Below, piece by piece: positions 1 through 64,000 of a stretch of 64,000 nucleotides of DNA. Position 1 is the first letter of the stretch. The number at the start of each line of letters is the position of its first letter. Both the position numbers and the translations under genes were made by a program. The DNA comes from Gammaproteobacteria bacterium (GTDB lineage Bacteria; Pseudomonadota; Gammaproteobacteria; Eutrophobiales; Eutrophobiaceae): positions 64,001-128,000 of the forward strand of contig CAXMWX010000012.1 of NCBI GenBank assembly GCA_963422205.2, given 5' to 3'. The notes beneath the pieces are model-generated. The model saw only the letters and a list, made by a program, of their open reading frames with translations. It searched no databases and had not been told where the DNA came from.

Positions 1-326
1 CATGGCCGCCGCCGCCGCCGCCATCAAAGACACCGCATGGGTGGCCGGGGTCCAAACAGAAAAATGCCCATGAGCGTGAGCGCATGACCCATGCCTTGAG
101 CCAGCTTGGCATACAGGTGGTGCCGAGCATGGCCAATTTTTACCTGCTGTGTTTTGATGCTGTTGCTGGCAAGACAGCACACGAGGCCGCCCGGTTTCTG
201 GAGAGCAGGCACATCATACCCAGGCCAACCGGTGGCGGCGAGAACGATACCTTGCGTATCACCCTGGGGCTTGAGAATGAGAACACGCAAGTGATAGCGG
301 CGCTGACCGAATACATGCAAGGATAA
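1..326 (+). CDS. hisC: 3' end of histidinol-phosphate aminotransferase-like (class II PLP) protein, truncated by window start
   Basis: VVPSMANFYLL ... LRITLG..EN C-terminal motifs; the upstream frame AAAAAAIKD..WV joins via an apparent extra A in the A-run at ~60-65. Confidence 0.6.
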   Translation, partial: WPPPPPPSKTPHGWPGSKQKNAHERERMTHALSQLGIQVVPSMANFYLLCFDAVAGKTAHEAARFLESRHIIPRPTGGGENDTLRITLGLENENTQVIAALTEYMQG

Positions 327-396
327 TGGCGTAACCTCATCGCCACACCCCGGACAGCCATTGACACCACAGGCGATAAAGCATTTTATAGTGACC

Positions 397-1384
397 ATGC
401 CAAAGACAGCGAGAGAGATCATGCCGCCGATTCTCATTGCCCTGGCGGCAGCAGCCAGCCTGGCCACCTGCAATGTGCGGGCGCAGGACTGCACGGCCCC
501 AACATAAACGCGCAAATCTATCTCGACAATGTGGATGTCCTCACCAGCACGCCCTCCACTGTCATAAACTCCATTCAAGTCAGTTGTACCGGGACGGCAG
601 GGCAATCCGTCAACGTCTGCCTGGCCTTCAGCCCCCAATCCGGCATGGCACAGCCCGGCACGGGCATGAGGAACCCTCGCTATCTGAACCGCATACCCGC
701 CCCGGGAGAAATGCCGGGGCAAGTGGCCGGGCGACTGGCCTTCAACTTCTACCAGAACCGCAACCCTACCCAGGTCTGGGGTGTACAGCGGCTGTCGGTG
801 ATGATCGGCGCCAACGGGCTTGGCAGCGAGTCCCGCAACTTCCGGGTGAGGACGGCACCGCCGCCCTCAACGACCCCGGCCGGCTTTTATTCGGCCGCAT
901 TCCAGTTGAACATGGCCTATAGCGATGCGGCATCGGGCGACTGCACGACCATGGCAGGAATCCGCAATTTTCCGCTCGCGGTGACGGCCAACGTGGCCAG
1001 CGGGTGCAATCTGTCCGTGATGCCGCTGGACTTCGGCACGCTAAATCACAACCTGACCGCCCGTGCTATTGACGCCACCGCACAGATTCAGGCGCATTGC
1101 ACGCTGGGCACGCCCTACCACATCGGCATGGACAAGGGCCGGGCGGGCAGCAGCCCCGCCGCACGCTTTATGCAGGGCGATGGCAGCTGGCAGGTGCGCT
1201 ATGGTATCTACCGGGACGCCGCCCGCCAAATGCCCTGGGGTGATAACAGAGAGGACAGACACGCTCCGCGGTAACTGGCTCCGGGCGGCCGCAGCTCATC
1301 CCGGCCTATGGTCGCATACCGCCACAGGAAACGCCGCCGCCCGGCATCTATACCGATAACGTAATTGTTACACTTAATTACTAG
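397..1384 (+). CDS. Csu-type pilus tip adhesin (CsuE-like, two spore coat U domains), frameshifted
   Basis: Signal peptide from ATG 397; ORF 531-1274 with C..LDFG, CT.GT.Y.I.MD.G, WG motifs; C-terminal YGRIPPQETPPPGIYTDNVIVTLNY* in another frame; shifts at ~500, ~1253, ~1273. Confidence 0.75.
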
Positions 1385-1517
1385 AAAAGCCGATAACTGC
1401 TTGCATTAACGGCGCTTTATGGATACAATGACGACAGCTGGCGTGCTGCTACTATGTGCGCTTTACTTGTTGTTTTAATGTATGTAGCTGTACGTATCTA
1501 TTTATAAGGCGTTGCTT

Positions 1518-2120
1518 ATGTCCTGGTTATGTATTCCGCAGTCAAGTGCTGCAAAACGGCCATCGGTGCTGCAAAACGGCCATCGGTGCTGCAAAACGGC
1601 CATCATCGGCGCCGCGGTGGCCGTGCTTGCCCTGCTGGCAGGCACCGCCCGTGCCGCCACAGAGACAGCCAACCTCACAGTGCAGTTCGACATGCAGGCG
1701 ACCTGCACCATTACCGGTGCCACGCTAACTTTCGCAACGCTCACGGGCGCCTTGATAAACGATGTGGAGGCAAGCACCAGTTTCACCGTCGATTGCTCGC
1801 CGGGTATCACCTACCAGGTCGGCATGGGCAATGGCCTGCACTACGCCAACAACATCCGCAATATGCAAAGCCAGGCGGGGGATAACGTCCCCTATAGGCT
1901 GTTCCGTGACACTAACCGCTCGACCGCCTGGGGCGACACCTTTGGCCTTCCCGCGGCGGGCGGCACGGTGTTCTCAGGTAGTGCGGGGGTAGCTGGCGGC
2001 GCAAGTAGTATCACCGTGTACGGGCGCATACCCGGGGGCGGGCCAGCCGGGCCGACCGGAACAACCACCCCCCCCGCCGGCACCTACACAGATACAGTGG
2101 TGATGACCTTAATCTACTGA
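1518..2120 (+). CDS. Csu-type pilin subunit (spore coat U domain)
   Basis: Signal peptide ending ARA; two Cys; YGRIP...PAGTYTDTVVMTLIY C-terminus; start uncertain (1518 ATG or 1566 GTG). Confidence 0.85.
   Translation: MSWLCIPQSSAAKRPSVLQNGHRCCKTAIIGAAVAVLALLAGTARAATETANLTVQFDMQATCTITGATLTFATLTGALINDVEASTSFTVDCSPGITYQVGMGNGLHYANNIRNMQSQAGDNVPYRLFRDTNRSTAWGDTFGLPAAGGTVFSGSAGVAGGASSITVYGRIPGGGPAGPTGTTTPPAGTYTDTVVMTLIY
1546..1604 (+). repeat. Tandem repeat, ~3 x 20 bp GTGCTGCAAAACGGCCATCG
   Basis: Read directly: copies at 1546, 1566, 1586. Confidence 0.95.
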
Positions 2121-2445
2121 GTTGATGCAGGGCCGGGCGATTGGGTTACGCTGTCCCGCCCCAAAAACAACATAACCTGAGGACGATGATGCAACATAAC
2201 ACCGACAGGCCGCTTGGCATGGCTACCATCCAGCATGAGAAAAACCGCTGAACCGCTTATATTCAAAGCGTTTTGCATATAAAGTCGTCCTGTGTGCTGG
2301 CTTATGCCTCACCTGATTCGGCCTGATCTGAATAATGAACCTGGCCTCAATCAATCCAGCACAGAACGGGCGCAGCAGTGTATGGCGCTATATGGCGGGC
2401 AGCAGTGCAAGTTTTTCAGGTCATTAAGGCTTAGATCGTTAAGGC

Positions 2446-2563
2446 TTGGTAACAAGGGTGTGTTGTCACCGTGGTTTTTTGTAACAGTGGGTTGTAACAG
2501 CAGTCGTTTTTTGTAACAGTGGGTTGTAGCATTTGTTGTAACAGCAGTAATTTTTTGTAACAG
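2446..2563 (+). repeat. Array of TTGTAACAG motifs upstream of second pilin
   Basis: Exact copies at 2479, 2492, 2511, 2536, 2555; degenerate copies at ~2446, 2463, 2524. Confidence 0.85.
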
Positions 2564-2618
2564 TCGTTTGGTAGTAAAGCCGTTTAACTTTAATCTCAAC
2601 CATAGTAAGGAGATCACA

Positions 2619-3161
2619 ATGATCACATACACACACAGGCACTCTCAGCTTGCCCTCGCCGGCAGCCTCATGCTCGTGCTGACCCTGTTGACAGGCACCG
2701 CCCGTGCCGCCACGATAACCGCCGACCTCACAGTGCAGTTCGAGGTGAATACAACATGCGCCATCGCTGCTGCGACTCTGGATTTCGGCAACTCCGCCGC
2801 GAACTCGCCGATATCAGGTGATGTCAATGCCACCGCCAATGTCAGCGTTGATTGCACGTCCGGCCTTGCCTATGAGATTACCATGAATGATGGCACCAAC
2901 GCATCAGGTACTGACCGCCGAATGAGTGACGGCGCAGCAACGCCCAGCTACATCACCTACGAGCTATACCGAAGTGCTGCCGACCGCGCGGCGGGCACCC
3001 CCCAATGGCGCGCCACCTCTGGCACGGATACCCTCACAGGCGTAGGCGCGGGGGCGGCGGTGAATGTCTCTGTCTTTGGCCAAATACCACAGTTAGCCGC
3101 CGGGGCAACGCCACCTGCTGGCAACTATGCCGACACGGTCGTGATGACCTTAACCTACTAA
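2619..3161 (+). CDS. Csu-type pilin subunit (paralog)
   Basis: AAGGAG RBS before ATG 2619; signal peptide; C..LDFG; FGQIP...PAGNYADTVVMTLTY; shares DNA segments with first pilin. Confidence 0.9.
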   Translation: MITYTHRHSQLALAGSLMLVLTLLTGTARAATITADLTVQFEVNTTCAIAAATLDFGNSAANSPISGDVNATANVSVDCTSGLAYEITMNDGTNASGTDRRMSDGAATPSYITYELYRSAADRAAGTPQWRATSGTDTLTGVGAGAAVNVSVFGQIPQLAAGATPPAGNYADTVVMTLTY

Positions 3162-3244
3162 ACCTTATCCGGCATCGTTATCTCCCCCTGTGATCCATCG
3201 CGTTATCCATCGTTGATCTCAGTAGATCTCAAGGGGGGGATGAC

Positions 3245-4018
3245 ATGTCCAGAAAAATGCCCCGGTTGCTGTCTGTACTGATATTCTGTACTGATATCCG
3301 GGGGGCAATCAGCAGGCGAGGGCTTGCGGTGTGGATTTGCATGCTGGCCGGGCTGGCACAAGCCGGCCAGATGCAGATCTCCCCCGTGCTGGTGGAGATA
3401 GAAGCCCCCGCAAGCGCCGATTCATTACGCATCAGCAACCAAGGCGATGCCCCGCTGACCGTGCAGATGCGTCTGTTTGGCTGGCGGCAGCAGGACGGCG
3501 AGGATATCTACTTCCAGACGCAGGATGTCGTTGTCAGCCCGCCCATCGTAGAGATAGCACCGGGCAAGTTCGCCGTGGTGCGTATTGTCAGGCGGGCGGA
3601 ATCCCCGCTCCGGGGCGAGGAGCCCTACCGCTTGTTTATCGACCAGTTACCCGATGTCACGCCTGGCGAGGATTCCGCCGTGTCGCTGCTGATACGCCAT
3701 GCCGTGCCGGTGTTTTTCTTCGATGCGGCCAGCCGGACAAGCCAGCCCGCCTGGACTGTCCGGCAGCAGGCCGGGCAGCTTCAAATCGGCGTGGTCAATC
3801 ACGGGCTGGGGCACATCAAGCTCTCCGCCCTCACTGTCAGCGACAGCCAAGGCAGGCAGGTTGCCTTCGGTGAGGGACTCATCGGTTATGTTCTCGGCAA
3901 CTCCTCCAGATATTTTGCCAAAGCGACCGACAAGACTCTGGCCGGCCCCGAGGTGCAGCTAAGCGCCAATTCCAACATCGGCAGGATCGAAGAAACCCTC
4001 CCCCTCTCCAGTGAGTAG
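3245..4018 (+). CDS. Periplasmic pilus chaperone (CsuC/PapD-like)
   Basis: ISPV; VVVSPP.VEI.PG..VVRIVR; E.PYRLFIDQLP; VPVF; GYVL motifs. Confidence 0.9.
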   Translation: MSRKMPRLLSVLIFCTDIRGAISRRGLAVWICMLAGLAQAGQMQISPVLVEIEAPASADSLRISNQGDAPLTVQMRLFGWRQQDGEDIYFQTQDVVVSPPIVEIAPGKFAVVRIVRRAESPLRGEEPYRLFIDQLPDVTPGEDSAVSLLIRHAVPVFFFDAASRTSQPAWTVRQQAGQLQIGVVNHGLGHIKLSALTVSDSQGRQVAFGEGLIGYVLGNSSRYFAKATDKTLAGPEVQLSANSNIGRIEETLPLSSE

Positions 4019-4024
4019 CTGGCC

Positions 4025-6750
4025 ATGCAGCGAGCGCCCCGGTTTGCGGCCCTGTTGCTGCTTGGCCTGTGGTTAAGTACCTATCCTGCTCTCTCGCCGA
4101 GGGCTGATCTGGATGGCCTCCTGGGTATCAACGATCTGCCTGAACCCAGCGCCCTGCCCGTTCGCACAGCCACCCTGCTGGCGCTCAAGAGCCTGCCTGA
4201 ACCTCCCCCTGCCGGGGACAGCCTGACAGAGGGGCATGCTGTGCCTCGGCCTGACTCATCGCTGCCCGGGCTATCCTGGGGACTGACCGGGCTACCCAAA
4301 CCAACCGGGGCGCTGCTGGGCATAGGCGACTTGCCGCTGACGGGCGGGCGGGCGAGGCTGAATGATCTGCTGCTCGCCAAAGCGCTTGCTGACCGAGGCG
4401 CTGCCCTGCCCAATGCCCCAGCCACTGGCGCAGCCGATCTTGAGGCCCTGCTGGCGGTCGATACCCCGACTGGCGAGGAGGATACGCAAATCCTCTACCT
4501 GGAGGTCTTCATCAACGATTATCCCCGCAATATGATCGCCGAGTTTATGCGTACCAACGGCGATATGGCCATCCGGGCAGGTGAGTTACCGGCGCTGGGC
4601 ATCGTACCGCCCGCCGCCCTGGCGGATGCTGACTGGGTCAAGATAGGCGATCTGCCCGGTGGTGCATATCGCTATGATCAGGCGCTACAGGCCATCTACC
4701 TGGAGCTATCGGCCAGCGCAATGCAAGAGCGCACCTACGCCTTCGAGCGAGGGCGAGGGGGGGGGGCGCTGCAAGCCACGGCAACTGGCGGCTTCCTCAA
4801 CTACCAGATCAATGGCGGCTATACCCGGCAGGGTGGTGAAGCGCGCTTTACCGGCATGTCGACCTATCTGGAGGGCTGGGGCTTCCATCCGGCTGGCTCG
4901 CTGCTGGGCTCGCTGCTGCTGGAATCCGACCCGACAGAGGCGAGCCATGCCAGACGACTGGGACACCTACTTCACCCGCTCCAGCGTTGAGCGGCAGACC
5001 AATCTGCGCCTGGGCGATCTGGTCGCTGGCGGCCTGGCCTGGAGCCGCCCTATTCGCCTGGGCGGGTTGCAGTACCGCAGCAACTTCGCCACCCGTCCGG
5101 ATCTCATCCGCCAGCCGCTGCCGGCATTTAGCGGCTCGGCCGCCGTGCCTTCCACTGTGGATATCTTCCAGGGCAACGTCAGACTGGCCAGCATGGCGGT
5201 CGAACAGGGGCGCTTTGAACTGATCGATATCCCCATGCGGGTGGACAATGGCGCGCTGCGGGTGGTCATCGCCGGGCCACAGGGCCGCCTGACCGAGTAC
5301 GCCCTGCCGTTTGGCACCAACCAGGCACTGCTGCGCCGCGGGCTGATGAGCTTCTCGCTGGAGGCCGGGTGGGCGCGGCGCGGCTACGGCACCCGGGCCG
5401 ATGAATATGCCCCTGAACCACTGGCCATCATCAGCGCCCGCCGGGGCTTAAGCGATGCGCTTACCGTGGAGTTTCACGGCGAGGCGAGCGCCGGTCTGAT
5501 CAATGCCGGGGCCGGTATCGTGAAGAGCTTCGGGCGCTGGGGGACACTGAATGCCGCCCTCGGCGGGCAGCCTCAGAGACGATGCCCGCGGCGAACTGGC
5601 GAATATCGGCTATACCATCGCCACCGGGCGCTTCAGCCTGGGCGCATCCAGCCAGCGGCGCTTCGGGGATTACTATGATCTGGCCGATACAACCCTGCGC
5701 GATGACAATGATAGCCTGCTTGATGCGCCCATCAGCCAGGATCGTCTGTTCGCCTCCATCAGCACACCAACACGTGGCATCAATCTGGGGGCCGGGTATA
5801 TTCACATTGAAAACGCCAGCGGCGTGCATCGCCACAACGGCGTGCTGTCTTTGCGCTATCCCATCAACTCCCGGATGCAGTTCCAGGCGCGCTCGCAAAC
5901 CAACCTCAACGAGTTTAACGATGCCAGCGTGTTTGCCGGGCTTTCCGTGCAACTGGACTCACGCTACAGCCTCAACACCGGCGTGACCTGGTCAGCGGAT
6001 ACGGTGCTGGGCAGCGTGTTTATCTCCCGCAACCGAAGCAGCGATGCCAGCGACTACAGCTATGCGCTGGGGGTGCAGAGCGATGGCGAGGATCATCAAA
6101 CCAGCGCACGGGCGCACCGCCAGTTTGAAAAACTGGATGTCGACGGTAGTCTGATCGTGCGCGAAGATAGCGCCAACCTGACCGGCCAGATGCGCGGCAG
6201 CCTCGCCTTCATCGACAAGACCATGCACATCAGCCGCTATATTAACAATGCCTTCGTGGTCGCCGATGCTGGCTATGAAGGTGTGCTGATCAAGCATGAG
6301 AACCGCGGCGTTGGCACCACCGATGCCAACGGCCTGCTGCTCATCCCGGATATTCTGCCCTATGAGGGCAATAAAATTTCCATCGACCCCGACACCCTGC
6401 CCATCGCCGCCATTATCTCTGAGACCGATACCTATGTGCGTGTGCAAGAGCGTGCGGGCGCCCTGGTACGCTTTGCCGGGGCTGAGGATACGCGCATCCG
6501 CATCAACGCCTACATCAGACGGGGCGATGGGGGAGAACTGCCCCCGGGTACGCCGGCCAGGGTGCTGAACACGGGCGATGCTGTCATCATCGGCCATGAC
6601 GGGCAGTTGTTCTTCTCCACCTTAGATGAGCAGAATCAGGTGGAGGTGATCACGGCGGACGGGCTGTGCCTGGTGGATATCGCCCTGCCAGAGGGCGCCA
6701 GCGGTTATGTGGATGTGGGCGAGCGTACCTGCCAGCCGACCAGCCCATAA
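4025..6750 (+). CDS. Outer membrane usher (CsuD-like), two apparent frameshifts
   Basis: LYLEVFIN, GGFLNY, LRLGDLV...RLGGLQY..NF..RPDL, ENR.VG.TD..G.LL motifs across ORFs 4025-4990, 4659-5678 and 5551-6750; extra G at ~4961 and ~5566. Confidence 0.88.
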
Positions 6751-6970
6751 TGTCAAGCGCATAAACCGCCGGCCTGCCGCCGACATCCGAACATCATCTA
6801 AGGGGGTTATCAGGGCGCAGCACAGGGGCTTGCTGGTCATCTGCCCGGCGACCATGCAGGCAAGCCGATCAATCTCCCTCTTATCTGCTGTCGGCCTGTT
6901 TTGCCTGAACCACATCCCGATGCAGGCCCGATCGCTGGTACTTGCTTTCGATAGCGATTACCATAGCCCG

Positions 6971-7762
6971 ATGATCGTTGAACAAATCTGGACGGCGAAT
7001 GCCTGGCGCAACTTTAACTACCTCATCGCCTGCCCAGAGACGGGCGAGGCGCTGGCCGTTGACCCGCTGGATCATGTACGCTGCCTGGGGCTGGCTAAGG
7101 ACAAAGGCTGGACGATCACCCAGATCATCAACACCCATGAGCATGGCGATCATACCGGCGGTAATCAGGCCATGGTGGCAGCGACCGGTGCCAGGCTGCT
7201 GGCACACCACCAGGCCGGGGACAGGATTGCCGGGGTAGATGTCGGCCTTCAGGCCGGCGATGTCCTCACGGTAGGGCGCACGGTTGAGATTGACATACTG
7301 GATACGCCCGGCCATACCCTGAGTCATGTCTGCCTGCTGACCAGAACGGATGCACCTGCCCTGTTCTGTGGCGATACCTTGTTTAACGCCGGTGCCGGTA
7401 ACTGTCATAACGGAGGGCATCCGAAGGCGTTGTATCTGACGTTTACAAGCCAGTTGGCAAAGCTGCCGGATAACACCCGCATCTACCCAGGCCATGATTA
7501 TATGCTCAACAACTTGCAGTTCACCCTTGCCCGTGAGCCCGGTAACAAGCGGGCGCAGGAGTTGCTGGCCGCATTGGAAGCGCATGATCCTGACAATGCC
7601 CTGATCACTTCAATGGCGCTGGAGAGAGCCGTGAATACGTTTTTCCGGCTGGATAATCAGGAGGTGATTGACGGGCTGCACCAGGAATTTCCCGACCTGC
7701 CCGCCAATCCAGATGAGAAGACCGTATTCTTAAAACTGCGCGAACTTCGAAATAAGTGGTAG
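6971..7762 (+). CDS. gloB: Hydroxyacylglutathione hydrolase (glyoxalase II)
   Basis: THEHGDHTGG, TPGHT, FCGDTLF.AG.G, YPGHDY metallo-beta-lactamase motifs. Confidence 0.88.
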   Translation: MIVEQIWTANAWRNFNYLIACPETGEALAVDPLDHVRCLGLAKDKGWTITQIINTHEHGDHTGGNQAMVAATGARLLAHHQAGDRIAGVDVGLQAGDVLTVGRTVEIDILDTPGHTLSHVCLLTRTDAPALFCGDTLFNAGAGNCHNGGHPKALYLTFTSQLAKLPDNTRIYPGHDYMLNNLQFTLAREPGNKRAQELLAALEAHDPDNALITSMALERAVNTFFRLDNQEVIDGLHQEFPDLPANPDEKTVFLKLRELRNKW

Positions 7763-7853
7763 TGCTTAAAGAGAGGGGCTGTTTGTTATCTCATCTCGCA
7801 AACCGCAGAGGCAAAAATACCATCATGCCGGGGCCGCTTTAGCGGCATGATAA

Positions 7854-9092
7854 TCAAAGCCTTGCAGGGGTTTCCAGAAATGTTTTAACCTGCTGTAGAA
7901 ATCTCGCCCCCAGTACCCCGTCAGTCGCACGATGATCACAGGACAGACTGACATTCATCATACTGGCTGTGCGTACACTCTCGCCATCAGCCACCACCCG
8001 CCGGGTCACGCTGCCAACCGCAAGCAGGGCGGCTTGCGGTGGATTAATCACGCCCTGAAATGCTGTTATGCCAAACATACCCAGGTTAGAGATGGTAAAC
8101 GTGCCATGGCGCATCTCGCCTGCCTCCAGGGTATGGTTTCTGGCGCGCTGGCTCAGGTTTTTGGTTTTTTCTGCCAGGCTTGACAGGCTCAATTTTTCAG
8201 CTTGATGGATAACAGGCGTCAACAACCCGTCATCGGTGGCGACAGCGAGGGCGATGTTCACATGGTTGTATTGTTGTATTGTGTTGTCCTGTACATGGAT
8301 GTTGACCTCGGGCATGGCCTGCAAAGCCAGCACACAGGCGCGCACTATCAGGTCGTTGATGGAGACCTTGTCTTTGCCGTTGTGTGCATTATTAATCGTT
8401 TGCCGGTGTGCCAGTGCGGCATCCATCGCTATGTCGGTCGTCAGATAGAAGTGGGGTATTTGCTGCTTGGCCGCAACCAGCTTGCGAGCAATCATCTTCC
8501 GCCTACTACTCATTGGAATAACCTCATGGGCAGCACTGTCTGTGTCATGACGGCCAGCGGCATGATGTTCAGCGAACGCCTCCACATCCTCTGTAGAGAT
8601 ACGGCCACCTCTGCCTGTACCCATGATCTCGGTAACATCCACCCCCAGCTTTTGTGCCAGGCGGGCGGCGGCCGGACTCATGTGCGGTTTCTGATAGCCT
8701 GTTTCCTGATTGTCTGCTTCAGTAACAGGCTTTGTTGATGTTTGCGTGTGTTTGATAACTGTTTCATGACCCTCATCATCAAAGGCAAATAAGGCATCGG
8801 CCGGTGTAAAGTCGGCAATGAATTGATCGATACGGCCATCGTCTGTCTCGATTGGGGCGATAACACCCAGCAAGGTGCCGACATTGGCTGTCTCATTCTC
8901 GGCGACAAGACGCCTGTGCAGCACACCGCTGGCAGGGACTTCCATGGTGTTGACGATCTTGTCGGTTTCGATATCGACAAGCTCATCACCTTTACTCACC
9001 TCATCCCCCTCATCAGCATGCCAGGATACGATCGTCCCCTTCTGCATTTCGATACCCCACTTCGGCACAGTAACGGGATAGATATCAGCCAT
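7854..9092 (-). CDS. acoC: Dihydrolipoamide acyltransferase (E2) of acetoin/2-oxoacid dehydrogenase complex
   Basis: Lipoyl domain ETDKI, subunit-binding domain SPAAARLA..GTGRGGRI, catalytic DHR..DG. Confidence 0.8.
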   Translation of the reverse strand: MADIYPVTVPKWGIEMQKGTIVSWHADEGDEVSKGDELVDIETDKIVNTMEVPASGVLHRRLVAENETANVGTLLGVIAPIETDDGRIDQFIADFTPADALFAFDDEGHETVIKHTQTSTKPVTEADNQETGYQKPHMSPAAARLAQKLGVDVTEIMGTGRGGRISTEDVEAFAEHHAAGRHDTDSAAHEVIPMSSRRKMIARKLVAAKQQIPHFYLTTDIAMDAALAHRQTINNAHNGKDKVSINDLIVRACVLALQAMPEVNIHVQDNTIQQYNHVNIALAVATDDGLLTPVIHQAEKLSLSSLAEKTKNLSQRARNHTLEAGEMRHGTFTISNLGMFGITAFQGVINPPQAALLAVGSVTRRVVADGESVRTASMMNVSLSCDHRATDGVLGARFLQQVKTFLETPARL

Positions 9093-10098
9093 GGCATACC
9101 ACCTCCCTGATGGCGGCTTCTATCTTGTCCGGCCCGGGGATATACGCACGTTCCAGTTCTTTGGCAAAGGGCACAGGGGCATGCGGTGCCGTCACCAGTT
9201 TTATCGGTGCTTTGAGTTTGTCAAAGGCACAGCCGGCGACAATACCGGCAATGTCTGAAGCAATGCTGCAACGGGGAGGCGATTCATCGACGATGACCAG
9301 CCTGCCGGTGTGTGCCAGGCTTTCAAAGATCATCTCCTCATCCAGCGGGGATAAGGTTCTGGGATCAATCAGATCGCAGGTGATGCCTTCAGCCGCCAGC
9401 CCGTCTATCACTTTTTCTGCAAAGATAACCATCCGGCCAATAGCAACCACCGTGGCATCATCACCCTCTCTTGGCATGGCCGCTTCCCCTATCGGGATGA
9501 GATAATCCGCTTCCGGTACGTCCATCTTGCGCGGGTACAATGCCTTGTGTTCAAAGAACACCACCGGATCATCATCTCTGATCGCGGATTTTAACAAGCC
9601 TTTGGCATCATAGGCATTGCTTGGCACGATGATCTTTAAACCGGGAACCGCAGTCAGCAGGGGATAGATGGTTTGTGAATGCTGTGCGCCCATATTCATG
9701 CCGGCACCGGTTGCAGTACGTATGACCAGCGGGCATGTGCTTTTGCCGCCGAACATATAGCGAAATTTGGCAACCTGGTTATAGATCTGATCCAGGCAAA
9801 CACCAACAAAATCAGCAAACATTAATTCAGCGATCGGACGCATACCGGCAAGTGCAGCACCCGCACCGGCGCCGATGATAGCCGATTCAGAAATCGGTGT
9901 ATCAATGACGCGCTCTGCACCAAACCGGGTCATCAATCCGGCTGAGACACCAAAGATACCGCCTGCCGCTTCAATATCACCCGATGTCCCTCCTGCACCA
10001 CCGGCGACATCCTCACCAAGAATGATAACATTCGGATCACGCTCCATCTCTTCGTGCATGGCCTGGTTAAGTGCATCGCGAAATGAGATTACTGCCAT
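9085..10098 (-). CDS. acoB: TPP-dependent acetoin dehydrogenase-like E1 beta subunit
   Basis: GEDV, DTPISE, ELMF.DF, AQHSQ, FFEHK. Confidence 0.85.
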   Translation of the reverse strand: MAVISFRDALNQAMHEEMERDPNVIILGEDVAGGAGGTSGDIEAAGGIFGVSAGLMTRFGAERVIDTPISESAIIGAGAGAALAGMRPIAELMFADFVGVCLDQIYNQVAKFRYMFGGKSTCPLVIRTATGAGMNMGAQHSQTIYPLLTAVPGLKIIVPSNAYDAKGLLKSAIRDDDPVVFFEHKALYPRKMDVPEADYLIPIGEAAMPREGDDATVVAIGRMVIFAEKVIDGLAAEGITCDLIDPRTLSPLDEEMIFESLAHTGRLVIVDESPPRCSIASDIAGIVAGCAFDKLKAPIKLVTAPHAPVPFAKELERAYIPGPDKIEAAIREVVCHG

Positions 10099-10109
10099 TT
10101 TATTATGCT

Positions 10110-11087
10110 CTAATATCCCTGGTAATTAATATACACGTCAGTCAGCACCTCATCGACATCGGGCGGTGGTGCTGCTTTTGCTTCAGCTACGGCCTTGTCG
10201 ATTAAGGCCAGCACTTCATCATCTATCTGCTCCAGTTCTGTGTCCTCCAGCAGCTTGTCGGTGGTAACCCGGCGATGGAAGTTAGTCAGGCAGTTCATAC
10301 TCTGACGAAAATTCGCTACCTCATCTTGTGCGCGATATTTCTGCGGATCCCCTTCGAAGTGACCATAGTAGCGCGTGATCCTGCATTCCAATGCCCTCGG
10401 GCCATTGCCCTGGCGTGCCTGCCCGATCGCCTTGCCAGCGGCCTCATACACAGCAAAAAAATCCGCCCCATCGACAACCTGTGTTGGAATGCCAAAGCCT
10501 TCAACCCGCCTGGCAATGGACTCAGCCCCGACGGCATAACCAGCCCCGGTATGTTCGCTATAGCCATTATCTTCAAAGATAAACACCGTCGGCAGCTTTA
10601 ACACCACCGCCATGTTCATGGCTTCAAATACAGTCCCCTGATTACTGCCACCATCACCCGTGAATGAGACAGTGACTTTATTTTTGCCTTGAGATTTGGT
10701 GGCGATTGCTGCCCCGACAGCGATGGGCGGCCCGCCACCGACAATGGCATTGGCGCCCAACATGCCCTTATCAAAATCGGCAATGTGCATGGAGCCGCCT
10801 TTACCTTTGCACAGGCCATCGGCACGGCCATAGATCTCCTGCATCATACCGATAACATCACAGCCCTTGGCTATGCAATGCCCATGACCCCGATGCGTAC
10901 TGACAATGTAATCATCATCATCGAGATGTTCGCAAACCCCGACGGCAATGGCTTCCTGGCCAGCATACAGGTGTGTGAAGCCAGGAATCTCGCCGGTTTG
11001 GATCTCCAGATGCAGACGCTCCTCAAACTCACGAATGGTTCTCATCTGCTTATAGGCTTGCAGCAGCTGTGCTTTGCTGAGGTTCAA
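10110..11087 (-). CDS. acoA: TPP-dependent acetoin dehydrogenase-like E1 alpha subunit
   Basis: GEIPGFTHLYAGQEA, STHRGHGHCIAKG, GDG.SNQG, RYYGHFEGD. Confidence 0.88.
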   Translation of the reverse strand: MNLSKAQLLQAYKQMRTIREFEERLHLEIQTGEIPGFTHLYAGQEAIAVGVCEHLDDDDYIVSTHRGHGHCIAKGCDVIGMMQEIYGRADGLCKGKGGSMHIADFDKGMLGANAIVGGGPPIAVGAAIATKSQGKNKVTVSFTGDGGSNQGTVFEAMNMAVVLKLPTVFIFEDNGYSEHTGAGYAVGAESIARRVEGFGIPTQVVDGADFFAVYEAAGKAIGQARQGNGPRALECRITRYYGHFEGDPQKYRAQDEVANFRQSMNCLTNFHRRVTTDKLLEDTELEQIDDEVLALIDKAVAEAKAAPPPDVDEVLTDVYINYQGY

Positions 11088-11097
11088 TGTGACTTAT

Positions 11098-12423
11098 CTA
11101 CATGTCTGCCGGTTTCTTGGCTTCGCCATAAATATAATCATCCAGCACTTTATGAAAATGGCGAATGCGTAACTCCTGATCACCGATCCAGAGACCGCGA
11201 TACCCGCGTGAATTCATCCCCGCCTGTACGCCCGGCAGATTTTCTGCATCCTGCCGTATGACCAGATGCGTTTTTTTCTCGCCGTGGATAAATTGATCGT
11301 GTTCCGGGCGCTCTGTCGGCCACTCCTCACCATCCGGAATCAGTTCAAACATCCAGAGATCGAAATACATCCTGTTTGGATCGGTGGCATGTGGGCGCTG
11401 GCGGAATAGCCACAGATCATCGGCGTGTACGTTCATGGTAACATTCGGAAAGAGCATGTAATGATAATCATCGGTCAACTGCTCATCGTGCAAGCTGGAA
11501 TAATCCCTGCCCTGTTCAGCGCCATGTTCACGTTTCCATTTTTGCAGATCGCGGCGTACATCCCGGGTTTTACCTTCATAATCGGCTGGTTCCATACCGG
11601 CTTCCAGCATCAGTTGTTTGATGCCAGGCGGTATTTCCGGCGGCATACGCACGCGCGGACTGAGCGTGGCGAATGGAATCAGATAACGGCTGTGCTTGTC
11701 ATAGCAGTCTATCTGTATGTTTTTATCGTCCAGATGATACAGCAGTTGTGGATGTATGCCCTGGACATGATAGGTTTCATTGAAGGCATCGACAGAGGTC
11801 TTCCAGTTACAATGCCATTCAATGGTCACGTCTTCTTTCAAAGCCATGGCACCGAAATTATAAGGATCCAGGTGGCCGGGAATCATGTCCAGGTAATCCT
11901 TTAAAGGCTCAATATGCGGGTTGAGACTGAAGAACACAAAGCCACCCCAGGTATCGCAGGGTATTTCTGTCAGACCGCTGCACGGCGGCCTGCCCTGCGG
12001 GAAGGTCTCCTCATCGGGTATGCGCTTAAAGCTGCCATCCAGGTTATATTCCCAGTGATGATATGCACACTGAAATGACTCCGCATGACCCATACCTGTT
12101 GGCCGTAAACGGTTACCGCGGTGCTGGCATACATTATAAAACGCCTTGACAGACTGATCGGCCTGCCGTACCAGGAGAATGGATTCCAGCCCTATCGCAG
12201 TAACGAGGTAGTCCCCTGATGCTTTGAGATCGGTTTCAAGACCGCCTAACAGCCACACCTTGGTCCACATACGTTCCCATTCCAGTTGCATAAATTCCGT
12301 GGAGGTGTAGCGCTCCTTGGCTATAGTATGACTGCCCAGTTCCGGGTCGGGCTGCTTTTCCAGCGGGGTTTTTGGTATGGGTTGTCTTTGCATGGGGATG
12401 ACGTTGTCTTTGTTTGTAATCAT
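11098..12423 (-). CDS. Rieske non-heme iron oxygenase alpha subunit
   Basis: CQH...CAYH Rieske motif; ETYH..GIH and QD mononuclear Fe ligands. Confidence 0.92.
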   Translation of the reverse strand: MITNKDNVIPMQRQPIPKTPLEKQPDPELGSHTIAKERYTSTEFMQLEWERMWTKVWLLGGLETDLKASGDYLVTAIGLESILLVRQADQSVKAFYNVCQHRGNRLRPTGMGHAESFQCAYHHWEYNLDGSFKRIPDEETFPQGRPPCSGLTEIPCDTWGGFVFFSLNPHIEPLKDYLDMIPGHLDPYNFGAMALKEDVTIEWHCNWKTSVDAFNETYHVQGIHPQLLYHLDDKNIQIDCYDKHSRYLIPFATLSPRVRMPPEIPPGIKQLMLEAGMEPADYEGKTRDVRRDLQKWKREHGAEQGRDYSSLHDEQLTDDYHYMLFPNVTMNVHADDLWLFRQRPHATDPNRMYFDLWMFELIPDGEEWPTERPEHDQFIHGEKKTHLVIRQDAENLPGVQAGMNSRGYRGLWIGDQELRIRHFHKVLDDYIYGEAKKPADM

Positions 12424-12441
12424 CCTGATGTCATCCTATTA

Positions 12442-13203
12442 CTAGAGTTGTACCCGCTTGGTATAACCGTTATCCACGATCAGGTTAATACCAGTGATGC
12501 CAGAACCGGCCGGGCTGACCACAAATGCAACTGTTCTGGCTATCTCATCCGGTGTTACCATTCTGCCAACCGGAATTTTTCGCAGCGTGCTGTCAAAGAA
12601 CTTCCTGTTGCTGGTCTTAATCATCTCCCAGGCACCGCCCTCAAAGTAAACCGGCCCAGGGCACACGCAATTCACGCGGATATTCTCTTTGCCGACAAAC
12701 TGGCTGAGTTGTTTTGCATAATTAACCAGAGCGGCCTTCATGGCGTTATAAGCCATAGGGCCACCGAAGGACTCTACGGCGTTGGTACTGGTAATAAAGA
12801 CAATAGAACCACCACCGTCCTCCTGCATTTTCGGCATCAATTCCTCACAACCACGCACTGTGTGCAACACATCAATTTCGAAGTTACGCCACCAGTTGCG
12901 CTCGGATTCCATACCGGCGCCACCACTGACATTGGCGATAAAAATATCAGCACCGCCCAGCGCTTCAGCAGCTTCCGAAAGCCAGGCCCTGTATTCATCT
13001 GCATCACGCACATTAACGGATTTACCGAAAACGGCTACGCCTTTACCCTCCAGGGCGTTGATGGTCTCATTTACCGCCTCATCATCACGGGCACAAAAAC
13101 CGATGTCGACTTTCTCTTTAGCCAGCAACTCAACGATTGCTCGGCCGATGCCGCGTGTGGCACCCGTGACGATGGCTTTTTTGCCACGTAAACCTAGCTC
13201 CAT
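12442..13203 (-). CDS. SDR family oxidoreductase
   Basis: TGATRGIG; YNAMK. Confidence 0.92.
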   Translation of the reverse strand: MELGLRGKKAIVTGATRGIGRAIVELLAKEKVDIGFCARDDEAVNETINALEGKGVAVFGKSVNVRDADEYRAWLSEAAEALGGADIFIANVSGGAGMESERNWWRNFEIDVLHTVRGCEELMPKMQEDGGGSIVFITSTNAVESFGGPMAYNAMKAALVNYAKQLSQFVGKENIRVNCVCPGPVYFEGGAWEMIKTSNRKFFDSTLRKIPVGRMVTPDEIARTVAFVVSPAGSGITGINLIVDNGYTKRVQL

Positions 13204-13374
13204 TGTTCTACCCTCATCATTGGTTTTATCTGGGGTCAGTATGACCGAGGTGTATTGGTTCTGGTGCCGTTGCCTCGTCTCATACCGCCTGCGTGTTTTT
13301 GCCGAATGGGTGTTATTTCACCAGCTTGAGCGAGTTTCAAGCAGTTATGACAAGTATATCTCACAGCGACTATA

Positions 13375-13400
13375 AAATAAACAGTCATGACTGTTTATTT
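13375..13400. promoter_or_regulatory. Perfect 26-bp palindrome, candidate TetR operator within minus-strand promoter
   Basis: AAATAAACAGTCATGACTGTTTATTT; minus strand TAAACA-N17-TATAGT overlaps it. Confidence 0.75.
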
Positions 13401-13435
13401 ATTCATGCCGTGTCTTGTAAGGCAAATGCCGAGAA

Positions 13436-14185
13436 TCACTGGATGGACAAGGCATTATCGATAATCAGCTCACTGCCATTGATGAATGTCGACTCATCAC
13501 TGGCCAGATACAGGACCAGGTTAGCGACATCCGCCGGCTCACCGACCCCGACCGGATCATCATCACCCGGCGGCGGCACACCTAACTCGGCCGCGGCCTG
13601 CACAATCATAGGCGTATTGATGGAGCTGGCATGGATAGAGTTGCAACGGATAGCGTACTGATTCATCTGGCAGTATACCGCGATGGATTTGGTCATCGCC
13701 CGTACCGCCCCCTTGGCTGCGGTATAAGCAAAGAATGCCGGGTATCCCAGATGCGAAGCGATTGAAGACATATTGATGATAGAGCCGCCGCCGCTTTTGT
13801 TGATCAGGGGGATAGCGTATTTACAACCCAGGAATACGCCTTCACTCATGATCGAATTGGCCTGGCGAAATTGTGCCAGCGTGGTTTGCGCCAAAGTGGC
13901 AACGATAACGATACCCGCGTTGTTTACCAACACATTCAGGCCGCCGTAGCGTTTTTCAACAGCTGCCAGGGTCTCAATCCATTGCTGCTCATCGCTGACA
14001 TCCTGCTGCAGGAACACAGCTTCCCCACCAGCCGCCCTGATGTCCGCGGCAACCTGCTCGCCAGCATCATTGATATCGGTGAGGGCGACTTTTGCTCCTT
14101 CTCTGGCCAGCAATTCTGCATCCGCCTTGCCCAGACCGGAAGCACCACCGGTCACCAGGATCACTTTCCCATCAACACGACCCAT
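13436..14185 (-). CDS. SDR family oxidoreductase (3beta/17beta-HSD-like)
   Basis: TGGASGLG, NNAG, YTAAK, IRCNSIH. Confidence 0.9.
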   Translation of the reverse strand: MGRVDGKVILVTGGASGLGKADAELLAREGAKVALTDINDAGEQVAADIRAAGGEAVFLQQDVSDEQQWIETLAAVEKRYGGLNVLVNNAGIVIVATLAQTTLAQFRQANSIMSEGVFLGCKYAIPLINKSGGGSIINMSSIASHLGYPAFFAYTAAKGAVRAMTKSIAVYCQMNQYAIRCNSIHASSINTPMIVQAAAELGVPPPGDDDPVGVGEPADVANLVLYLASDESTFINGSELIIDNALSIQ

Positions 14186-14316
14186 TTATTCACCCCGGTA
14201 CGTCTTGTTTGTCGTTTTGTTCGTCATCAGTTGAACTATGAATTGCCAATGTATCGCTTGTCAGCCTGTAACTCAACAGGTATAAAACGGCTATCGCCTG
14301 TAAGGAGAAGCGGCAC

Positions 14317-14973
14317 TTGGAGACACCAAAGATAAAAAACGTCGAGGGCAGCGCACCGAAAGGGCCGGGCGATGTGGGTTGGCAAGCCCATAAAAGCTCC
14401 ACCACCCGAGAGCAGATACTGGATGCGGCCATCAGGTGCATCGTGCAATGGGGGTATGCCAGTACCACCACCACAAAAATTGCCGAGGTTGCCGGGCTTT
14501 CGCGCGGTGCCACACTGCATCATTTTCCTGCACGCATGGATATCATCCGGGCGGCGGTCGATCACCTGCATCAAAAGCGCCTGCGCGCATTTCGTAAATC
14601 CATTGCTACCATTCCCGATGATGCTGATCGGGTAAAGAAGGCGGTTGAGTCGTACTGGGCACATGTTACCCACCCGATATTTGTCGCTTTTTTTGAATTA
14701 TCAGTCGCCGCGCGCAGTGACAAGGAACTGGAGGCTATTCTACGGCCGGCCCAGAAGGCATTTGATGCGGAATGGTACCAAACCGCCCAGGAACTTTACC
14801 CGGAGTGGCAATCAGACAAGCAGGCCTTTGATCTGGCACTGAACCTGACGCAAAAACTCATGGAAGGCATGGCCATCAGTCATTTAACGCATTCACGGGA
14901 AGACAGCGAACAGATCTTGCTGGCTTACCTCGAAGATTGTATTCGCAGTCTCGCACCAAAAGAATTGCAATAA
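14317..14973 (+). CDS. TetR/AcrR family transcriptional regulator
   Basis: ILDAAI...GY..TT...IAEVAGLSRGA.LHHF HTH. Confidence 0.93.
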   Translation: METPKIKNVEGSAPKGPGDVGWQAHKSSTTREQILDAAIRCIVQWGYASTTTTKIAEVAGLSRGATLHHFPARMDIIRAAVDHLHQKRLRAFRKSIATIPDDADRVKKAVESYWAHVTHPIFVAFFELSVAARSDKELEAILRPAQKAFDAEWYQTAQELYPEWQSDKQAFDLALNLTQKLMEGMAISHLTHSREDSEQILLAYLEDCIRSLAPKELQ

Positions 14974-15000
14974 CAGAGAAGGCTTTACTTGCGGGAATAA

Positions 15001-15477
15001 TCAACACGCCGGGGATCCCCTGGTGCCTTTCCTGAGTTCAATCAAGTTGGTACTCTTGCAGCACCAGATAACGGCATCCGTCTGGTCCAGTAACAGGTAC
15101 TCAAATATCACCACGCCACGGGTTGGGTCTTTTTCAGAGAGCCGCTTGTCAAGACACATCGCCCTGGCATAGACCGTATCACCAGAGCGCAGCGCCCTGG
15201 GAAACTTCACCTCATCCCAGGCAACGCCGCAGATCCAGGCGATATCATGGGCGATTTCATGATCCAGACGACGCCATATCGCCATGATGTGAATCCCCGA
15301 TGCAATCACCTCTCCGAAACGAGATGTCCTGGCTGCCGCCTCATCGGCATGGAAATATTGCGGATCATAAGTCTGCGCGAATTTGAGGATCTCCTCACGG
15401 GTCACGGTGTAGTGAGAAGAACGTCTGCTCTCCCCTATCTGTATGTCTTCATAATAGCGCTTTGTGGTAACTGGCAC
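15001..15477 (-). CDS. MaoC-like (hot-dog fold) dehydratase
   Basis: FA..YDPQYFH.D, IASG.H motifs. Confidence 0.88.
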   Translation of the reverse strand: MPVTTKRYYEDIQIGESRRSSHYTVTREEILKFAQTYDPQYFHADEAAARTSRFGEVIASGIHIMAIWRRLDHEIAHDIAWICGVAWDEVKFPRALRSGDTVYARAMCLDKRLSEKDPTRGVVIFEYLLLDQTDAVIWCCKSTNLIELRKGTRGSPAC

Positions 15478-15958
15478 GGTGAATACCTTGGAAGATCACG
15501 GCCACACATAACAGCGATGGCCCACATCGCCGCCGCCTATGGCCACATAAAAGTGGTATGTATAATAAATATTTACAAGCAGAAATGACAGCATCGTCTT
15601 AGTTTTAAGACAGCAACCTTGGATAGTGTCTATACAACCTTGTCTGCTCACAAAGTCCTTTAACATTCCCGCCAGTGGAGTAATGTTCAACCTGTCATAT
15701 AACTGTTTCAATATTGTATAATTATTGTAAAAATATAGTATGGTTGTTGTAACAACATGCACATATCATCTGCACACTCAGGAATACATGCAGATGATAG
15801 AGAAAAAGAACACCACCGATGCACCGATTCACTGTGTGTTCGGGGTTGAGTGTGCCGACAGGCAACCGGGGGTTGGCCTTTAACATGACTGATATCACAT
15901 TGGGGATATGCCTGGGATTGTAACATGCTGATTTTCAAATAATGCACCATATATTAAC

Positions 15959-17902
15959 ATGATGACTGCCATTAATTTTATTTCCAGAACGTTCATCAAG
16001 CTGAAATCGATCTTCATGCTGGCATCAGTGGTGATCGGATTTATCATTATCGGACTGACCTTCCGCTCTGTGCTTGTCATAGGCGAAGAAGCACAGGGCA
16101 ACAGTATGGCTGTTTTTGAGCGTTCTCTGTTGTTAAATGAAATTGAGATAGCCCTGCTGAAGGCAAAAGCCGCCGACAGCGACTACCTTCGTACCCATGA
16201 CCCGATGTATATCACGCTGCATGAGAACAACATGCAGCAGGCTTACGCTCTCATTGAAAAACTAAAAGCGAATATTGCTGCTGATGAGCAACTCAGTGCC
16301 GAGATACAGCAGATCAACAACATGCTGGAGAGATACAGCGATGGTTTTAATTTTATCGTCAGTGCCCGGGACAGCCGTGATGCGATGCTTGAGCAATTCA
16401 GCCAGGTTGCCATGGAGATGGAAAACAGCACGAATAAAACAGCAAGCCCTGTGCTCATCAATTCGATGTTAAAGATGCGCCGTTATGAAAAAGAATTCTT
16501 GGCAACGAACAATCTACGTTATGCGATTGATATGAATAACGAGGCCAAGCAGTTTGGCCTGCTGCTGTTTGATGCATCGTTAAGTGATGAGGACTCCACA
16601 CACTTATCACGCCTGGCTAACCAGTATAATGTTGATTTTTTAGGTTTGACGAATGGCACCAAAGCATTAAACGACCGGATTGCCGAGTTTCATCAGGTGG
16701 TGAAAAACATCGTGCCTTTGTTTGACAGTTTACGTACAGCAACACGCCAATCCTACTTCGCCGGAATCACCGACAGCAAGCAGATGATCCAGGACGTCAA
16801 TACATTTTTTATCCTGACATTTGCCGCCGTGGCTACTGTATTGATCATCATGCTGCTGTCCATGCTGAGGCAGGTGAGTCATGTTTTCAGCAGAACGATG
16901 AATATGATTGGCGAGATAAGCACTGGTGATCTGACACAAAACTATATACTTGGTGCAGCCAGGGATGAGATCAACACGATCATCAAGGCACTGACCAGAA
17001 TGCAGAAAAAGCTGACCTCGGTCATTCTTAACATCAGGGGCGGTGCGGATACAGTCTCTGATTTTTTGATGGGTATGAGACAGGATAATCAGCACTTGAG
17101 TCAACGCATGCAGCAACAGGCATCCAGCCTTGAGGATATCGCCTCCAGCATGGAGGAGATGACGACCACCGTCAGCAATAATGCACACAGTGCCCAGCGG
17201 GCAAGCCAGTCGGCAAAAACAGCTTATGAGAAAGCGGTGTTAGGCAGTGAAGTGGTCGAGCGGGCGATACTCGCCATGCAGGAAATCGATACCGCCAGCA
17301 GTGATATTGCCGAGATCATATCTGTGATCGACTCCATTGCATTTCAAACCAATCTGCTGGCCTTAAATGCCGCCGTTGAGGCCGCTCATGCAGGTGAGCA
17401 AGGCAAGGGGTTTGCTGTTGTGGCGGGTGAAGTACGTAACCTGGCGGCCAGCTGTAAAACCGCAGCGAAGGAGATCGAGACCTTGATCGCAAGCAGTGTT
17501 GCCAGAATTGAAAATGGTCGTCAGCTGGTGGATGAGTCCAGCGGTATTTTCGAAGAGATAATGCTTTCAGCCGAGCAGGTCAGTGATGTCATCGCCGGTA
17601 TCGCCAGTTCCAGCCAGCAGCAGTCCGAGGGGATTACCCAGGTCAGCCTGTCGCTGCAACATGTGGACGAATTGGTACAACAAAATGTATTGCTGGTAGA
17701 GAAAGCGGCATCAGCCAGCGAAGAGGTGAGCATACAGGGGCATGAGCTTCGTTGTCTGCTGGATTATTTCACCATTAATGATGAGACAGACACAAGCACA
17801 AATGAAGCAGAGACAAAACATGTACCGGAGGTTGTCATTCAACCCGAGGAGCAAATGCCTCACCTGATTAATCGCCAGTTAGCTGTTGCCGAACGGTTCT
17901 GA
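15959..17902 (+). CDS. Methyl-accepting chemotaxis protein
   Basis: Two TM helices, [36 protein letters not shown] signalling hairpin. Confidence 0.95.
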
Positions 17903-18014
17903 AACCGCCGGTAAGGAACGGAATACGCTTCGCCCTGCCGGTGGCTTTATCTCCCACAAAACAAGCGGGCTGGTGAGAGGATAAAAATACATGATGCGGA
18001 GAGGGCTTGGACCC

Positions 18015-18311
18015 CTACGCAATCCAGTCAAAAAACTGCAAATCCATCTCTTCTGCCAGGCATTCCAGGATAGGTGGGACCAAGCGGTCATGAAACGCTG
18101 TCTGCTGATGATACTCAAATGCCGCCTCATTTTTAAAACGACCATAGACCACATACGTCTGCGGCTTGTCACGATGACGTATGACATCATAAACCAGCGT
18201 CTCTGGTTCGCTTTCGTGGGTGAGTGCGGCGAGCTCTTGCTGTAATTTTTCAAAATCTTTTGCTTTGCCTTCTGCTACAACCAGTTTTGCTATAAATGCA
18301 GTCAAAATCAA
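18015..18311 (-). CDS. Antibiotic biosynthesis monooxygenase (ABM) family protein
   Basis: EPETLVY, AFEYHQQT.FH dimeric barrel pattern. Confidence 0.8.
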   Translation of the reverse strand: MILTAFIAKLVVAEGKAKDFEKLQQELAALTHESEPETLVYDVIRHRDKPQTYVVYGRFKNEAAFEYHQQTAFHDRLVPPILECLAEEMDLQFFDWIA

Positions 18312-19969
18312 TCCTCCTGTTCCAGCCCCAGTTCTTTTATCATCTGATCCTGTAATCTAAACTTCTGTATCTTGGTTGATGACATCGGCCACTCACTAAC
18401 GAACTTGACATGCCGTGGCACCTTAAAGCCGGCCATCCTGTCTTTACAGAAATCGATCAGCGCATCTTCAGTCGTTTCGATGTCGGTGTTACATTCGACA
18501 AAAGCGGCCGCCACCTGCTGTAGCCTGGCATCAGGTATACCGACCACCTGTGCCAGCTTCACCGCCGGGTGTTGTTGCAGGCAAGCCTCTATCTCAACCG
18601 CAGCAACATTCTCACCGCCGACTTTTAACATGTCTTTTAATCTGCCATGAAACAGCAACTGGCCGTGTTCATTGACAGAGCAGATATCACCCGAATGAAA
18701 CCAGCCCGCATCATCCAGTACCTCAGCCGTTTTCTCCGGTGCCCTGTAATACTCATTAAAAATGCTGTTACCACGTATCCAGGTATCCCCCTGCTCATTA
18801 ACGCCCCGTCTCTCGCCTGTCTCAGGATCCATGATCTTCACTTCGATGCCAGGCAGTGGCGTGCCTAAATGGGTAAAACGTTGTTCACGGCTGTCATCAA
18901 GCTGACTGGTGGAGACGGTGCCCGATGCTTCGGTCATGCCGAAGGTACCGACAAATATCGTATCAGGCATAGCCCTCTCCATCGTCTCGGCAACAAACGC
19001 TGGCTGTACTGCGAAGTTGGCATTCATCAATTTAATACGGGATAAATCGGTGCTTTGAAAATCCGAATGATTAACGAGATCGGACATGATGGTCCAAAAG
19101 CAGGGGTAAGTCGCTGTGACTTTTTCCGCCTCCAGCATCCGCAGTGCCTCACCTGCTTCAAATCGTGGCGTGGTGACATAAGTCCCACCGACCCCAAAGA
19201 TAGTCACCATGGGCAAGATAGCGGCGATATGAAACATCGGTAAGGGCGCCCAGAGACTGTCCTCGTGACTTAACTCATACCGCCGCCCCAGGGCACTGCT
19301 GTTACGCACTAAGGATTCATGGGAAATCATGCAGCCTTTAGGGTGTGAGGTGGTACCAGAAGTATACATAATCACTGCCGTACTACCCAGACGGGTTTGA
19401 ATACGACGTAGATGAACTTCATCCTCAGCAATCTCTGCTTTAAGTGAGTCCAACTGTTTTTCAGTCAACATGCCTGACGAGCTGGAGTCACCGTAGACGA
19501 TGATATTTTTAAGTCGGGGTGCTGTGGCCAAAGTGAGCCTATAAGGCTCTTCGTTGTCTTTTAGATCAGGGAAAGCCGCATGTATTCTTGCTACATAATT
19601 GACTGTCTCATCAAACTCATCTGAGGTAATCAGTGCAACCAGATCCGCATTCTCCGTAACATAGGCGATCTCCGGCGGTCTGTAGCGGGCATTAATCGGC
19701 ACGGTCACAGCACCTAACATCGCAATAGCGAACAGGGTATCGACAAAATTCAGACAGGTGGGCAATAACAAACCGACGTGATCACCCGGTTCGATCCCTA
19801 AGGCCCTCAATGTTCTTGCTCTGGCAAGGGCGCGATCCCTCAAGGCCGCATAGGTTATGCGCTTATCAGGTAACACAATGGCATCGGTTTCAGGATAATT
19901 ATCTGCGGCAATCATCAACAAATCGCCGAGAGTTGTCGCCCTTACTCTTTCCTTCGAAAGTGTGCTCAT
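18308..19969 (-). CDS. Acyl-CoA synthetase (AMP-binding)
   Basis: YTSGTTSHPKG, FGMTE, SGD, GRLKDMLKVGGENV, KIQK. Confidence 0.93.
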   Translation of the reverse strand: MSTLSKERVRATTLGDLLMIAADNYPETDAIVLPDKRITYAALRDRALARARTLRALGIEPGDHVGLLLPTCLNFVDTLFAIAMLGAVTVPINARYRPPEIAYVTENADLVALITSDEFDETVNYVARIHAAFPDLKDNEEPYRLTLATAPRLKNIIVYGDSSSSGMLTEKQLDSLKAEIAEDEVHLRRIQTRLGSTAVIMYTSGTTSHPKGCMISHESLVRNSSALGRRYELSHEDSLWAPLPMFHIAAILPMVTIFGVGGTYVTTPRFEAGEALRMLEAEKVTATYPCFWTIMSDLVNHSDFQSTDLSRIKLMNANFAVQPAFVAETMERAMPDTIFVGTFGMTEASGTVSTSQLDDSREQRFTHLGTPLPGIEVKIMDPETGERRGVNEQGDTWIRGNSIFNEYYRAPEKTAEVLDDAGWFHSGDICSVNEHGQLLFHGRLKDMLKVGGENVAAVEIEACLQQHPAVKLAQVVGIPDARLQQVAAAFVECNTDIETTEDALIDFCKDRMAGFKVPRHVKFVSEWPMSSTKIQKFRLQDQMIKELGLEQED

Positions 19970-19992
19970 CTGCTGCTAGTTTCGTTCAATTC

Positions 19993-20283
19993 TTATTCCA
20001 AAGGATCCAAATATTCACGAATATACGTCCCATCCAGACAGTCGATCAGACCGGGGGCAAGCCGCTTGAAGTGGGCACTATGACGATGCGCCTCTTCTGC
20101 GGCCTCATCAATAAATGACTCGATCACGGCAAAGCCCCGCTCTGCTTCACGCAAACGATAAAACTGATAGCACCGGGTATCAGGCTCATTCGCCAGCACC
20201 TCTTCAGTCAACGCTTTAGCCAGGCGTATAAAATCACTCTCCCTGCCTGGTTTTACTTTCATTCTGGCAACAAATGTCAGCAT
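19993..20283 (-). CDS. ABM family / putative quinol monooxygenase
   Basis: VKPGRE..F, NEP....Y, E.F.DEAA..AH..S.HF. Confidence 0.8.
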   Translation of the reverse strand: MLTFVARMKVKPGRESDFIRLAKALTEEVLANEPDTRCYQFYRLREAERGFAVIESFIDEAAEEAHRHSAHFKRLAPGLIDCLDGTYIREYLDPLE

Positions 20284-20341
20284 TTTCCTGCCCCTGAAAT
20301 TACAGTATGCTGTCGATACTACCACTGGCATTTTTATAAAG

Positions 20342-20359
20342 AAACAGGCAGCCCTGTTT
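20342..20359. promoter_or_regulatory. Candidate TetR operator copy in divergent promoter
   Basis: AAACAGGCAGCCCTGTTT, similar to AAACAGTCATGACTGTTT. Confidence 0.55.
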
Positions 20360-20422
20360 TTTAGCCGGTCACTCATGTTAGTATCTTAAATCATAGATTA
20401 CATACCAAAAGGCGTTTCAGGC

Positions 20423-20743
20423 GTGAGTGATGATCATTTTATCAGCGTAGCAAACAGCAGGGAAATACAAGCAAACAAGGTCTATTGTTTTAATATCAAC
20501 GACACCGCGATTTTGCTGTGCAAGGTCAACGATGAGTACTATGCAGTACATAACAAATGCACCCATGCCGATGCCACTTTTGATAAAGGCCGCCTGCGCT
20601 CCCATAAACTCCTCTGTCCACTTCATGGTGCGATATTTGATGTACGTGACGGCAGTGTGCTGAGCCCACCGGCCTTCCAGGCCCTGCAGACTTACGAGGT
20701 AATAACAGATGGGGCTAAAATAAAAGTCAAAATAGCTGATTGA
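20423..20743 (+). CDS. Rieske [2Fe-2S] ferredoxin
   Basis: CTH...CPLHGA.FD. Confidence 0.92.
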   Translation: MSDDHFISVANSREIQANKVYCFNINDTAILLCKVNDEYYAVHNKCTHADATFDKGRLRSHKLLCPLHGAIFDVRDGSVLSPPAFQALQTYEVITDGAKIKVKIAD

Positions 20744-20799
20744 TTGTTAATTGCAGGCAGGCCGCATGGCGACACTGAAGCGTATAGGGATGTATGATA

Positions 20800-21960
20800 T
20801 CACCTTCGTTGATCAAACCGCCTGCCGATGATTGCACTGGCGATATTGACCTTTTGAATATCAATCGCACCGCCGGCAATCCCCCAGCCCCAGGCATCAC
20901 GAAAGTATCGCTCCACCGAGTACTCCTTGGAATAACCATAGCCACCCATAAGTTGCAGCGCATTGCCGGTCACTGTTCTGGCGATCTCATTGGCATAACA
21001 TTTTGCGATAGACGACTCTTCCAGGCTGGGCAGGCCGTCTTCGGCATTGGATGCTGCCCGGTAGATCAACAAACGCGCTGCATCCACCTGCATACGCATC
21101 TCAGCAAGTTTTAACTGCACGGCCTGAAAATCGACAATCGGTTTACCGAACTGCTGCCGCTCCTGCACATAGCCGATCACCTGCTCCAGCGCACCGGATG
21201 CCTGTGCCAATGCCATGGTCGCATTGCCACAACGCTCCAGATCAAATGCCTCCATCAGTTTTTTGAAACCACCGGCAGGGACGATGATATGTTCTTCCGG
21301 AACAGTCACCTCATCAAAATAAATATCCGATGACGGCACACCACGAAAACCCATCAAAGACTCCGGTCTGCCAAAACTCATCCCCACCGTATCTTTTTCC
21401 ACGAACACCGCACCAATGCCATTCGCACCAGGCGCATCAGACATCCTGCAATAGACGACATAAGCATCGGCATGACCACCACCCGAACACCAGCGTTTGG
21501 TACCGTTTAAGATCACCCTGCCATTTTTATGCTCTGCATGCGTCCTCAGATCGGTCAGTGCCGAGCCGGCATTCGGCTCAGACATGGCCACTGCGATGAC
21601 CATATCACCTGCACACACAGCCGGTATCACCTTTTGCTTTAAACTGTCCTGCCCAAATTTTTCGATCGCCTTCACCGGGCCAACACAGGATTCAAATACC
21701 GGGAAGGCAACCGCCGATGAGATCTGTCCTATCTGTTCGATAACGATCAAGGCATCAAGATTGCTTAAACCCAAGCCCCCTGATCGTTCCGGTATATTCA
21801 CACCCAGCAGACCCATCCCGGCATAGTCTTTTATCAGCTCACGAGTTGGCGGTTCGCCTGAATGCTCTATTTGTTCAGCCACTGTCAGTAACTTCTCCCG
21901 AGCGTAACGACGCACGGACTCTTTTAATTGTGTTTGTTGCTGCGTTAATTGAAAATCCAC
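20800..21960 (-). CDS. Acyl-CoA dehydrogenase
   Basis: MSEPNAGS, LNGTKRW, R.QFG.PI..FQ, GGYGY..EY.VERY.RD; GTG start at 21960 inferred. Confidence 0.92.
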   Translation of the reverse strand: MDFQLTQQQTQLKESVRRYAREKLLTVAEQIEHSGEPPTRELIKDYAGMGLLGVNIPERSGGLGLSNLDALIVIEQIGQISSAVAFPVFESCVGPVKAIEKFGQDSLKQKVIPAVCAGDMVIAVAMSEPNAGSALTDLRTHAEHKNGRVILNGTKRWCSGGGHADAYVVYCRMSDAPGANGIGAVFVEKDTVGMSFGRPESLMGFRGVPSSDIYFDEVTVPEEHIIVPAGGFKKLMEAFDLERCGNATMALAQASGALEQVIGYVQERQQFGKPIVDFQAVQLKLAEMRMQVDAARLLIYRAASNAEDGLPSLEESSIAKCYANEIARTVTGNALQLMGGYGYSKEYSVERYFRDAWGWGIAGGAIDIQKVNIASAIIGRRFDQRR

Positions 21961-22103
21961 GACTGTCTGTACCCCTGTAGTTTGCCAGCCTGTTACACTT
22001 ATCGACCGGGCAGTATACTTTGCGCTATAGTAGAAAAAAAGCCAGAGATAACCGTCATATTCTTTAAGCCTGAAAAAAACCAGCGACAGCATCTAAACAG
22101 CCA

Positions 22104-23303
22104 ATGACAGACAACACAGCAACAGCCATTCTTGATGGTATTCGTGTACTGGATTTCGGTCGCTATGTCGCTGGCCCCTACTGTGCGACCTTGCTGGGGT
22201 ATCTGGGCGCCGATGTGATCAGAATCGAAAAACGTGATGGTGGCGAGGATCGCTATATTGCCCCGGTAACGGCAGCCGGTGAAGGCAGTGTGTTTTTGCA
22301 AGTATCCTGCAATAAACGCTCGCTGGCATTAAATCCCAAAAGCGAGCCGGGCCGGGAGATCATCAAACGCCTGATCAAAACAGCGGATGTCATCGTTGCT
22401 AATCTACCACCACAAATCCTGCAATCACTTGGCCTCGACTATGAGACCGTGAGCGAAATAAAAAACGACATCATTCTGACCACCCAAACCGCATTCGGGA
22501 GCCGCGGCCCGTGGGCTGATAGAGGCGGCTTTGATGGTGTTGCCCAGGCCATGTCTGGTGCAGCATACATGACCGGTACAGCAACGCAGCCGGTAAAAGC
22601 GGCAACACCTTATGTGGATTACAACACGGCCGTGATGTCGGCCTTTGGCACACTGGCCGCATTATATGCAAGAGAGCAAACCGGTAAAGGCCAGCATGTG
22701 CAAGCGACTTTATTAGGCACCGCCCTGGCGGCGTTTAATTCACACCTTATTGAACAAGCTGTAACCGGCCCGGATCGGCAGCCGAGCGGTAATCGTGTGC
22801 AGACCTCGGCGCCCTCTGATGTGTTTTCCACCCGTGATGGTTTCATTCTTACACATGTTGTCGGTAATAATTTATTCAGGCGATGTGCAGAACTCATCGG
22901 CGCCGAAGAATGGCTTGACGATGCGAGATTACAGGCTGATCAGGGGCGTGGTGATCACAGAGACGAACTCTGCGAGCGTATGGGTCAGTGGTGCAAACAA
23001 CACACAACCGGACAGGCGCTGGAAAAATTAGCCGCCGCCGGTGTGCCAGCCGGCCCGGTGTTGAACCTGCAACAGGCCATGGACCACCCGCAGATCATCG
23101 CCACACAGTTACTGAAAGGTATTGATTACCCCGGCCTGAAAAAACCCGCCCCTGTTGCCGATTTACCCATCACCTTGTCAGAGTCAGGTGGCGGTATTCA
23201 ATCGCGCCCGCCGACCCTGGGTGAACATAACGATGAGATACTGCAAGCATTAGGTTACAGCACGGAAGAGATAGTACAGTTGAAAAACGATCAGATCATA
23301 TAA
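22104..23303 (+). CDS. CaiB/BaiF family III CoA transferase
   Basis: LDGIRVLDF...AGP, LGADVIRIE, NKRS, GFD..AQA.SG. Confidence 0.92.
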   Translation: MTDNTATAILDGIRVLDFGRYVAGPYCATLLGYLGADVIRIEKRDGGEDRYIAPVTAAGEGSVFLQVSCNKRSLALNPKSEPGREIIKRLIKTADVIVANLPPQILQSLGLDYETVSEIKNDIILTTQTAFGSRGPWADRGGFDGVAQAMSGAAYMTGTATQPVKAATPYVDYNTAVMSAFGTLAALYAREQTGKGQHVQATLLGTALAAFNSHLIEQAVTGPDRQPSGNRVQTSAPSDVFSTRDGFILTHVVGNNLFRRCAELIGAEEWLDDARLQADQGRGDHRDELCERMGQWCKQHTTGQALEKLAAAGVPAGPVLNLQQAMDHPQIIATQLLKGIDYPGLKKPAPVADLPITLSESGGGIQSRPPTLGEHNDEILQALGYSTEEIVQLKNDQII

Positions 23304-23422
23304 GCCGGAGAAGTCGCAGGGTTAGCGCATAAGACAGCACCGGACGGATACCAACTGACAGGGGCAGCTGCCAGCGTCATGACAGATCACTGCCTTGAAA
23401 CCGTTGATAGAAAACAATGCAA

Positions 23423-24337
23423 TCAGGCCAGACTAATGCGGTAACCCGCACGGGGAAAATGCACATTCACCTCACCCGCCCTATCGTCTGTGCGGCGGAT
23501 GCTGATCTCCCTGCGGTTCAGTGTAATCAACCGGCCTGTTACCGGCACTTTGCCGTAATCATCAGGTTCAACAACCACTGTATCACCCGCTTTAACATCA
23601 AGCGGATCTCCCGGCGCACTGCCTTTGCCTTCAGCGACAGCCGTCTGGCGCGCAATCGTCAATGCCTGCTCTGCTGCCATATCAATCCGGTCACCATGAC
23701 CCACGGTGGCCATACGCTGCTCCCATGCCTTCATGTTGGTGTACGGAGTCAGGTAGTCATTGACCGGTACAACGTTATTGCACACCATCCAGACCACAAA
23801 GTAAGCATGGATATCGGCCAGCCCCGGCGCACTGCCAAACAAAAAATCACGTCCATCGGCCAGTTGCTCTTCAAGTAATTCAACATGGGCGAGTAACTGA
23901 GAATACAGGTGCGGGACATCCTCATCCAGCCGGTCGAAATCCATAAAATTAAAAAACGCTTTTCTGTCTTTCAGTACCGGTTCAGGGATCTCTTTGTTCA
24001 CGCTCATGGACAAACCAGCACCCGGCTGAAAGAAATTGCTGTCACTCCAGTAACCCAGCGCCCTGGCCATGCCGCTGTTGGCGGTCGGAAATAAACTGGG
24101 GCTGGGAAACCGCTCCTCCAGTTCCTGTGCTATGCGGTGCGTGTCACAGTAGATCTCGGCACCGCATTGCAATACCGGTGTTTTGCGATAACCGCCGGTC
24201 AAGGCCGTTAAGTCCGGTTTGGGCATGACCATCGGGATCTGCACGGAATACCAGTTTAATCCCTTTAATCCCATGATTAATCTGGCTTTTTCTGCAAAAG
24301 GCGAGCGGTCGAAATGGTGCAGGATCAACTCTGTCAT
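23423..24337 (-). CDS. Glutathione S-transferase family protein
   Basis: SPFAEK.R, MPKPDL.ALTGGYRKTPVLQ.GA.IYCDT; C-terminal HFPR.GY. Confidence 0.88.
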   Translation of the reverse strand: MTELILHHFDRSPFAEKARLIMGLKGLNWYSVQIPMVMPKPDLTALTGGYRKTPVLQCGAEIYCDTHRIAQELEERFPSPSLFPTANSGMARALGYWSDSNFFQPGAGLSMSVNKEIPEPVLKDRKAFFNFMDFDRLDEDVPHLYSQLLAHVELLEEQLADGRDFLFGSAPGLADIHAYFVVWMVCNNVVPVNDYLTPYTNMKAWEQRMATVGHGDRIDMAAEQALTIARQTAVAEGKGSAPGDPLDVKAGDTVVVEPDDYGKVPVTGRLITLNRREISIRRTDDRAGEVNVHFPRAGYRISLA

Positions 24338-24393
24338 GGATTGCAAGCTCTTGGCTTTGATAATCGCTGGATTATGGACTCACTAGGATAAAA

Positions 24394-24411
24394 AAACAAT
24401 CACGCCTGCTT
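24394..24411. promoter_or_regulatory. Candidate TetR operator copy in divergent promoter
   Basis: AAACAATCACGCCTGCTT, 14/18 match to the 13379 core. Confidence 0.45.
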
Positions 24412-24464
24412 GTTTTTATCCTGAACCCGTCTATAATAGCTTAAATTTTTCAGAATATTATCCT

Positions 24465-25688
24465 ATGGAAATCGCCTTCATAAACAAGTTAAAAGCCGGT
24501 ATGGATTATGAGCGCAATCGTCAAACACCCCCTGAAGGTTTCCCGGCCCTGCCCGCCATTCCCGCTGGCCGCTATACCGACCCTGAATTCCTGGTGCTGG
24601 AAGATAAATACCTGTGGAAAAAATCCTGGCTGTACGCCTGCCATATAGATCAATTACCCGAGCCCGGCAGTTTCATTCTATGGAAAAAAACCGGCTCACC
24701 TGTGCTGATTATACGGGATAACAACGATCAACTCCGGGCCTTTTATAATACCTGCCAGCACCGAGGCGGCCCCATTGTCAAAACCGACAGCGGCACTGTT
24801 GGCGAGCGCATGACGTGCGGTTATCACGGCTGGACTTACAACCGCCAGGGCAGCCTGGTAGCACTGCGTGATAAACGTGATTTTCCTGATTTTGACATGG
24901 CGTGTTACAGCCTGGTAAAAATACCCTGTGATCGTATCGGCAACTGGGTATTTATTAATGAAGATCCCGATGCCGAACCCTTGCACGATCATTTCCAACC
25001 GATGACTGGACAAATCGCGCAGTTCCAGCCGGAGAATCTCCGTCATATCAACACGCGCAGTTATGATGTGGCCTGTAACATTAAAGTGATGATGGATGCG
25101 TTTCTTGAGGTTTATCACCTGGCCTCTATCCATCAGAATACCGTTGATCGTTTTCTCGATCATCGCGGCACGACCATCAATCTCTGGCCCAAAGGCCACT
25201 CGCTCATGACCACACCCAACCGGCGTGCAGACTGGATAGACCCCGGCACCATAGGCATGAAGGCGATCCCCACAGTCACGGAGATCCCGGCAAAGAACAA
25301 TATCTCCTATAACTTCTTCCCGAACCTGGTCTCACCCATGGCACCAACGGGCATGTCTTTCCTCACGTTCTGGTCTACCGGCCCGGCCAGTATGCAGATC
25401 GACTGTCACTGGTTTGCCCCGGAGGCAGAAACAGCCGAACAGCAAGCCCTCTGGCAAACGCGCATTGATAACTTTGAGCGCATTCTCTACGAGGACACAC
25501 AGTTCGCCCCGCAGATACAGCGATCACTGGAATCCCCCGGCTTCAAAGGCGTTCACCCCTGTTATCAGGAGCGCCGAATCTACCACTGGCATGAGGAGCT
25601 CGATCGGCGCATCGGCCAGGATAATATCCCCCGACACTTGCAGATCAAGCCCATGCTGGCACCGTATCTTGAACCACCAGCCGATTAA
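24465..25688 (+). CDS. Rieske non-heme iron oxygenase alpha subunit
   Basis: CQH...CGYH; EVYH..SIH; ED. Confidence 0.92.
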   Translation: MEIAFINKLKAGMDYERNRQTPPEGFPALPAIPAGRYTDPEFLVLEDKYLWKKSWLYACHIDQLPEPGSFILWKKTGSPVLIIRDNNDQLRAFYNTCQHRGGPIVKTDSGTVGERMTCGYHGWTYNRQGSLVALRDKRDFPDFDMACYSLVKIPCDRIGNWVFINEDPDAEPLHDHFQPMTGQIAQFQPENLRHINTRSYDVACNIKVMMDAFLEVYHLASIHQNTVDRFLDHRGTTINLWPKGHSLMTTPNRRADWIDPGTIGMKAIPTVTEIPAKNNISYNFFPNLVSPMAPTGMSFLTFWSTGPASMQIDCHWFAPEAETAEQQALWQTRIDNFERILYEDTQFAPQIQRSLESPGFKGVHPCYQERRIYHWHEELDRRIGQDNIPRHLQIKPMLAPYLEPPAD

Positions 25689-25692
25689 GGCC

Positions 25693-27147
25693 ATGCAGAA
25701 CGCGACAGGCATTGTGTCATACAGCCGTTATGTGCCGACGCTTCGTATGCAGCGCAGCGCAATAGCCGCCGCGATTGGCTGGGCAGCGCCCGGCCTTAAA
25801 ACGCTGGCCAGAGGCAGACGTGCCGTGGCCAACTGGGATGAAGATGCGATTACCATGGCGGTGGAGGCCGGACGTCAGTGCCTGCATGGACAGGCGCGCG
25901 ATCATGTCGCTGCCGTGACGCTTGCCAGCACCACCTTCCCGTTTGCCGACCGCAGCAACAGCGGCATCGTGGTGGACGCACTGAACTTAAAGGCAGACGT
26001 CAGTAATGACGATGCAGGTGGCAGCCGCCGCGCCGCCAGCTCGGCCTTGATACGGACACTGAACCAGCAACCAACCGCATCGAGCAGCTTGCTTCTGGCC
26101 AGCGATTGCCGGGAAGCCAGGCCCGGCAGTACGCAGGAGATGCGTTATGGTCATGCTGCCGCCGCCCTGTTGTTAGGCAGAACGGACCCGATTGCCATAC
26201 CGGTAGCCAGCACCTCCCTGCATCGTGATCTGGTCGATCAATTCAGGAGCCAGGCAACCGGCTATGACTATGCCCTGGAACAACGCTGGGTGCGGGATGA
26301 AGGGTATATGAAGATCGTGCCCGAGGCGGTGCAGGAGGTGTTATCAAAGAGCGGCTGTCAACCCGGCGATATCCATCACTTCGCCCTGGCAGGTCCAGCC
26401 GCCATCGCCACGGCATTAATCAGAGAACTACAACTGACTAACGCCGATATTGTCGACCCGCTGCATGATGATGTGGGTGACTCTGGCGTGGCTCAACCGA
26501 TCATGCTGCTGGGCAAAGCCCTGGCACAGGCCGAACCGGGACAGAATATTCTCCTGGCCGGTTTCGGCCAGGGGGCGGATGCACTGATATTCACAACCAC
26601 CGATAAGATCAGGCAGACAAAGGCCAGGGACATCTTTCAGCAGAGCATCACACAGGCACGCGATGAGCATAATTACCTGCGTTATCTTGTGCTGCGGCAA
26701 CGGCTGCGGCTGGATTACGGCATCCGGGCCGAGCGGGATAACCGCACCGCCCTGTCCGCACTGTATCGCCGATGCGATGCGATCAGCCGTTTTAGCGGCG
26801 GCCGCTGCCAGCGCTGCGGCATGTTGCAGTTCCCTCGAAGTGCCGTGTGTGTGCGCTGCCATGAGGCAGAGACCCAACAGCCGGAATCACTGGCCGAACT
26901 TAACGGCAGGGTAAAATCGTTTACCGAAGATTGGCAGGCGCATACGCCCTGCCCGCCGCTCATCTATGGCAATGTCACTTTTCCCGACGGTGCCAACGTG
27001 ATGATGGAGTTTACCGATTTTGCCGCTGGCGAACTGGCAGTCGATCAAGAGGTACGCATGGTTTTTCGCATCAAGGATTATGATGAGAGGCGCGGCTTTC
27101 GCCGTTACTTCTGGAAATCCGCACCCGTGGCAGGCACAGATGGTTAG
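25693..27147 (+). CDS. HMG-CoA synthase-like domain fused to DUF35 (zinc ribbon + OB-fold)
   Basis: EDAITMAVEA, GDSG, AGFGQG; C-terminal CQRC...CVRC and MVFRIK...YFWK. Confidence 0.85.
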   Translation: MQNATGIVSYSRYVPTLRMQRSAIAAAIGWAAPGLKTLARGRRAVANWDEDAITMAVEAGRQCLHGQARDHVAAVTLASTTFPFADRSNSGIVVDALNLKADVSNDDAGGSRRAASSALIRTLNQQPTASSSLLLASDCREARPGSTQEMRYGHAAAALLLGRTDPIAIPVASTSLHRDLVDQFRSQATGYDYALEQRWVRDEGYMKIVPEAVQEVLSKSGCQPGDIHHFALAGPAAIATALIRELQLTNADIVDPLHDDVGDSGVAQPIMLLGKALAQAEPGQNILLAGFGQGADALIFTTTDKIRQTKARDIFQQSITQARDEHNYLRYLVLRQRLRLDYGIRAERDNRTALSALYRRCDAISRFSGGRCQRCGMLQFPRSAVCVRCHEAETQQPESLAELNGRVKSFTEDWQAHTPCPPLIYGNVTFPDGANVMMEFTDFAAGELAVDQEVRMVFRIKDYDERRGFRRYFWKSAPVAGTDG

Positions 27148-28342
27148 CGGTATAAGAGACAAGGTCGCCATCATTGGCATGGGGTGTTCTCGCTTCGGTG
27201 AGCGCTGGGACTGCGGTCATGAGGAACTGATACTGGAAGCCTTCACCGAGGCCATCGCTGATGCGGCCATTGCACGAGAGGACATTGAGGCGGCCTGGTT
27301 AGGGGTTTTCTTCCAGGAGCAGAATACGGGCAAATCCGCCCTGCCCCTCAGCCAGACCCTGCGGCTGCCCAACATCCCGGTTACCCGCGTGGAGAACCTG
27401 TGCGCCACAGGCACCGAAGCGCTGCGGGGTGCGGTCTATGCCGTGGCCGCCGGCGCCTGTGATACCGCCCTCGCCCTGGGCGTGGAAAAACTCAAAGACA
27501 CCGGCTATGCCGGCCTGCCGGAGCGCAGCAAAGGCACGTTTGAAGACCTCTGGCTGCCTAACAGCACCGCACCCGGCGCATTTGCCCAACTGGCCGGCGC
27601 CTATGCCGCCAAACACAAACAGAGCATGGCTGACGTTAAACAGGCCATGGCGCATATCTCGGTGAAAAGCCATGCGAATGGTTTGAAGAACACAAAAGCC
27701 CACCTGCAACACGCCATCACCGAAGAGCAGGTCTTAAACGCACCGGTGATCGCTTACCCCTTAGGGCTGTATGACTGCTGTGGCGTCAGCGATGGGGCCG
27801 CCTGCGCCATTGTCACATCAGTGGCAAAGGCCCGGGCGATGGGCTTAAAAGATGTTGTCGCCGTCAAGGCCATGCAACTGGCAGCGGGCAACGGTTATGA
27901 GATGTCAGACAGCCGCTGGGATGGCAGTTATACCCCTACCACCCGGCTGGCGGCACAACGTGCATACGAAGAAGCTGGCATCAAGACCCCCAGAGAAGCA
28001 TTGGACCTGGTTGAAGTGCATGATTGTTTCTCCATCACCGAGCTGGTAATCATGGAGGATTTATTGTTATCTGCACCCGGCCGGGGGATAGCGGATGTGC
28101 TGGATGGGGCCTACGATGCCGATGGCGTGCTGCCCTGCCAGATCGATGGCGGCCTGAAATGCTTCGGCCACCCTATCGGCGCCAGCGGCCTGCGTATGGC
28201 TTATGAAGTCTATTTGCAGCTACAGGGCCGGGCGGCAGAGCGCCAGCTGGCCAGCCCGACGATGGGATTAACGCATAACCTGGGCGGCGTACCAGCACGC
28301 AACGTGGCGAGCGTATCGGTATTCGGGCGGCTTGCCGCCTGA
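27140..28342 (+). CDS. Thiolase / acetyl-CoA acetyltransferase (SCP-x-like)
   Basis: VENLCATG, SDGAA, EVHDCF, GHPIGASG, HNLGG. Confidence 0.9.
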   Translation: MVSGIRDKVAIIGMGCSRFGERWDCGHEELILEAFTEAIADAAIAREDIEAAWLGVFFQEQNTGKSALPLSQTLRLPNIPVTRVENLCATGTEALRGAVYAVAAGACDTALALGVEKLKDTGYAGLPERSKGTFEDLWLPNSTAPGAFAQLAGAYAAKHKQSMADVKQAMAHISVKSHANGLKNTKAHLQHAITEEQVLNAPVIAYPLGLYDCCGVSDGAACAIVTSVAKARAMGLKDVVAVKAMQLAAGNGYEMSDSRWDGSYTPTTRLAAQRAYEEAGIKTPREALDLVEVHDCFSITELVIMEDLLLSAPGRGIADVLDGAYDADGVLPCQIDGGLKCFGHPIGASGLRMAYEVYLQLQGRAAERQLASPTMGLTHNLGGVPARNVASVSVFGRLAA

Positions 28343-28360
28343 GCGCATGGCGTCCTGGCC

Positions 28361-29299
28361 TTGAACATGCAAAGCCCCGTCAACAGGAGACAATCGACTG
28401 ATGCCCTGCCCGGCACAGCCAGCGAGTTGAACGAGCAGACGGCGGACAGACGCTGGGGCATGACCGATGAGGAGCTGGCAAGCTATCCTGTCATCTTCAG
28501 GCAGGACCTGCTGCAGGGCCAGGTCGTTCTTATCTCCGGTGGCGGCAGTGGCCTTGGCCGGGCGATGGCGTTTCTGTGTGTACGCCTCGGCGCCGAGGTG
28601 ATGATTTGCGGCCGCACGGAAGAGAAGCTGATCTCCGCCCACGATGCCATCAAGCGGTATCTGCACAAGGATATCGGCTATCAGGCCATGACGATTCGCC
28701 ACCCGGAGCAGGTCGCCAGCCTGATCGAGAAGACATGGCAGCGATACAGCAAGCTGGATCTGCTGATCAACAACGCTGGCGGCCAATACCCGCAGGCGGC
28801 CATCGATTTTACCCACAAGGGCTGGCATGCGGTGATCGACACCAATCTCAATGGCAGTTGGTACATGATGCAGACGGCGGCACGTTGGTGGCGGGATAAC
28901 AACCACCCCGGCAACATCGTCAATATCGTTGCCAATGTCGCTCGCGGGATGCCACAGGTCGCCCATACCTGTGCGGCACGTGCCGGCGTTGTTTATTTGA
29001 GCAAGACGCTGTCCACCGAGTGGGCGGCGCTGAATATTCGCGTGAATTGCGTCTCCCCCGGCTCTATCGCCAGCGATGGGCTGAATGTTTATCACCCGCA
29101 AGATGCAGAAAAATTCAAAGACAGCAACCCCATGCGTACGCTGGGCGATGCCTATGATATCGCCTCGGCCGTGGTCTATCTGGCCGCACCATCTGGCAAG
29201 TTCATCACCGGCGAGGTGTTGACCGTGGATGGCGGCAACCAGCAATGGGGACAGGTCTGGCCGGGCGGGGTTCCGGATGAGTTCAAGCTGACATATTAA
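28361..29299 (+). CDS. SDR family oxidoreductase (enoyl/dienoyl-CoA reductase-like)
   Basis: SGGGSGLG, NNAGGQ, AHTCAARAGV; true start may be 28460. Confidence 0.87.
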   Translation: MNMQSPVNRRQSTDALPGTASELNEQTADRRWGMTDEELASYPVIFRQDLLQGQVVLISGGGSGLGRAMAFLCVRLGAEVMICGRTEEKLISAHDAIKRYLHKDIGYQAMTIRHPEQVASLIEKTWQRYSKLDLLINNAGGQYPQAAIDFTHKGWHAVIDTNLNGSWYMMQTAARWWRDNNHPGNIVNIVANVARGMPQVAHTCAARAGVVYLSKTLSTEWAALNIRVNCVSPGSIASDGLNVYHPQDAEKFKDSNPMRTLGDAYDIASAVVYLAAPSGKFITGEVLTVDGGNQQWGQVWPGGVPDEFKLTY

Positions 29300-29314
29300 A
29301 TGGAGGTAAACCTT

Positions 29315-29875
29315 ATGACCGCAACACCGCTGCAACGCATCCCGCCAGAGCAACTGCCGCCGCCAGCATACAGGGCTTGGGAGCGGTTAAATGAACTGAC
29401 TGGCGAGCCGACATTCGTTGAGGTCTTCGCACAGGCGCCGGAGTTGCTGGACTTCATCATGCAACAGTTCTACGGCAGGATTTTTCTCACCGGTCGGGTG
29501 GCCGAGAAGTATAAACAACTGCTGCGCCTGTACCTGTCCCAGTTGCATGGTTGTCGCACCTGTAACAAGCAAAACCGGGCCGGCGCCCTGGCGGCGGGCC
29601 TGTCCGAAGAGCAGCTAAGCCGACTGGATGCCATTGATGATGGCCCGTTCAGCGATGCCGAGAAGGCCGTGCTGAGGCTCACTGAGCAGATGGCACTCAC
29701 CAATCACGGCGGCAAGCTGGATCAGGTACTGTACCAGCAGCTAAAGGCGCACTTTGATGATGCCGAAATCTGTGAGTTAGGCGTGGTCATGGCGATCATC
29801 AGCGGCCTGGCCAAGCTGTCATTCGTCATGGATCTGGTCGAGCGGGAGGACAACTGCCCGTTCGCCATCACTTAA
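29315..29875 (+). CDS. Carboxymuconolactone decarboxylase / AhpD-like protein
   Basis: L.RL.LSQLHGCRTC (CxxC), F..AE.A.L, HF...EI.EL; GGAGG RBS. Confidence 0.8.
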   Translation: MTATPLQRIPPEQLPPPAYRAWERLNELTGEPTFVEVFAQAPELLDFIMQQFYGRIFLTGRVAEKYKQLLRLYLSQLHGCRTCNKQNRAGALAAGLSEEQLSRLDAIDDGPFSDAEKAVLRLTEQMALTNHGGKLDQVLYQQLKAHFDDAEICELGVVMAIISGLAKLSFVMDLVEREDNCPFAIT

Positions 29876-29900
29876 AAGCAAGCATAATAGCGAGGTAGAT

Positions 29901-31265
29901 ATGATGACGGACAATATCGTTGAGAGTTGGCAGATTGATCCCAACGCATCCAGTGAACACCTGGAGGGCAAGCAGCCTTATATTGACAACGGCACAGAGG
30001 TGCTTGACCCGATGCGTTATTACAGCGCCGGGTTTATGGCCCTGGAATGGGAGCGACTCTGGACCAGGGTTTGGCAGATTGCCGGCGTGGAGTCCGACCT
30101 GCCAGAGGCTGGCGATTATTTTCTCTACCGCATCCGTGGCGAGGAGATCATCATCGTTCGGCAGGACGATGCCAGCATCCGGGCGTTTTATAATGTCTGT
30201 GCACATCGGGGCAACCGGCTGGTATTCAACGATCAGGGCAGCCTGTCGTGCTTCACCTGTGCTTTTCATTCCTGGGAATACGGCCTTGACGGTCGGCTGA
30301 GAAAAATCACCGACCGGGAAACCTTCCGCCCTGAGACGCTCTGCCATCAGCCTGCCATGACTGAGGTGCGCTGTGCGATTAGGGCCGGCCTCATCTTCAT
30401 TAATCTGGATGAGCAAGCCCCCCCTCTGACCGAGCGGCTGGGCCTGCCGGATGGCTATCTGGAGCAATATGGTATCGATCAGATGATCGTGGTGCGTCAT
30501 GTCATCAGCGAGTGGGCGGCGAACTGGAAGACCGGCATCGATGCCTTCTATGAGACCTATCATCTGCATGCGGTACACCCGGAAACCCAGGGCATGATGG
30601 CGGACATCGGCACGCAATATGATCTCTATCCCAACGGGGCCAGCCGTATGATCGTACCCATCGGCGTCAAAAGCCCGCGGGTTGCAGACCAGGACAGCCT
30701 GGACGATGGCCTGTCACAGATGATGCAAAGCGAGGGCATGGATGTCGGTGCGTTTACCGGTAATGCGCGGCAGGTACGTGCGGCGATAGCCCGACACAAG
30801 CGTGAGCGCGCCAGGACGCTGGGGTTTGATTATGATCACTTCACCGATGCCCAACTGACCGATAGCTGGGCCACCGGAATCTTCCCCAATGTGCAAATCG
30901 GTATGCACCCGGAGGGCTGTTTTCTCATGCGCTTTAGGCCACATGCGACCGACCCGGCCAGGTTTCTCTACGACACCATGACCCTGTTTCGCCCCGCCGA
31001 CCGGGCTGACTACAAGGCACCGGACTGGATGGGCATTCCGGAGGGGACTGATCTCAGCGGGCAGAGTCGCCCGGATACCGAGTATGTCGCTCTGGGCGAG
31101 CCGGCCCGGCTTGGGCTGGTGCTGGACCAGGACGCCTTCCTGCTGCCTTATGTGCAGCAGGGCGTACAGTCCCGTGGTTTCAAGGGCGCCATCTGGGGCG
31201 AGCAGGAACAGCGCATAAGGCATTTTCATGCCGAGCTGGATCGCTACATCGACGCTGAAAAATAA
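29901..31265 (+). CDS. Rieske non-heme iron oxygenase alpha subunit
   Basis: CAH...CAFH; ETYH..AVH; QD. Confidence 0.92.
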   Translation: MMTDNIVESWQIDPNASSEHLEGKQPYIDNGTEVLDPMRYYSAGFMALEWERLWTRVWQIAGVESDLPEAGDYFLYRIRGEEIIIVRQDDASIRAFYNVCAHRGNRLVFNDQGSLSCFTCAFHSWEYGLDGRLRKITDRETFRPETLCHQPAMTEVRCAIRAGLIFINLDEQAPPLTERLGLPDGYLEQYGIDQMIVVRHVISEWAANWKTGIDAFYETYHLHAVHPETQGMMADIGTQYDLYPNGASRMIVPIGVKSPRVADQDSLDDGLSQMMQSEGMDVGAFTGNARQVRAAIARHKRERARTLGFDYDHFTDAQLTDSWATGIFPNVQIGMHPEGCFLMRFRPHATDPARFLYDTMTLFRPADRADYKAPDWMGIPEGTDLSGQSRPDTEYVALGEPARLGLVLDQDAFLLPYVQQGVQSRGFKGAIWGEQEQRIRHFHAELDRYIDAEK

Positions 31266-31322
31266 CCTGCAACAGATTTTGTCGTTAAAAAGCAAGAGGG
31301 TATCGGTACTCGCTAAAATAAA

Positions 31323-31362
31323 AAACAGACATGATTGACTTTTTATTCAGTGTGACTATAGT
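31323..31362 (+). promoter_or_regulatory. Sigma70-like promoter overlapped by candidate TetR operator
   Basis: TTGACT-N16-TATAGT (31335-31362); AAACAGACATGATTGACT at 31323. Confidence 0.55.
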
Positions 31363-31509
31363 AAGGCGACTAAAGAGATCAAGGCCCACGTTGCCAACAT
31401 GGGCATGACCGGCAATCTATGATCAGGTGGTGGATCATCATCCGGCAGCGTTGCAAAATGACAACGCAACAGACAGACATAACCCAAACATAAACCCAAG
31501 GGGATTGAC

Positions 31510-33939
31510 ATGCGCTTACGCACAGCACTGGCCATCACGATGGCAAAACCACTTTTTATCATCGCCACACTCACATCAGTCGTGCCATCGATCATGCCCG
31601 TGATCGCACAAGCACAAAGCGCCGGGGCGCTGGAGGAGATTTTTGTGACCGCCACCCGCCGTGGCGAGACCGATATCCAGACCACGCCAATTGCCGTCAC
31701 TGCGGTCAGCAGCGCCGACTTTGACAAATTATTCGCCCAGGATATTGGCGAGATTGCCACGTATGTGCCGAACTTTTCCGCCGCCACGGTCACTGGCTTT
31801 AATGCCGCCTCTTTCGCCATGCGCGGTGCTGCCGAGACTGACATCATTGTTTATTTCGATCCGAAGGTGGGCGTTCTGGTTGATGACTTTGTCGTCCCCC
31901 ATGTACAAACGCAGCTACTGGAGCCGTTTGATATTGAGACCATTGAGGTATTGCGCGGACCACAAGGCACCTTGTTCGGCAAGAACACCACGGCCGGGGC
32001 GGTGGTCGTACGCACCAGGCGTCCGGTACTGGATCAGCGCTCGGTTGAGGCAAGTGTCCAATACGGCAGCTTTAACGACATCAAGACCCGGTTTGCTGGT
32101 AACTTGTCGTTAAACGATTCCTTCGCCATTCGCATCGCTGGCATCTACCAGAGCAACGATGGCTACTACCGCAACGGCAAAGTTGATCAGCCCACCAATG
32201 CCTTCGGCGGCGCGGTTGGCGATGCCCTGGCGAGATCCGGCAGCACACTGACCGGCGATGGCCGCGACCTGGGCGGCAAGGACATCTTCTCCGGCAGGTT
32301 CAAGGCACTGTGGCAGCCGATGGAGGGCCTCAGCATACTCGGCCAATATGAGATCATACGTGACTCCAGCGATCCAGTGCCCGTGGTCAACACCACGCCC
32401 GCCAGATCCAGGCAGCTGGCCGAAACATTCGGCTTTCCCGGCATTACCGCCGCTGATGGCGACCCGCTGGATCGTGCCGGCCTGCACCAGAGCGCCATCA
32501 CCGGACTGGATGGCAACCAGCGCGTACACGTGGATGGCGGTTATCTGAATGTGGAATGGGATCTGGGCCAGCATACGCTCTACGCCCTGGCCGGTTATCG
32601 TTACCAGGAATCCAGGCTGCCGAATGAGTACCTGGGCACCACCTACGACAGTTTCTTCTCGGCCACCCGTGATGATGACCGGGAAACCCTACAACTGGAA
32701 GCCCGCATCGCCTCCAACGATTTGCAGAAATTAAATTACGTGGCAGGGGTTTTCTATCAGCAAAACGATGCCGAGTTTTGCGTGCTGCAACAGCTGGGTT
32801 TGCTGGAGTTCTTTGGCACAGGCACTGGCGGTGCTGTCGTGGGTACGCTGGATAACGCCAATCCATTGATCCTGTGCAACCAGCAAGATGCAACGGCCTG
32901 GGCGGTATTTGGCGATATGGTGGTGGATGTCAACGACAGGTTGTCAATCGGCGGCGGTGTCCGCTGGACCGATGAGAAGAAAGACTATGTCGCTCGCCAG
33001 GGCACCCCGGTCACATTATTCCCCGACCCCCAGGCCATCATCGCTAACCCGCTGGCCGGTGCTGACTTCAGCCTGGTGTCCGCTGGCGTTGAGACGGATG
33101 CCAATGACTGGGGCGAGTTGACCTGGCGTGCCACCTTATCCTGGCAGTTCAATGCGGATCTGTTCGCTTACTTTACCGCCTCGCGCGGGTTCAAAAGCGG
33201 CGGCTATAACGATCAGGCCGGCTCCGGCACCTTCGCCCAGTTCCCCGTGAGCTCCTATGATCCGGAGTTTGCCAACAACCGGGAAGTCGGCCTAAAGGCC
33301 ACCCTGCTGGATGGTCGTCTCTTAACCAGTCTGACTTACTTCCATGTCACCTATGATGACTTCCAGCGCAGCAGGGTGGTGGCCGTACCCAATACCGCAT
33401 TCCAGGAAACGCGCACCTTCAACGCTGGCAAATTAAAAGCCCAGGGCATCGAGTTCGAAGGGACGATGCAGCTCACAGAAGGGCTGACGTTGCGGGCGAA
33501 CCTCGGTTGGCTAGATTCTAAATACAGAGAATTCCTGCTCGACCAGGACAACAATCCGGCAACGCCGCCCGATGATTTTAGCGACCGTACCCCGACCCGC
33601 TCGCCAGAGTTTACCGGCGGGCTGGATCTGACCTACCTCTACCCGCTGGCGGGCGGGGATGTGCGCCTGAACTACAACTTCAGCTATGAAAAGGAAAACA
33701 CGTACTATTACGCCGATAGTGCCCGCTTCGATACTGTGCTGGAGGAGCGCACCATCTCCAATATCAGCGCCACCTGGACGGACGCCGCCGATCGTTTTTA
33801 TATCTCCGCCTTTGCCAAGAACCTGAGCGATGATCGTTACCAGACGGCCGCCCAGTATGTCGCCAGCTTATGGACGTTTTCCAACTACGGCCCGCCCCGT
33901 TCCTTTGGCGTGCAAGTCGGCGGCAAGTTCGATTTCTAA
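31510..33939 (+). CDS. TonB-dependent receptor
   Basis: LEEIFVTATRR TonB box, EVLRGPQGTLFGKN plug, GFKSGG, terminal Phe. Confidence 0.95.
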   Translation: MRLRTALAITMAKPLFIIATLTSVVPSIMPVIAQAQSAGALEEIFVTATRRGETDIQTTPIAVTAVSSADFDKLFAQDIGEIATYVPNFSAATVTGFNAASFAMRGAAETDIIVYFDPKVGVLVDDFVVPHVQTQLLEPFDIETIEVLRGPQGTLFGKNTTAGAVVVRTRRPVLDQRSVEASVQYGSFNDIKTRFAGNLSLNDSFAIRIAGIYQSNDGYYRNGKVDQPTNAFGGAVGDALARSGSTLTGDGRDLGGKDIFSGRFKALWQPMEGLSILGQYEIIRDSSDPVPVVNTTPARSRQLAETFGFPGITAADGDPLDRAGLHQSAITGLDGNQRVHVDGGYLNVEWDLGQHTLYALAGYRYQESRLPNEYLGTTYDSFFSATRDDDRETLQLEARIASNDLQKLNYVAGVFYQQNDAEFCVLQQLGLLEFFGTGTGGAVVGTLDNANPLILCNQQDATAWAVFGDMVVDVNDRLSIGGGVRWTDEKKDYVARQGTPVTLFPDPQAIIANPLAGADFSLVSAGVETDANDWGELTWRATLSWQFNADLFAYFTASRGFKSGGYNDQAGSGTFAQFPVSSYDPEFANNREVGLKATLLDGRLLTSLTYFHVTYDDFQRSRVVAVPNTAFQETRTFNAGKLKAQGIEFEGTMQLTEGLTLRANLGWLDSKYREFLLDQDNNPATPPDDFSDRTPTRSPEFTGGLDLTYLYPLAGGDVRLNYNFSYEKENTYYYADSARFDTVLEERTISNISATWTDAADRFYISAFAKNLSDDRYQTAAQYVASLWTFSNYGPPRSFGVQVGGKFDF

Positions 33940-34270
33940 ACGTAAACCCGGATAGATACGCAGATCTCGCTTGCTAGCACTGTGCGCTTAGTTCAGGCGA
34001 TGTCGACTTGGTTGGTACGAACAGGGTAGCAATTGTCCAGAGGTAGCCATACAGCGTCTCGCCGCCTCCACCTCAAAGAGCCGCTGGCCGCCTTATGCTA
34101 AGGTGAGCGCCTTATCTTTGCCGAACAGCATCGGCTTGCTGTGGTGTAGGTGAATGTCAATACTGGCTGGCAAGGATTCAAACCACAGCACCAGTGATGC
34201 CCGCCTCGTTTATATGCCGGGTCAATTTTGTTATATTCCCGCCCCTTTACACCCTGTCAGGATCAAACCG

Positions 34271-35259
34271 GTGCGCTATTTGTTATTACTGTTATCTGTT
34301 ATCAGCTTACCCGCCATCGCGCATGAATGGCAGACCAACAGGCCGGACTCTCATGCACCGATCAGCATCATAAAGCGGGCGAATGGATGCTCTCTTATCG
34401 TTTTATGCACATGCAGATGGCAGGCAATCGCCAAGGCGATCAGGATGTGGCGAACAGCGAGGTGCTGGAGAATTTTATCGTCACCCTAACCCGCATGGAC
34501 ATGAACATGCACATGTTTGGCGGCATGTATGCCGTCAATGATGCACTGACGATCATGGTTATGCTGCCGTATATTGAACTCAGCATGATTCATCCTGGCC
34601 GTATGGGCAGCCGTTTCACCACCACATCAGCCGGGCCTGGCGATGTCAGTTTTTCCGGTCTGCTCGCCATTCACAGCAGCGAGCAACATCGTCTGCATGT
34701 AAACATCGGCTTCTCAGCACCGACCGGCGCGATCGATGAACGTGACAATACGCCCCCGGGCAACGTCATTCTGCCCTACCCCATGCAGACCGGTGCGGGC
34801 AGCTACAGCCTGCTGCCCGGCATCACCTACAAGCGGCCAGCGCGTCGATGGGTCGTGGGGAGGCCAACGCACAGGCACGGTGAGGCTGGATGATAATGCG
34901 GCCGGTTATCGGCTGGGCGATAAGATCAATGTCACGGGCTGGGTCGTGCGCCGCTGGCGTGCATGTTGCCGTACCTCACGGCATCTTGCAGCACAAGCCG
35001 GGTCGAATATAACAGGCCGTGATGTGCGTATCGCCACCACCAACCGGCGGGCATCGCCACCATCCCCACAGCACAGACGCAGCTGCGAGCGGGCAGCAAA
35101 GCCAAGACCGGCATCGGCGTCAACTTCCATCTGCCGGCAGGGATCTTAAGCGGACACCGGCTGGCCGTTGACACCGTCCTGCCAATACAACAAAACCTGG
35201 ATGGGCCGCCACTGAAGACAGACTGGACGATGACGTCTGGCTGGCAGAGGACGTTCTGA
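34271..35259 (+). pseudogene. Degraded Met/His-rich outer membrane transporter-like (putative metal uptake) gene
   Basis: RPDSHAPI then HKAGEWMLSYRFM in another frame (expected MGDH-like linker absent); MDMNMHM; LPYPMQ.G.G; several further frameshifts; ends WQRTF*. Confidence 0.65.
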
Positions 35260-35334
35260 CCATCAACACGATGCTGCCGCCAGCAGGCCAATGCTTGCCC
35301 CTTGCGGCTAACTTGACGCTATAATCCGCCTATC

Positions 35335-36405
35335 ATGCTCCTGCTCATCGCCTATGTGTTGCTCGCCCTGGTGTTCTCGTTTCTTTGCTCAATTGCCGAG
35401 GCCGTGTTGTTGAGCGTGACTGTCGGTTATATCGCCGTGCAGGAGAACGACAACACACCCGTCGGCAAGCTGTTGCGTGAATTAAAAGAAGACATCAACA
35501 AGCCGCTGGCCGCTATTCTCACCTTAAACACCATCGCCCACACCATCGGCGCCGCCGGGGCGGGTGCACAAGCCGCCGCCGTGTTCGGCAGCGCCTATCT
35601 CGGCCTCGCCTCGGCCATCCTGACCTTGCTGATCCTGATCTTCTCGGAGATCATACCCAAAACTCTGGGCGCACATTACTGGCAGCGGCTGGCCCCGCTC
35701 ACCGCGTATTGCCTAAAAGCGCTGATCTGGCTGATGTACCCTTTTGTCAGATTATCCGAATACCTCACGCAATCCATGACCCACGGCCCCAGCCTGCGCG
35801 GCTTTAATCGTGATGAGCTTATCTCCATGGCCGAGCTCAGTTGGAAGGAAGGCCAGCTGATGCGGCGGGAGTACCGGGTGGTGATGAACCTGCTATCCCT
35901 GGACGATACCCGTGTGCAGGATGCCATGACGCCACGCACGGTAGTCTATGCGCTTGATGAGAGCGTAACTGTGGCCGAGTATTTTACCCAGCATGAAGCG
36001 GAAACCTTCTCACGCATCCCCGTCTACCGCAACAGCAAGGAGCAGATGACCGGATTTGTTTTGCGGGGCGATCTGCTGTTAGCCCAGGCGCATGGCAAAA
36101 CACAGCAGGCCATGGCCACATTCCGCCGTGAATTCGCTACCGTCATGGCGAGCATGCCGTTATCGCATGCCTTTAATCTGCTATTGGAACAACGCGCCAA
36201 TATCGTGCTGGTGGTCAATGAGTACGGAGGGTTTGAAGGCATTTTAACCCTTGAAGATGTGCTTGAGACCATACTGGGTGTTGAAATAGTCGATGAGGGG
36301 GACCGCTCGCGCGATATGCAGGAACTGGCACGGCGCTTCTGGCGCCGCCGTCATGGCAGACGGGAGGGCAGCGAGGATGATAATGTGGCGCCGCACCGCC
36401 GCTAA
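35335..36405 (+). CDS. CNNM/DUF21 + CBS domain protein (hemolysin/CorC-like)
   Basis: SFLCSIAEAVLLS, ILTLNTIAHT, SEIIPKT, MTPR, FSRIPVY, TLEDVLE. Confidence 0.92.
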   Translation: MLLLIAYVLLALVFSFLCSIAEAVLLSVTVGYIAVQENDNTPVGKLLRELKEDINKPLAAILTLNTIAHTIGAAGAGAQAAAVFGSAYLGLASAILTLLILIFSEIIPKTLGAHYWQRLAPLTAYCLKALIWLMYPFVRLSEYLTQSMTHGPSLRGFNRDELISMAELSWKEGQLMRREYRVVMNLLSLDDTRVQDAMTPRTVVYALDESVTVAEYFTQHEAETFSRIPVYRNSKEQMTGFVLRGDLLLAQAHGKTQQAMATFRREFATVMASMPLSHAFNLLLEQRANIVLVVNEYGGFEGILTLEDVLETILGVEIVDEGDRSRDMQELARRFWRRRHGRREGSEDDNVAPHRR

Positions 36406-39080
36406 TCCTTATAGCGCCTGAACTGCTCAGGCAGATCGGAAAATGATCCCGGCGTATATTCATCAAACCCTCTCTCATCGATGAAAATAAAATCATACTT
36501 CACTTCAGACTGAATGGTATTCAGGTCTTCGCACCATTGTTTGAGACGCGCCATTTTTTGCGGTAAGTCCATTTCTTCCCGGCCTTTTGTTTCGATGATA
36601 AAAACCTCTGAACCGGATTTCTTCACAATAAAGTCCGGGTAGTAATGACTGATATTGCCATCGGCCTTCACATAATCCAGTTTGAAACGCACCGCTAGAT
36701 AATTTTTAGCATAGGAAATAATATCGTCACACCCTTCCAGGAACCGGGCAAAACTCAACTCCAGGCCGCCGTCCCCGATTATCCTGTTAAACACACTCTT
36801 TTTCGGGACGATATAGTCCTGTTCTTTCACAACGAAAGGCCGGGTGTTTTTAAGTTTAATGGTATCTTTTATCGCTGCATCACCTCTGTCCTGAACGGTC
36901 AATGCATTGATTTTTTGCTTGAACGTTTCAATCACTGTCCGCGTGGCGGCAGGCTCAGACAGATTTCTTAACGTATTGGCATGATCAAGTTCAACCTCTT
37001 CCTTGAAGAGATGCTGTAACACGAATGCTTTCACTTTTCCATACAGCACGTCATAACCACCCACCAGCCGCAAATCTTTTATGATCGTCTGGGTGAAGTA
37101 ACCGATAACGCTGCGGTAATCTGCTGTTTCTGTTTTATCCAGTAAGGTAGTGTGCGTCACTTCCCCTGTTGTGATGTCGCGAAATACAATCTCCCTTTGC
37201 TGCTCCTCACTAAATTGCCGGTATTCCAGTTTTTCATTTCCAAATGCAGTCTCATCCAAATCTATCAGATTTTTATATTCGCGATAGATTCGCGGTGACA
37301 GGATCGGAATTTCTATATCAAGCGCATCAATATTTTTATTTTCCCCGTCCACCTCAATGACGATGGGGGTTTTCGGTTTTGTGTCCTCACCCATGGCCTT
37401 GCGTTCCAGCACCACGCCCTCGGCCTGAATCGATTCAACAAAATCCATGAAAGCATCAGTGCCGACAACACTGACATATTCTTCAACCGGTGCATCCGGG
37501 TACATTTTCCGTAGCCCGCGCCCCAGGGTTTGTTCGGGCAGGATATTGCTCTTGGCTGCATAAGCGCGCAGGCCGACAATGGTGGTGACATTGCGAACGT
37601 CCCAGCCTTCTTTTAAGACCAACACCGAGACGATGGCTTTATACCGGCTGTCCGCACTGTCGATGTCATTCGCCTGCTCACGCAGAAACGCCAGCTCTTT
37701 TTGGTTCTTGCTGGATGCCGCCTCCGAGATCTCGCCATTATTTTTTGTGTGGATGACCAGCACCGCATCTTTTAAGTCCGGATACGTCGCCTCAAGATAT
37801 TCAGCCACCTCATCACAGTTTTTCGTATCATCGGTCATCACAAACAGGATGGATTTCTTATCCATCTTGATATGTTCAGCATAAGCCTTCTGCCATTCCA
37901 TCACGCCCAGGTGCAGGTAATCGGCATATTTCTCGGTATAACGCGAGCTTTGCCCTTCGCTGAGTTTTGCCCGGCTGGCGGCATCGGGCAACACCGGATG
38001 TTTTACAACGTTTTGTGCAATCGCCTCGACCAGCGGATAATCAGCCACCGTCTGAACGAAGATCGCCCCGTTGTTGTGTTTCGGCGTGGCGCTGACATCG
38101 ACCTGTAACGACAACGCCGCCTCTTTTTGCCTGAGCCGGTGATGAATGTCCGCAATCGATTGGAACCAGGCCATTTTCCGATCATGAATATGATGCGCCT
38201 CATCATTGAGTATCACCAGTTCATCAATGTCGCGCACAATATCACCCAGATCCAGGTTTGTATCGGTGGTCGCCCCGGTTGGGCGAGATCCGAGAAAATA
38301 ATCCATGCTGTTCTCATCATCCGGCCCCGGCGGAATATCACTGCCGGCATAGACACGGTGGATATTGGTGAGGAATAGATTACCGACAGGCCGGGTGATA
38401 TTCACCTCATCCTGTAAGTGCAGGGTAAGTTGAAAATCATCCCGCCAGTTTTGTCCATCAATGCCGTTATCCGGCAAAACCGGGTCGGCAAAAAAAATCC
38501 TCAACCCCTCGAAGTCCTTACGCAACCTGTCGAGGACAATAATATTCGGCGCGATGATGAGAAAGTTACGCGCCAGCGCTGAATGGCTTTCATATCGCTT
38601 GTGAAAATAACACCAGGCCAGGATCAAACTCATCACCTTGGTCTTGCCGGTGCCGGTTGCCATCTTGATCACAAACCGCCGCCAGGTTTCATCAAACATC
38701 CCCGTTGACACGGCGCCGGAGGAATCAAACCGCAGCATGTCGTATTTGTCTTTTACCTTGATCACATCATAAAGATAAATGATCGTCTCGACGGCTTCAC
38801 GCTGTCCGAAGTAATAGTTGAATTCGGTCAGTTCGCCATCAGCCCGAGGCAGTAAATGCGTTCTGTTGAACCACCAGGCAAGCAGCGAACGGCTGGTTTC
38901 GGTTGCGCCCTTGTAATGATCGTCCCGCCAGGTCTTAACCTGTTTTCTCAACTCGGCGACCAGTGGCGGTAACAGCTTGTCGTAACTGCTCTCGCGCAGC
39001 GTCTCATCGGCGGGAAACCAGCGGATATCCGGGTTGAGTATCTCGCAGGGTGCTTCAGGGAAATCGGGGTGCAGGGCCAT
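36402..39080 (-). CDS. res: Type III restriction enzyme Res subunit
   Basis: MATGTGKT, DEAHH, EGWD, QTLGRGLR helicase motifs; C-terminal YYPDF...IETKG nuclease. Confidence 0.92.
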   Translation of the reverse strand: MALHPDFPEAPCEILNPDIRWFPADETLRESSYDKLLPPLVAELRKQVKTWRDDHYKGATETSRSLLAWWFNRTHLLPRADGELTEFNYYFGQREAVETIIYLYDVIKVKDKYDMLRFDSSGAVSTGMFDETWRRFVIKMATGTGKTKVMSLILAWCYFHKRYESHSALARNFLIIAPNIIVLDRLRKDFEGLRIFFADPVLPDNGIDGQNWRDDFQLTLHLQDEVNITRPVGNLFLTNIHRVYAGSDIPPGPDDENSMDYFLGSRPTGATTDTNLDLGDIVRDIDELVILNDEAHHIHDRKMAWFQSIADIHHRLRQKEAALSLQVDVSATPKHNNGAIFVQTVADYPLVEAIAQNVVKHPVLPDAASRAKLSEGQSSRYTEKYADYLHLGVMEWQKAYAEHIKMDKKSILFVMTDDTKNCDEVAEYLEATYPDLKDAVLVIHTKNNGEISEAASSKNQKELAFLREQANDIDSADSRYKAIVSVLVLKEGWDVRNVTTIVGLRAYAAKSNILPEQTLGRGLRKMYPDAPVEEYVSVVGTDAFMDFVESIQAEGVVLERKAMGEDTKPKTPIVIEVDGENKNIDALDIEIPILSPRIYREYKNLIDLDETAFGNEKLEYRQFSEEQQREIVFRDITTGEVTHTTLLDKTETADYRSVIGYFTQTIIKDLRLVGGYDVLYGKVKAFVLQHLFKEEVELDHANTLRNLSEPAATRTVIETFKQKINALTVQDRGDAAIKDTIKLKNTRPFVVKEQDYIVPKKSVFNRIIGDGGLELSFARFLEGCDDIISYAKNYLAVRFKLDYVKADGNISHYYPDFIVKKSGSEVFIIETKGREEMDLPQKMARLKQWCEDLNTIQSEVKYDFIFIDERGFDEYTPGSFSDLPEQFRRYKD

Positions 39081-39092
39081 TCATTAGCTATT

Positions 39093-39647
39093 TCACGAAA
39101 AGAGCTGCTTATAATTTATCGAACCAGCACTTCCTACCTTCAAGCACAACATTTTTTCAGGGCTATTATTGGCTTTGTGTTTTTGTTTTTTGACAAATTC
39201 AGTAGGTCTTTTGTTGAGTTTAAAATTTACGATAGCCACAAAGTATTGTTTTTCTGAAGCCGACTTTAAAAAATTAGGATGATTAAAAAATCTTCTGCCA
39301 ATGACAATCAGATAATCCATTAGACATTGGGCTCCTATCAACTGTTGTTTGATGTGTTTTTTTCCATTGGTTTTTCCATATTTCAATTCAACAAATATGA
39401 TTTCATATTCATTGACGATAATATAATCCGCACGTTTGCAAAAGTCCTTATTGTTCTGGCAGTCGATAATTTTATCCGGTGAAAAATTATCTGCCTTTAT
39501 AATCAAAGTTTCACTCGGTAATTTTTTAACATAAATACCGTACTCTTTCCACGTCTCAAATAATTTTGCCTCCCTTTTTCCCGGATCAATATCAACAAGA
39601 GCGGTGGGGTTTAGCAGTTTTTCAAGTAGACAAAAATCAGTCGTCAT
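39093..39647 (-). CDS. Hypothetical protein, putative PD-(D/E)XK nuclease
   Basis: KRADYII...FVELK...KQQL motif; AT-rich; overlaps ATPase stop. Confidence 0.65.
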   Translation of the reverse strand: MTTDFCLLEKLLNPTALVDIDPGKREAKLFETWKEYGIYVKKLPSETLIIKADNFSPDKIIDCQNNKDFCKRADYIIVNEYEIIFVELKYGKTNGKKHIKQQLIGAQCLMDYLIVIGRRFFNHPNFLKSASEKQYFVAIVNFKLNKRPTEFVKKQKHKANNSPEKMLCLKVGSAGSINYKQLFS

Positions 39648-41004
39648 CGCCGTCCCATATAATCCTGTCTTCAATGCGATTCATGTCATTAATGGTGTCG
39701 TCAAAGCTGCGTACTTCAATCCCTGACTGTGGTTCAATCGGTGCTTTCGTTAAAGTCTGGCAGTTTGTTTTTCTCTCATTACCAGGAATTAACACCTTTG
39801 CTTTTTCTGCAATATATACTTTTACCTTATCTGCTGAAATCAGTGCCTCATCAGGATAGCCCTCCTCTTGTGCAATTTTTTTCAGATAGGACTTGTCCTG
39901 ATTCAACAGGATCAATGTGTTTATTTCCTTAATAAAATAATCACTGTGGGTGGTAACAAAGACATTAACTCCGGCATTGACCAAGCAGGCAAACAATCGC
40001 GCTACGAGCCGTTGGTTTTCAGGATGCAGATTGAGTTCAGGCTCATCAACCATCAAAAGATCACCCGGTTTAGCCAGATGATGCAGATAAAAGCCAATAT
40101 CCAGCAAGGAGCGCACTGCGCTGGAACTTTCACTCATTGATAATCGGGTTGATTTTCCAGTAGGCTTAAATTGCACGCCAAGGTTTTTTTTCATGCCATA
40201 GCTGCCACCAATCAGCTCGGCAAATGTGTTCAGAATCTGCGGGCATTGTTTAGCGATATGGCTGGTTTTTTTTGATATATTTTCCAGGTTACGGGTAAAT
40301 TCGACATTAACCTCAACGGGCAGGGCATAATCTTGCGTGCCTTCCAGCAAAAGCTTAAATGGATCAATTTCTTTGGCCCTGCTGATTTCTTTGAGCAAGC
40401 GATTGCGGGCGAAATCCAGTTCTCTGTAGAAAATTGCAGCACCAGTGCGCTCGGCGCTGGCAATAAAGGAACTGGGGAAAACATCCGCAAAGATAATATA
40501 ATAAATCACCTCTGCTATGTAGTCGTTTGGTAAATTTGATCGTGCTCCCGATTCTTTCAGAAAAGCAATTGTTACCATAAAAGAACCGGATTCTTTTTCA
40601 ACAGCAAAAAAATCATTACTCCTGTTAAAAAATTCCCTGTTTAGAATATGCTCTCTGAAATCAAACGAATCGACACTAAATACAAAAGAAGAATCACGAA
40701 AAAATTTCTCATCAGAAGAAAATATATTTGGTAATTCTTTAGTGTACTCCTTGCTTGCTTCTTTAATAATTTCGGGAATGAGTGGGATGACTTGTTCAAG
40801 ATTGATTTCTGTTTGCATATATTTGTAACTAATTTTTTTGGATATTTGTCTTTTCAACAAAAATCTTTGTATATGCAAAAACCCAAAAAGCGCATAGGTA
40901 GCATAGGTTTTCCCGGTATTATTTTTACCGCAGATAATCGTCAGTTTTCCCAGCTCAAATTCCCCGTAACGCAAAGCGCCCAGATTTTCCAGTCTGATCT
41001 TCAT
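39637..41004 (-). CDS. ABC-type (AAA_15/AAA_21-like) ATPase
   Basis: Walker A GKNNTGKT, signature-like SSSAV, Walker B MVDEPE.NLHP, H-loop TTHS; ATGA overlap with mod. Confidence 0.88.
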   Translation of the reverse strand: MKIRLENLGALRYGEFELGKLTIICGKNNTGKTYATYALFGFLHIQRFLLKRQISKKISYKYMQTEINLEQVIPLIPEIIKEASKEYTKELPNIFSSDEKFFRDSSFVFSVDSFDFREHILNREFFNRSNDFFAVEKESGSFMVTIAFLKESGARSNLPNDYIAEVIYYIIFADVFPSSFIASAERTGAAIFYRELDFARNRLLKEISRAKEIDPFKLLLEGTQDYALPVEVNVEFTRNLENISKKTSHIAKQCPQILNTFAELIGGSYGMKKNLGVQFKPTGKSTRLSMSESSSAVRSLLDIGFYLHHLAKPGDLLMVDEPELNLHPENQRLVARLFACLVNAGVNVFVTTHSDYFIKEINTLILLNQDKSYLKKIAQEEGYPDEALISADKVKVYIAEKAKVLIPGNERKTNCQTLTKAPIEPQSGIEVRSFDDTINDMNRIEDRIIWDGDDD

Positions 41005-43466
41005 ATACCCACCTCTACCACCTTCATCGTATCGTTGCCGAAAATATCCACCACCTTGACGGCGACCTTGCGACGTCCGGGCGCACACTCCCTGGCAGTG
41101 CTTTGCAGTTCCAGTGAACGGTCTTTGCGAGTACGGAAAGATTGCCATTCGTTCTCGAACACATAATCCCCCGTCCAGACTGTTGACCAATCCCCCGTTT
41201 CCTCATTGTGCACAGGGATCATCTCCCGTTTGCTCTCGTAATCAAAATCCACCGACCAGTAATCCACCCAGTCCGTCCAGTGCCCGGTCAGGGCTTCCCG
41301 GCTCACCATCCCGCCCTTATCCTTGCTGACTTTAATGATCTGCCCCTGCTCCACCACGATCTTGCTGCCCTTGTTTTTCAGCGATGCCTCCACATTGGCG
41401 ATGGAGTCCTGGGAATAAAAAACCGAAAAATCCGTCAACTCCACCGCAACGGTATGACCTTTAATATGCGGTTTCACCTCGATATAGGACACATCATGGA
41501 ACACCACCTGGTTCTTCTCCACCGCCCGCTTGTCAAACACATCACGCGGTATGTACTTCAAGGCCAGATCAATGCCCTTGTCCGAGGCTTCATCCAGGAT
41601 ATTCGGAAACAGCCCCATCTCGAACTCAAAAGCAAGCACATCGACCCGGGTGATATGATTTTTGCGGCATTCCAGGATAATCTCCTCAACAAACAGGCGC
41701 GTCACCGGCAGGTTCACCGGGCCGACAGCCACCAGCCGCCCGGCCTTTTTGCCGTGAAAGGTCTTAAAGCCGGTCACCGGTTCGGCGCGATAAGCACGCA
41801 GGATGAGATCCAGAAAAGCCGCTTCCTTCTCTTGCAGTTGTTTTTGTTTTTCCGCCGCACGCAGGTTCGGATTCACACCTGCCTGCCGCGCAGCGGCCTC
41901 GTCCCATTTTCGCAATCCGTCCTTTGCAGATTCACGTTTTAGCCACTCTCTGCCAAAGCCGGTTTTTAAATGCTTTTCCCTTGCCACGGCTTCCTGGCGA
42001 CTGTTGAAATACTCATAATGAATGACCGCCACCGGCTTATGTCTTTTTGTCCAGTCCACGCGACCCTGCTTGTGCTCTTCCCAACGCCTTGACAAATCAT
42101 TCGTTTGGCCGACATAAAAACCATCGTTTTCACATGCGATCACATACACGTAAAAAAGCGGATGCGGTGCCTGCCCCTGCGCTGCAAGCAGGCGGGCAGG
42201 CAGGCCGATATAATGTTGCCGTTCATATTTGCCGAGATTCAGGATTTCAAAAGCACGCCAGGGTCTGCGCTCTGCCTTTAGCTGCCGTTGCACGCCGATC
42301 AACCGCTTGCGCGTGGTGTGGATGGCGAATTTGCCCAGGTCTGAGCCAATCCACTTGCGCCCCAGCTTCTCGGCCACGGCACAGGTGGTGCCGGAACCAC
42401 AGAAAAAATCCGCGACCAGATCGCCCTCGTTGGAGGAGGCTTTGATAATGCGCTCGAGTAATTTTTCCGGCTTTTGGGTGGGGTAGTTGACTCTTTCCTT
42501 AGCCACCGGATTTATAAATGGAACTAGCCAAACATCACTTAATGGTTTGCCTTTCGTTGCTACGTAGTGAACTTGATATTTGCCAGAGGCAATCATCTTT
42601 TTCACTTTTGGATTTTCTTTATCATAAACTACCAATCCGTTGCTTCCATAGCCGCCGCCAATCAAGTATCCCTTTTCATATTTTTCTTTTAAATTATCAG
42701 TAATGAATCTTTGTTGATTGAAACTATGATTTTGGCTTTTAGCATAAAAATATATAACATCATGATTTTTTTGATACGCTTTACTCGGAGATGTCCATTT
42801 TTCGTAGTGCCATATGATTTCATTCTTGAGAGCATGTTTCCCAAACACCTCATCCATCACCAGCCGCAGCAAACCATTCACCCGCCAGTTGCAATGCACA
42901 TAGATGCTGCCATCCTCGGCCAGCAGGTCGCGCATCAGGATCAGCCGCTCGTAGATCATGGCGATAAAGCTGTCCTGCCCATGCCCCCAGGTGTCGCGGT
43001 AGGCGATTTCTTCCAGGATATTAGGTTGCTTGGTAAAGGTGTCCTCGCCGATGGCGATGTCCATAGAAAAATCCGCGCCCACATCAAAGGGCGGGTCAAT
43101 ATAAATCAGCTTGACGCCGCCCTGCTTCTCAATCGCTTCGCGCATCGGGCCGTTTTTAAGCGACGACAGGATCAACTTGTTATCGCCCCAGATGAGCTTG
43201 TTCGTCCAGCCTAATCGCTGCCGGCCCGTCGCCGGATCTAACCAGTCACTTTGCATTGTTACATCCTTTTCCGCCCGCGGCTCATCCACATGCTCAATGG
43301 TCTGAAACGGCAGCACCACATGACACACCTCATTGCTCTTGCCATTCCAGAGAAGCTCCACCTCCCGCTTGTCCTCAAACAACACAAAGCGGTAGTGCTC
43401 CGGCAGCGGCCTGCCCGCATCCAGACAGCGAATAATGTCTTGCTTTTCATTGTCGGTGAGTTTCAT
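41001..43466 (-). CDS. mod: Type III R-M Mod subunit (amino-methyltransferase, probably N6-adenine) with inserted GIY-YIG domain
   Basis: IYIDPPF, YPTQKP, DFFCGSGT; AVKVVDIFGN C-terminus; upstream of res. Confidence 0.92.
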   Translation of the reverse strand: MKLTDNEKQDIIRCLDAGRPLPEHYRFVLFEDKREVELLWNGKSNEVCHVVLPFQTIEHVDEPRAEKDVTMQSDWLDPATGRQRLGWTNKLIWGDNKLILSSLKNGPMREAIEKQGGVKLIYIDPPFDVGADFSMDIAIGEDTFTKQPNILEEIAYRDTWGHGQDSFIAMIYERLILMRDLLAEDGSIYVHCNWRVNGLLRLVMDEVFGKHALKNEIIWHYEKWTSPSKAYQKNHDVIYFYAKSQNHSFNQQRFITDNLKEKYEKGYLIGGGYGSNGLVVYDKENPKVKKMIASGKYQVHYVATKGKPLSDVWLVPFINPVAKERVNYPTQKPEKLLERIIKASSNEGDLVADFFCGSGTTCAVAEKLGRKWIGSDLGKFAIHTTRKRLIGVQRQLKAERRPWRAFEILNLGKYERQHYIGLPARLLAAQGQAPHPLFYVYVIACENDGFYVGQTNDLSRRWEEHKQGRVDWTKRHKPVAVIHYEYFNSRQEAVAREKHLKTGFGREWLKRESAKDGLRKWDEAAARQAGVNPNLRAAEKQKQLQEKEAAFLDLILRAYRAEPVTGFKTFHGKKAGRLVAVGPVNLPVTRLFVEEIILECRKNHITRVDVLAFEFEMGLFPNILDEASDKGIDLALKYIPRDVFDKRAVEKNQVVFHDVSYIEVKPHIKGHTVAVELTDFSVFYSQDSIANVEASLKNKGSKIVVEQGQIIKVSKDKGGMVSREALTGHWTDWVDYWSVDFDYESKREMIPVHNEETGDWSTVWTGDYVFENEWQSFRTRKDRSLELQSTARECAPGRRKVAVKVVDIFGNDTMKVVEVGI
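41878..42204 (-). mobile_element. 327-bp in-frame insertion encoding a GIY-YIG nuclease domain, bounded by 10-bp inverted repeats
   Basis: CCTGCCTGCC (41878-41887) / GGCAGGCAGG (42195-42204); FYVY...YVGQT..L.RR..EH...ARE..LK; deletion leaves an in-frame HYIGVNPNLR junction. Confidence 0.8.
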
Positions 43467-43556
43467 CTTCTTTTATTTACTGCCGAGGGTTGGCGCACTG
43501 GTAGGCCGCGCATCGCCTGTGACCGGCTTGGCTTTTGCAAGGTTCAAGCGTAAAAA

Positions 43557-43880
43557 TTACTCGCCATCCGCGCCTTTGTCAGCTATCCGATCAAACACGC
43601 GGTTGAGGATACGCGCCATCTCCTGCATACCCATGCGCCTTGCCAGTGGTATCAGGATCAGCAATTCAAGCACCAGGAGCGCAAGGGGGCCGCCGGATGA
43701 GGGCATCACTGTGAAAAAAACAATATTGAACAAAAGCAGCACGATAACGATAAAAAAGAATCGCTCTTCCCGGCGCACATCCTTCTCATGCGCCAACTGC
43801 TCTTCCAGTTCAGAAATCTGCTGCTCTTGCGTGGATGCCTTCCCCTGCGCGGACGCGGTAATCGGCTTGTTATCACCCAT
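43557..43880 (-). CDS. Small coiled-coil + 2-TM membrane protein, putative toxin
   Basis: Two hydrophobic stretches; 18 bp downstream of the Panacea gene. Confidence 0.65.
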   Translation of the reverse strand: MGDNKPITASAQGKASTQEQQISELEEQLAHEKDVRREERFFFIVIVLLLFNIVFFTVMPSSGGPLALLVLELLILIPLARRMGMQEMARILNRVFDRIADKGADGE

Positions 43881-43898
43881 GTGTTTGCAGCGCGTATT

Positions 43899-44333
43899 CT
43901 ATATCTGCTGATACTCAGCAAGGATGTCTTGATCGGGAATAATTACGCCCCGACTGCGGGGCCTGTAATGACGAGACCAGGCGCCCCCTTCACGATGGGT
44001 TGCCGCGACCAGACCAGCCGCAGTAACACCCTTTAAACTGTCCCAGGCTTCATCAAGAATATCTCGCACTGCGCCCGCCGGCAGGCTGGCTTGATCGTGA
44101 AAAATATTCTCCACGGGATCAGCACCAAACACCTTCGCCCGATGATAAAGCACAGGATGCACCGGCCCGTAATCCCAGGCTTGAAAACAACCCGTCACCA
44201 ACGGCTCGCCACCCGTTCTACCAAGATGAAACATGTGCGCCAGATACAGGATTTTTTGCAACTGCAAATTGGACAAAGACCAGCCAGAGCGTTTGGCAAG
44301 GTGTTTCGCCGCTTGCAGAACAGGTGCCGTCAT
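43899..44333 (-). CDS. Panacea domain (DUF4065/GepA/SocA-like) antitoxin
   Basis: SNLQLQKILYLAH, FQAWDYGPV...LY, L.AATH...AW. Confidence 0.88.
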   Translation of the reverse strand: MTAPVLQAAKHLAKRSGWSLSNLQLQKILYLAHMFHLGRTGGEPLVTGCFQAWDYGPVHPVLYHRAKVFGADPVENIFHDQASLPAGAVRDILDEAWDSLKGVTAAGLVAATHREGGAWSRHYRPRSRGVIIPDQDILAEYQQI

Positions 44334-44610
44334 CGCAATTTTCCCGAGTTAGAATTTCATGTCAAGAATAGCAGACGGGGCCTGCCCGACAAAGCCGATC
44401 TTCGCATAAATGGTTGCAGGTGTATGAAACCGGCCTGCCGATGCAGGTTTCCATTTCGGTTCTATGTGCCTGATTTTAGATGAATTGATCCTCAATTAAT
44501 CAGCAGCATGTCTGCGGTGGGACAACCCGCCGTTGATGCGACCGATTTTCAGCGCAGCATCGATCCATGCACTATACTTTGATCAGAGTTGCTTTTACAT
44601 GGGAGGGATT

Positions 44611-45000
44611 ATGACCCGACTTCGAATGACCAGAGCAGGTGTGCCGCTTGTGCTTACCGCCTGTATCAGCAACATGGCCGGATGCGCCGGTATCCAGCTT
44701 GAGGATGAGTACGCCACGCATTATCTCATCTTAGGGTTAGGCATGGTATCGGTGCCGGATGGCAATCCTACCGGTACCCGGGCGGTGCGTACACACACGC
44801 TCGGAGCCAGTGTTTCTGCCGGTGTGGACAAGGCGCTCACGTTGGGCTACGCCCACAAGACCCGGCTGGTCATACCCGCTGATGCAGAGAATACCTGTAT
44901 GGAGATTGCAGACACGGCTGGTGGCATCATGCGGGTGCAGACCTGTGATGCTTTTCTCAAAGAAACAGCTACCACTATCTCCAACATCCACTGCCCATGA
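44611..45000 (+). CDS. Hypothetical putative lipoprotein
   Basis: GGGAGG RBS; MAGC lipobox-like; no family recognised. Confidence 0.6.
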   Translation: MTRLRMTRAGVPLVLTACISNMAGCAGIQLEDEYATHYLILGLGMVSVPDGNPTGTRAVRTHTLGASVSAGVDKALTLGYAHKTRLVIPADAENTCMEIADTAGGIMRVQTCDAFLKETATTISNIHCP

Positions 45001-45013
45001 GGAGGAAAAACCA

Positions 45014-45754
45014 ATGAAAAATCGTTATGTCATGTTATTTATCGTATTGATAGCATTAGCAGGGTGTGGCGGCGCAAATAAACTCAAAGAACATCACGTT
45101 CTGGCCACGACTACCACGGTGATTGGAGTGGATGTATCACAAGATCCGGCCAGCAACCAACCACATGGAAAGCTGGGCTATTACAGGAGCGAATTGGCCC
45201 TTGTGCCGACCAACAGGACGTATTTGTATTGTAAAGACAAGGCGCAAAAAAACTGTATTCAAATTCCCGGTGATTCCGAAGGTGCCGCCAAGTCAGCGGA
45301 GGTGCTAATGGAGCTTAAATATGACAGTGGCGTACTTAACCCTATTAAAGGCGGTATTTACCAACGCCTGGCGGTAGGGGAGAAGGCTGTGGGAGAACCC
45401 GGCGCAGCACTGATGTTTGCCAAGAACCCGGAAGGAGAGATAGATAAAAATTCTACTGATGCTATTGATAATCTTGCCATGCTTGAGAGAGCAGAAAAAG
45501 CTGGTTATGTAGAGAGTCTTATGAACCACAAGCGAATTGACGATATTATGCTGCACGTTGCGCCAGAAGACATGATGGATAATTCAAAACTTGACACATT
45601 GCTGAATAAAGCGGAAATAAAAACGAAGGATAGAGAGCATATTGCACAAGCAACAAGTACAAATGATTTAAGAGGTCGGCTTGATGTTATGACCACGGAT
45701 TCTCTGGAATCATTACACCGGGCATTATTATCAATTAAGAGTAAAGCAAAGTAG
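45014..45754 (+). CDS. Hypothetical lipoprotein
   Basis: GGAGG RBS; MKNRYVMLFIVLIALAGC lipobox. Confidence 0.75.
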   Translation: MKNRYVMLFIVLIALAGCGGANKLKEHHVLATTTTVIGVDVSQDPASNQPHGKLGYYRSELALVPTNRTYLYCKDKAQKNCIQIPGDSEGAAKSAEVLMELKYDSGVLNPIKGGIYQRLAVGEKAVGEPGAALMFAKNPEGEIDKNSTDAIDNLAMLERAEKAGYVESLMNHKRIDDIMLHVAPEDMMDNSKLDTLLNKAEIKTKDREHIAQATSTNDLRGRLDVMTTDSLESLHRALLSIKSKAK

Positions 45755-45761
45755 GAAATGA

Positions 45762-45962
45762 ATGATGGCTAGCATAAAGAAATTTGTTTGTGATGATGAA
45801 GAAACATGCCATAACAAAAAAGGCGTACTGGAAGGACAGGGCTATGAGGTTATTTTTGAGCCGCAACATATTAAACATGGCACAACCGACATGACAGCCC
45901 ATAATGGTGGCAATAACCATTATTATGATGATGCCTGGGTTGTCATTGGTATAAAGCGATGA
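45762..45962 (+). CDS. Small hypothetical protein
   Basis: AGGA RBS, 7 bp after previous stop. Confidence 0.55.
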   Translation: MMASIKKFVCDDEETCHNKKGVLEGQGYEVIFEPQHIKHGTTDMTAHNGGNNHYYDDAWVVIGIKR

Positions 45963-46019
45963 CGGTACGCTCTATATGCCCGGGCCAAGCTGTGGCAGTC
46001 TTGATTTTCCTCACCCACT

Positions 46020-46830
46020 TCACCTTTGTCTGAAAATATAAATCCCCGTAGCGCCGCTGAATCGGCTACGGTGATTGAACGGGCGTACATGTGTATCCAA
46101 CCAGTCAATGAGATCGGCCACGTTGCGTTTTTTATTCGGCAGGCCCGCATCACGCAACACATTCGGCAGGCGTCTTTTGAAATCGGTAATCAGCCGCTCG
46201 CCATGCGCCCAGTCATGATCAAAGGTGTGCCAGGTAAGCACCATGCCCAGCCGCTTCGCCCAGGTCTCAAACTCAATCGGCGTAAGATAATGCAGATCAG
46301 CCAGCGTGATGGGCGCATCAAACAAACGCAGCAGAGTCTGCAACACATAACCCCGAGGGTTCGTCCAGTTCGGGCAGGTCAATACGATCTTCCCCCCCCC
46401 CCCCCCCCCTCATATTTTTATTCAGCCGCCGCTTGAGGCTTTTTAATGTGGCATAAGGATCATCGGTATGTTCCAGCGTGCCGATGGCGATGACGACATC
46501 ATACCGCCCCCGGTGTGCGGCCAGGTCCTGCACATGATATTCCAGATTATCGCGCATCGGCCTTGCCCTCGCCCGGGCAATCGCCGCCTCGCTGAAGTCA
46601 ATGCCCACCACTCGCTGCGCGCCCCGCTGGGCGATTTCATAACAGGCACGCCCCGTACCGCAGCCCACATCCAGCACGGTCTTGCCTCGCCATGACATGG
46701 TATTGATCACTTCACGATCCTCAACGGGCAGTTCGGTGGCTGACAAGGCCAGCTTGGGCGTGTAGTGTTTGCGCTCGCCCTTCTCATAAATGCGATCGTA
46801 GAACGATTTTAGTTCTTTATTTTTCTTCAT
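46020..46830 (-). CDS. Class I SAM-dependent methyltransferase, out of frame at a G18 tract
   Basis: VLDVGCGTG, GIDFS, YDVV...GTLEH; continuation KIVLTCPNW in shifted frame after tract. Confidence 0.85.
46392..46409 (-). repeat. G18 homopolymer (C18 on + strand), candidate phase-variation tract
   Basis: Read directly. Confidence 0.9.
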
Positions 46831-46997
46831 GATGATATACCTTGATCACTGCAACATAAGATGCCAACCCCAAATTGTAAACTTCCCGGCAATGAAGCCA
46901 AATACCATAACATAAAAAACCCATAGCAGCCCCGCACGGCATCTCACCCTAACCCCTGATCACACACAACATCGCATACAGCAAATCAATCAGTATC

Positions 46998-48047
46998 ATG
47001 ACATCCTCCTGTGCCGTCTATTTTGCCGGGCCGGAACAACCCGGACGGCTACGCCACCTGCTGGCAGAGCGCATCGCCGCCACCCCGGCCGGGGGATACA
47101 TTCACTGGGTAACGTATTACTTTCGCGACCGGCAGCTGGCACAGGCACTGATTGATGCCCACCAGCGCGGCGTGACGGTGACCATCTGCCTGGCCGCCCG
47201 GCCACGCACAGCCGATGCCAACGATGCCGTGATCAATATGCTGACAGCCGCGCCCGGCGATGGTTTGCGGCGCATCTCCCTGCCCGGCCTGCCCGCTCCC
47301 GCCGGCCGCAGCTTAGGTATGCAGCTGCATGAGAAAATCTATTGTTTTTCTCACCCGATGCCGTGCGCCTTCATCGGCTCTTTCAATCCCTCTGGCGATG
47401 TGCCGGAGGAGCGGCCGGACATCATCACCGAGATCGGCGATCAGGATCGTGGTTATAATTACCTGGTCGCCCTCACCGAGCCACGGCTGGTGGCCGTACT
47501 GACCGAACATGCACAGCGAATGTATCAACATCCGCCCACCTTAACCGGCGCCCTGCTGCATCGCCTCTCCCACAGGGCCAACCTGTGTGTCAAGGCCGAT
47601 CATACCCATCTCTACTTCTGGCCGCGCCAGAGAGGGCAGCCGCTGATCGATCTCCTCGGCCAGTTCGGCCGGGGCGCTGTGGTACGCATCGCCGCCTCAC
47701 ACATCAGCGCCGGGCCAGCCATCCATGCCATGATTGCGCTGGCCCGGCGGGGGGCACGGCTGGACATCCTGGCCTCAGCCTCGCTACGGCGCATCAGCCA
47801 CAAAACAGAGCAGCAACTGCGCGGGGCCGGCATTGGCATCCGGCGCATCGGCAATAAGAGCACGATGCCCATGCACTTGAAATTCATGCTGGTAGCATAC
47901 CGGCAGCAGCGCTGGTCGGTGTTCGGCAGCGTGAACTGGACCTGGCCATCGCTTTGGCTGAATTATGAAGTCGCCGCCATTTCCCGTGACCCGGAGCTGT
48001 ATGCCGCCTTTGCCCATATATGGGCGGTGCTGCAAGATAAGGAATAA
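46998..48047 (+). CDS. Phospholipase D superfamily protein (two HxK motifs)
   Basis: LHEKIY...GSFN and MHLKFM...GSVN. Confidence 0.82.
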   Translation: MTSSCAVYFAGPEQPGRLRHLLAERIAATPAGGYIHWVTYYFRDRQLAQALIDAHQRGVTVTICLAARPRTADANDAVINMLTAAPGDGLRRISLPGLPAPAGRSLGMQLHEKIYCFSHPMPCAFIGSFNPSGDVPEERPDIITEIGDQDRGYNYLVALTEPRLVAVLTEHAQRMYQHPPTLTGALLHRLSHRANLCVKADHTHLYFWPRQRGQPLIDLLGQFGRGAVVRIAASHISAGPAIHAMIALARRGARLDILASASLRRISHKTEQQLRGAGIGIRRIGNKSTMPMHLKFMLVAYRQQRWSVFGSVNWTWPSLWLNYEVAAISRDPELYAAFAHIWAVLQDKE

Positions 48048-48051
48048 TGTT

Positions 48052-49452
48052 ATGACACCCTCAACACTCATCATCCCGGTAGAGAACCAGGTGCGGGAGC
48101 TGGATGCCAAGCTGCTGCTGGCCTGTGTGGCAGCCGAGCGCGGCTTTCCGGTGATCCTCGGCTCGCGCGCCTATACCCACTTTGCGGTCGCCTCGCTCCC
48201 GCGCGGGGTGTATCTGGCCAAGAGTATGCGCGGCTTGAGTCGCTTTATGTTCACGCTGCTCTGCGGGCTGGGGCATGCGATCGTTGCCTGGGAAGAAGAA
48301 GCACTGGTGCATCCGCCAGCGGATGATTATTTCTCCCTGAGGCTATCGCCAGCGACGATAAAGCAGGTGTCGCATATCTTCGCCTGGGGCCAGGAGAACG
48401 CCGACCTGCTCAAGGGCTACCCACACCTGCCGCAACACCTGCCCATCCACGTCAGCGGCAATCCCCGCGGCGATATGCTCAGGGCTGAGTTGCGTCCCTA
48501 TTTCGATTCGACAGTGGCCGAATTACGCCGTACATACGGGCAGTTCATCCTCATCAATACCAACTTCACCGATGTCAACCCCTTCATCCCCGCTGTTGGC
48601 CTGTTTCTGCCATCGGACAAGCCGCTGGCACAACGCCGCTTTGGTCAACTGGGCAAGGGCTTAAGCCGGCCCTTTGCTGAAGGGTTGTATCATCACAAAC
48701 AGGCCACGCTGGCGCGCTTCATGCAGCTCATCCCGCAACTGTACGCCGCCTTCCCGCACCTTGACATCGTCATCCGCCCCCACCCCAGCGAGAACTTTGC
48801 CATCTACAATGCGCTCGCTGACCAGCACCGGCGCATCAGCGTCACCAACAAGGGCAATGTGCTGCCCTGGCTGCTGGCGATGCAGGCCATGGTACATAAC
48901 GGCTGCACCACAGGCCTCGAGGCCTACGCCCTCAAAGTGCCGGCCATCTCCTACCTGCCCACCTTCGATGCGCTCTATGATTACGACTACCAGGGCCTGC
49001 CGACCAGGCTCAGCCATGAATGCCGTGATGTTGATGAATTACAGCAGACCATCGGCGATATTCTTGCTGGCCGGCTTGGTGCTGCCGAGGGGGATGAGCG
49101 TGAGCAGCTGATGAGTTACCACATCGCAGCACGGCACGGCCCGCTGGCCTGTGAGCGCATCGTTGATACGCTGGTTGATGCCGGCTACCTGAACAGCCAG
49201 CCGCCCGCCTCATCCGCCCTGCGCTTCGTGCAGGCATGGCTGTATACGCATGTTAAGGCCGCCCTGACCCAACTATACATGCACCGCCCCGGCCCGAACC
49301 GAAAAGCCTATCACGATCATCGTTTCCCGGCCCTGACGCCCGGCGATCTTGAGCAACGGATCGAACGCTTCAGAGACCTGCTGCAACGCTTTGAGCATAT
49401 CCGAGTAACAGCACATTCAAAACACCTGTTTAGCATCGTCAATACAGCGTAA
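48052..49452 (+). CDS. Surface carbohydrate biosynthesis protein (GT-B-like)
   Basis: IPVE.QVRELDAKLLLA, EEE.L, SGNPR.D.L, IRPHPSE, HNGCTTGLEA. Confidence 0.8.
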   Translation: MTPSTLIIPVENQVRELDAKLLLACVAAERGFPVILGSRAYTHFAVASLPRGVYLAKSMRGLSRFMFTLLCGLGHAIVAWEEEALVHPPADDYFSLRLSPATIKQVSHIFAWGQENADLLKGYPHLPQHLPIHVSGNPRGDMLRAELRPYFDSTVAELRRTYGQFILINTNFTDVNPFIPAVGLFLPSDKPLAQRRFGQLGKGLSRPFAEGLYHHKQATLARFMQLIPQLYAAFPHLDIVIRPHPSENFAIYNALADQHRRISVTNKGNVLPWLLAMQAMVHNGCTTGLEAYALKVPAISYLPTFDALYDYDYQGLPTRLSHECRDVDELQQTIGDILAGRLGAAEGDEREQLMSYHIAARHGPLACERIVDTLVDAGYLNSQPPASSALRFVQAWLYTHVKAALTQLYMHRPGPNRKAYHDHRFPALTPGDLEQRIERFRDLLQRFEHIRVTAHSKHLFSIVNTA

Positions 49453-49523
49453 AGCCAGCGCCTTCGCAAAAACCCGCTTTTTCCTGCTACACTGCCCCTT
49501 TTGTTTAACCGACTTAATTCGCC

Positions 49524-50402
49524 ATGAATAACCCCAAAATCATTGCCGAAATCGGCTGTAATCACAAAGGCGAGATGGCCATCGCCCGCGATATGATCGG
49601 CATCGCCGCCAGCTTCGCCAGGTGCGATTATGTCAAGTTCCAGAAGCGGCATAACCGCGAATTGCTCAGCCCGGCCGAGTACAACGCACCGCACCCCAAC
49701 CCGCAAAACAGCTACGGCGACAGCTACGGCGCACACCGCGAATTTCTGGAATTTGATCTTGAACAACACCGGCAGCTACAGCAATGGTGTCGGGAGTTCA
49801 ACATCGGCTATGCCAGCTCGGTGTGGGATCTGACCTCGGCCAGGGAAATCGCCAGCCTGACGCCGGACTTCATCAAGATCCCCTCGGCCTGCAACCTGAA
49901 CTTCCCCATGCTGGAATTCCTCGCCGAGGAGTATGCTGGCGATGTGCATATCTCCCTCGGCATGACCACGCCCGCCGAGCAAGCAGAGATCGTCGACCTC
50001 ATGGAGCAGCATCAGGCCGCCGGCCGGGTCGTCCTCTATGCCTGCACCTCCGGCTATCCGGTGCCGTTTGACCAGGTCTGCCTGCTGGAATTGCGAGACT
50101 TGGCGAAGAAATTCGCCGGACGGGTGAAGACCATCGGCTTCTCCGGCCACCACCTCGGCATCGCCGTGGACATGGCCGCCATGACCCTGGGCGCCGCCTG
50201 GCTGGAGCGGCACTTCACGCTGGATCGCACCTGGAAAGGCACCGACCATGCCGCCTCACTGGAGCCGGACGGCCTGCGGCGGCTGGTCAGGGATGCACAT
50301 GCCGTCGGCAGGGCGCTGACCTGTCGGCAAGCGCCCATCCTTGAAGTCGAAATACCGCAGCGCGAGAAGCTGAAACGCCTGCCAGGAAAGCATTTTCGCT
50401 GA
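49524..50402 (+). CDS. neuB: N-acetylneuraminate/KDN-9-phosphate synthase family (no C-terminal SAF domain)
   Basis: IAEIGCNHKG, VKFQKR, CTSGYP, GFSGH, ERHFTLDRTWKGTDHAASLEP. Confidence 0.88.
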   Translation: MNNPKIIAEIGCNHKGEMAIARDMIGIAASFARCDYVKFQKRHNRELLSPAEYNAPHPNPQNSYGDSYGAHREFLEFDLEQHRQLQQWCREFNIGYASSVWDLTSAREIASLTPDFIKIPSACNLNFPMLEFLAEEYAGDVHISLGMTTPAEQAEIVDLMEQHQAAGRVVLYACTSGYPVPFDQVCLLELRDLAKKFAGRVKTIGFSGHHLGIAVDMAAMTLGAAWLERHFTLDRTWKGTDHAASLEPDGLRRLVRDAHAVGRALTCRQAPILEVEIPQREKLKRLPGKHFR

Positions 50403-51553
50403 TGCGCTGGGTGGCCTTCATGCCTCTTCGGGGCAATTCCAAATCCATTCCGCACAAGAACCTGCGCCCGCTGGCCGGTCGGCCGCTGTACGCCTGGTCG
50501 CTGCAACAGGCCGTTGAGTCCGGCTGTTTTGATGCGTTGTATGTCGCCACGGATTCGACCGCCATTCGCACCAGCGTGGCACAGCAGTTTGCCGATCAGA
50601 TCACCGTGCTGGATCGCTCGCCGGAGACCTGCACCGATGAGGCCAGCACCGAGGCCGCCATGCTGGAATTCCAGCAGCACATAGGCTTTGATGTCATCTG
50701 CCTGATCCAGGCCACCTCGCCGCTGACCCGGGCGGAGGACTTTCGAGCAGCCAGGGAAGCCTTTCTTGAACACCGGTTTGATTCGCTGCTGACCACAGTC
50801 CATTCAAAACGGTTTTTCTGGGATGCTGACGGCCAGCCGATCAACTACGACCCGGCTCATCGGCCACGACGGCAGGATTTTACCGGTTGGCAGATGGAGA
50901 ACGGGGCGTTTTATTTCACCCGTGCTAAGGTGCTGAAAACACACCGCTCTCGCCTGGGCGGGCGTATCGGTCTCTATGAGATGAGCGCCGAGAATGCCCT
51001 TGAGGTTGACGAGCCGGTCGACTGGCGGCTGGCCGAACAGCTGTTATTACAGCACCAGCGGGCGGCCCCGGCCGAGACCATAGCGGTGCTGCTGGTGGAT
51101 GTGGACGGCACCTTGACCGATGCGGGCATGTACTATGGCGCTGAGGGCGAGCGTTTAAAAAAATTCAACACCCGTGATGGTTACGGCCTGCTGCGGCTTG
51201 CGGCCAGCGGCGTTAAGGTTGGCGTGATCACAGCCGAGGACAGCCCGGCGGTGGCAGCGCGCATGAGAAAACTCGGCATTACCCATTACTACCCCGGCAT
51301 CAAGGACAAGCTGCCACTGGTGAAAAAACTCATCAGGGACTGGCGCCTTACCCCCGCCCGGCTGGCCTATATTGGCGATGATCTGAATGATCTGGACAGC
51401 ATCGCCCATGCCGGCCTGTCCGCCTGCCCGGCCGATGCCGTTGATGAGGTGCGGCAACAGGCAGCCTATGTCTGTGAACGGCCTGGCGGCGGCGGGGCGG
51501 TGCGCGAGTTTTGCGAGCTGATTTTGCACCATAACCGCAAGCTGAAAAAATGA
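50402..51553 (+). CDS. neuA: Acylneuraminate cytidylyltransferase fused to KdsC-like HAD phosphatase
   Basis: PLRGNSKSIP.KN, LIQATSP, ENGAFY; DVDGTLTD, KKFNTRDG, YIGDDLND. Confidence 0.88.
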   Translation: MRWVAFMPLRGNSKSIPHKNLRPLAGRPLYAWSLQQAVESGCFDALYVATDSTAIRTSVAQQFADQITVLDRSPETCTDEASTEAAMLEFQQHIGFDVICLIQATSPLTRAEDFRAAREAFLEHRFDSLLTTVHSKRFFWDADGQPINYDPAHRPRRQDFTGWQMENGAFYFTRAKVLKTHRSRLGGRIGLYEMSAENALEVDEPVDWRLAEQLLLQHQRAAPAETIAVLLVDVDGTLTDAGMYYGAEGERLKKFNTRDGYGLLRLAASGVKVGVITAEDSPAVAARMRKLGITHYYPGIKDKLPLVKKLIRDWRLTPARLAYIGDDLNDLDSIAHAGLSACPADAVDEVRQQAAYVCERPGGGGAVREFCELILHHNRKLKK

Positions 51554-53265
51554 AGGCGCTCAGGGCGTTTTTGCTGGCCTATCCCAAGCGCAGCGTGATC
51601 GTGTTGCTCGCCTTTCTGGCGGCGGGCCTGGCCGAGGGCGTGAGTCTGGGCACCTTGCTGCCGCTGCTCTCCATCATCGGCGGCAATACGCCGCAGTCTG
51701 AACTCAACATTCTCATCACGGCGAAGCTGGCGGCGCTCAATATTCAGCCCACCATCGTCGTGCTGCTGTGCATCATCATCGGTAGCATGTTTGCACGCAG
51801 CATCCTGTTGCTGCTGGCCAATCAGCAAATCGGCTACAGCGTTGCCGGGGTCGCCACCAGCCTGCGTCTGACATTGATCGAGGCGCTGCTGGCCAGCCGC
51901 TGGCAGTTCTACCTGCACCAGAGAACAGGCGCACTGGCCAATGCCATCGCCACCGAAGCCTACCGTGCCGCCATCGGCTTTCAGCACGGCACCCGGATCA
52001 TCGCCCTGAGTATTCAAGTCATCGTTTATGCCAGCGTGGCCCTGCTGATATCCTGGTGGGCAACCATCGCCTCGCTGCTCATCGGCCTGCTTCTCCTCCG
52101 TATACTGAACCGCCTGGTGCGGGCGGCCTGGCGCGCCGGGGCGGGGCAAACCCGCTTGCTAAAATCCCTGCTCAGCTACTTAACCGATATGCTGGGCTCG
52201 GTGAAACCCTTAAAGGCGATGGGCCGAGACAAGGTGGCCAATACCATTTTGCACGATCAAACCAAAGAGCTGGAAGGCGTGATCCGGCGAGAGGTTTTCA
52301 GCAAGGAATCACTGCGTGCCCTGCAAGAGTGCCTGCTCGCCTGCCTGGCTACCGCTGGCTTGTATCTGGCGGTGCTGTGGCAGTTAAGCCTGGCCTCGGT
52401 CATGGTGCTGGCCTTTTTGCTGGTCAGGTTACTGGGGCTGCTCAATCGGGTGCAAAAAGAGTTTCAACAACTGCGGGTGACGGAAACGGCCTACTGGTCG
52501 CTGCTGGCCACCACCCGGCAAGCCAGAGCAGCCGCCGAGCCGCCCATGGGCAGGCAGCAACCCGCCCTGCAAAAAGCCATTCGTCTGCACCAGATCCGGT
52601 TTGACTACGGCAGGGGCGCGGTCTTCAACGGGCTGGACCTGGACATCCCCGTCGGCGCATTCATCGCCATCAGCGGCCCGTCCGGGACGGGTAAAAGTAC
52701 GCTGCTGGATTTGCTCTGCGGACTGCTGCAACCGGATGCTGGCGAGGTGCTGATAGATGACGTTCCCATGCAGCAGCTGGACTTGCACGCCTGGCGGCGC
52801 ATGATCGGCTATGTCTCACAGGACACAGTGCTGCTGCATGACAGCATTTTGCACAATATCACCATCGGCGAGGCCGGCTTAACCGAGGCCGATGCGATAC
52901 GTGCCATGCACCAGGCGGGCGTGTGGGAGTACGTCCAGAGCCTGCCCGAGGGCATGCATACCGTGGTTGGCGAGCGCGGCGGCCTGCTCTCCGGTGGCCA
53001 GCGACAACGCATCGCCATTGCCCGGGCGCTGGCGCATAACCCCCGGCTGCTGATCCTCGATGAACCGACTAGCGCGCTGGATCAGCAAAGCGAGCGGATT
53101 ATCTGCGATACCCTGCACAAACTCAGGCGCACGATTACCATCGTTGCCGTCTCTCACCAGCCGTTGCTCAATGCCGTGGCCGATGAGATCTATCAGCTAC
53201 GCCACGGCAGACTGGCAATCGTACCCGCCGCCACCGAGGCGGCAGATCTCCCCGGCCTGCCATGA
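51550..53265 (+). CDS. ABC transporter permease/ATPase (MsbA/PglK-like exporter)
   Basis: TM domain; GPSGTGKS, LSGGQRQR, LILDEPT. Confidence 0.92.
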   Translation: MKALRAFLLAYPKRSVIVLLAFLAAGLAEGVSLGTLLPLLSIIGGNTPQSELNILITAKLAALNIQPTIVVLLCIIIGSMFARSILLLLANQQIGYSVAGVATSLRLTLIEALLASRWQFYLHQRTGALANAIATEAYRAAIGFQHGTRIIALSIQVIVYASVALLISWWATIASLLIGLLLLRILNRLVRAAWRAGAGQTRLLKSLLSYLTDMLGSVKPLKAMGRDKVANTILHDQTKELEGVIRREVFSKESLRALQECLLACLATAGLYLAVLWQLSLASVMVLAFLLVRLLGLLNRVQKEFQQLRVTETAYWSLLATTRQARAAAEPPMGRQQPALQKAIRLHQIRFDYGRGAVFNGLDLDIPVGAFIAISGPSGTGKSTLLDLLCGLLQPDAGEVLIDDVPMQQLDLHAWRRMIGYVSQDTVLLHDSILHNITIGEAGLTEADAIRAMHQAGVWEYVQSLPEGMHTVVGERGGLLSGGQRQRIAIARALAHNPRLLILDEPTSALDQQSERIICDTLHKLRRTITIVAVSHQPLLNAVADEIYQLRHGRLAIVPAATEAADLPGLP

Positions 53266-54173
53266 ACCTGTACGCACAACTGATGCGGCTGGTTGAGCGC
53301 TGCTATAAGCCTGAACGGGACCCGGGGCGGGTTAAGCGCATCTATCATATATACGATGTGGATCGTGGCTACCAGCACTACCATCTACTCTGCCAGCAAC
53401 GCTTGAAGCGCCCAGTTGCTGATCAGCCGACCACGCCCCTGCATGAGCGGGGCTTTGCTTATCTTGATGTGATCACGCCGTCAGCGGCGGCGATCATCCG
53501 GGCGGTCTGTGCATCCGGGCCGCCTGCCCGAATCAAGAAAAACAGCAGGCCACTCAAGGGGTATCGGCTGACTGATCGGCAGTTGATTGAAGGCATTTTG
53601 AAACAAGTGTTCACGACCGCGCTTGATGAGCAACTGGTGAATTTTTTTCGCAGCGAGTATCTGGTACACTGGCTGACCTTTGCGGCGACCACACCAGCCG
53701 CCGCGCAAGACATCGTCTCCTTTCGCTGGCACTGTGACAAGGGGCCGAGCCAACACCTGAAACTGATCATCTATCTCAATGCCAGCGGTGAGCATGGCGG
53801 CAACACCGAGTTCATCACGCTGGCCGATACGCAGGATGTTGGCGCATGTGGCTATGTGTTTGGCTGGACCCGGCGGCGCACCAGCGAGGTCAGATATCTG
53901 GAACAACTCGCCGGCCACCCCATCAAGACGCACCGGCAAGCCATGGAAGCCGGTCAGGGCGTGTTGTTCCAGCCGGCCAATGTGCTGCACCGTGGCGTCA
54001 GCCCCAGCCGTGGCGAGCGCTATGCACTGACCCTGAACCTGCTGCCCAGCCCAGTACCCTGGCAAACCGCCCTTCACAGGGGCGCCCTGTCAGACCTCAC
54101 CAAAGAGGCGAACTGGCACAGTCATGCCGATGTGTTGTTGCAGACCCCGCACCTGCAAGCAGGGCAGTCATAA
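53262..54173 (+). CDS. Putative Fe(II)/2-oxoglutarate oxygenase-fold protein
   Basis: WHCD...IIYLN...GG.TEF...LHRG...R. Confidence 0.65.
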   Translation: MNLYAQLMRLVERCYKPERDPGRVKRIYHIYDVDRGYQHYHLLCQQRLKRPVADQPTTPLHERGFAYLDVITPSAAAIIRAVCASGPPARIKKNSRPLKGYRLTDRQLIEGILKQVFTTALDEQLVNFFRSEYLVHWLTFAATTPAAAQDIVSFRWHCDKGPSQHLKLIIYLNASGEHGGNTEFITLADTQDVGACGYVFGWTRRRTSEVRYLEQLAGHPIKTHRQAMEAGQGVLFQPANVLHRGVSPSRGERYALTLNLLPSPVPWQTALHRGALSDLTKEANWHSHADVLLQTPHLQAGQS

Positions 54174-54182
54174 GCGATACGA

Positions 54183-55249
54183 ATGATGCGGATCTGTCAA
54201 ATCATATTAACCCCTGGAAGAGAATTTGGCGGTGTTGAGCGCTATGCCGTTGATCTGACCAGGGCGCTGTGTGAACGGGGCCATGAGGTGCTGGCTGTCT
54301 CAGTGCGTGGCTCTGAGTGTAACGCCTTATTTCAAGCCACACCCAACTTGCAGCAGGCCCCGCTCTCCCCATGCCGGGTGTTCAGGATCAAGAAATGGTT
54401 TCCCTTTGTCGCCAGCAAAATACAGCGTATCCTCGCTGATTTTAAGCCCGATGTGGTGCAGGCACAGCAAACTCCGGCCGTCTACTATGGCGCTAAAGCA
54501 GCCAGAGAACTGAAGCTGCCGCTGATCGCACATATTCATAATGACTACGTTAAGCTCAAGTATTACCGCCACGCCGACAGGTTCATCCCGCCAACAGATA
54601 CGATATCTCACTACCTGAGAAGCAATCATATTCCGGCGGAGAAAATCAGCCTGATCCGGAACTTCTCCGCCCTGGCCGCAGTGGAGCGCATCAAAGCACG
54701 TCAAATTACGGGGGGGGGGTGAAAACCATCGTCAGTCTGGGGCGTTTCAGCCATGAGAAGGGGTTTGATGTGCTGTTGGCGGCATTAACGAAGATCAGCG
54801 ATCAGACCATACAGCTTCATCTCGCCGGTGATGGCAAGGAGCGCGGGCGCATTAAGAAATCAGTCGCCGCATACCGGTTGGAAGACCGGGTGCGGCTCAT
54901 CGGCTGGCGGCATGAGGTGCGCGATTTTCTCATGCAGGGCGATCTGTTTGTGCTGCCCTCCCGCTATGAAGCCTTTGGCATTGTCCTGCTGGAGGCGATG
55001 GCCTGTGGCATTCCCATCGTCACCACAGACTGTGACGGGCCGCTGGAGATCCTCGATGAGAGCTGCGCCTGGTTCTGCAAGGCGGGCAGTGCAGACTCCC
55101 TGGCCGCTGCCATAGCAGAGGCGCTGGCCGACCCGGTCGGCAGGCAGTTACGGGCCGAGAATGCCTTGCAGCGCTACCGGGACAGGTACACACTGGATCA
55201 GGCCGTGCTGAAATTCGAAGCACTGTATCAACAGCTGGCCGGGGCGTAG
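54183..55249 (+). CDS. GT4 glycosyltransferase, out of frame at a G10 tract
   Basis: GGVERY N-domain (54183-54722); GRFSHEKGFD, EAFGIVLLEAMACG C-domain (54719-55249). Confidence 0.88.
54710..54719 (+). repeat. G10 homopolymer, candidate phase-variation tract
   Basis: Read directly; sits at the frameshift point. Confidence 0.85.
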
Positions 55250-55344
55250 AGGCCGCATATGAGTCCACCACCTATTGCACATTTTATTGTACTTGATCAT
55301 GTACTGCACGGGGATTTGTCATCCTGGGGGATACAGGACGACGA

Positions 55345-55416
55345 CATGGATGCAGGAGGTAGAGAATGTCAGGAACATACTCTCGAGGTAGAAAACGTCG
55401 GGAACAGGTTTTCGAG
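55345..55416 (+). repeat. Intergenic repeat with two tandem hairpin units (GAGGTAGA-N-GGAACA-N-TCGAG)
   Basis: Units start at 55356 and 55385, preceded by CATGGATGCAG; resembles dispersed gammaproteobacterial repeats (from recall). Confidence 0.55.
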
Positions 55417-55444
55417 CGACTGTAAGAATCTGCCATGTCGTCCC

Positions 55445-55523
55445 CGTCATCCTGAGCGCAGCGAAGGATCTCTCCTATCTATCACGATAGATCCTTCGAT
55501 CGCTTCGCTCTCTCAGGATGACG
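55445..55523. repeat. CGTC-type REP-like palindrome
   Basis: CGTCATCCTGAGCGCAGCGAAGGATCT ... AGATCCTTCG...CTCAGGATGACG. Confidence 0.85.
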
Positions 55524-55699
55524 CAGAGAGGCAGCATGGCGGAGTGATAGGGCATTCGTTTTCCCCCTCCATTAAGTGCAATAGGTTTCTGAACTTGTAC
55601 AGGCCGCATGAAAGCGTGCTGTGAAATAACAGGCGCGGTCGGGCTCGATACAGTGGGCGAAGGGGTGACTCACAGGGTGAAGGCCAAGAGTTAAGCATC

Positions 55700-56923
55700 A
55701 TGTACGACTTCCTTATCCTGACCACGGCCATTACCCGACCGGACCTGCACCAGCGCATCCTCCCGGCCACCCTGCAATTCATTGACGGCCTGGCGGTCAA
55801 GTGGCTCATCAACGTGGATGACATAGATAACGAGGCCTCCATCGCCGCCACCGTTGAGAATTTCAGCACGCTGTTTGCCGGGGCGGACAACATCGATGCC
55901 GAGTTCCTGTACGCCGAAGGGAAGAGCTGTTTTTTCTCCGCCGCCCGGCGGCTGGCGCGGCATGCCCATGAACTGCTGCCGCAATGCAGAACCGGCGTGC
56001 TGTGGCTGGAGGATGACTGGGAGCTGACGCCGAGGGCAGCACTGGCGCGGTGGCTCAATCAGTATCGAGTGAAATATCGCAAGGGCAAGTTTGGCAAGAC
56101 GCTGCTGCCCTGCCCCGGCAGCTTGAGAGCAAAACAGGCCATCATCGAGGCACGATGCGATAATCAGGCGGCCTGGTGGTATGTCTCACTGGTGCCCAAG
56201 GCCAAAGTATCATTCAACCCCGGTATATGGTCGAAGGCGCTGTTTGACAAGGGCATCTATCAACCACTGACATGTATAGAGAACGGACGCCTTAACGACC
56301 CGGAGAATCACTGTTTCGACCCACAGAATGAGGCAGAGCAATACCAGAGGACATCCGTATTTGTCGATCCCCCGTTCCAGGATGTCGGTCAGCGCTGGCT
56401 GTCCTTGCGTGATCTGAAAAAATGGCAGAAAGACAGCGCCGAACTGACAACCCGGGGCCGGGCAACATACAGCAAAAGCATAAAGGCATCGGCAGCGACA
56501 CAGCACGCCCTGACCGGGTGCTACCTGCTGCCGGATTTTGCCTTCAACTCGCCGCTGACATGGCTGGTAGCGACCGCATACCATAACGGCAGGCTGACAG
56601 CACGGCTGCCCGGCGTCCCATGGCTGTCGTTTGAGCTGATCGTTGCTGATGATCTGCATGCCGACATCTACCTTAATCGCATGCACGGCTGGTCGGAGAA
56701 ATCCGGGTTTATGAGAACGACGGCGACACTGCGCTGGCAGTGTGATCCGGCTTCCGGTCGGCCTTCGAACGTGGCGATCCGATCCAAGCTGGGCAACGTT
56801 ACCGCCAGCTACCGCAGGCGCTGGCCGCTATCTGCCCTATGGATCGTTCCCATGCAGAGTCTTGCTGGCCTGGGGCTGTATCTGTTTACCTTATACAAGC
56901 TGATGCAGGGGCTGAAATACTAG
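55700..56923 (+). CDS. Hypothetical protein, probable GT-A-like glycosyltransferase with C-terminal membrane anchor
   Basis: TTAITRPDLH, WLINVD, WLEDDW, SFNPG.W, DPE, FQDVG; in glycan cluster. Confidence 0.6.
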   Translation: MYDFLILTTAITRPDLHQRILPATLQFIDGLAVKWLINVDDIDNEASIAATVENFSTLFAGADNIDAEFLYAEGKSCFFSAARRLARHAHELLPQCRTGVLWLEDDWELTPRAALARWLNQYRVKYRKGKFGKTLLPCPGSLRAKQAIIEARCDNQAAWWYVSLVPKAKVSFNPGIWSKALFDKGIYQPLTCIENGRLNDPENHCFDPQNEAEQYQRTSVFVDPPFQDVGQRWLSLRDLKKWQKDSAELTTRGRATYSKSIKASAATQHALTGCYLLPDFAFNSPLTWLVATAYHNGRLTARLPGVPWLSFELIVADDLHADIYLNRMHGWSEKSGFMRTTATLRWQCDPASGRPSNVAIRSKLGNVTASYRRRWPLSALWIVPMQSLAGLGLYLFTLYKLMQGLKY

Positions 56924-56935
56924 GCGGCAGCGGGG

Positions 56936-57991
56936 ATGAGGATATGTCACATTGTCCTGACCCGCCGGGCGTTTGGCGGTGCTGAGCGCTATGCGGTTGA
57001 CCTGACCCGGGGGCTGGTTGAACGCGGCCATGAGGTACTGGCGATATACTCACGTGGCTCTGCCTGCGAGGCCCGGTTTGCGCCAATCCCGAACCTGCAC
57101 CAGTACGCCCTGTCCGTATCCCTGCTGGGTAAATGGGATCCTACGATCAGCGGCCAGCTACGCCGCCCCCTGACAGATTTCCAACCCGATGTGGTGCAGG
57201 GGCATCTGGCCCGCGGCGCCTCGATGGCCGGCAGGGCGATGAGGGAACTGGCCATCCCCCTCGTTGCACACACGCACACGTTTATCAAGCTGAAATACTA
57301 CCCCCATGTCGATCTGTTCATCCCGGCCACACAGGCACAATACGACTACCTAAGAGCCTGCCACATCCCGGCGGCGAAGATCTGCCTGATCCCGAACTTC
57401 TCCGCCTTTCAGGCGATAGCACAAGTCAGGCGGCGGCAGCGGGTGAGGATCATCGTCAGCCACGGTCGCCTGGTGCATAAAAAAGGCTTTGATCTGCTGC
57501 TGGCGGCATTCAGTCGCATCAACGATCACGATCTACAGCTATATCTCGCTGGTGATGGCAGCGAACGGGAGCGGCTTGGCCGGTTGGTCAGGCGTTATCA
57601 ACTGCAAGAGCGGGTGCGGCTTATCGGCTGGCAGGAGAACATTCGCGATTTTCTCATGCAGGGCGATCTGTTCGTCCTGCCCTCCCGTGATGAGCCTTTC
57701 GGCATCGCCCTGCTGGAGGCCATGGCCTGCGGCATTCCAGTGGTTGCGACCGACTGCCACGGGCCGGTGGAGATAGTTGATGAGAGCTGTGCCTGGCTGT
57801 GTGCAGCAGGCAGTGCTGACGCCTTGACCGAGGCGATAGCAGAGGCGCTGGCCGACCCGGCTGGCCGGCAGTTACGGGCCGAGAATGCCTTGCAGCGCTA
57901 TAAAGCGCATTACACCCTGGACAAGGCCGTGCCGCAATTCGAAGCGGCGTACCAAAGGCTGGCGGCATCGGCCATCGCTGATGCTTCGTAA
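56936..57991 (+). CDS. GT4 glycosyltransferase
   Basis: GGAERY, GRLVHKKGFD, EPFGIALLEAMACG. Confidence 0.92.
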   Translation: MRICHIVLTRRAFGGAERYAVDLTRGLVERGHEVLAIYSRGSACEARFAPIPNLHQYALSVSLLGKWDPTISGQLRRPLTDFQPDVVQGHLARGASMAGRAMRELAIPLVAHTHTFIKLKYYPHVDLFIPATQAQYDYLRACHIPAAKICLIPNFSAFQAIAQVRRRQRVRIIVSHGRLVHKKGFDLLLAAFSRINDHDLQLYLAGDGSERERLGRLVRRYQLQERVRLIGWQENIRDFLMQGDLFVLPSRDEPFGIALLEAMACGIPVVATDCHGPVEIVDESCAWLCAAGSADALTEAIAEALADPAGRQLRAENALQRYKAHYTLDKAVPQFEAAYQRLAASAIADAS

Positions 57992-58022
57992 CAGTTGCCG
58001 CTCCTGCCCGCCAGGCGGCAGG

Positions 58023-58051
58023 TTGAGCCTGCACCCATCATCCCGTACACT
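58023..58051 (+). promoter_or_regulatory. Candidate sigma70 promoter of tRNA
   Basis: TTGAGC-N17-TACACT followed by GC-rich discriminator. Confidence 0.5.
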
Positions 58052-58065
58052 GTCGCCCGTATCGG

Positions 58066-58142
58066 CGGGGTGTAGCTCAGCCTGGTAGAGCGCTGCCTTC
58101 GGGAGGCAGAGGTCGTGAGTTCAAATCTCGCTACCCCGACCA
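58066..58142 (+). tRNA. tRNA-Pro (CGG)
   Basis: 77 nt cloverleaf; anticodon arm CTGCC-TTCGGGA-GGCAG; GTTCAAAT T-loop; CCA end. Confidence 0.96.
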
Positions 58143-58263
58143 TGCTTGCAGTGGATTACGCATAACTTACAGTTGATTACCGATAAAATAAGCACGGGGC
58201 TGGTCACTTTTGCTATGCTACTCACTATGCTTAAACAAAAATAACACCACAGGATTTAGAACA

Positions 58264-60669
58264 ATGAAACACCTTACTCGAAAAAAATCGTTTATTTTAT
58301 ACGTCTTGGTATACGTGTTGGCAGCGTTCAGTGTGCTGTTCGCAGGCGGGGTCAACACCGCCCTGGCGCAGCGATCGGCCCTCGTACTGGAGGAGGTCGT
58401 CGTGACCGCCCAAAGGCGTGAGGAGACGCTGTTGGAAGTGCCGTTGTCAATCACCGTATTCAGTGGCAAGTCGCTGGAAGAGGATGGCATCAGCAGCTTG
58501 CAGGACATCGGCAGCCAGACGCCGGGGCTGGTCTTCACCGCCTTTAGCGTTGGTCAACCGGAGATATCCATTCGCGGCATCTCCACCAAGGAGGACGGCG
58601 CCTCGGCGAACGATTCGACGGTGGTCTCTGTCGATGATGTCTACATCGCCGCACGCACCGCACAGGTGTTTGATATCTTTGATTTGGAGCGGGTGGAAGT
58701 GGTGCGCGGCCCGCAAGGCACCTTGTACGGCAAGAACTCCATCGGCGGCTCGATCAACTTCGTCACCTTAAAACCCTCGGATGAGAAGATCGCCCGCATC
58801 GCCCAGACCTTCGGCAATCACACCCGGCTGGATACCGGGGCCTTGTTAAGCGGCCCCTTATCTGACCAACTGGCGGCCAAGATAGCCTTCAGCCGCCGTG
58901 ATCACGATGGCTTTTTAAGGAATTTGTTAAACGGCGAGGAGCAGGGCGAGATGGAGACCTATGCCTGGCGCGCCCAGGCTCTCTGGACGCCAACGGCCGA
59001 GTGGGAATTGACAGCCACGCTGGATGGCGCCCATGATGATTTGGGGCAGTCCAATCGTGAGCCGATTGGCAGCCAGGGGCCCTTGCATGACTGCGGTTGT
59101 GCGGCCAACCCGGTGGCAGTCAACCAGGCATTGGGCGGTGCGGGCAGTGCCTTTGATACCCTGGCCGAGACCGAGGGCTTTACCAACCGGGAGGTATTCG
59201 GCGCCAGCCTCAAGAGCGCCTGGAATTTTGCTGACTGGGGATCGCTCATTGCCATTACCGCCTGGCGTACCAGCGACTTTGACTGGCTGGAGGATTCAGA
59301 AGGGCTGCCACCGACCGCAGCGCATGTTGATTTGCGTCCTGCCAGCCCGGCGGGCGGCCCGCCGCGTGATGTTGCCATCCTGACCGGCCCGGCCTCATCC
59401 GGCTTCTCGTTTGACGTGAACGATGCGGCAAGGGAGAAGACCGATCAATTCACGCAGGAGCTGCGGCTGATCTCCAGTGCCGATCAACCGCTGCGCTGGC
59501 TGGGTGGTTTTTTCTACAGCCATGAGGATATTGAACGCACTGAAACCTACAGCTTCACTGCGCTGGGTATCGGCCCGGAAAATGATCAGCAGCGCTCCGT
59601 GCAGGAAAACAAGACCAACAGCCTGGCCTTGTATGGGCAGGCACAATATGATGTGCTGGAACGGCTCACCGCCACCCTGGGGCTGCGTTATTCTTATGAG
59701 AAGAAAAAGGCCGGCATCGGTGCTGATAATCTCACCAATAACCCCAGCGCCATTTTACTGCGCGAAGCGCCTTTTCCCGACCCTGATAATGATGGTGTGC
59801 GCGATGGGCTGGTGCGGGCCGAGGCCAGTTTTAACAACGTATCGTGGCGCGTGGCGCTGGATTACGCCCTGCATGATGCGCTTATCCTGTTCACCAACAT
59901 CGCCACTGGCTTTAAGAGCGGCGGCTTCAGCGGTTCGGCCTCAACCGAAGAGCGCGCCACCACCCCTTTCCGGGAAGAGGAAGCCATCAGCTACGAGTTT
60001 GGCATGAAGTCACGCTGGCTGGATAATCGCCTGATGCTCAATATCAGCGGCTTTCTGGTGGATTATGATGACTTGCAGGTCACGCGCTTTTTCCAGCCCC
60101 AGGGCAATGCCTTCGGGGAATTCATCACCGAGAATGCGGGCAAGGCGAAGATCAACGGCATTGAGATTGATCTGGCCGCTGTCCCTGCCGAACATATTGA
60201 AATCGGCGGCAACTATGCCTACCTGGATGCAACTTTCAAGGACTTCACCGGCTCGCCTTCCGTGGCCGCTGACATGACAGTTATCGACCCGGGCACCTTC
60301 AACGGCAACCGCCTGCGTATCGCCCCCCGCCATGCGGCCAGCGGCTACATTCGGCTAAACCACCGCCTCGGCGATGGCAGCCCGCTTGATGGCAGCATCG
60401 ATAGTAAATTCAAGATCCGCTATCAGGGTAAGCTGTTCTTTGACCCGGATAACAACCCCATCAACGTCAGCCCCGGCCATACCATCCTCGATGCCTGGGT
60501 GGCCTATACCACCGGTGATGGGGCATGGCAGATCAAGCTATGGATGAGGAACATCACGAACAAGGAATACATCACCCACGGCTTCACCCAGCGTGGCAGC
60601 CGCATCGCCTTTGGCCTGTATGGCGAGCCAAGGACCTATGGTGCTACGGTGACCTATAACTTCTTTTGA
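58264..60669 (+). CDS. TonB-dependent receptor
   Basis: LEEVVVTAQRRE, EVVRGPQGTLYGKN, GFKSGG, terminal Phe. Confidence 0.95.
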   Translation: MKHLTRKKSFILYVLVYVLAAFSVLFAGGVNTALAQRSALVLEEVVVTAQRREETLLEVPLSITVFSGKSLEEDGISSLQDIGSQTPGLVFTAFSVGQPEISIRGISTKEDGASANDSTVVSVDDVYIAARTAQVFDIFDLERVEVVRGPQGTLYGKNSIGGSINFVTLKPSDEKIARIAQTFGNHTRLDTGALLSGPLSDQLAAKIAFSRRDHDGFLRNLLNGEEQGEMETYAWRAQALWTPTAEWELTATLDGAHDDLGQSNREPIGSQGPLHDCGCAANPVAVNQALGGAGSAFDTLAETEGFTNREVFGASLKSAWNFADWGSLIAITAWRTSDFDWLEDSEGLPPTAAHVDLRPASPAGGPPRDVAILTGPASSGFSFDVNDAAREKTDQFTQELRLISSADQPLRWLGGFFYSHEDIERTETYSFTALGIGPENDQQRSVQENKTNSLALYGQAQYDVLERLTATLGLRYSYEKKKAGIGADNLTNNPSAILLREAPFPDPDNDGVRDGLVRAEASFNNVSWRVALDYALHDALILFTNIATGFKSGGFSGSASTEERATTPFREEEAISYEFGMKSRWLDNRLMLNISGFLVDYDDLQVTRFFQPQGNAFGEFITENAGKAKINGIEIDLAAVPAEHIEIGGNYAYLDATFKDFTGSPSVAADMTVIDPGTFNGNRLRIAPRHAASGYIRLNHRLGDGSPLDGSIDSKFKIRYQGKLFFDPDNNPINVSPGHTILDAWVAYTTGDGAWQIKLWMRNITNKEYITHGFTQRGSRIAFGLYGEPRTYGATVTYNFF

Positions 60670-60806
60670 TGTCTTTATTAAGGAATATGACCCCTTACAG
60701 CCAGATGCAAGCGAGACTCACCCATGGCAGCCCAAAATAGCGGTTGAAAATATTACCGAAAATTGACAAGAATATAGCCTCATCCACTACAGCCTAAGGA
60801 TCGCTT

Positions 60807-61827
60807 ATGCAGTATGCTTTTTTAGGCCAGTCAGGCATGGCCCTCTCCCGCCTGGCCTTTGGTGCCATGACCTTTGGCACTCAAGATATGGTGCCTGGCG
60901 TGACCAACACCATCGATGTCAAGACCGCCGATACCATGGCGGCCATGGCGATGGATGCGGGCGTTAATCTGTTCGATACCACCGATCTCTACACAGGCGG
61001 TCAGTCAGAATAGATTCTCGGTGAGGTGCTTGGGAATAAACGCCCGGAGGTGCTGATTGCAACCAAGTGTGGTTTTCCTGGCAGTGACAACCTCAATAAC
61101 AGGGGCCTTTCCTATCACCATATTATGCGTTCTATCGAAGGCAGCCTGAAACGCTTGAAGACCGATTACATCGACCTGTTCTTTTTTCCATATCCCTGAT
61201 CCCTATACGCCATTGGAAGAGAGCCTGAGGGCGCTGGACGATGCCACCCGTGCCGGCAAGATCCGTTATGCAGGGCTTTCCAATCACTCGGCCTGGATGG
61301 TGCAAAAAGCCCTGGGGCTGCAACAGGCGGCGGGGTATGCGCCCGTGCAAATGACGCAGATGTACTACTCCCTGCTGGGGCGTGATCTGGATCAGGAATT
61401 TATCCCCTTCCTGAAAGATTCCGGCCTCGGCTTGATGGTATGGAGCCCGCTGGCCAGCGGTTATCTGACCGGCAAGTACACCGGTACTGAAGCCTCGGGC
61501 CGGCGCCAGAACTTTGCCTTCCCACCAGTCGATACCGAACAGGGCGACAAGGTGGTAGGCGTTCTGCGAGAGCTTGCTAATGCTAAGGGGGTGAGCCCGG
61601 CAGAGATCGCCCTGGCCTGATTGCTGACACGAGATTATATCAGCACCATCATCGTCGGTGCCAGTCGTGTTGACCAACTCAAGACCAACCTCAATGCGGT
61701 ATCGATTGAGCTCTCTGCCGAGGAAGCCGCCAAACTCGATGAGATGACGCAGCAGCCACCGAACTATCCCGCCTGGATGCTGCCCATGGGAAGCCATGAG
61801 AGATTGGAGCAAATCGGCCATCGCTAA
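60807..61827 (+). pseudogene. Aldo/keto reductase pseudogene
   Basis: LGQSG...FGAMTFG, FDT.D.Y, IATK, SLKRLKTDYIDL, WSPLASG; in-frame TAG 61011 and TGA 61618, frameshift ~61185. Confidence 0.85.
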
Positions 61828-61914
61828 CAAGGCGCTTGTCAGCGTGGCGGCGTACCGGCATCCTCAACTGATCGCACCTTAAATTCACTTAACAACACGC
61901 CGGGGAGTTACCTG

Positions 61915-62469
61915 ATGAAGCACCTGATGATGGGTTTATGCAGTTTGTTTTTAGCGGCTGCTGTGCTGGCCTCTGCAAGCGATGAGAAAACAGAGATTAT
62001 CGAGACCATTAACGCGATTGGCTTTTATGCCGACATGGGCGACTGGGACAAGGTCGCCGAGCAATTTCACCCGGACGGCGTTGTCATTGACTACACCTCC
62101 TACCAAAACGCCTCGGCAGGTACTGAAAAGGCCGGTGGCACCCGGATGCAACCGGCTCAGGTCGTTGCCGCCTGGCAAAGCGTGTTGCCCGGCTATGATC
62201 ACACCCGCCATGTGCAAAGCAACCACCTGGTCGATGTTGAAGGCGACAAGGCAACGGCTCTCTCCAGTATTCACGCAACGCACGTCCTGCCAAATGAGGC
62301 AGGTGAAGACTTCTGGATTTTCCTCGGTGATTACTACCATGAGTTAGAGAAGACGGAAGACGGCTGGAAAGTGACCCTGATGCGTGCCAACTTGCGTTCG
62401 CAGCTGGGCAACCCAAACCTGCCTGCCATGGCTACCGAGATCGTCAAATCCAGACAGGCTGCCGAATAG
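61915..62469 (+). CDS. Secreted NTF2/SnoaL-like protein
   Basis: Signal peptide; D.GDW, T.H..SNH.V.VEGD.A, G.Y..EL.KT.DGWK. Confidence 0.8.
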   Translation: MKHLMMGLCSLFLAAAVLASASDEKTEIIETINAIGFYADMGDWDKVAEQFHPDGVVIDYTSYQNASAGTEKAGGTRMQPAQVVAAWQSVLPGYDHTRHVQSNHLVDVEGDKATALSSIHATHVLPNEAGEDFWIFLGDYYHELEKTEDGWKVTLMRANLRSQLGNPNLPAMATEIVKSRQAAE

Positions 62470-62613
62470 TCAACATGCCCTGCTTGCCGAGTGCGGCTGT
62501 ATGTAATGACCTGGTTTATCACGGGCCGCCTGTTATAGTAGGCAGCCGGGTGTGTTGTTAAGACGCTGTGCGGACAGCATGCAAATGACGACTTTATATA
62601 ACCGAGGTGTGCC

Positions 62614-63079
62614 ATGATCAAGTTCAGGTTAAACGGTGAAGAGCAGGTTGTTGATGTTGAGGGATACCCCCCTGCTGTGGGTGATCAGAGAGAACTTCAA
62701 TCTGACCGGCACCAAATACGGCTGCGGTATCGCCCAGTGCGGCGCCTGCACGGTGCATCTCGATGGTGCGCCGGTGCGCTCCTGTTCCTTTCCGGTGTCG
62801 GCGGCTGAAGGCCGTGCCGTCACCACCATTGAGGGCATCAGCGCCGATGGCGCACATCCGGTGCAGCAGGCCTGGATCAAACATCAGGTTCCCCAGTGTG
62901 GCTACTGCCAATCCGGTCAGGTCATGGCGGCTGTGGCCCTGCTGGAGAACAACCCGGCCCCTACGGATGCGGACATTGCCGAACAGATGACCAATATCTG
63001 CCGTTGCGGTACCTACCAGAGAATTCGCAATGCGATTCATGAGGTGGCTGGCAACGCCGCCGAGGAGGCACAATCATGA
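62614..63079 (+). CDS. iorA: Isoquinoline 1-oxidoreductase-like alpha (2Fe-2S) subunit; one apparent frameshift
   Basis: DTPLLWV.RE, GTKYGCG..QCGACT, QCGYCQ, CRCG; one G missing in GAGGGATA ~62661. Confidence 0.82.
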
Positions 63080-64000
63080 ACACAAATACCGATCTTTCCC
63101 GTCGCCATTTCCTAAAAGCCATCGCCCTGTCAGGCGGCTCGCTGGCGCTGGGCGTGAATGTCGTCTCCTGTTCAAGTGACAGCGGGACAGACGCCCCGCC
63201 CGCCAGCCCCGGCGCTAAAGTATCAGAACCCGCCCAGATTAATGTCTGGATGCGGATAGACCCGGATGGCTCGGTGGTCTTTGTCAACCCCCATGCCGAA
63301 ATGGGACAGGGCAGCTGGAGCAGTCTGGCCATGATCTTTGCCGATGAGTTTGGCGCCGACTGGGACAATCTGACCATTGAATATGGCGGTATTCATCCCG
63401 AGTTTCGCTTAAACCCCTATGTGGAGGAAGTCTTTACCGCCGGCAGTTCGTCGGTGTCGGTGGGCTATGACATCATCAGAAAGGCCGCGGCGGCAGCACG
63501 GGAAGCCTTTATTCAGGCGGCCGCGACCTTGAGTGGCGCGGATGCAAACTCGCTGCAAATCGTGAACTCCCGAATCACCAGCCAGGATGGCGCCGTTGCT
63601 TATGATTTGGGCAGTCTCATTGAGCAGGTGCAGGCACAGCCGCTGCCCGAAGACCCGGTGCTGAAACCCGATTCAGCACTCAGCTACATCGGCAAGGGCA
63701 TTCCCTCCAAGGAAATTCCAGACAAGGTCGCGGGCAAAACCCGCTTTGGTATCGATTACTACCAGCCCGGTATGTTGATCGCCGTCCCCAAGGCCTCCCC
63801 GGTGCACGGCGGCAAGGTGCGTTCTTCCAATGCCGAGCAGGTGAAAACCCTGCCGGGGGTTGTTGATGTGGTGGCCATCCCGCATGGTCTCGCCGTGGTT
63901 GCCGACTCATTCTGGCATGCCAAAAAAGGCGTGGATGCACTGAAAATCGAGTTTGATGTCGATGCCGCTTCATTGGAAGTCAATGACGATTGGTTTTATC
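63076..64000 (+). CDS. iorB: Isoquinoline 1-oxidoreductase-like beta (molybdopterin) subunit, truncated by window end
   Basis: Tat signal SRRHFLK; EMGQG; TAGSSSV; KVAGK..FGID; ATGA overlap with alpha. Confidence 0.85.

Follow-up and report, generated by a model that had tools for sequence, protein, structure and literature searches.

A GIY-YIG nuclease cassette with inverted-repeat ends lies in frame in a type III-like DNA methyltransferase gene and probably belongs to a widespread selfish family

Introduction

Among described systems, those that appear closest to the element reported here are the Ssn nucleases, which, in the accessible text of their report, cut single-stranded DNA (ssDNA) beside hairpin repeats; ssn genes often have hairpin repeats on both sides, and the NTS-ssnA-NTS arrangement resembles an insertion sequence according to its authors (Chenal et al., 2025; PMC11893778). 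A term search of that accessible text returned no mention of fusion, in-protein insertion or domain architecture. The same text characterizes the IS200/IS605 elements as very small, free of target-site duplication and dependent on secondary structure at their ssDNA ends (PMC11893778).

A second group of relatives comprises Slx1, which to judge from the titles of its structure entries processes branched DNA, and the UPF0213 (YhbQ-like) proteins; both are cellular stand-alone or multi-domain proteins. The Rickettsia palindromic elements are short selfish sequences with palindromic ends that are tolerated in frame in protein genes; they carry no gene for an enzyme, and a genome has multiple copies of them. 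Inteins require Cys, Ser or Thr nucleophiles at their junctions, homing elements do not depend on conserved inverted repeats at their termini, and IS200/IS605 elements use a HUH/Y1 transposase that forms covalent intermediates. In the literature covered, outside which most subscription journals lie, we came across no account of GIY-YIG elements that lie in frame and are bounded by inverted repeats. Here we describe such an insert, and the family to which it belongs.

Results

The insert and its host gene

The DNA analysed, hereafter the window, is a stretch of 64,000 nt (positions 64,001–128,000 of contig CAXMWX010000012.1) from the genome of a Gammaproteobacteria bacterium (Eutrophobiales; Eutrophobiaceae; GCA_963422205.2, genome G000). 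The insert lies in a mod gene (Table 1) whose product would be about 712 aa without it and 821 aa with it, and in which the PF01555 methylase domain occupies residues 118–384 (Pfam, E 1.3e-50). This N6/N4 methylase domain, together with the nearby PF04851 Res gene, marks the protein as the Mod of a type III restriction-modification system.

Table 1. Positions in the window of the cassette, its parts and the neighbouring genes
Feature	Position	Strand	Remarks
Res-type helicase subunit, PF04851	36402..39080	-	downstream of Mod, two ORFs in between
AAA_15/AAA_21 ATPase ORF	39637..41190	-	overlaps Mod 3' end
Mod, type III-like DNA methyltransferase (insert host)	41001..43466	-	P0001, 821 aa; PF01555
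Asp716 codon GAT of Mod	41319..41321	-	empty form of second site, filled in homologous Mod L018
GIY-YIG cassette, 327 bp / 109 codons, in frame	41878..42204	-	lies between bases 2 and 3 of Gly codon GG|T
Right terminal inverted repeat GGCAGGCAGG	41878..41887	-	encodes R-Q-A-G; family consensus GCGCGGCAGGCAGG
GIY-YIG catalytic core, residues 438-504 of Mod	41955..42155	-	PF01541
Copy-specific 27-nt insertion inside left end	42175..42201	-	gap at alignment A4 columns 4-30, 5/5 nearest relatives aligned
Left terminal inverted repeat CCTGCCTGCC	42195..42204	-	encodes ..G-L-P-A; family consensus CCTGCCTGCGCCGCG

Read on the minus strand, the junctions are CAT TAT ATC GG[C CTG CCT GCC ... CGG CAG GCA GG]T GTG AAT, the bracket enclosing 42204..41878, and removal of the bracketed DNA, which supplies residues 421–529 of Mod, leaves HYIGVN. 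The CCTGCCTGCC start and the GGCAGGCAGG end form a perfect 10-nt inverted repeat. The insert has neither a start nor a stop codon of its own (CTT precedes TTT TAC GTG TAT) and encodes a GIY-YIG domain and no transposase. A first-pass annotation of this DNA had described the unit in just these terms, as a 327-bp, in-frame, inverted-repeat-bounded and transposase-free insert that leaves a clean junction on removal. The GG target duplication that it further considered possible is not supported: the GG is the split Gly codon GG|T, and in 45 distinct flank pairs GA mostly precedes the element and C or T follows it.

The terminal 10-mer has four occurrences in the window, where shuffles give an expectation of 0.30; the other two sites (3851 and 62418) have no element features and look like chance. 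Genome-wide, CCTGCCTGCC occurs 73 times versus 47 expected under an order-4 Markov model, an excess that we ascribe to oligonucleotide bias, and since the flanks of these sites are not shared the 10-mer alone is weak evidence; the inverted-repeat ends owe their significance to conservation across the family.

The 27-nt insertion specific to the window copy creates a local hairpin (about 42165–42207) from the left repeat and an inverted-repeat-like GGGGCAGGCA, which folds at -15.6 kcal/mol (z -2.18; 5/200 shuffles fold as well). The REP-like 5' hairpin of the first-pass annotation is therefore a real structure but one peculiar to this copy, and the link to REP elements drawn from it is not supported: there is one copy, the 10-mer has no repeat-family context, and no match to PF01797 (Y1/RAYT) was found in G000, which is 97.97% complete. 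A search of 41700–42400 against Rfam (E<=10) returned just four sub-threshold, chance-level matches, none reaching E 0.1. With a single genome copy, a left end rearranged by 27 nt and its catalytic residues intact, the window copy is probably an old resident.

The nuclease domain

The PF01541 match has an E-value of 9.2e-17 and a score of 61.6 bits against a cut-off of 22.6 (Pfam), or 65.6 bits in the genome search. Alignment A2 has invariant Y30, G32, R40, E64, E76, K80, G84 and R85 and nearly invariant Y20 and H44; Y30, G32, R40, E64, E76, Y20 and H44 are all kept by the window copy, whose core has the Tyr, Gly, Arg, Glu, Glu and Lys that do not vary in the family. The catalytic residues, presumably the Tyr of GIY, the Tyr of YIG, Arg and Glu, are accordingly intact, as had been noted from the sequence at the outset. 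An AlphaFold2 model of the insert domain (pLDDT 87.7) gave as top Foldseek matches 1zg2, 1ywl, the Slx1 entries 4xlg, 7cq3 and 6seh and the UvrC N-terminal domain, at TM-scores of just 0.43–0.53; UPF0213 and Slx1 are the best fold matches, and 1ywl (E 4.5e-8) and 1zg2 (E 1.4e-6) are the closest solved relatives by sequence. Profile, catalytic residues and fold all place the domain in the GIY-YIG superfamily, and our best reading is a nuclease of Slx1/UPF0213/Ssn-like kind that would be nearest to the Ssn ssDNA nucleases.

Empty and filled sites among Mod homologues

Among the 119 Mod homologues listed, 117 carry PF01555 with no extra domain and are 688–774 aa long, and a further one, P0041, shares both the insert and its site with the window Mod, the ends of the P0041 insert being known as peptide (LPAP...ARQAG). 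In alignment A1, eight of nine homologues are without the insert and read HY(I/V)|G(V/L)(N/S) at the site. Empty sites read HYI|GVNPN, the form that the first-pass annotation had given, and in G021, a genome of the same family, the DNA of the empty site is CAC TAC ATC GGT GTC AAT. The Mod family holds insertions at two different sites, that of the window and that of the homologous Mod L018, where the filled form reads ..AAA GA[C CTG...CAG G]C AAA.. and of which Asp716 of the window Mod is the empty form. Both empty/filled comparisons, at the G021 site and at the Asp716/L018 site, fit simple insertion.

A quick tree of Mod needed two changes and was considered as evidence of two independent gains. 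This argument was dropped because the AU test did not reject P0001 and P0041 as one clade (p 0.51, the tree holding them together being 2.8 log-likelihood units better when constrained), and a single old insertion in the P0001/P0041 lineage is possible. Two sequencing runs of one study, which may be the source of this DNA, contain the filled form as contigs, without joints, and in these two runs with the locus no mobility event was seen directly; no RNA run with the locus was listed.

Copies elsewhere and their hosts

A phmmer search with the 108-aa insert against 1.84 billion representative proteins gave 7755 matches at E<=1e-3, 450 of them at E<=1e-10. Among the 150 best of these 7755, the majority are internal to proteins of 200–1100 aa; the terminal peptide LPAP is found in 99/150, RQAG in 92/150 and both in 76/150, while among the Mod homologues used as a control each occurs in 1/119. 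A search by word index for longer proteins with the insert gave just ten matches, none with an informative name. Database searching for flanked copies, as the first-pass annotation had suggested, therefore succeeded, nearly the same ends being found at other sites in unrelated genes; the parallel search of its own genome yielded no further DNA copy, and at the protein level G000 has as relatives just an unrelated GIY-YIG-SprT ORF (38% identity) and UvrC. Three other genomes (G437, G438 and G439) have one copy each, and a single copy per genome, as in these and in G000, is unlike typical transposons. The strict end pattern was found in 0/401 genomes sampled from the window's phylum, its 11 matches in viral contigs were none of them confirmed, and tblastn at E<=1e-10 found no copy in plasmids.

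Restriction and defence proteins (HsdS, HsdR, HsdM, Mod, type IIG, SNF2, PglZ) make up most of the hosts, which also include housekeeping ones (trigger factor, QueC, MsrB). Among the first 100 of the best 150 relatives, Pfam assigns HsdS to 51, GIY-YIG only to 26 and other domains to 23. The last group includes Mod, HsdR, HsdM, SNF2, DUF1156 and NOV_C, as well as trigger factor (2), QueC, TfoX, NDP-hexose dehydratase, NUDIX, a pseudouridine synthase, MsrB (2) and HPPK. The 59 metagenomic ORFs are divided among restriction hosts (8 HsdS, 11 HsdR, 6 Mod, 4 type IIG, 1 HsdM), others (10 SNF2/helicase, 3 DUF1156, 2 PglZ, 1 Fic, 2 SelR, 1 HGD-D) and GIY-YIG only (10). A subfamily of HsdR (L050, L057, L062, L064-L066, L071, L090) keeps the domain without repeat ends across diverged homologues, which fits a host function of the GIY-YIG domain in at least some lineages. 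In the element tree the host label changes at least 20 times over 44 labelled rows (minimum possible 11), and different hosts stand together within supported clades, as where L078 (SNF2) groups with L088 (DUF1156) at SH-aLRT 96.

The ends of the element and its target site

The CCTGCCTGCGCCGCG...GCGCGGCAGGCAGG ends are nearly invariant, synonymous positions included, in 47 non-identical metagenomic elements with 45 distinct flank pairs. Positions 1–12 and the last 14 are identical in 43–45 of 45, and each of positions 1–12 of the left consensus in 44–45 of 45. All 47 elements have a length that is a multiple of 3, the family ranging from 279 to 327 bp. The terminal codons CTG CCT GCG CCG ... 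CGG CAG GCA are each represented by one codon in 93–100% of 29 elements (CGG, CAG and GCA at the right end in 28–29 of the 29 aligned); at 30 internal amino-acid positions that are >=90% conserved, the share of the commonest codon is just 25–71%.

The ends are thereby constrained at the nucleotide level, and their covariation is that of a stem, with interruptions, of about 18 bp. In the specified end stem 90.4% of cells pair, versus 22–58% with the partner slid, and the covariation score is 0.083 versus 0.041 in shuffles, a value that 0/500 shuffles reach. Single stem pairs take several base combinations, as at 16-265 (AU 10, GC 5, CG 4, GU 2, other 8) and 19-262 (AU 6, GC 5, CG 4, GU 3, other 11); RNAalifold finds the terminal helix unprompted, and one element (L007) folded as ssDNA has its ends paired (z -3.13). 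The same covariation would also be produced by a single protein that binds the two ends in duplex form, and for this reason we infer the ssDNA stem rather than regard it as proven.

At the left flank G and A are each found in 35/45 flank pairs, and the base on the right is C or T in 39/45; no target-site duplication was found across the 45 distinct pairs. Insertion takes place after the second base of a codon, usually as GA|Y.

Age of the elements relative to host flanks

In some hosts the sequence comparisons indicate that the element is much younger than the host alleles carrying it: L056 and L080 are 97–99% identical in their elements and 76–90% in their flanks, and for L080 and L096 the figures are 87–93% and 66–84%. 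L078 and L080 share a site, yet their elements are just 49–68% identical. Elements more alike than host flanks look like the product of homing, and with the same site occupied or empty among Mod homologues and the L056/L080 pattern in relatives, the homing-like character that had first been suggested for the insert is seen in its family; the other role suggested for it, that of arming the methyltransferase with a nuclease, is conceivable. No recent cross-gene jump (element >=80% identical, unrelated flanks) was found among 48 elements, because all pairs that are >=80% identical share the site of homologous hosts.

Discussion

We consider the window insert to be one copy of a widespread family of selfish, in-frame GIY-YIG cassettes that probably act on their own paired ends, and we put the probability of this reading at roughly 0.65. 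The unit is discrete, is precisely present or absent at its site and occurs in many unrelated genes. Each cassette of 279–327 bp starts with CCTGCCTGC.. and ends with ..GCAGGCAGG, encodes just a GIY-YIG nuclease of some 90 residues that lacks start and stop codons, and lies between bases 2 and 3 of a host codon, usually that of Asp (GA|Y) and in the window Mod that of Gly (GG|T). Its first C restores the interrupted codon and its last GG, with the third base of the host, makes Gly; translation of the host protein would therefore continue across the cassette and yield the nuclease as an additional domain. By analogy with the hairpin-adjacent cutting of Ssn and the branched-DNA cutting of Slx1, the nuclease may then act on ssDNA whose two ends pair, and the breaks could favour copying of the cassette into the corresponding site of homologous genes, a homing-like spread accompanied by rare insertion at new GA|Y sites. 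A GIY-YIG hydrolase alone cannot join DNA, so the insertion step is not accounted for by the cassette nuclease by itself.

It is tempting to go further and to see in the cassettes a class of autonomous mobile element that has not been recognised before, in which a lone GIY-YIG enzyme would recognise the ssDNA stem of its own ends, borrow the promoter, the start codon and perhaps the DNA targeting of its host, and prefer restriction-modification and defence genes, homing as these move between cells. This extension is a tentative one, which we hold to be somewhat improbable as it stands; if it is true, the cassettes of 279–282 bp are among the smallest such elements. We know of no GIY-YIG enzyme that drives DNA transposition in bacteria, and a true case would be a new kind of mobile DNA, without gene boundaries and expressed solely within a host protein. 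Hundreds of 'HsdS/HsdR/Mod + GIY-YIG' architectures in databases would then represent parasitism and not functional fusions, which matters for the annotation of defence systems. The cassettes would also offer candidate sequence- and structure-specific ssDNA nucleases with a defined recognition stem of 15–20 nt, of practical interest after the Ssn work, and they raise the testable question of whether a hydrolytic nuclease and host repair are enough for precise, scar-free insertion and excision.

The best of the rival explanations is the accretion of domains, a GIY-YIG module having been fused into restriction and defence proteins that gain cutting from it, with LPAP and RQAG as linkers. The strong enrichment of DNA-acting defence proteins among the hosts, the conservation of the catalytic residues and the HsdR subfamily without repeat ends are all as this explanation would have them, and one HsdR case was treated as a recent domain insertion in the accessible text of its report (Dunin-Horkawicz et al., 2006; PMC1564403). 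Linkers, however, would not fix synonymous codons at 93–100% in AT-rich and GC-rich hosts alike, nor would base-pair covariation be expected between their third-codon positions on the two sides. The cassette is moreover found in trigger factor, QueC, MsrB, HPPK, NUDIX and pseudouridine synthase, the closest Mod homologues listed are without it, and identity between elements far exceeds that between their host flanks; we therefore think accretion unlikely.

It is also rather unlikely that the insert is a non-autonomous, MITE-like cassette whose repeats are recognised in trans by a transposase or by host recombination and whose nuclease is cargo. Such a cassette would reconcile terminal inverted repeats with the lack of a known transposase, the single copy per genome and a strand transfer that is beyond a hydrolytic nuclease. 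Against a cargo role, though, the nuclease frame is all that is conserved alongside the ends in widely differing hosts, and it is under purifying selection at the protein level; nor do we find a Y1/RAYT transposase in G000, target duplication of the DDE-transposase type, or, in a non-systematic look at the loci examined, a linked partner gene.

A single ancient insertion, now immobile in the Mod lineage and resembling the other copies by descent of the domain, would explain the one genome copy, the left end rearranged by 27 nt and the possible sister relationship of P0001 and P0041 (AU p 0.51). It may even hold for the window copy, but as an account of nearly identical ends in unrelated genes, of two different sites within the Mod family and of elements younger than their hosts it is very improbable. 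Least probable of all, to the point of being hardly credible, is an intein- or intron-like insert removed after translation or transcription to give a mature Mod without it: the position in frame within a conserved motif recalls inteins and the ends can pair in RNA too, but Pfam finds GIY-YIG and methylase domains and no Hint/intein domain, the junctions G|L and G|V have no intein nucleophiles, Rfam gives no family even at E 0.1, and nuclease and linkers fill all 94–109 codons.

The proposed selfish cassette shares features with each of the systems named at the outset. Like an Ssn nuclease, as far as the accessible text of that report goes, it combines a minimal GIY-YIG nuclease, about 94 aa long, with inverted or hairpin DNA at either side of the coding sequence, and the hairpin-adjacent ssDNA cutting of Ssn is the activity that it would have by analogy (Chenal et al., 2025; PMC11893778). 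The ssn genes, in contrast, stand alone with start and stop, whereas the cassette has neither and is translated inside its hosts; its ends pair with each other and Ssn repeats each form a hairpin of their own. The published SRM pattern is found in 0/47 elements within 100 nt and not at all at 41601–42500 of the window (17 matches in G000, a raw count without shuffle control), and G000 lacks hundreds of repeat copies such as would compare with those of Ssn, as the frequency of CCTGCCTGCC given above indicates. Slx1 and UPF0213 proteins, the nearest solved relatives by sequence and fold, have no repeat ends and are not inserted in other genes.

With inteins and homing endonuclease genes the cassette has in common a selfish nuclease in frame in conserved parts of host genes, sites with both occupied and empty states, and a higher similarity between elements than between the host alleles around them. 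It differs from inteins in having no splicing domain, the nuclease staying in the host protein, and from homing elements in that the family occupies many non-homologous sites. It differs from the Rickettsia palindromic elements in encoding a conserved nuclease and in being single-copy in the genomes examined. Small size, no target duplication and secondary structure at the ends are shared with IS200/IS605, as these are presented in the accessible text (PMC11893778); the only protein of the cassette is, however, a hydrolytic GIY-YIG domain, and no Y1 was found in G000. Of what defines insertion sequences and MITEs, the cassette has the terminal inverted repeats, and it has neither a target duplication, nor a transposase of known class, nor several copies per genome.

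Finally, a further case may already have been published. The accessible text on HsdR MCA0838 of Methylococcus capsulatus, which presents it as a single curiosity and does not mention repeats, in-frame mobility or a family, judged its GIY-YIG domain 'very recently inserted' (Dunin-Horkawicz et al., 2006; PMC1564403). By that published description the insert of MCA0838 is probably of the same family as the window cassette.

Insertion into the Mod methyltransferase gene

The minus-strand reading at the insert in Mod, the type III-like methyltransferase of the window, is CAT TAT ATC GG[C CTG CCT GCC ... GCG CGG CAG GCA GG]T GTG AAT, in which the bracketed segment has neither a start nor a stop codon of its own and has the perfect 10-nt inverted repeat CCTGCCTGCC / GGCAGGCAGG at its boundaries. 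The GIY-YIG domain lies at Mod residues 438–504, within the N6/N4 methylase (Pfam, E 9.2e-17). The inverted-repeat-bounded, in-frame insert of the first-pass annotation is thus confirmed and extends to a family: in our reading it belongs to a widespread family of GIY-YIG cassettes that lie in frame and are bounded by inverted repeats, and of which no description was found in the literature searched.

Features in and around the Mod gene (window coordinates)
Feature	Position	Strand	Size	Remark
Mod gene	41001..43466	minus	821 aa	
GIY-YIG insert	42204..41878	minus	327 bp, 109 codons	bracketed segment
Hairpin-forming extra	42175-42201		27 nt	repeat-like, next to element end
Asp716 codon	41319-41321			GAT; empty form of the L018 site
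ORFs around Mod	39093-39674, 43435-45754		193, 158, 331 aa	no Pfam match at E<=0.001
SocA/Panacea ORF	43899-44333			beside Pfam-less ORFs
PLD-like ORF	46998-48047			beside Pfam-less ORFs

Empty sites, which had been predicted, were found among the Mod homologs. Of the 119 listed, 117 (688–774 aa) carry the methylase domain alone and one, P0041 (813 aa), carries a GIY-YIG domain; the insert position is empty in eight of the nine homologs aligned, reading HY(I/V)|G(V/L)(N/S), and also in G021, a same-family genome, where it reads CAC TAC ATC GGT GTC AAT. On these comparisons the Gly codon of the window gene is split, GG|T, and the suspected GG duplication dissolves into this split codon and the terminal GG of the element itself. 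The same alignment places the insert of P0041, with peptide ends LPAP...ARQAG, at exactly the position of that in the window. The two inserts are 79% identical, as against 62–66% for the whole proteins, and a single old insertion at this site is possible, since a sister relationship between P0001 (the window Mod) and P0041 is compatible with the AU test (p 0.51). In L018, a further Mod homolog, the cassette occupies a second position (..AAA GA[C CTG ... CAG G]C AAA GAC...).

The window copy differs from its five nearest relatives, which are of the 300-bp class, by an extra 27 nt inside the left end, in which an inverted repeat-like GGGGCAGGCA pairs with the left repeat; this insertion accounts for the hairpin noted earlier at the 5' end. 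The window copy keeps its family-invariant residues and the outer 10 nt of either end. The proposed REP association was not supported, as neither a REP family nor a Y1 transposase is present in the genome (G000). Hairpin-forming extras of 21–27 nt of repeat-like sequence also lie next to element ends in other lineages, at the left end of L059 (309 bp, 282 + 27) and the right ends of L036 and L041 (303 bp, 282 + 21), the window copy being 300 + 27; folding was computed for the window copy and the other three hairpins were judged by eye.

With a Res-type helicase, an AAA_15/AAA_21 ATPase, a SocA/Panacea antitoxin-like ORF and a PLD-like ORF as neighbours, Mod appears to lie in a defence island that also contains unassigned genes. 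Elsewhere in G000 (C7:540725-540934; L003 1501-2271) a 256-aa ORF has an N-terminal GIY-YIG domain with 38% identity to the insert and a C-terminal part that is SprT-like by eye. The commonest 10-mers of this genome are dominated by a GCATTACGCTTCGGCCTCATTGA-containing repeat of about 170–190 copies, unrelated to the element.

The family and its hosts

A phmmer search of 1.84 billion representative proteins with the 108-aa insert gave 7755 matches at E<=1e-3, of which 450 reached E<=1e-10. In most of the best 150 the domain is internal to proteins of 200–1100 aa; LPAP occurs in 99, RQAG in 92 and both in 76 of these, and in the 119 listed Mod homologs, taken as a control, each occurs once. Copies at other sites, as had been anticipated, were found, with nearly the same ends recurring in unrelated genes. 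Among the first 100 of these 150 matches, Pfam assigned an HsdS domain to 51 and GIY-YIG as sole domain to 26, many of them fragments; the other 23 comprised Mod, HsdR, HsdM, SNF2, DUF1156 and NOV_C as well as trigger factor (2), QueC, TfoX, NDP-hexose 2,3-dehydratase, NUDIX, pseudouridine synthase, MsrB (2) and HPPK. In metagenomes, a scan yielded 340 confirmed stretches; in the best 80 of these, 52 of 64 distinct ORFs had at least 50 open-frame residues on each side of the domain, 7 of the remaining 12 being truncated by contig ends. Pfam labels for 59 metagenomic ORFs were HsdR (11), SNF2/helicase (10), GIY-YIG only (10), HsdS (8), Mod-type methylase (6), Eco57I/MmeI-type IIG (4), DUF1156 (3), PglZ (2), SelR (2), HsdM (1), Fic (1) and HGD-D (1). 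Copies can be adjacent or in tandem, P0241 reading ..GRTRQAG|LPAPRPGK.. and P0121 having two GIY-YIG stretches.

Ends, stem and target

End statistics were drawn from 47 non-identical elements with 45 distinct flank pairs. At each of the 12 leftmost and 14 rightmost positions, 43–45 of 45 agree, with the consensus CCTGCCTGCGCC(GCG) ... GCGCGGCAGGCAGG, and this holds across host flanks from very AT-rich to GC-rich. All lengths (279, 282, 285, 297, 300, 303 and 309 bp, 282 being commonest) are multiples of three. Among 29 aligned elements, each terminal position uses one and the same codon in 93–100% (CTG, CCT, GCG, CCG; CGG, CAG, GCA); at 30 internal positions with amino-acid conservation of at least 90%, the most frequent codon accounts for only 25–71%, which shows that the nuclease protein is under purifying selection, with synonymous sites saturated.

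Of the 45 flank pairs, 44 have C before CTG; the last two bases of the left flank are G (35/45) and A (35/45), and the final GG is followed by C (20), T (19), A (5) or G (1); no target duplication was seen across the 45 pairs. By-eye grouping of flank pairs gave GA at about 21 of about 31 sites. These flank statistics, together with the empty and filled forms of the G021 and Asp716/L018 sites, fit insertion of CCTGCC...GGCAGG between codon bases 2 and 3, usually of Asp (GA|Y), whereby the interrupted amino acid would be restored and one Gly added. In L084, a further case grouped with the adjacent or tandem copies, GCAGGCAGG lies 12 nt upstream of the left element end.

The terminal helix was recovered unaided by RNAalifold. 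In a structure specified by hand, comprising this helix and a second (columns 14–20 with 261–267), 90.4% of cells pair, compared with 22–58% with slid partners, and the covariation score of 0.083 (0.041 for shuffles) was reached by 0 of 500. Two pairs each show three Watson–Crick types (AU10/GC5/CG4 and AU6/GC5/CG4), their left partners being at third-codon positions in the commonest register, and ssDNA folding pairs both ends (window copy, z -1.26; L007, a related element, z -3.13). An end-to-end stem in ssDNA is thus supported, short of proof because one protein reading both ends as duplex DNA would be expected to give the same covariation.

Movement and the possible role of the nuclease

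At one SNF2-helicase site the elements of L056 and L080 are 97–99% identical, as against 76–86% for 900 nt of downstream and 83–90% for upstream flank; for L080 and L096 the values are 87–93% and 66–84%, and L078 has at this site an element only 49–68% identical to that of L080. From these comparisons the element is sometimes much younger than its host alleles and one site is used by different lineages, both of which are expected of homing-like spread. The element tree requires at least 20 host-label changes over 44 labelled rows (possible minimum 11) and hosts are mixed within supported clades. This tree, built from 94 columns, is poorly resolved, and 27 of its 45 inner branches lack support. 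Recent cross-gene transposition was not detected among 48 elements, every element pair at least 80% identical sharing a site in homologous hosts; each of four genomes checked has one copy. The mobile, selfish nature of the cassette is well supported.

The nearest solved relatives of the insert protein are the UPF0213 proteins EF2693 and BH0048, which, with Slx1, are also the best matches of its AlphaFold2 model (pLDDT 87.7). According to the available text of Chenal et al. (2025; PMC11893778), the 94-aa GIY-YIG proteins known as Ssn (cd10448) cleave ssDNA beside hairpin repeats, leaving dsDNA and RNA uncut, and in 42% of homologs ssn has such repeats on either side, an architecture likened by those authors to an insertion sequence. 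Ssn genes are, however, stand-alone, and their repeat pattern as published there was found in 0 of 47 elements; we therefore regard Ssn as the closest analogue to work from, rather than as the family to which the element belongs. By this analogy we infer that the element's own nuclease may drive movement by acting on its paired ends in ssDNA.

In some defence proteins the cassette may also have been exapted as a functional nuclease domain. This is suggested by an HsdR subfamily (L050, L057, L062, L064–L066, L071, L090) that retains a closely related GIY-YIG domain after HSDR_N without the LPAP/RQAG ends (..YNK|FYTYVIEC...AGRNKPF), possibly a copy that has become fixed or domesticated. The available text of Dunin-Horkawicz et al. 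(2006; PMC1564403) describes one HsdR whose Slx1-like GIY-YIG domain was judged 'very recently inserted'.

Another nuclease domain, the Vsr-like DUF559, is inserted in frame in a Mod homolog, an HsdR and a DUF1156 protein (P0050; L057:3189-3585; P0212 residues 565–669), representing a second kind of in-frame nuclease cassette. In P0050, one of the 119 listed Mod homologs, it lies at a different place from the GIY-YIG insert. In L057 a 19-nt inverted repeat (89% complementary) encloses the DUF559 segment, with the palindrome CCCCTCCT(C/T)TGGAGGGG present twice ahead of it.
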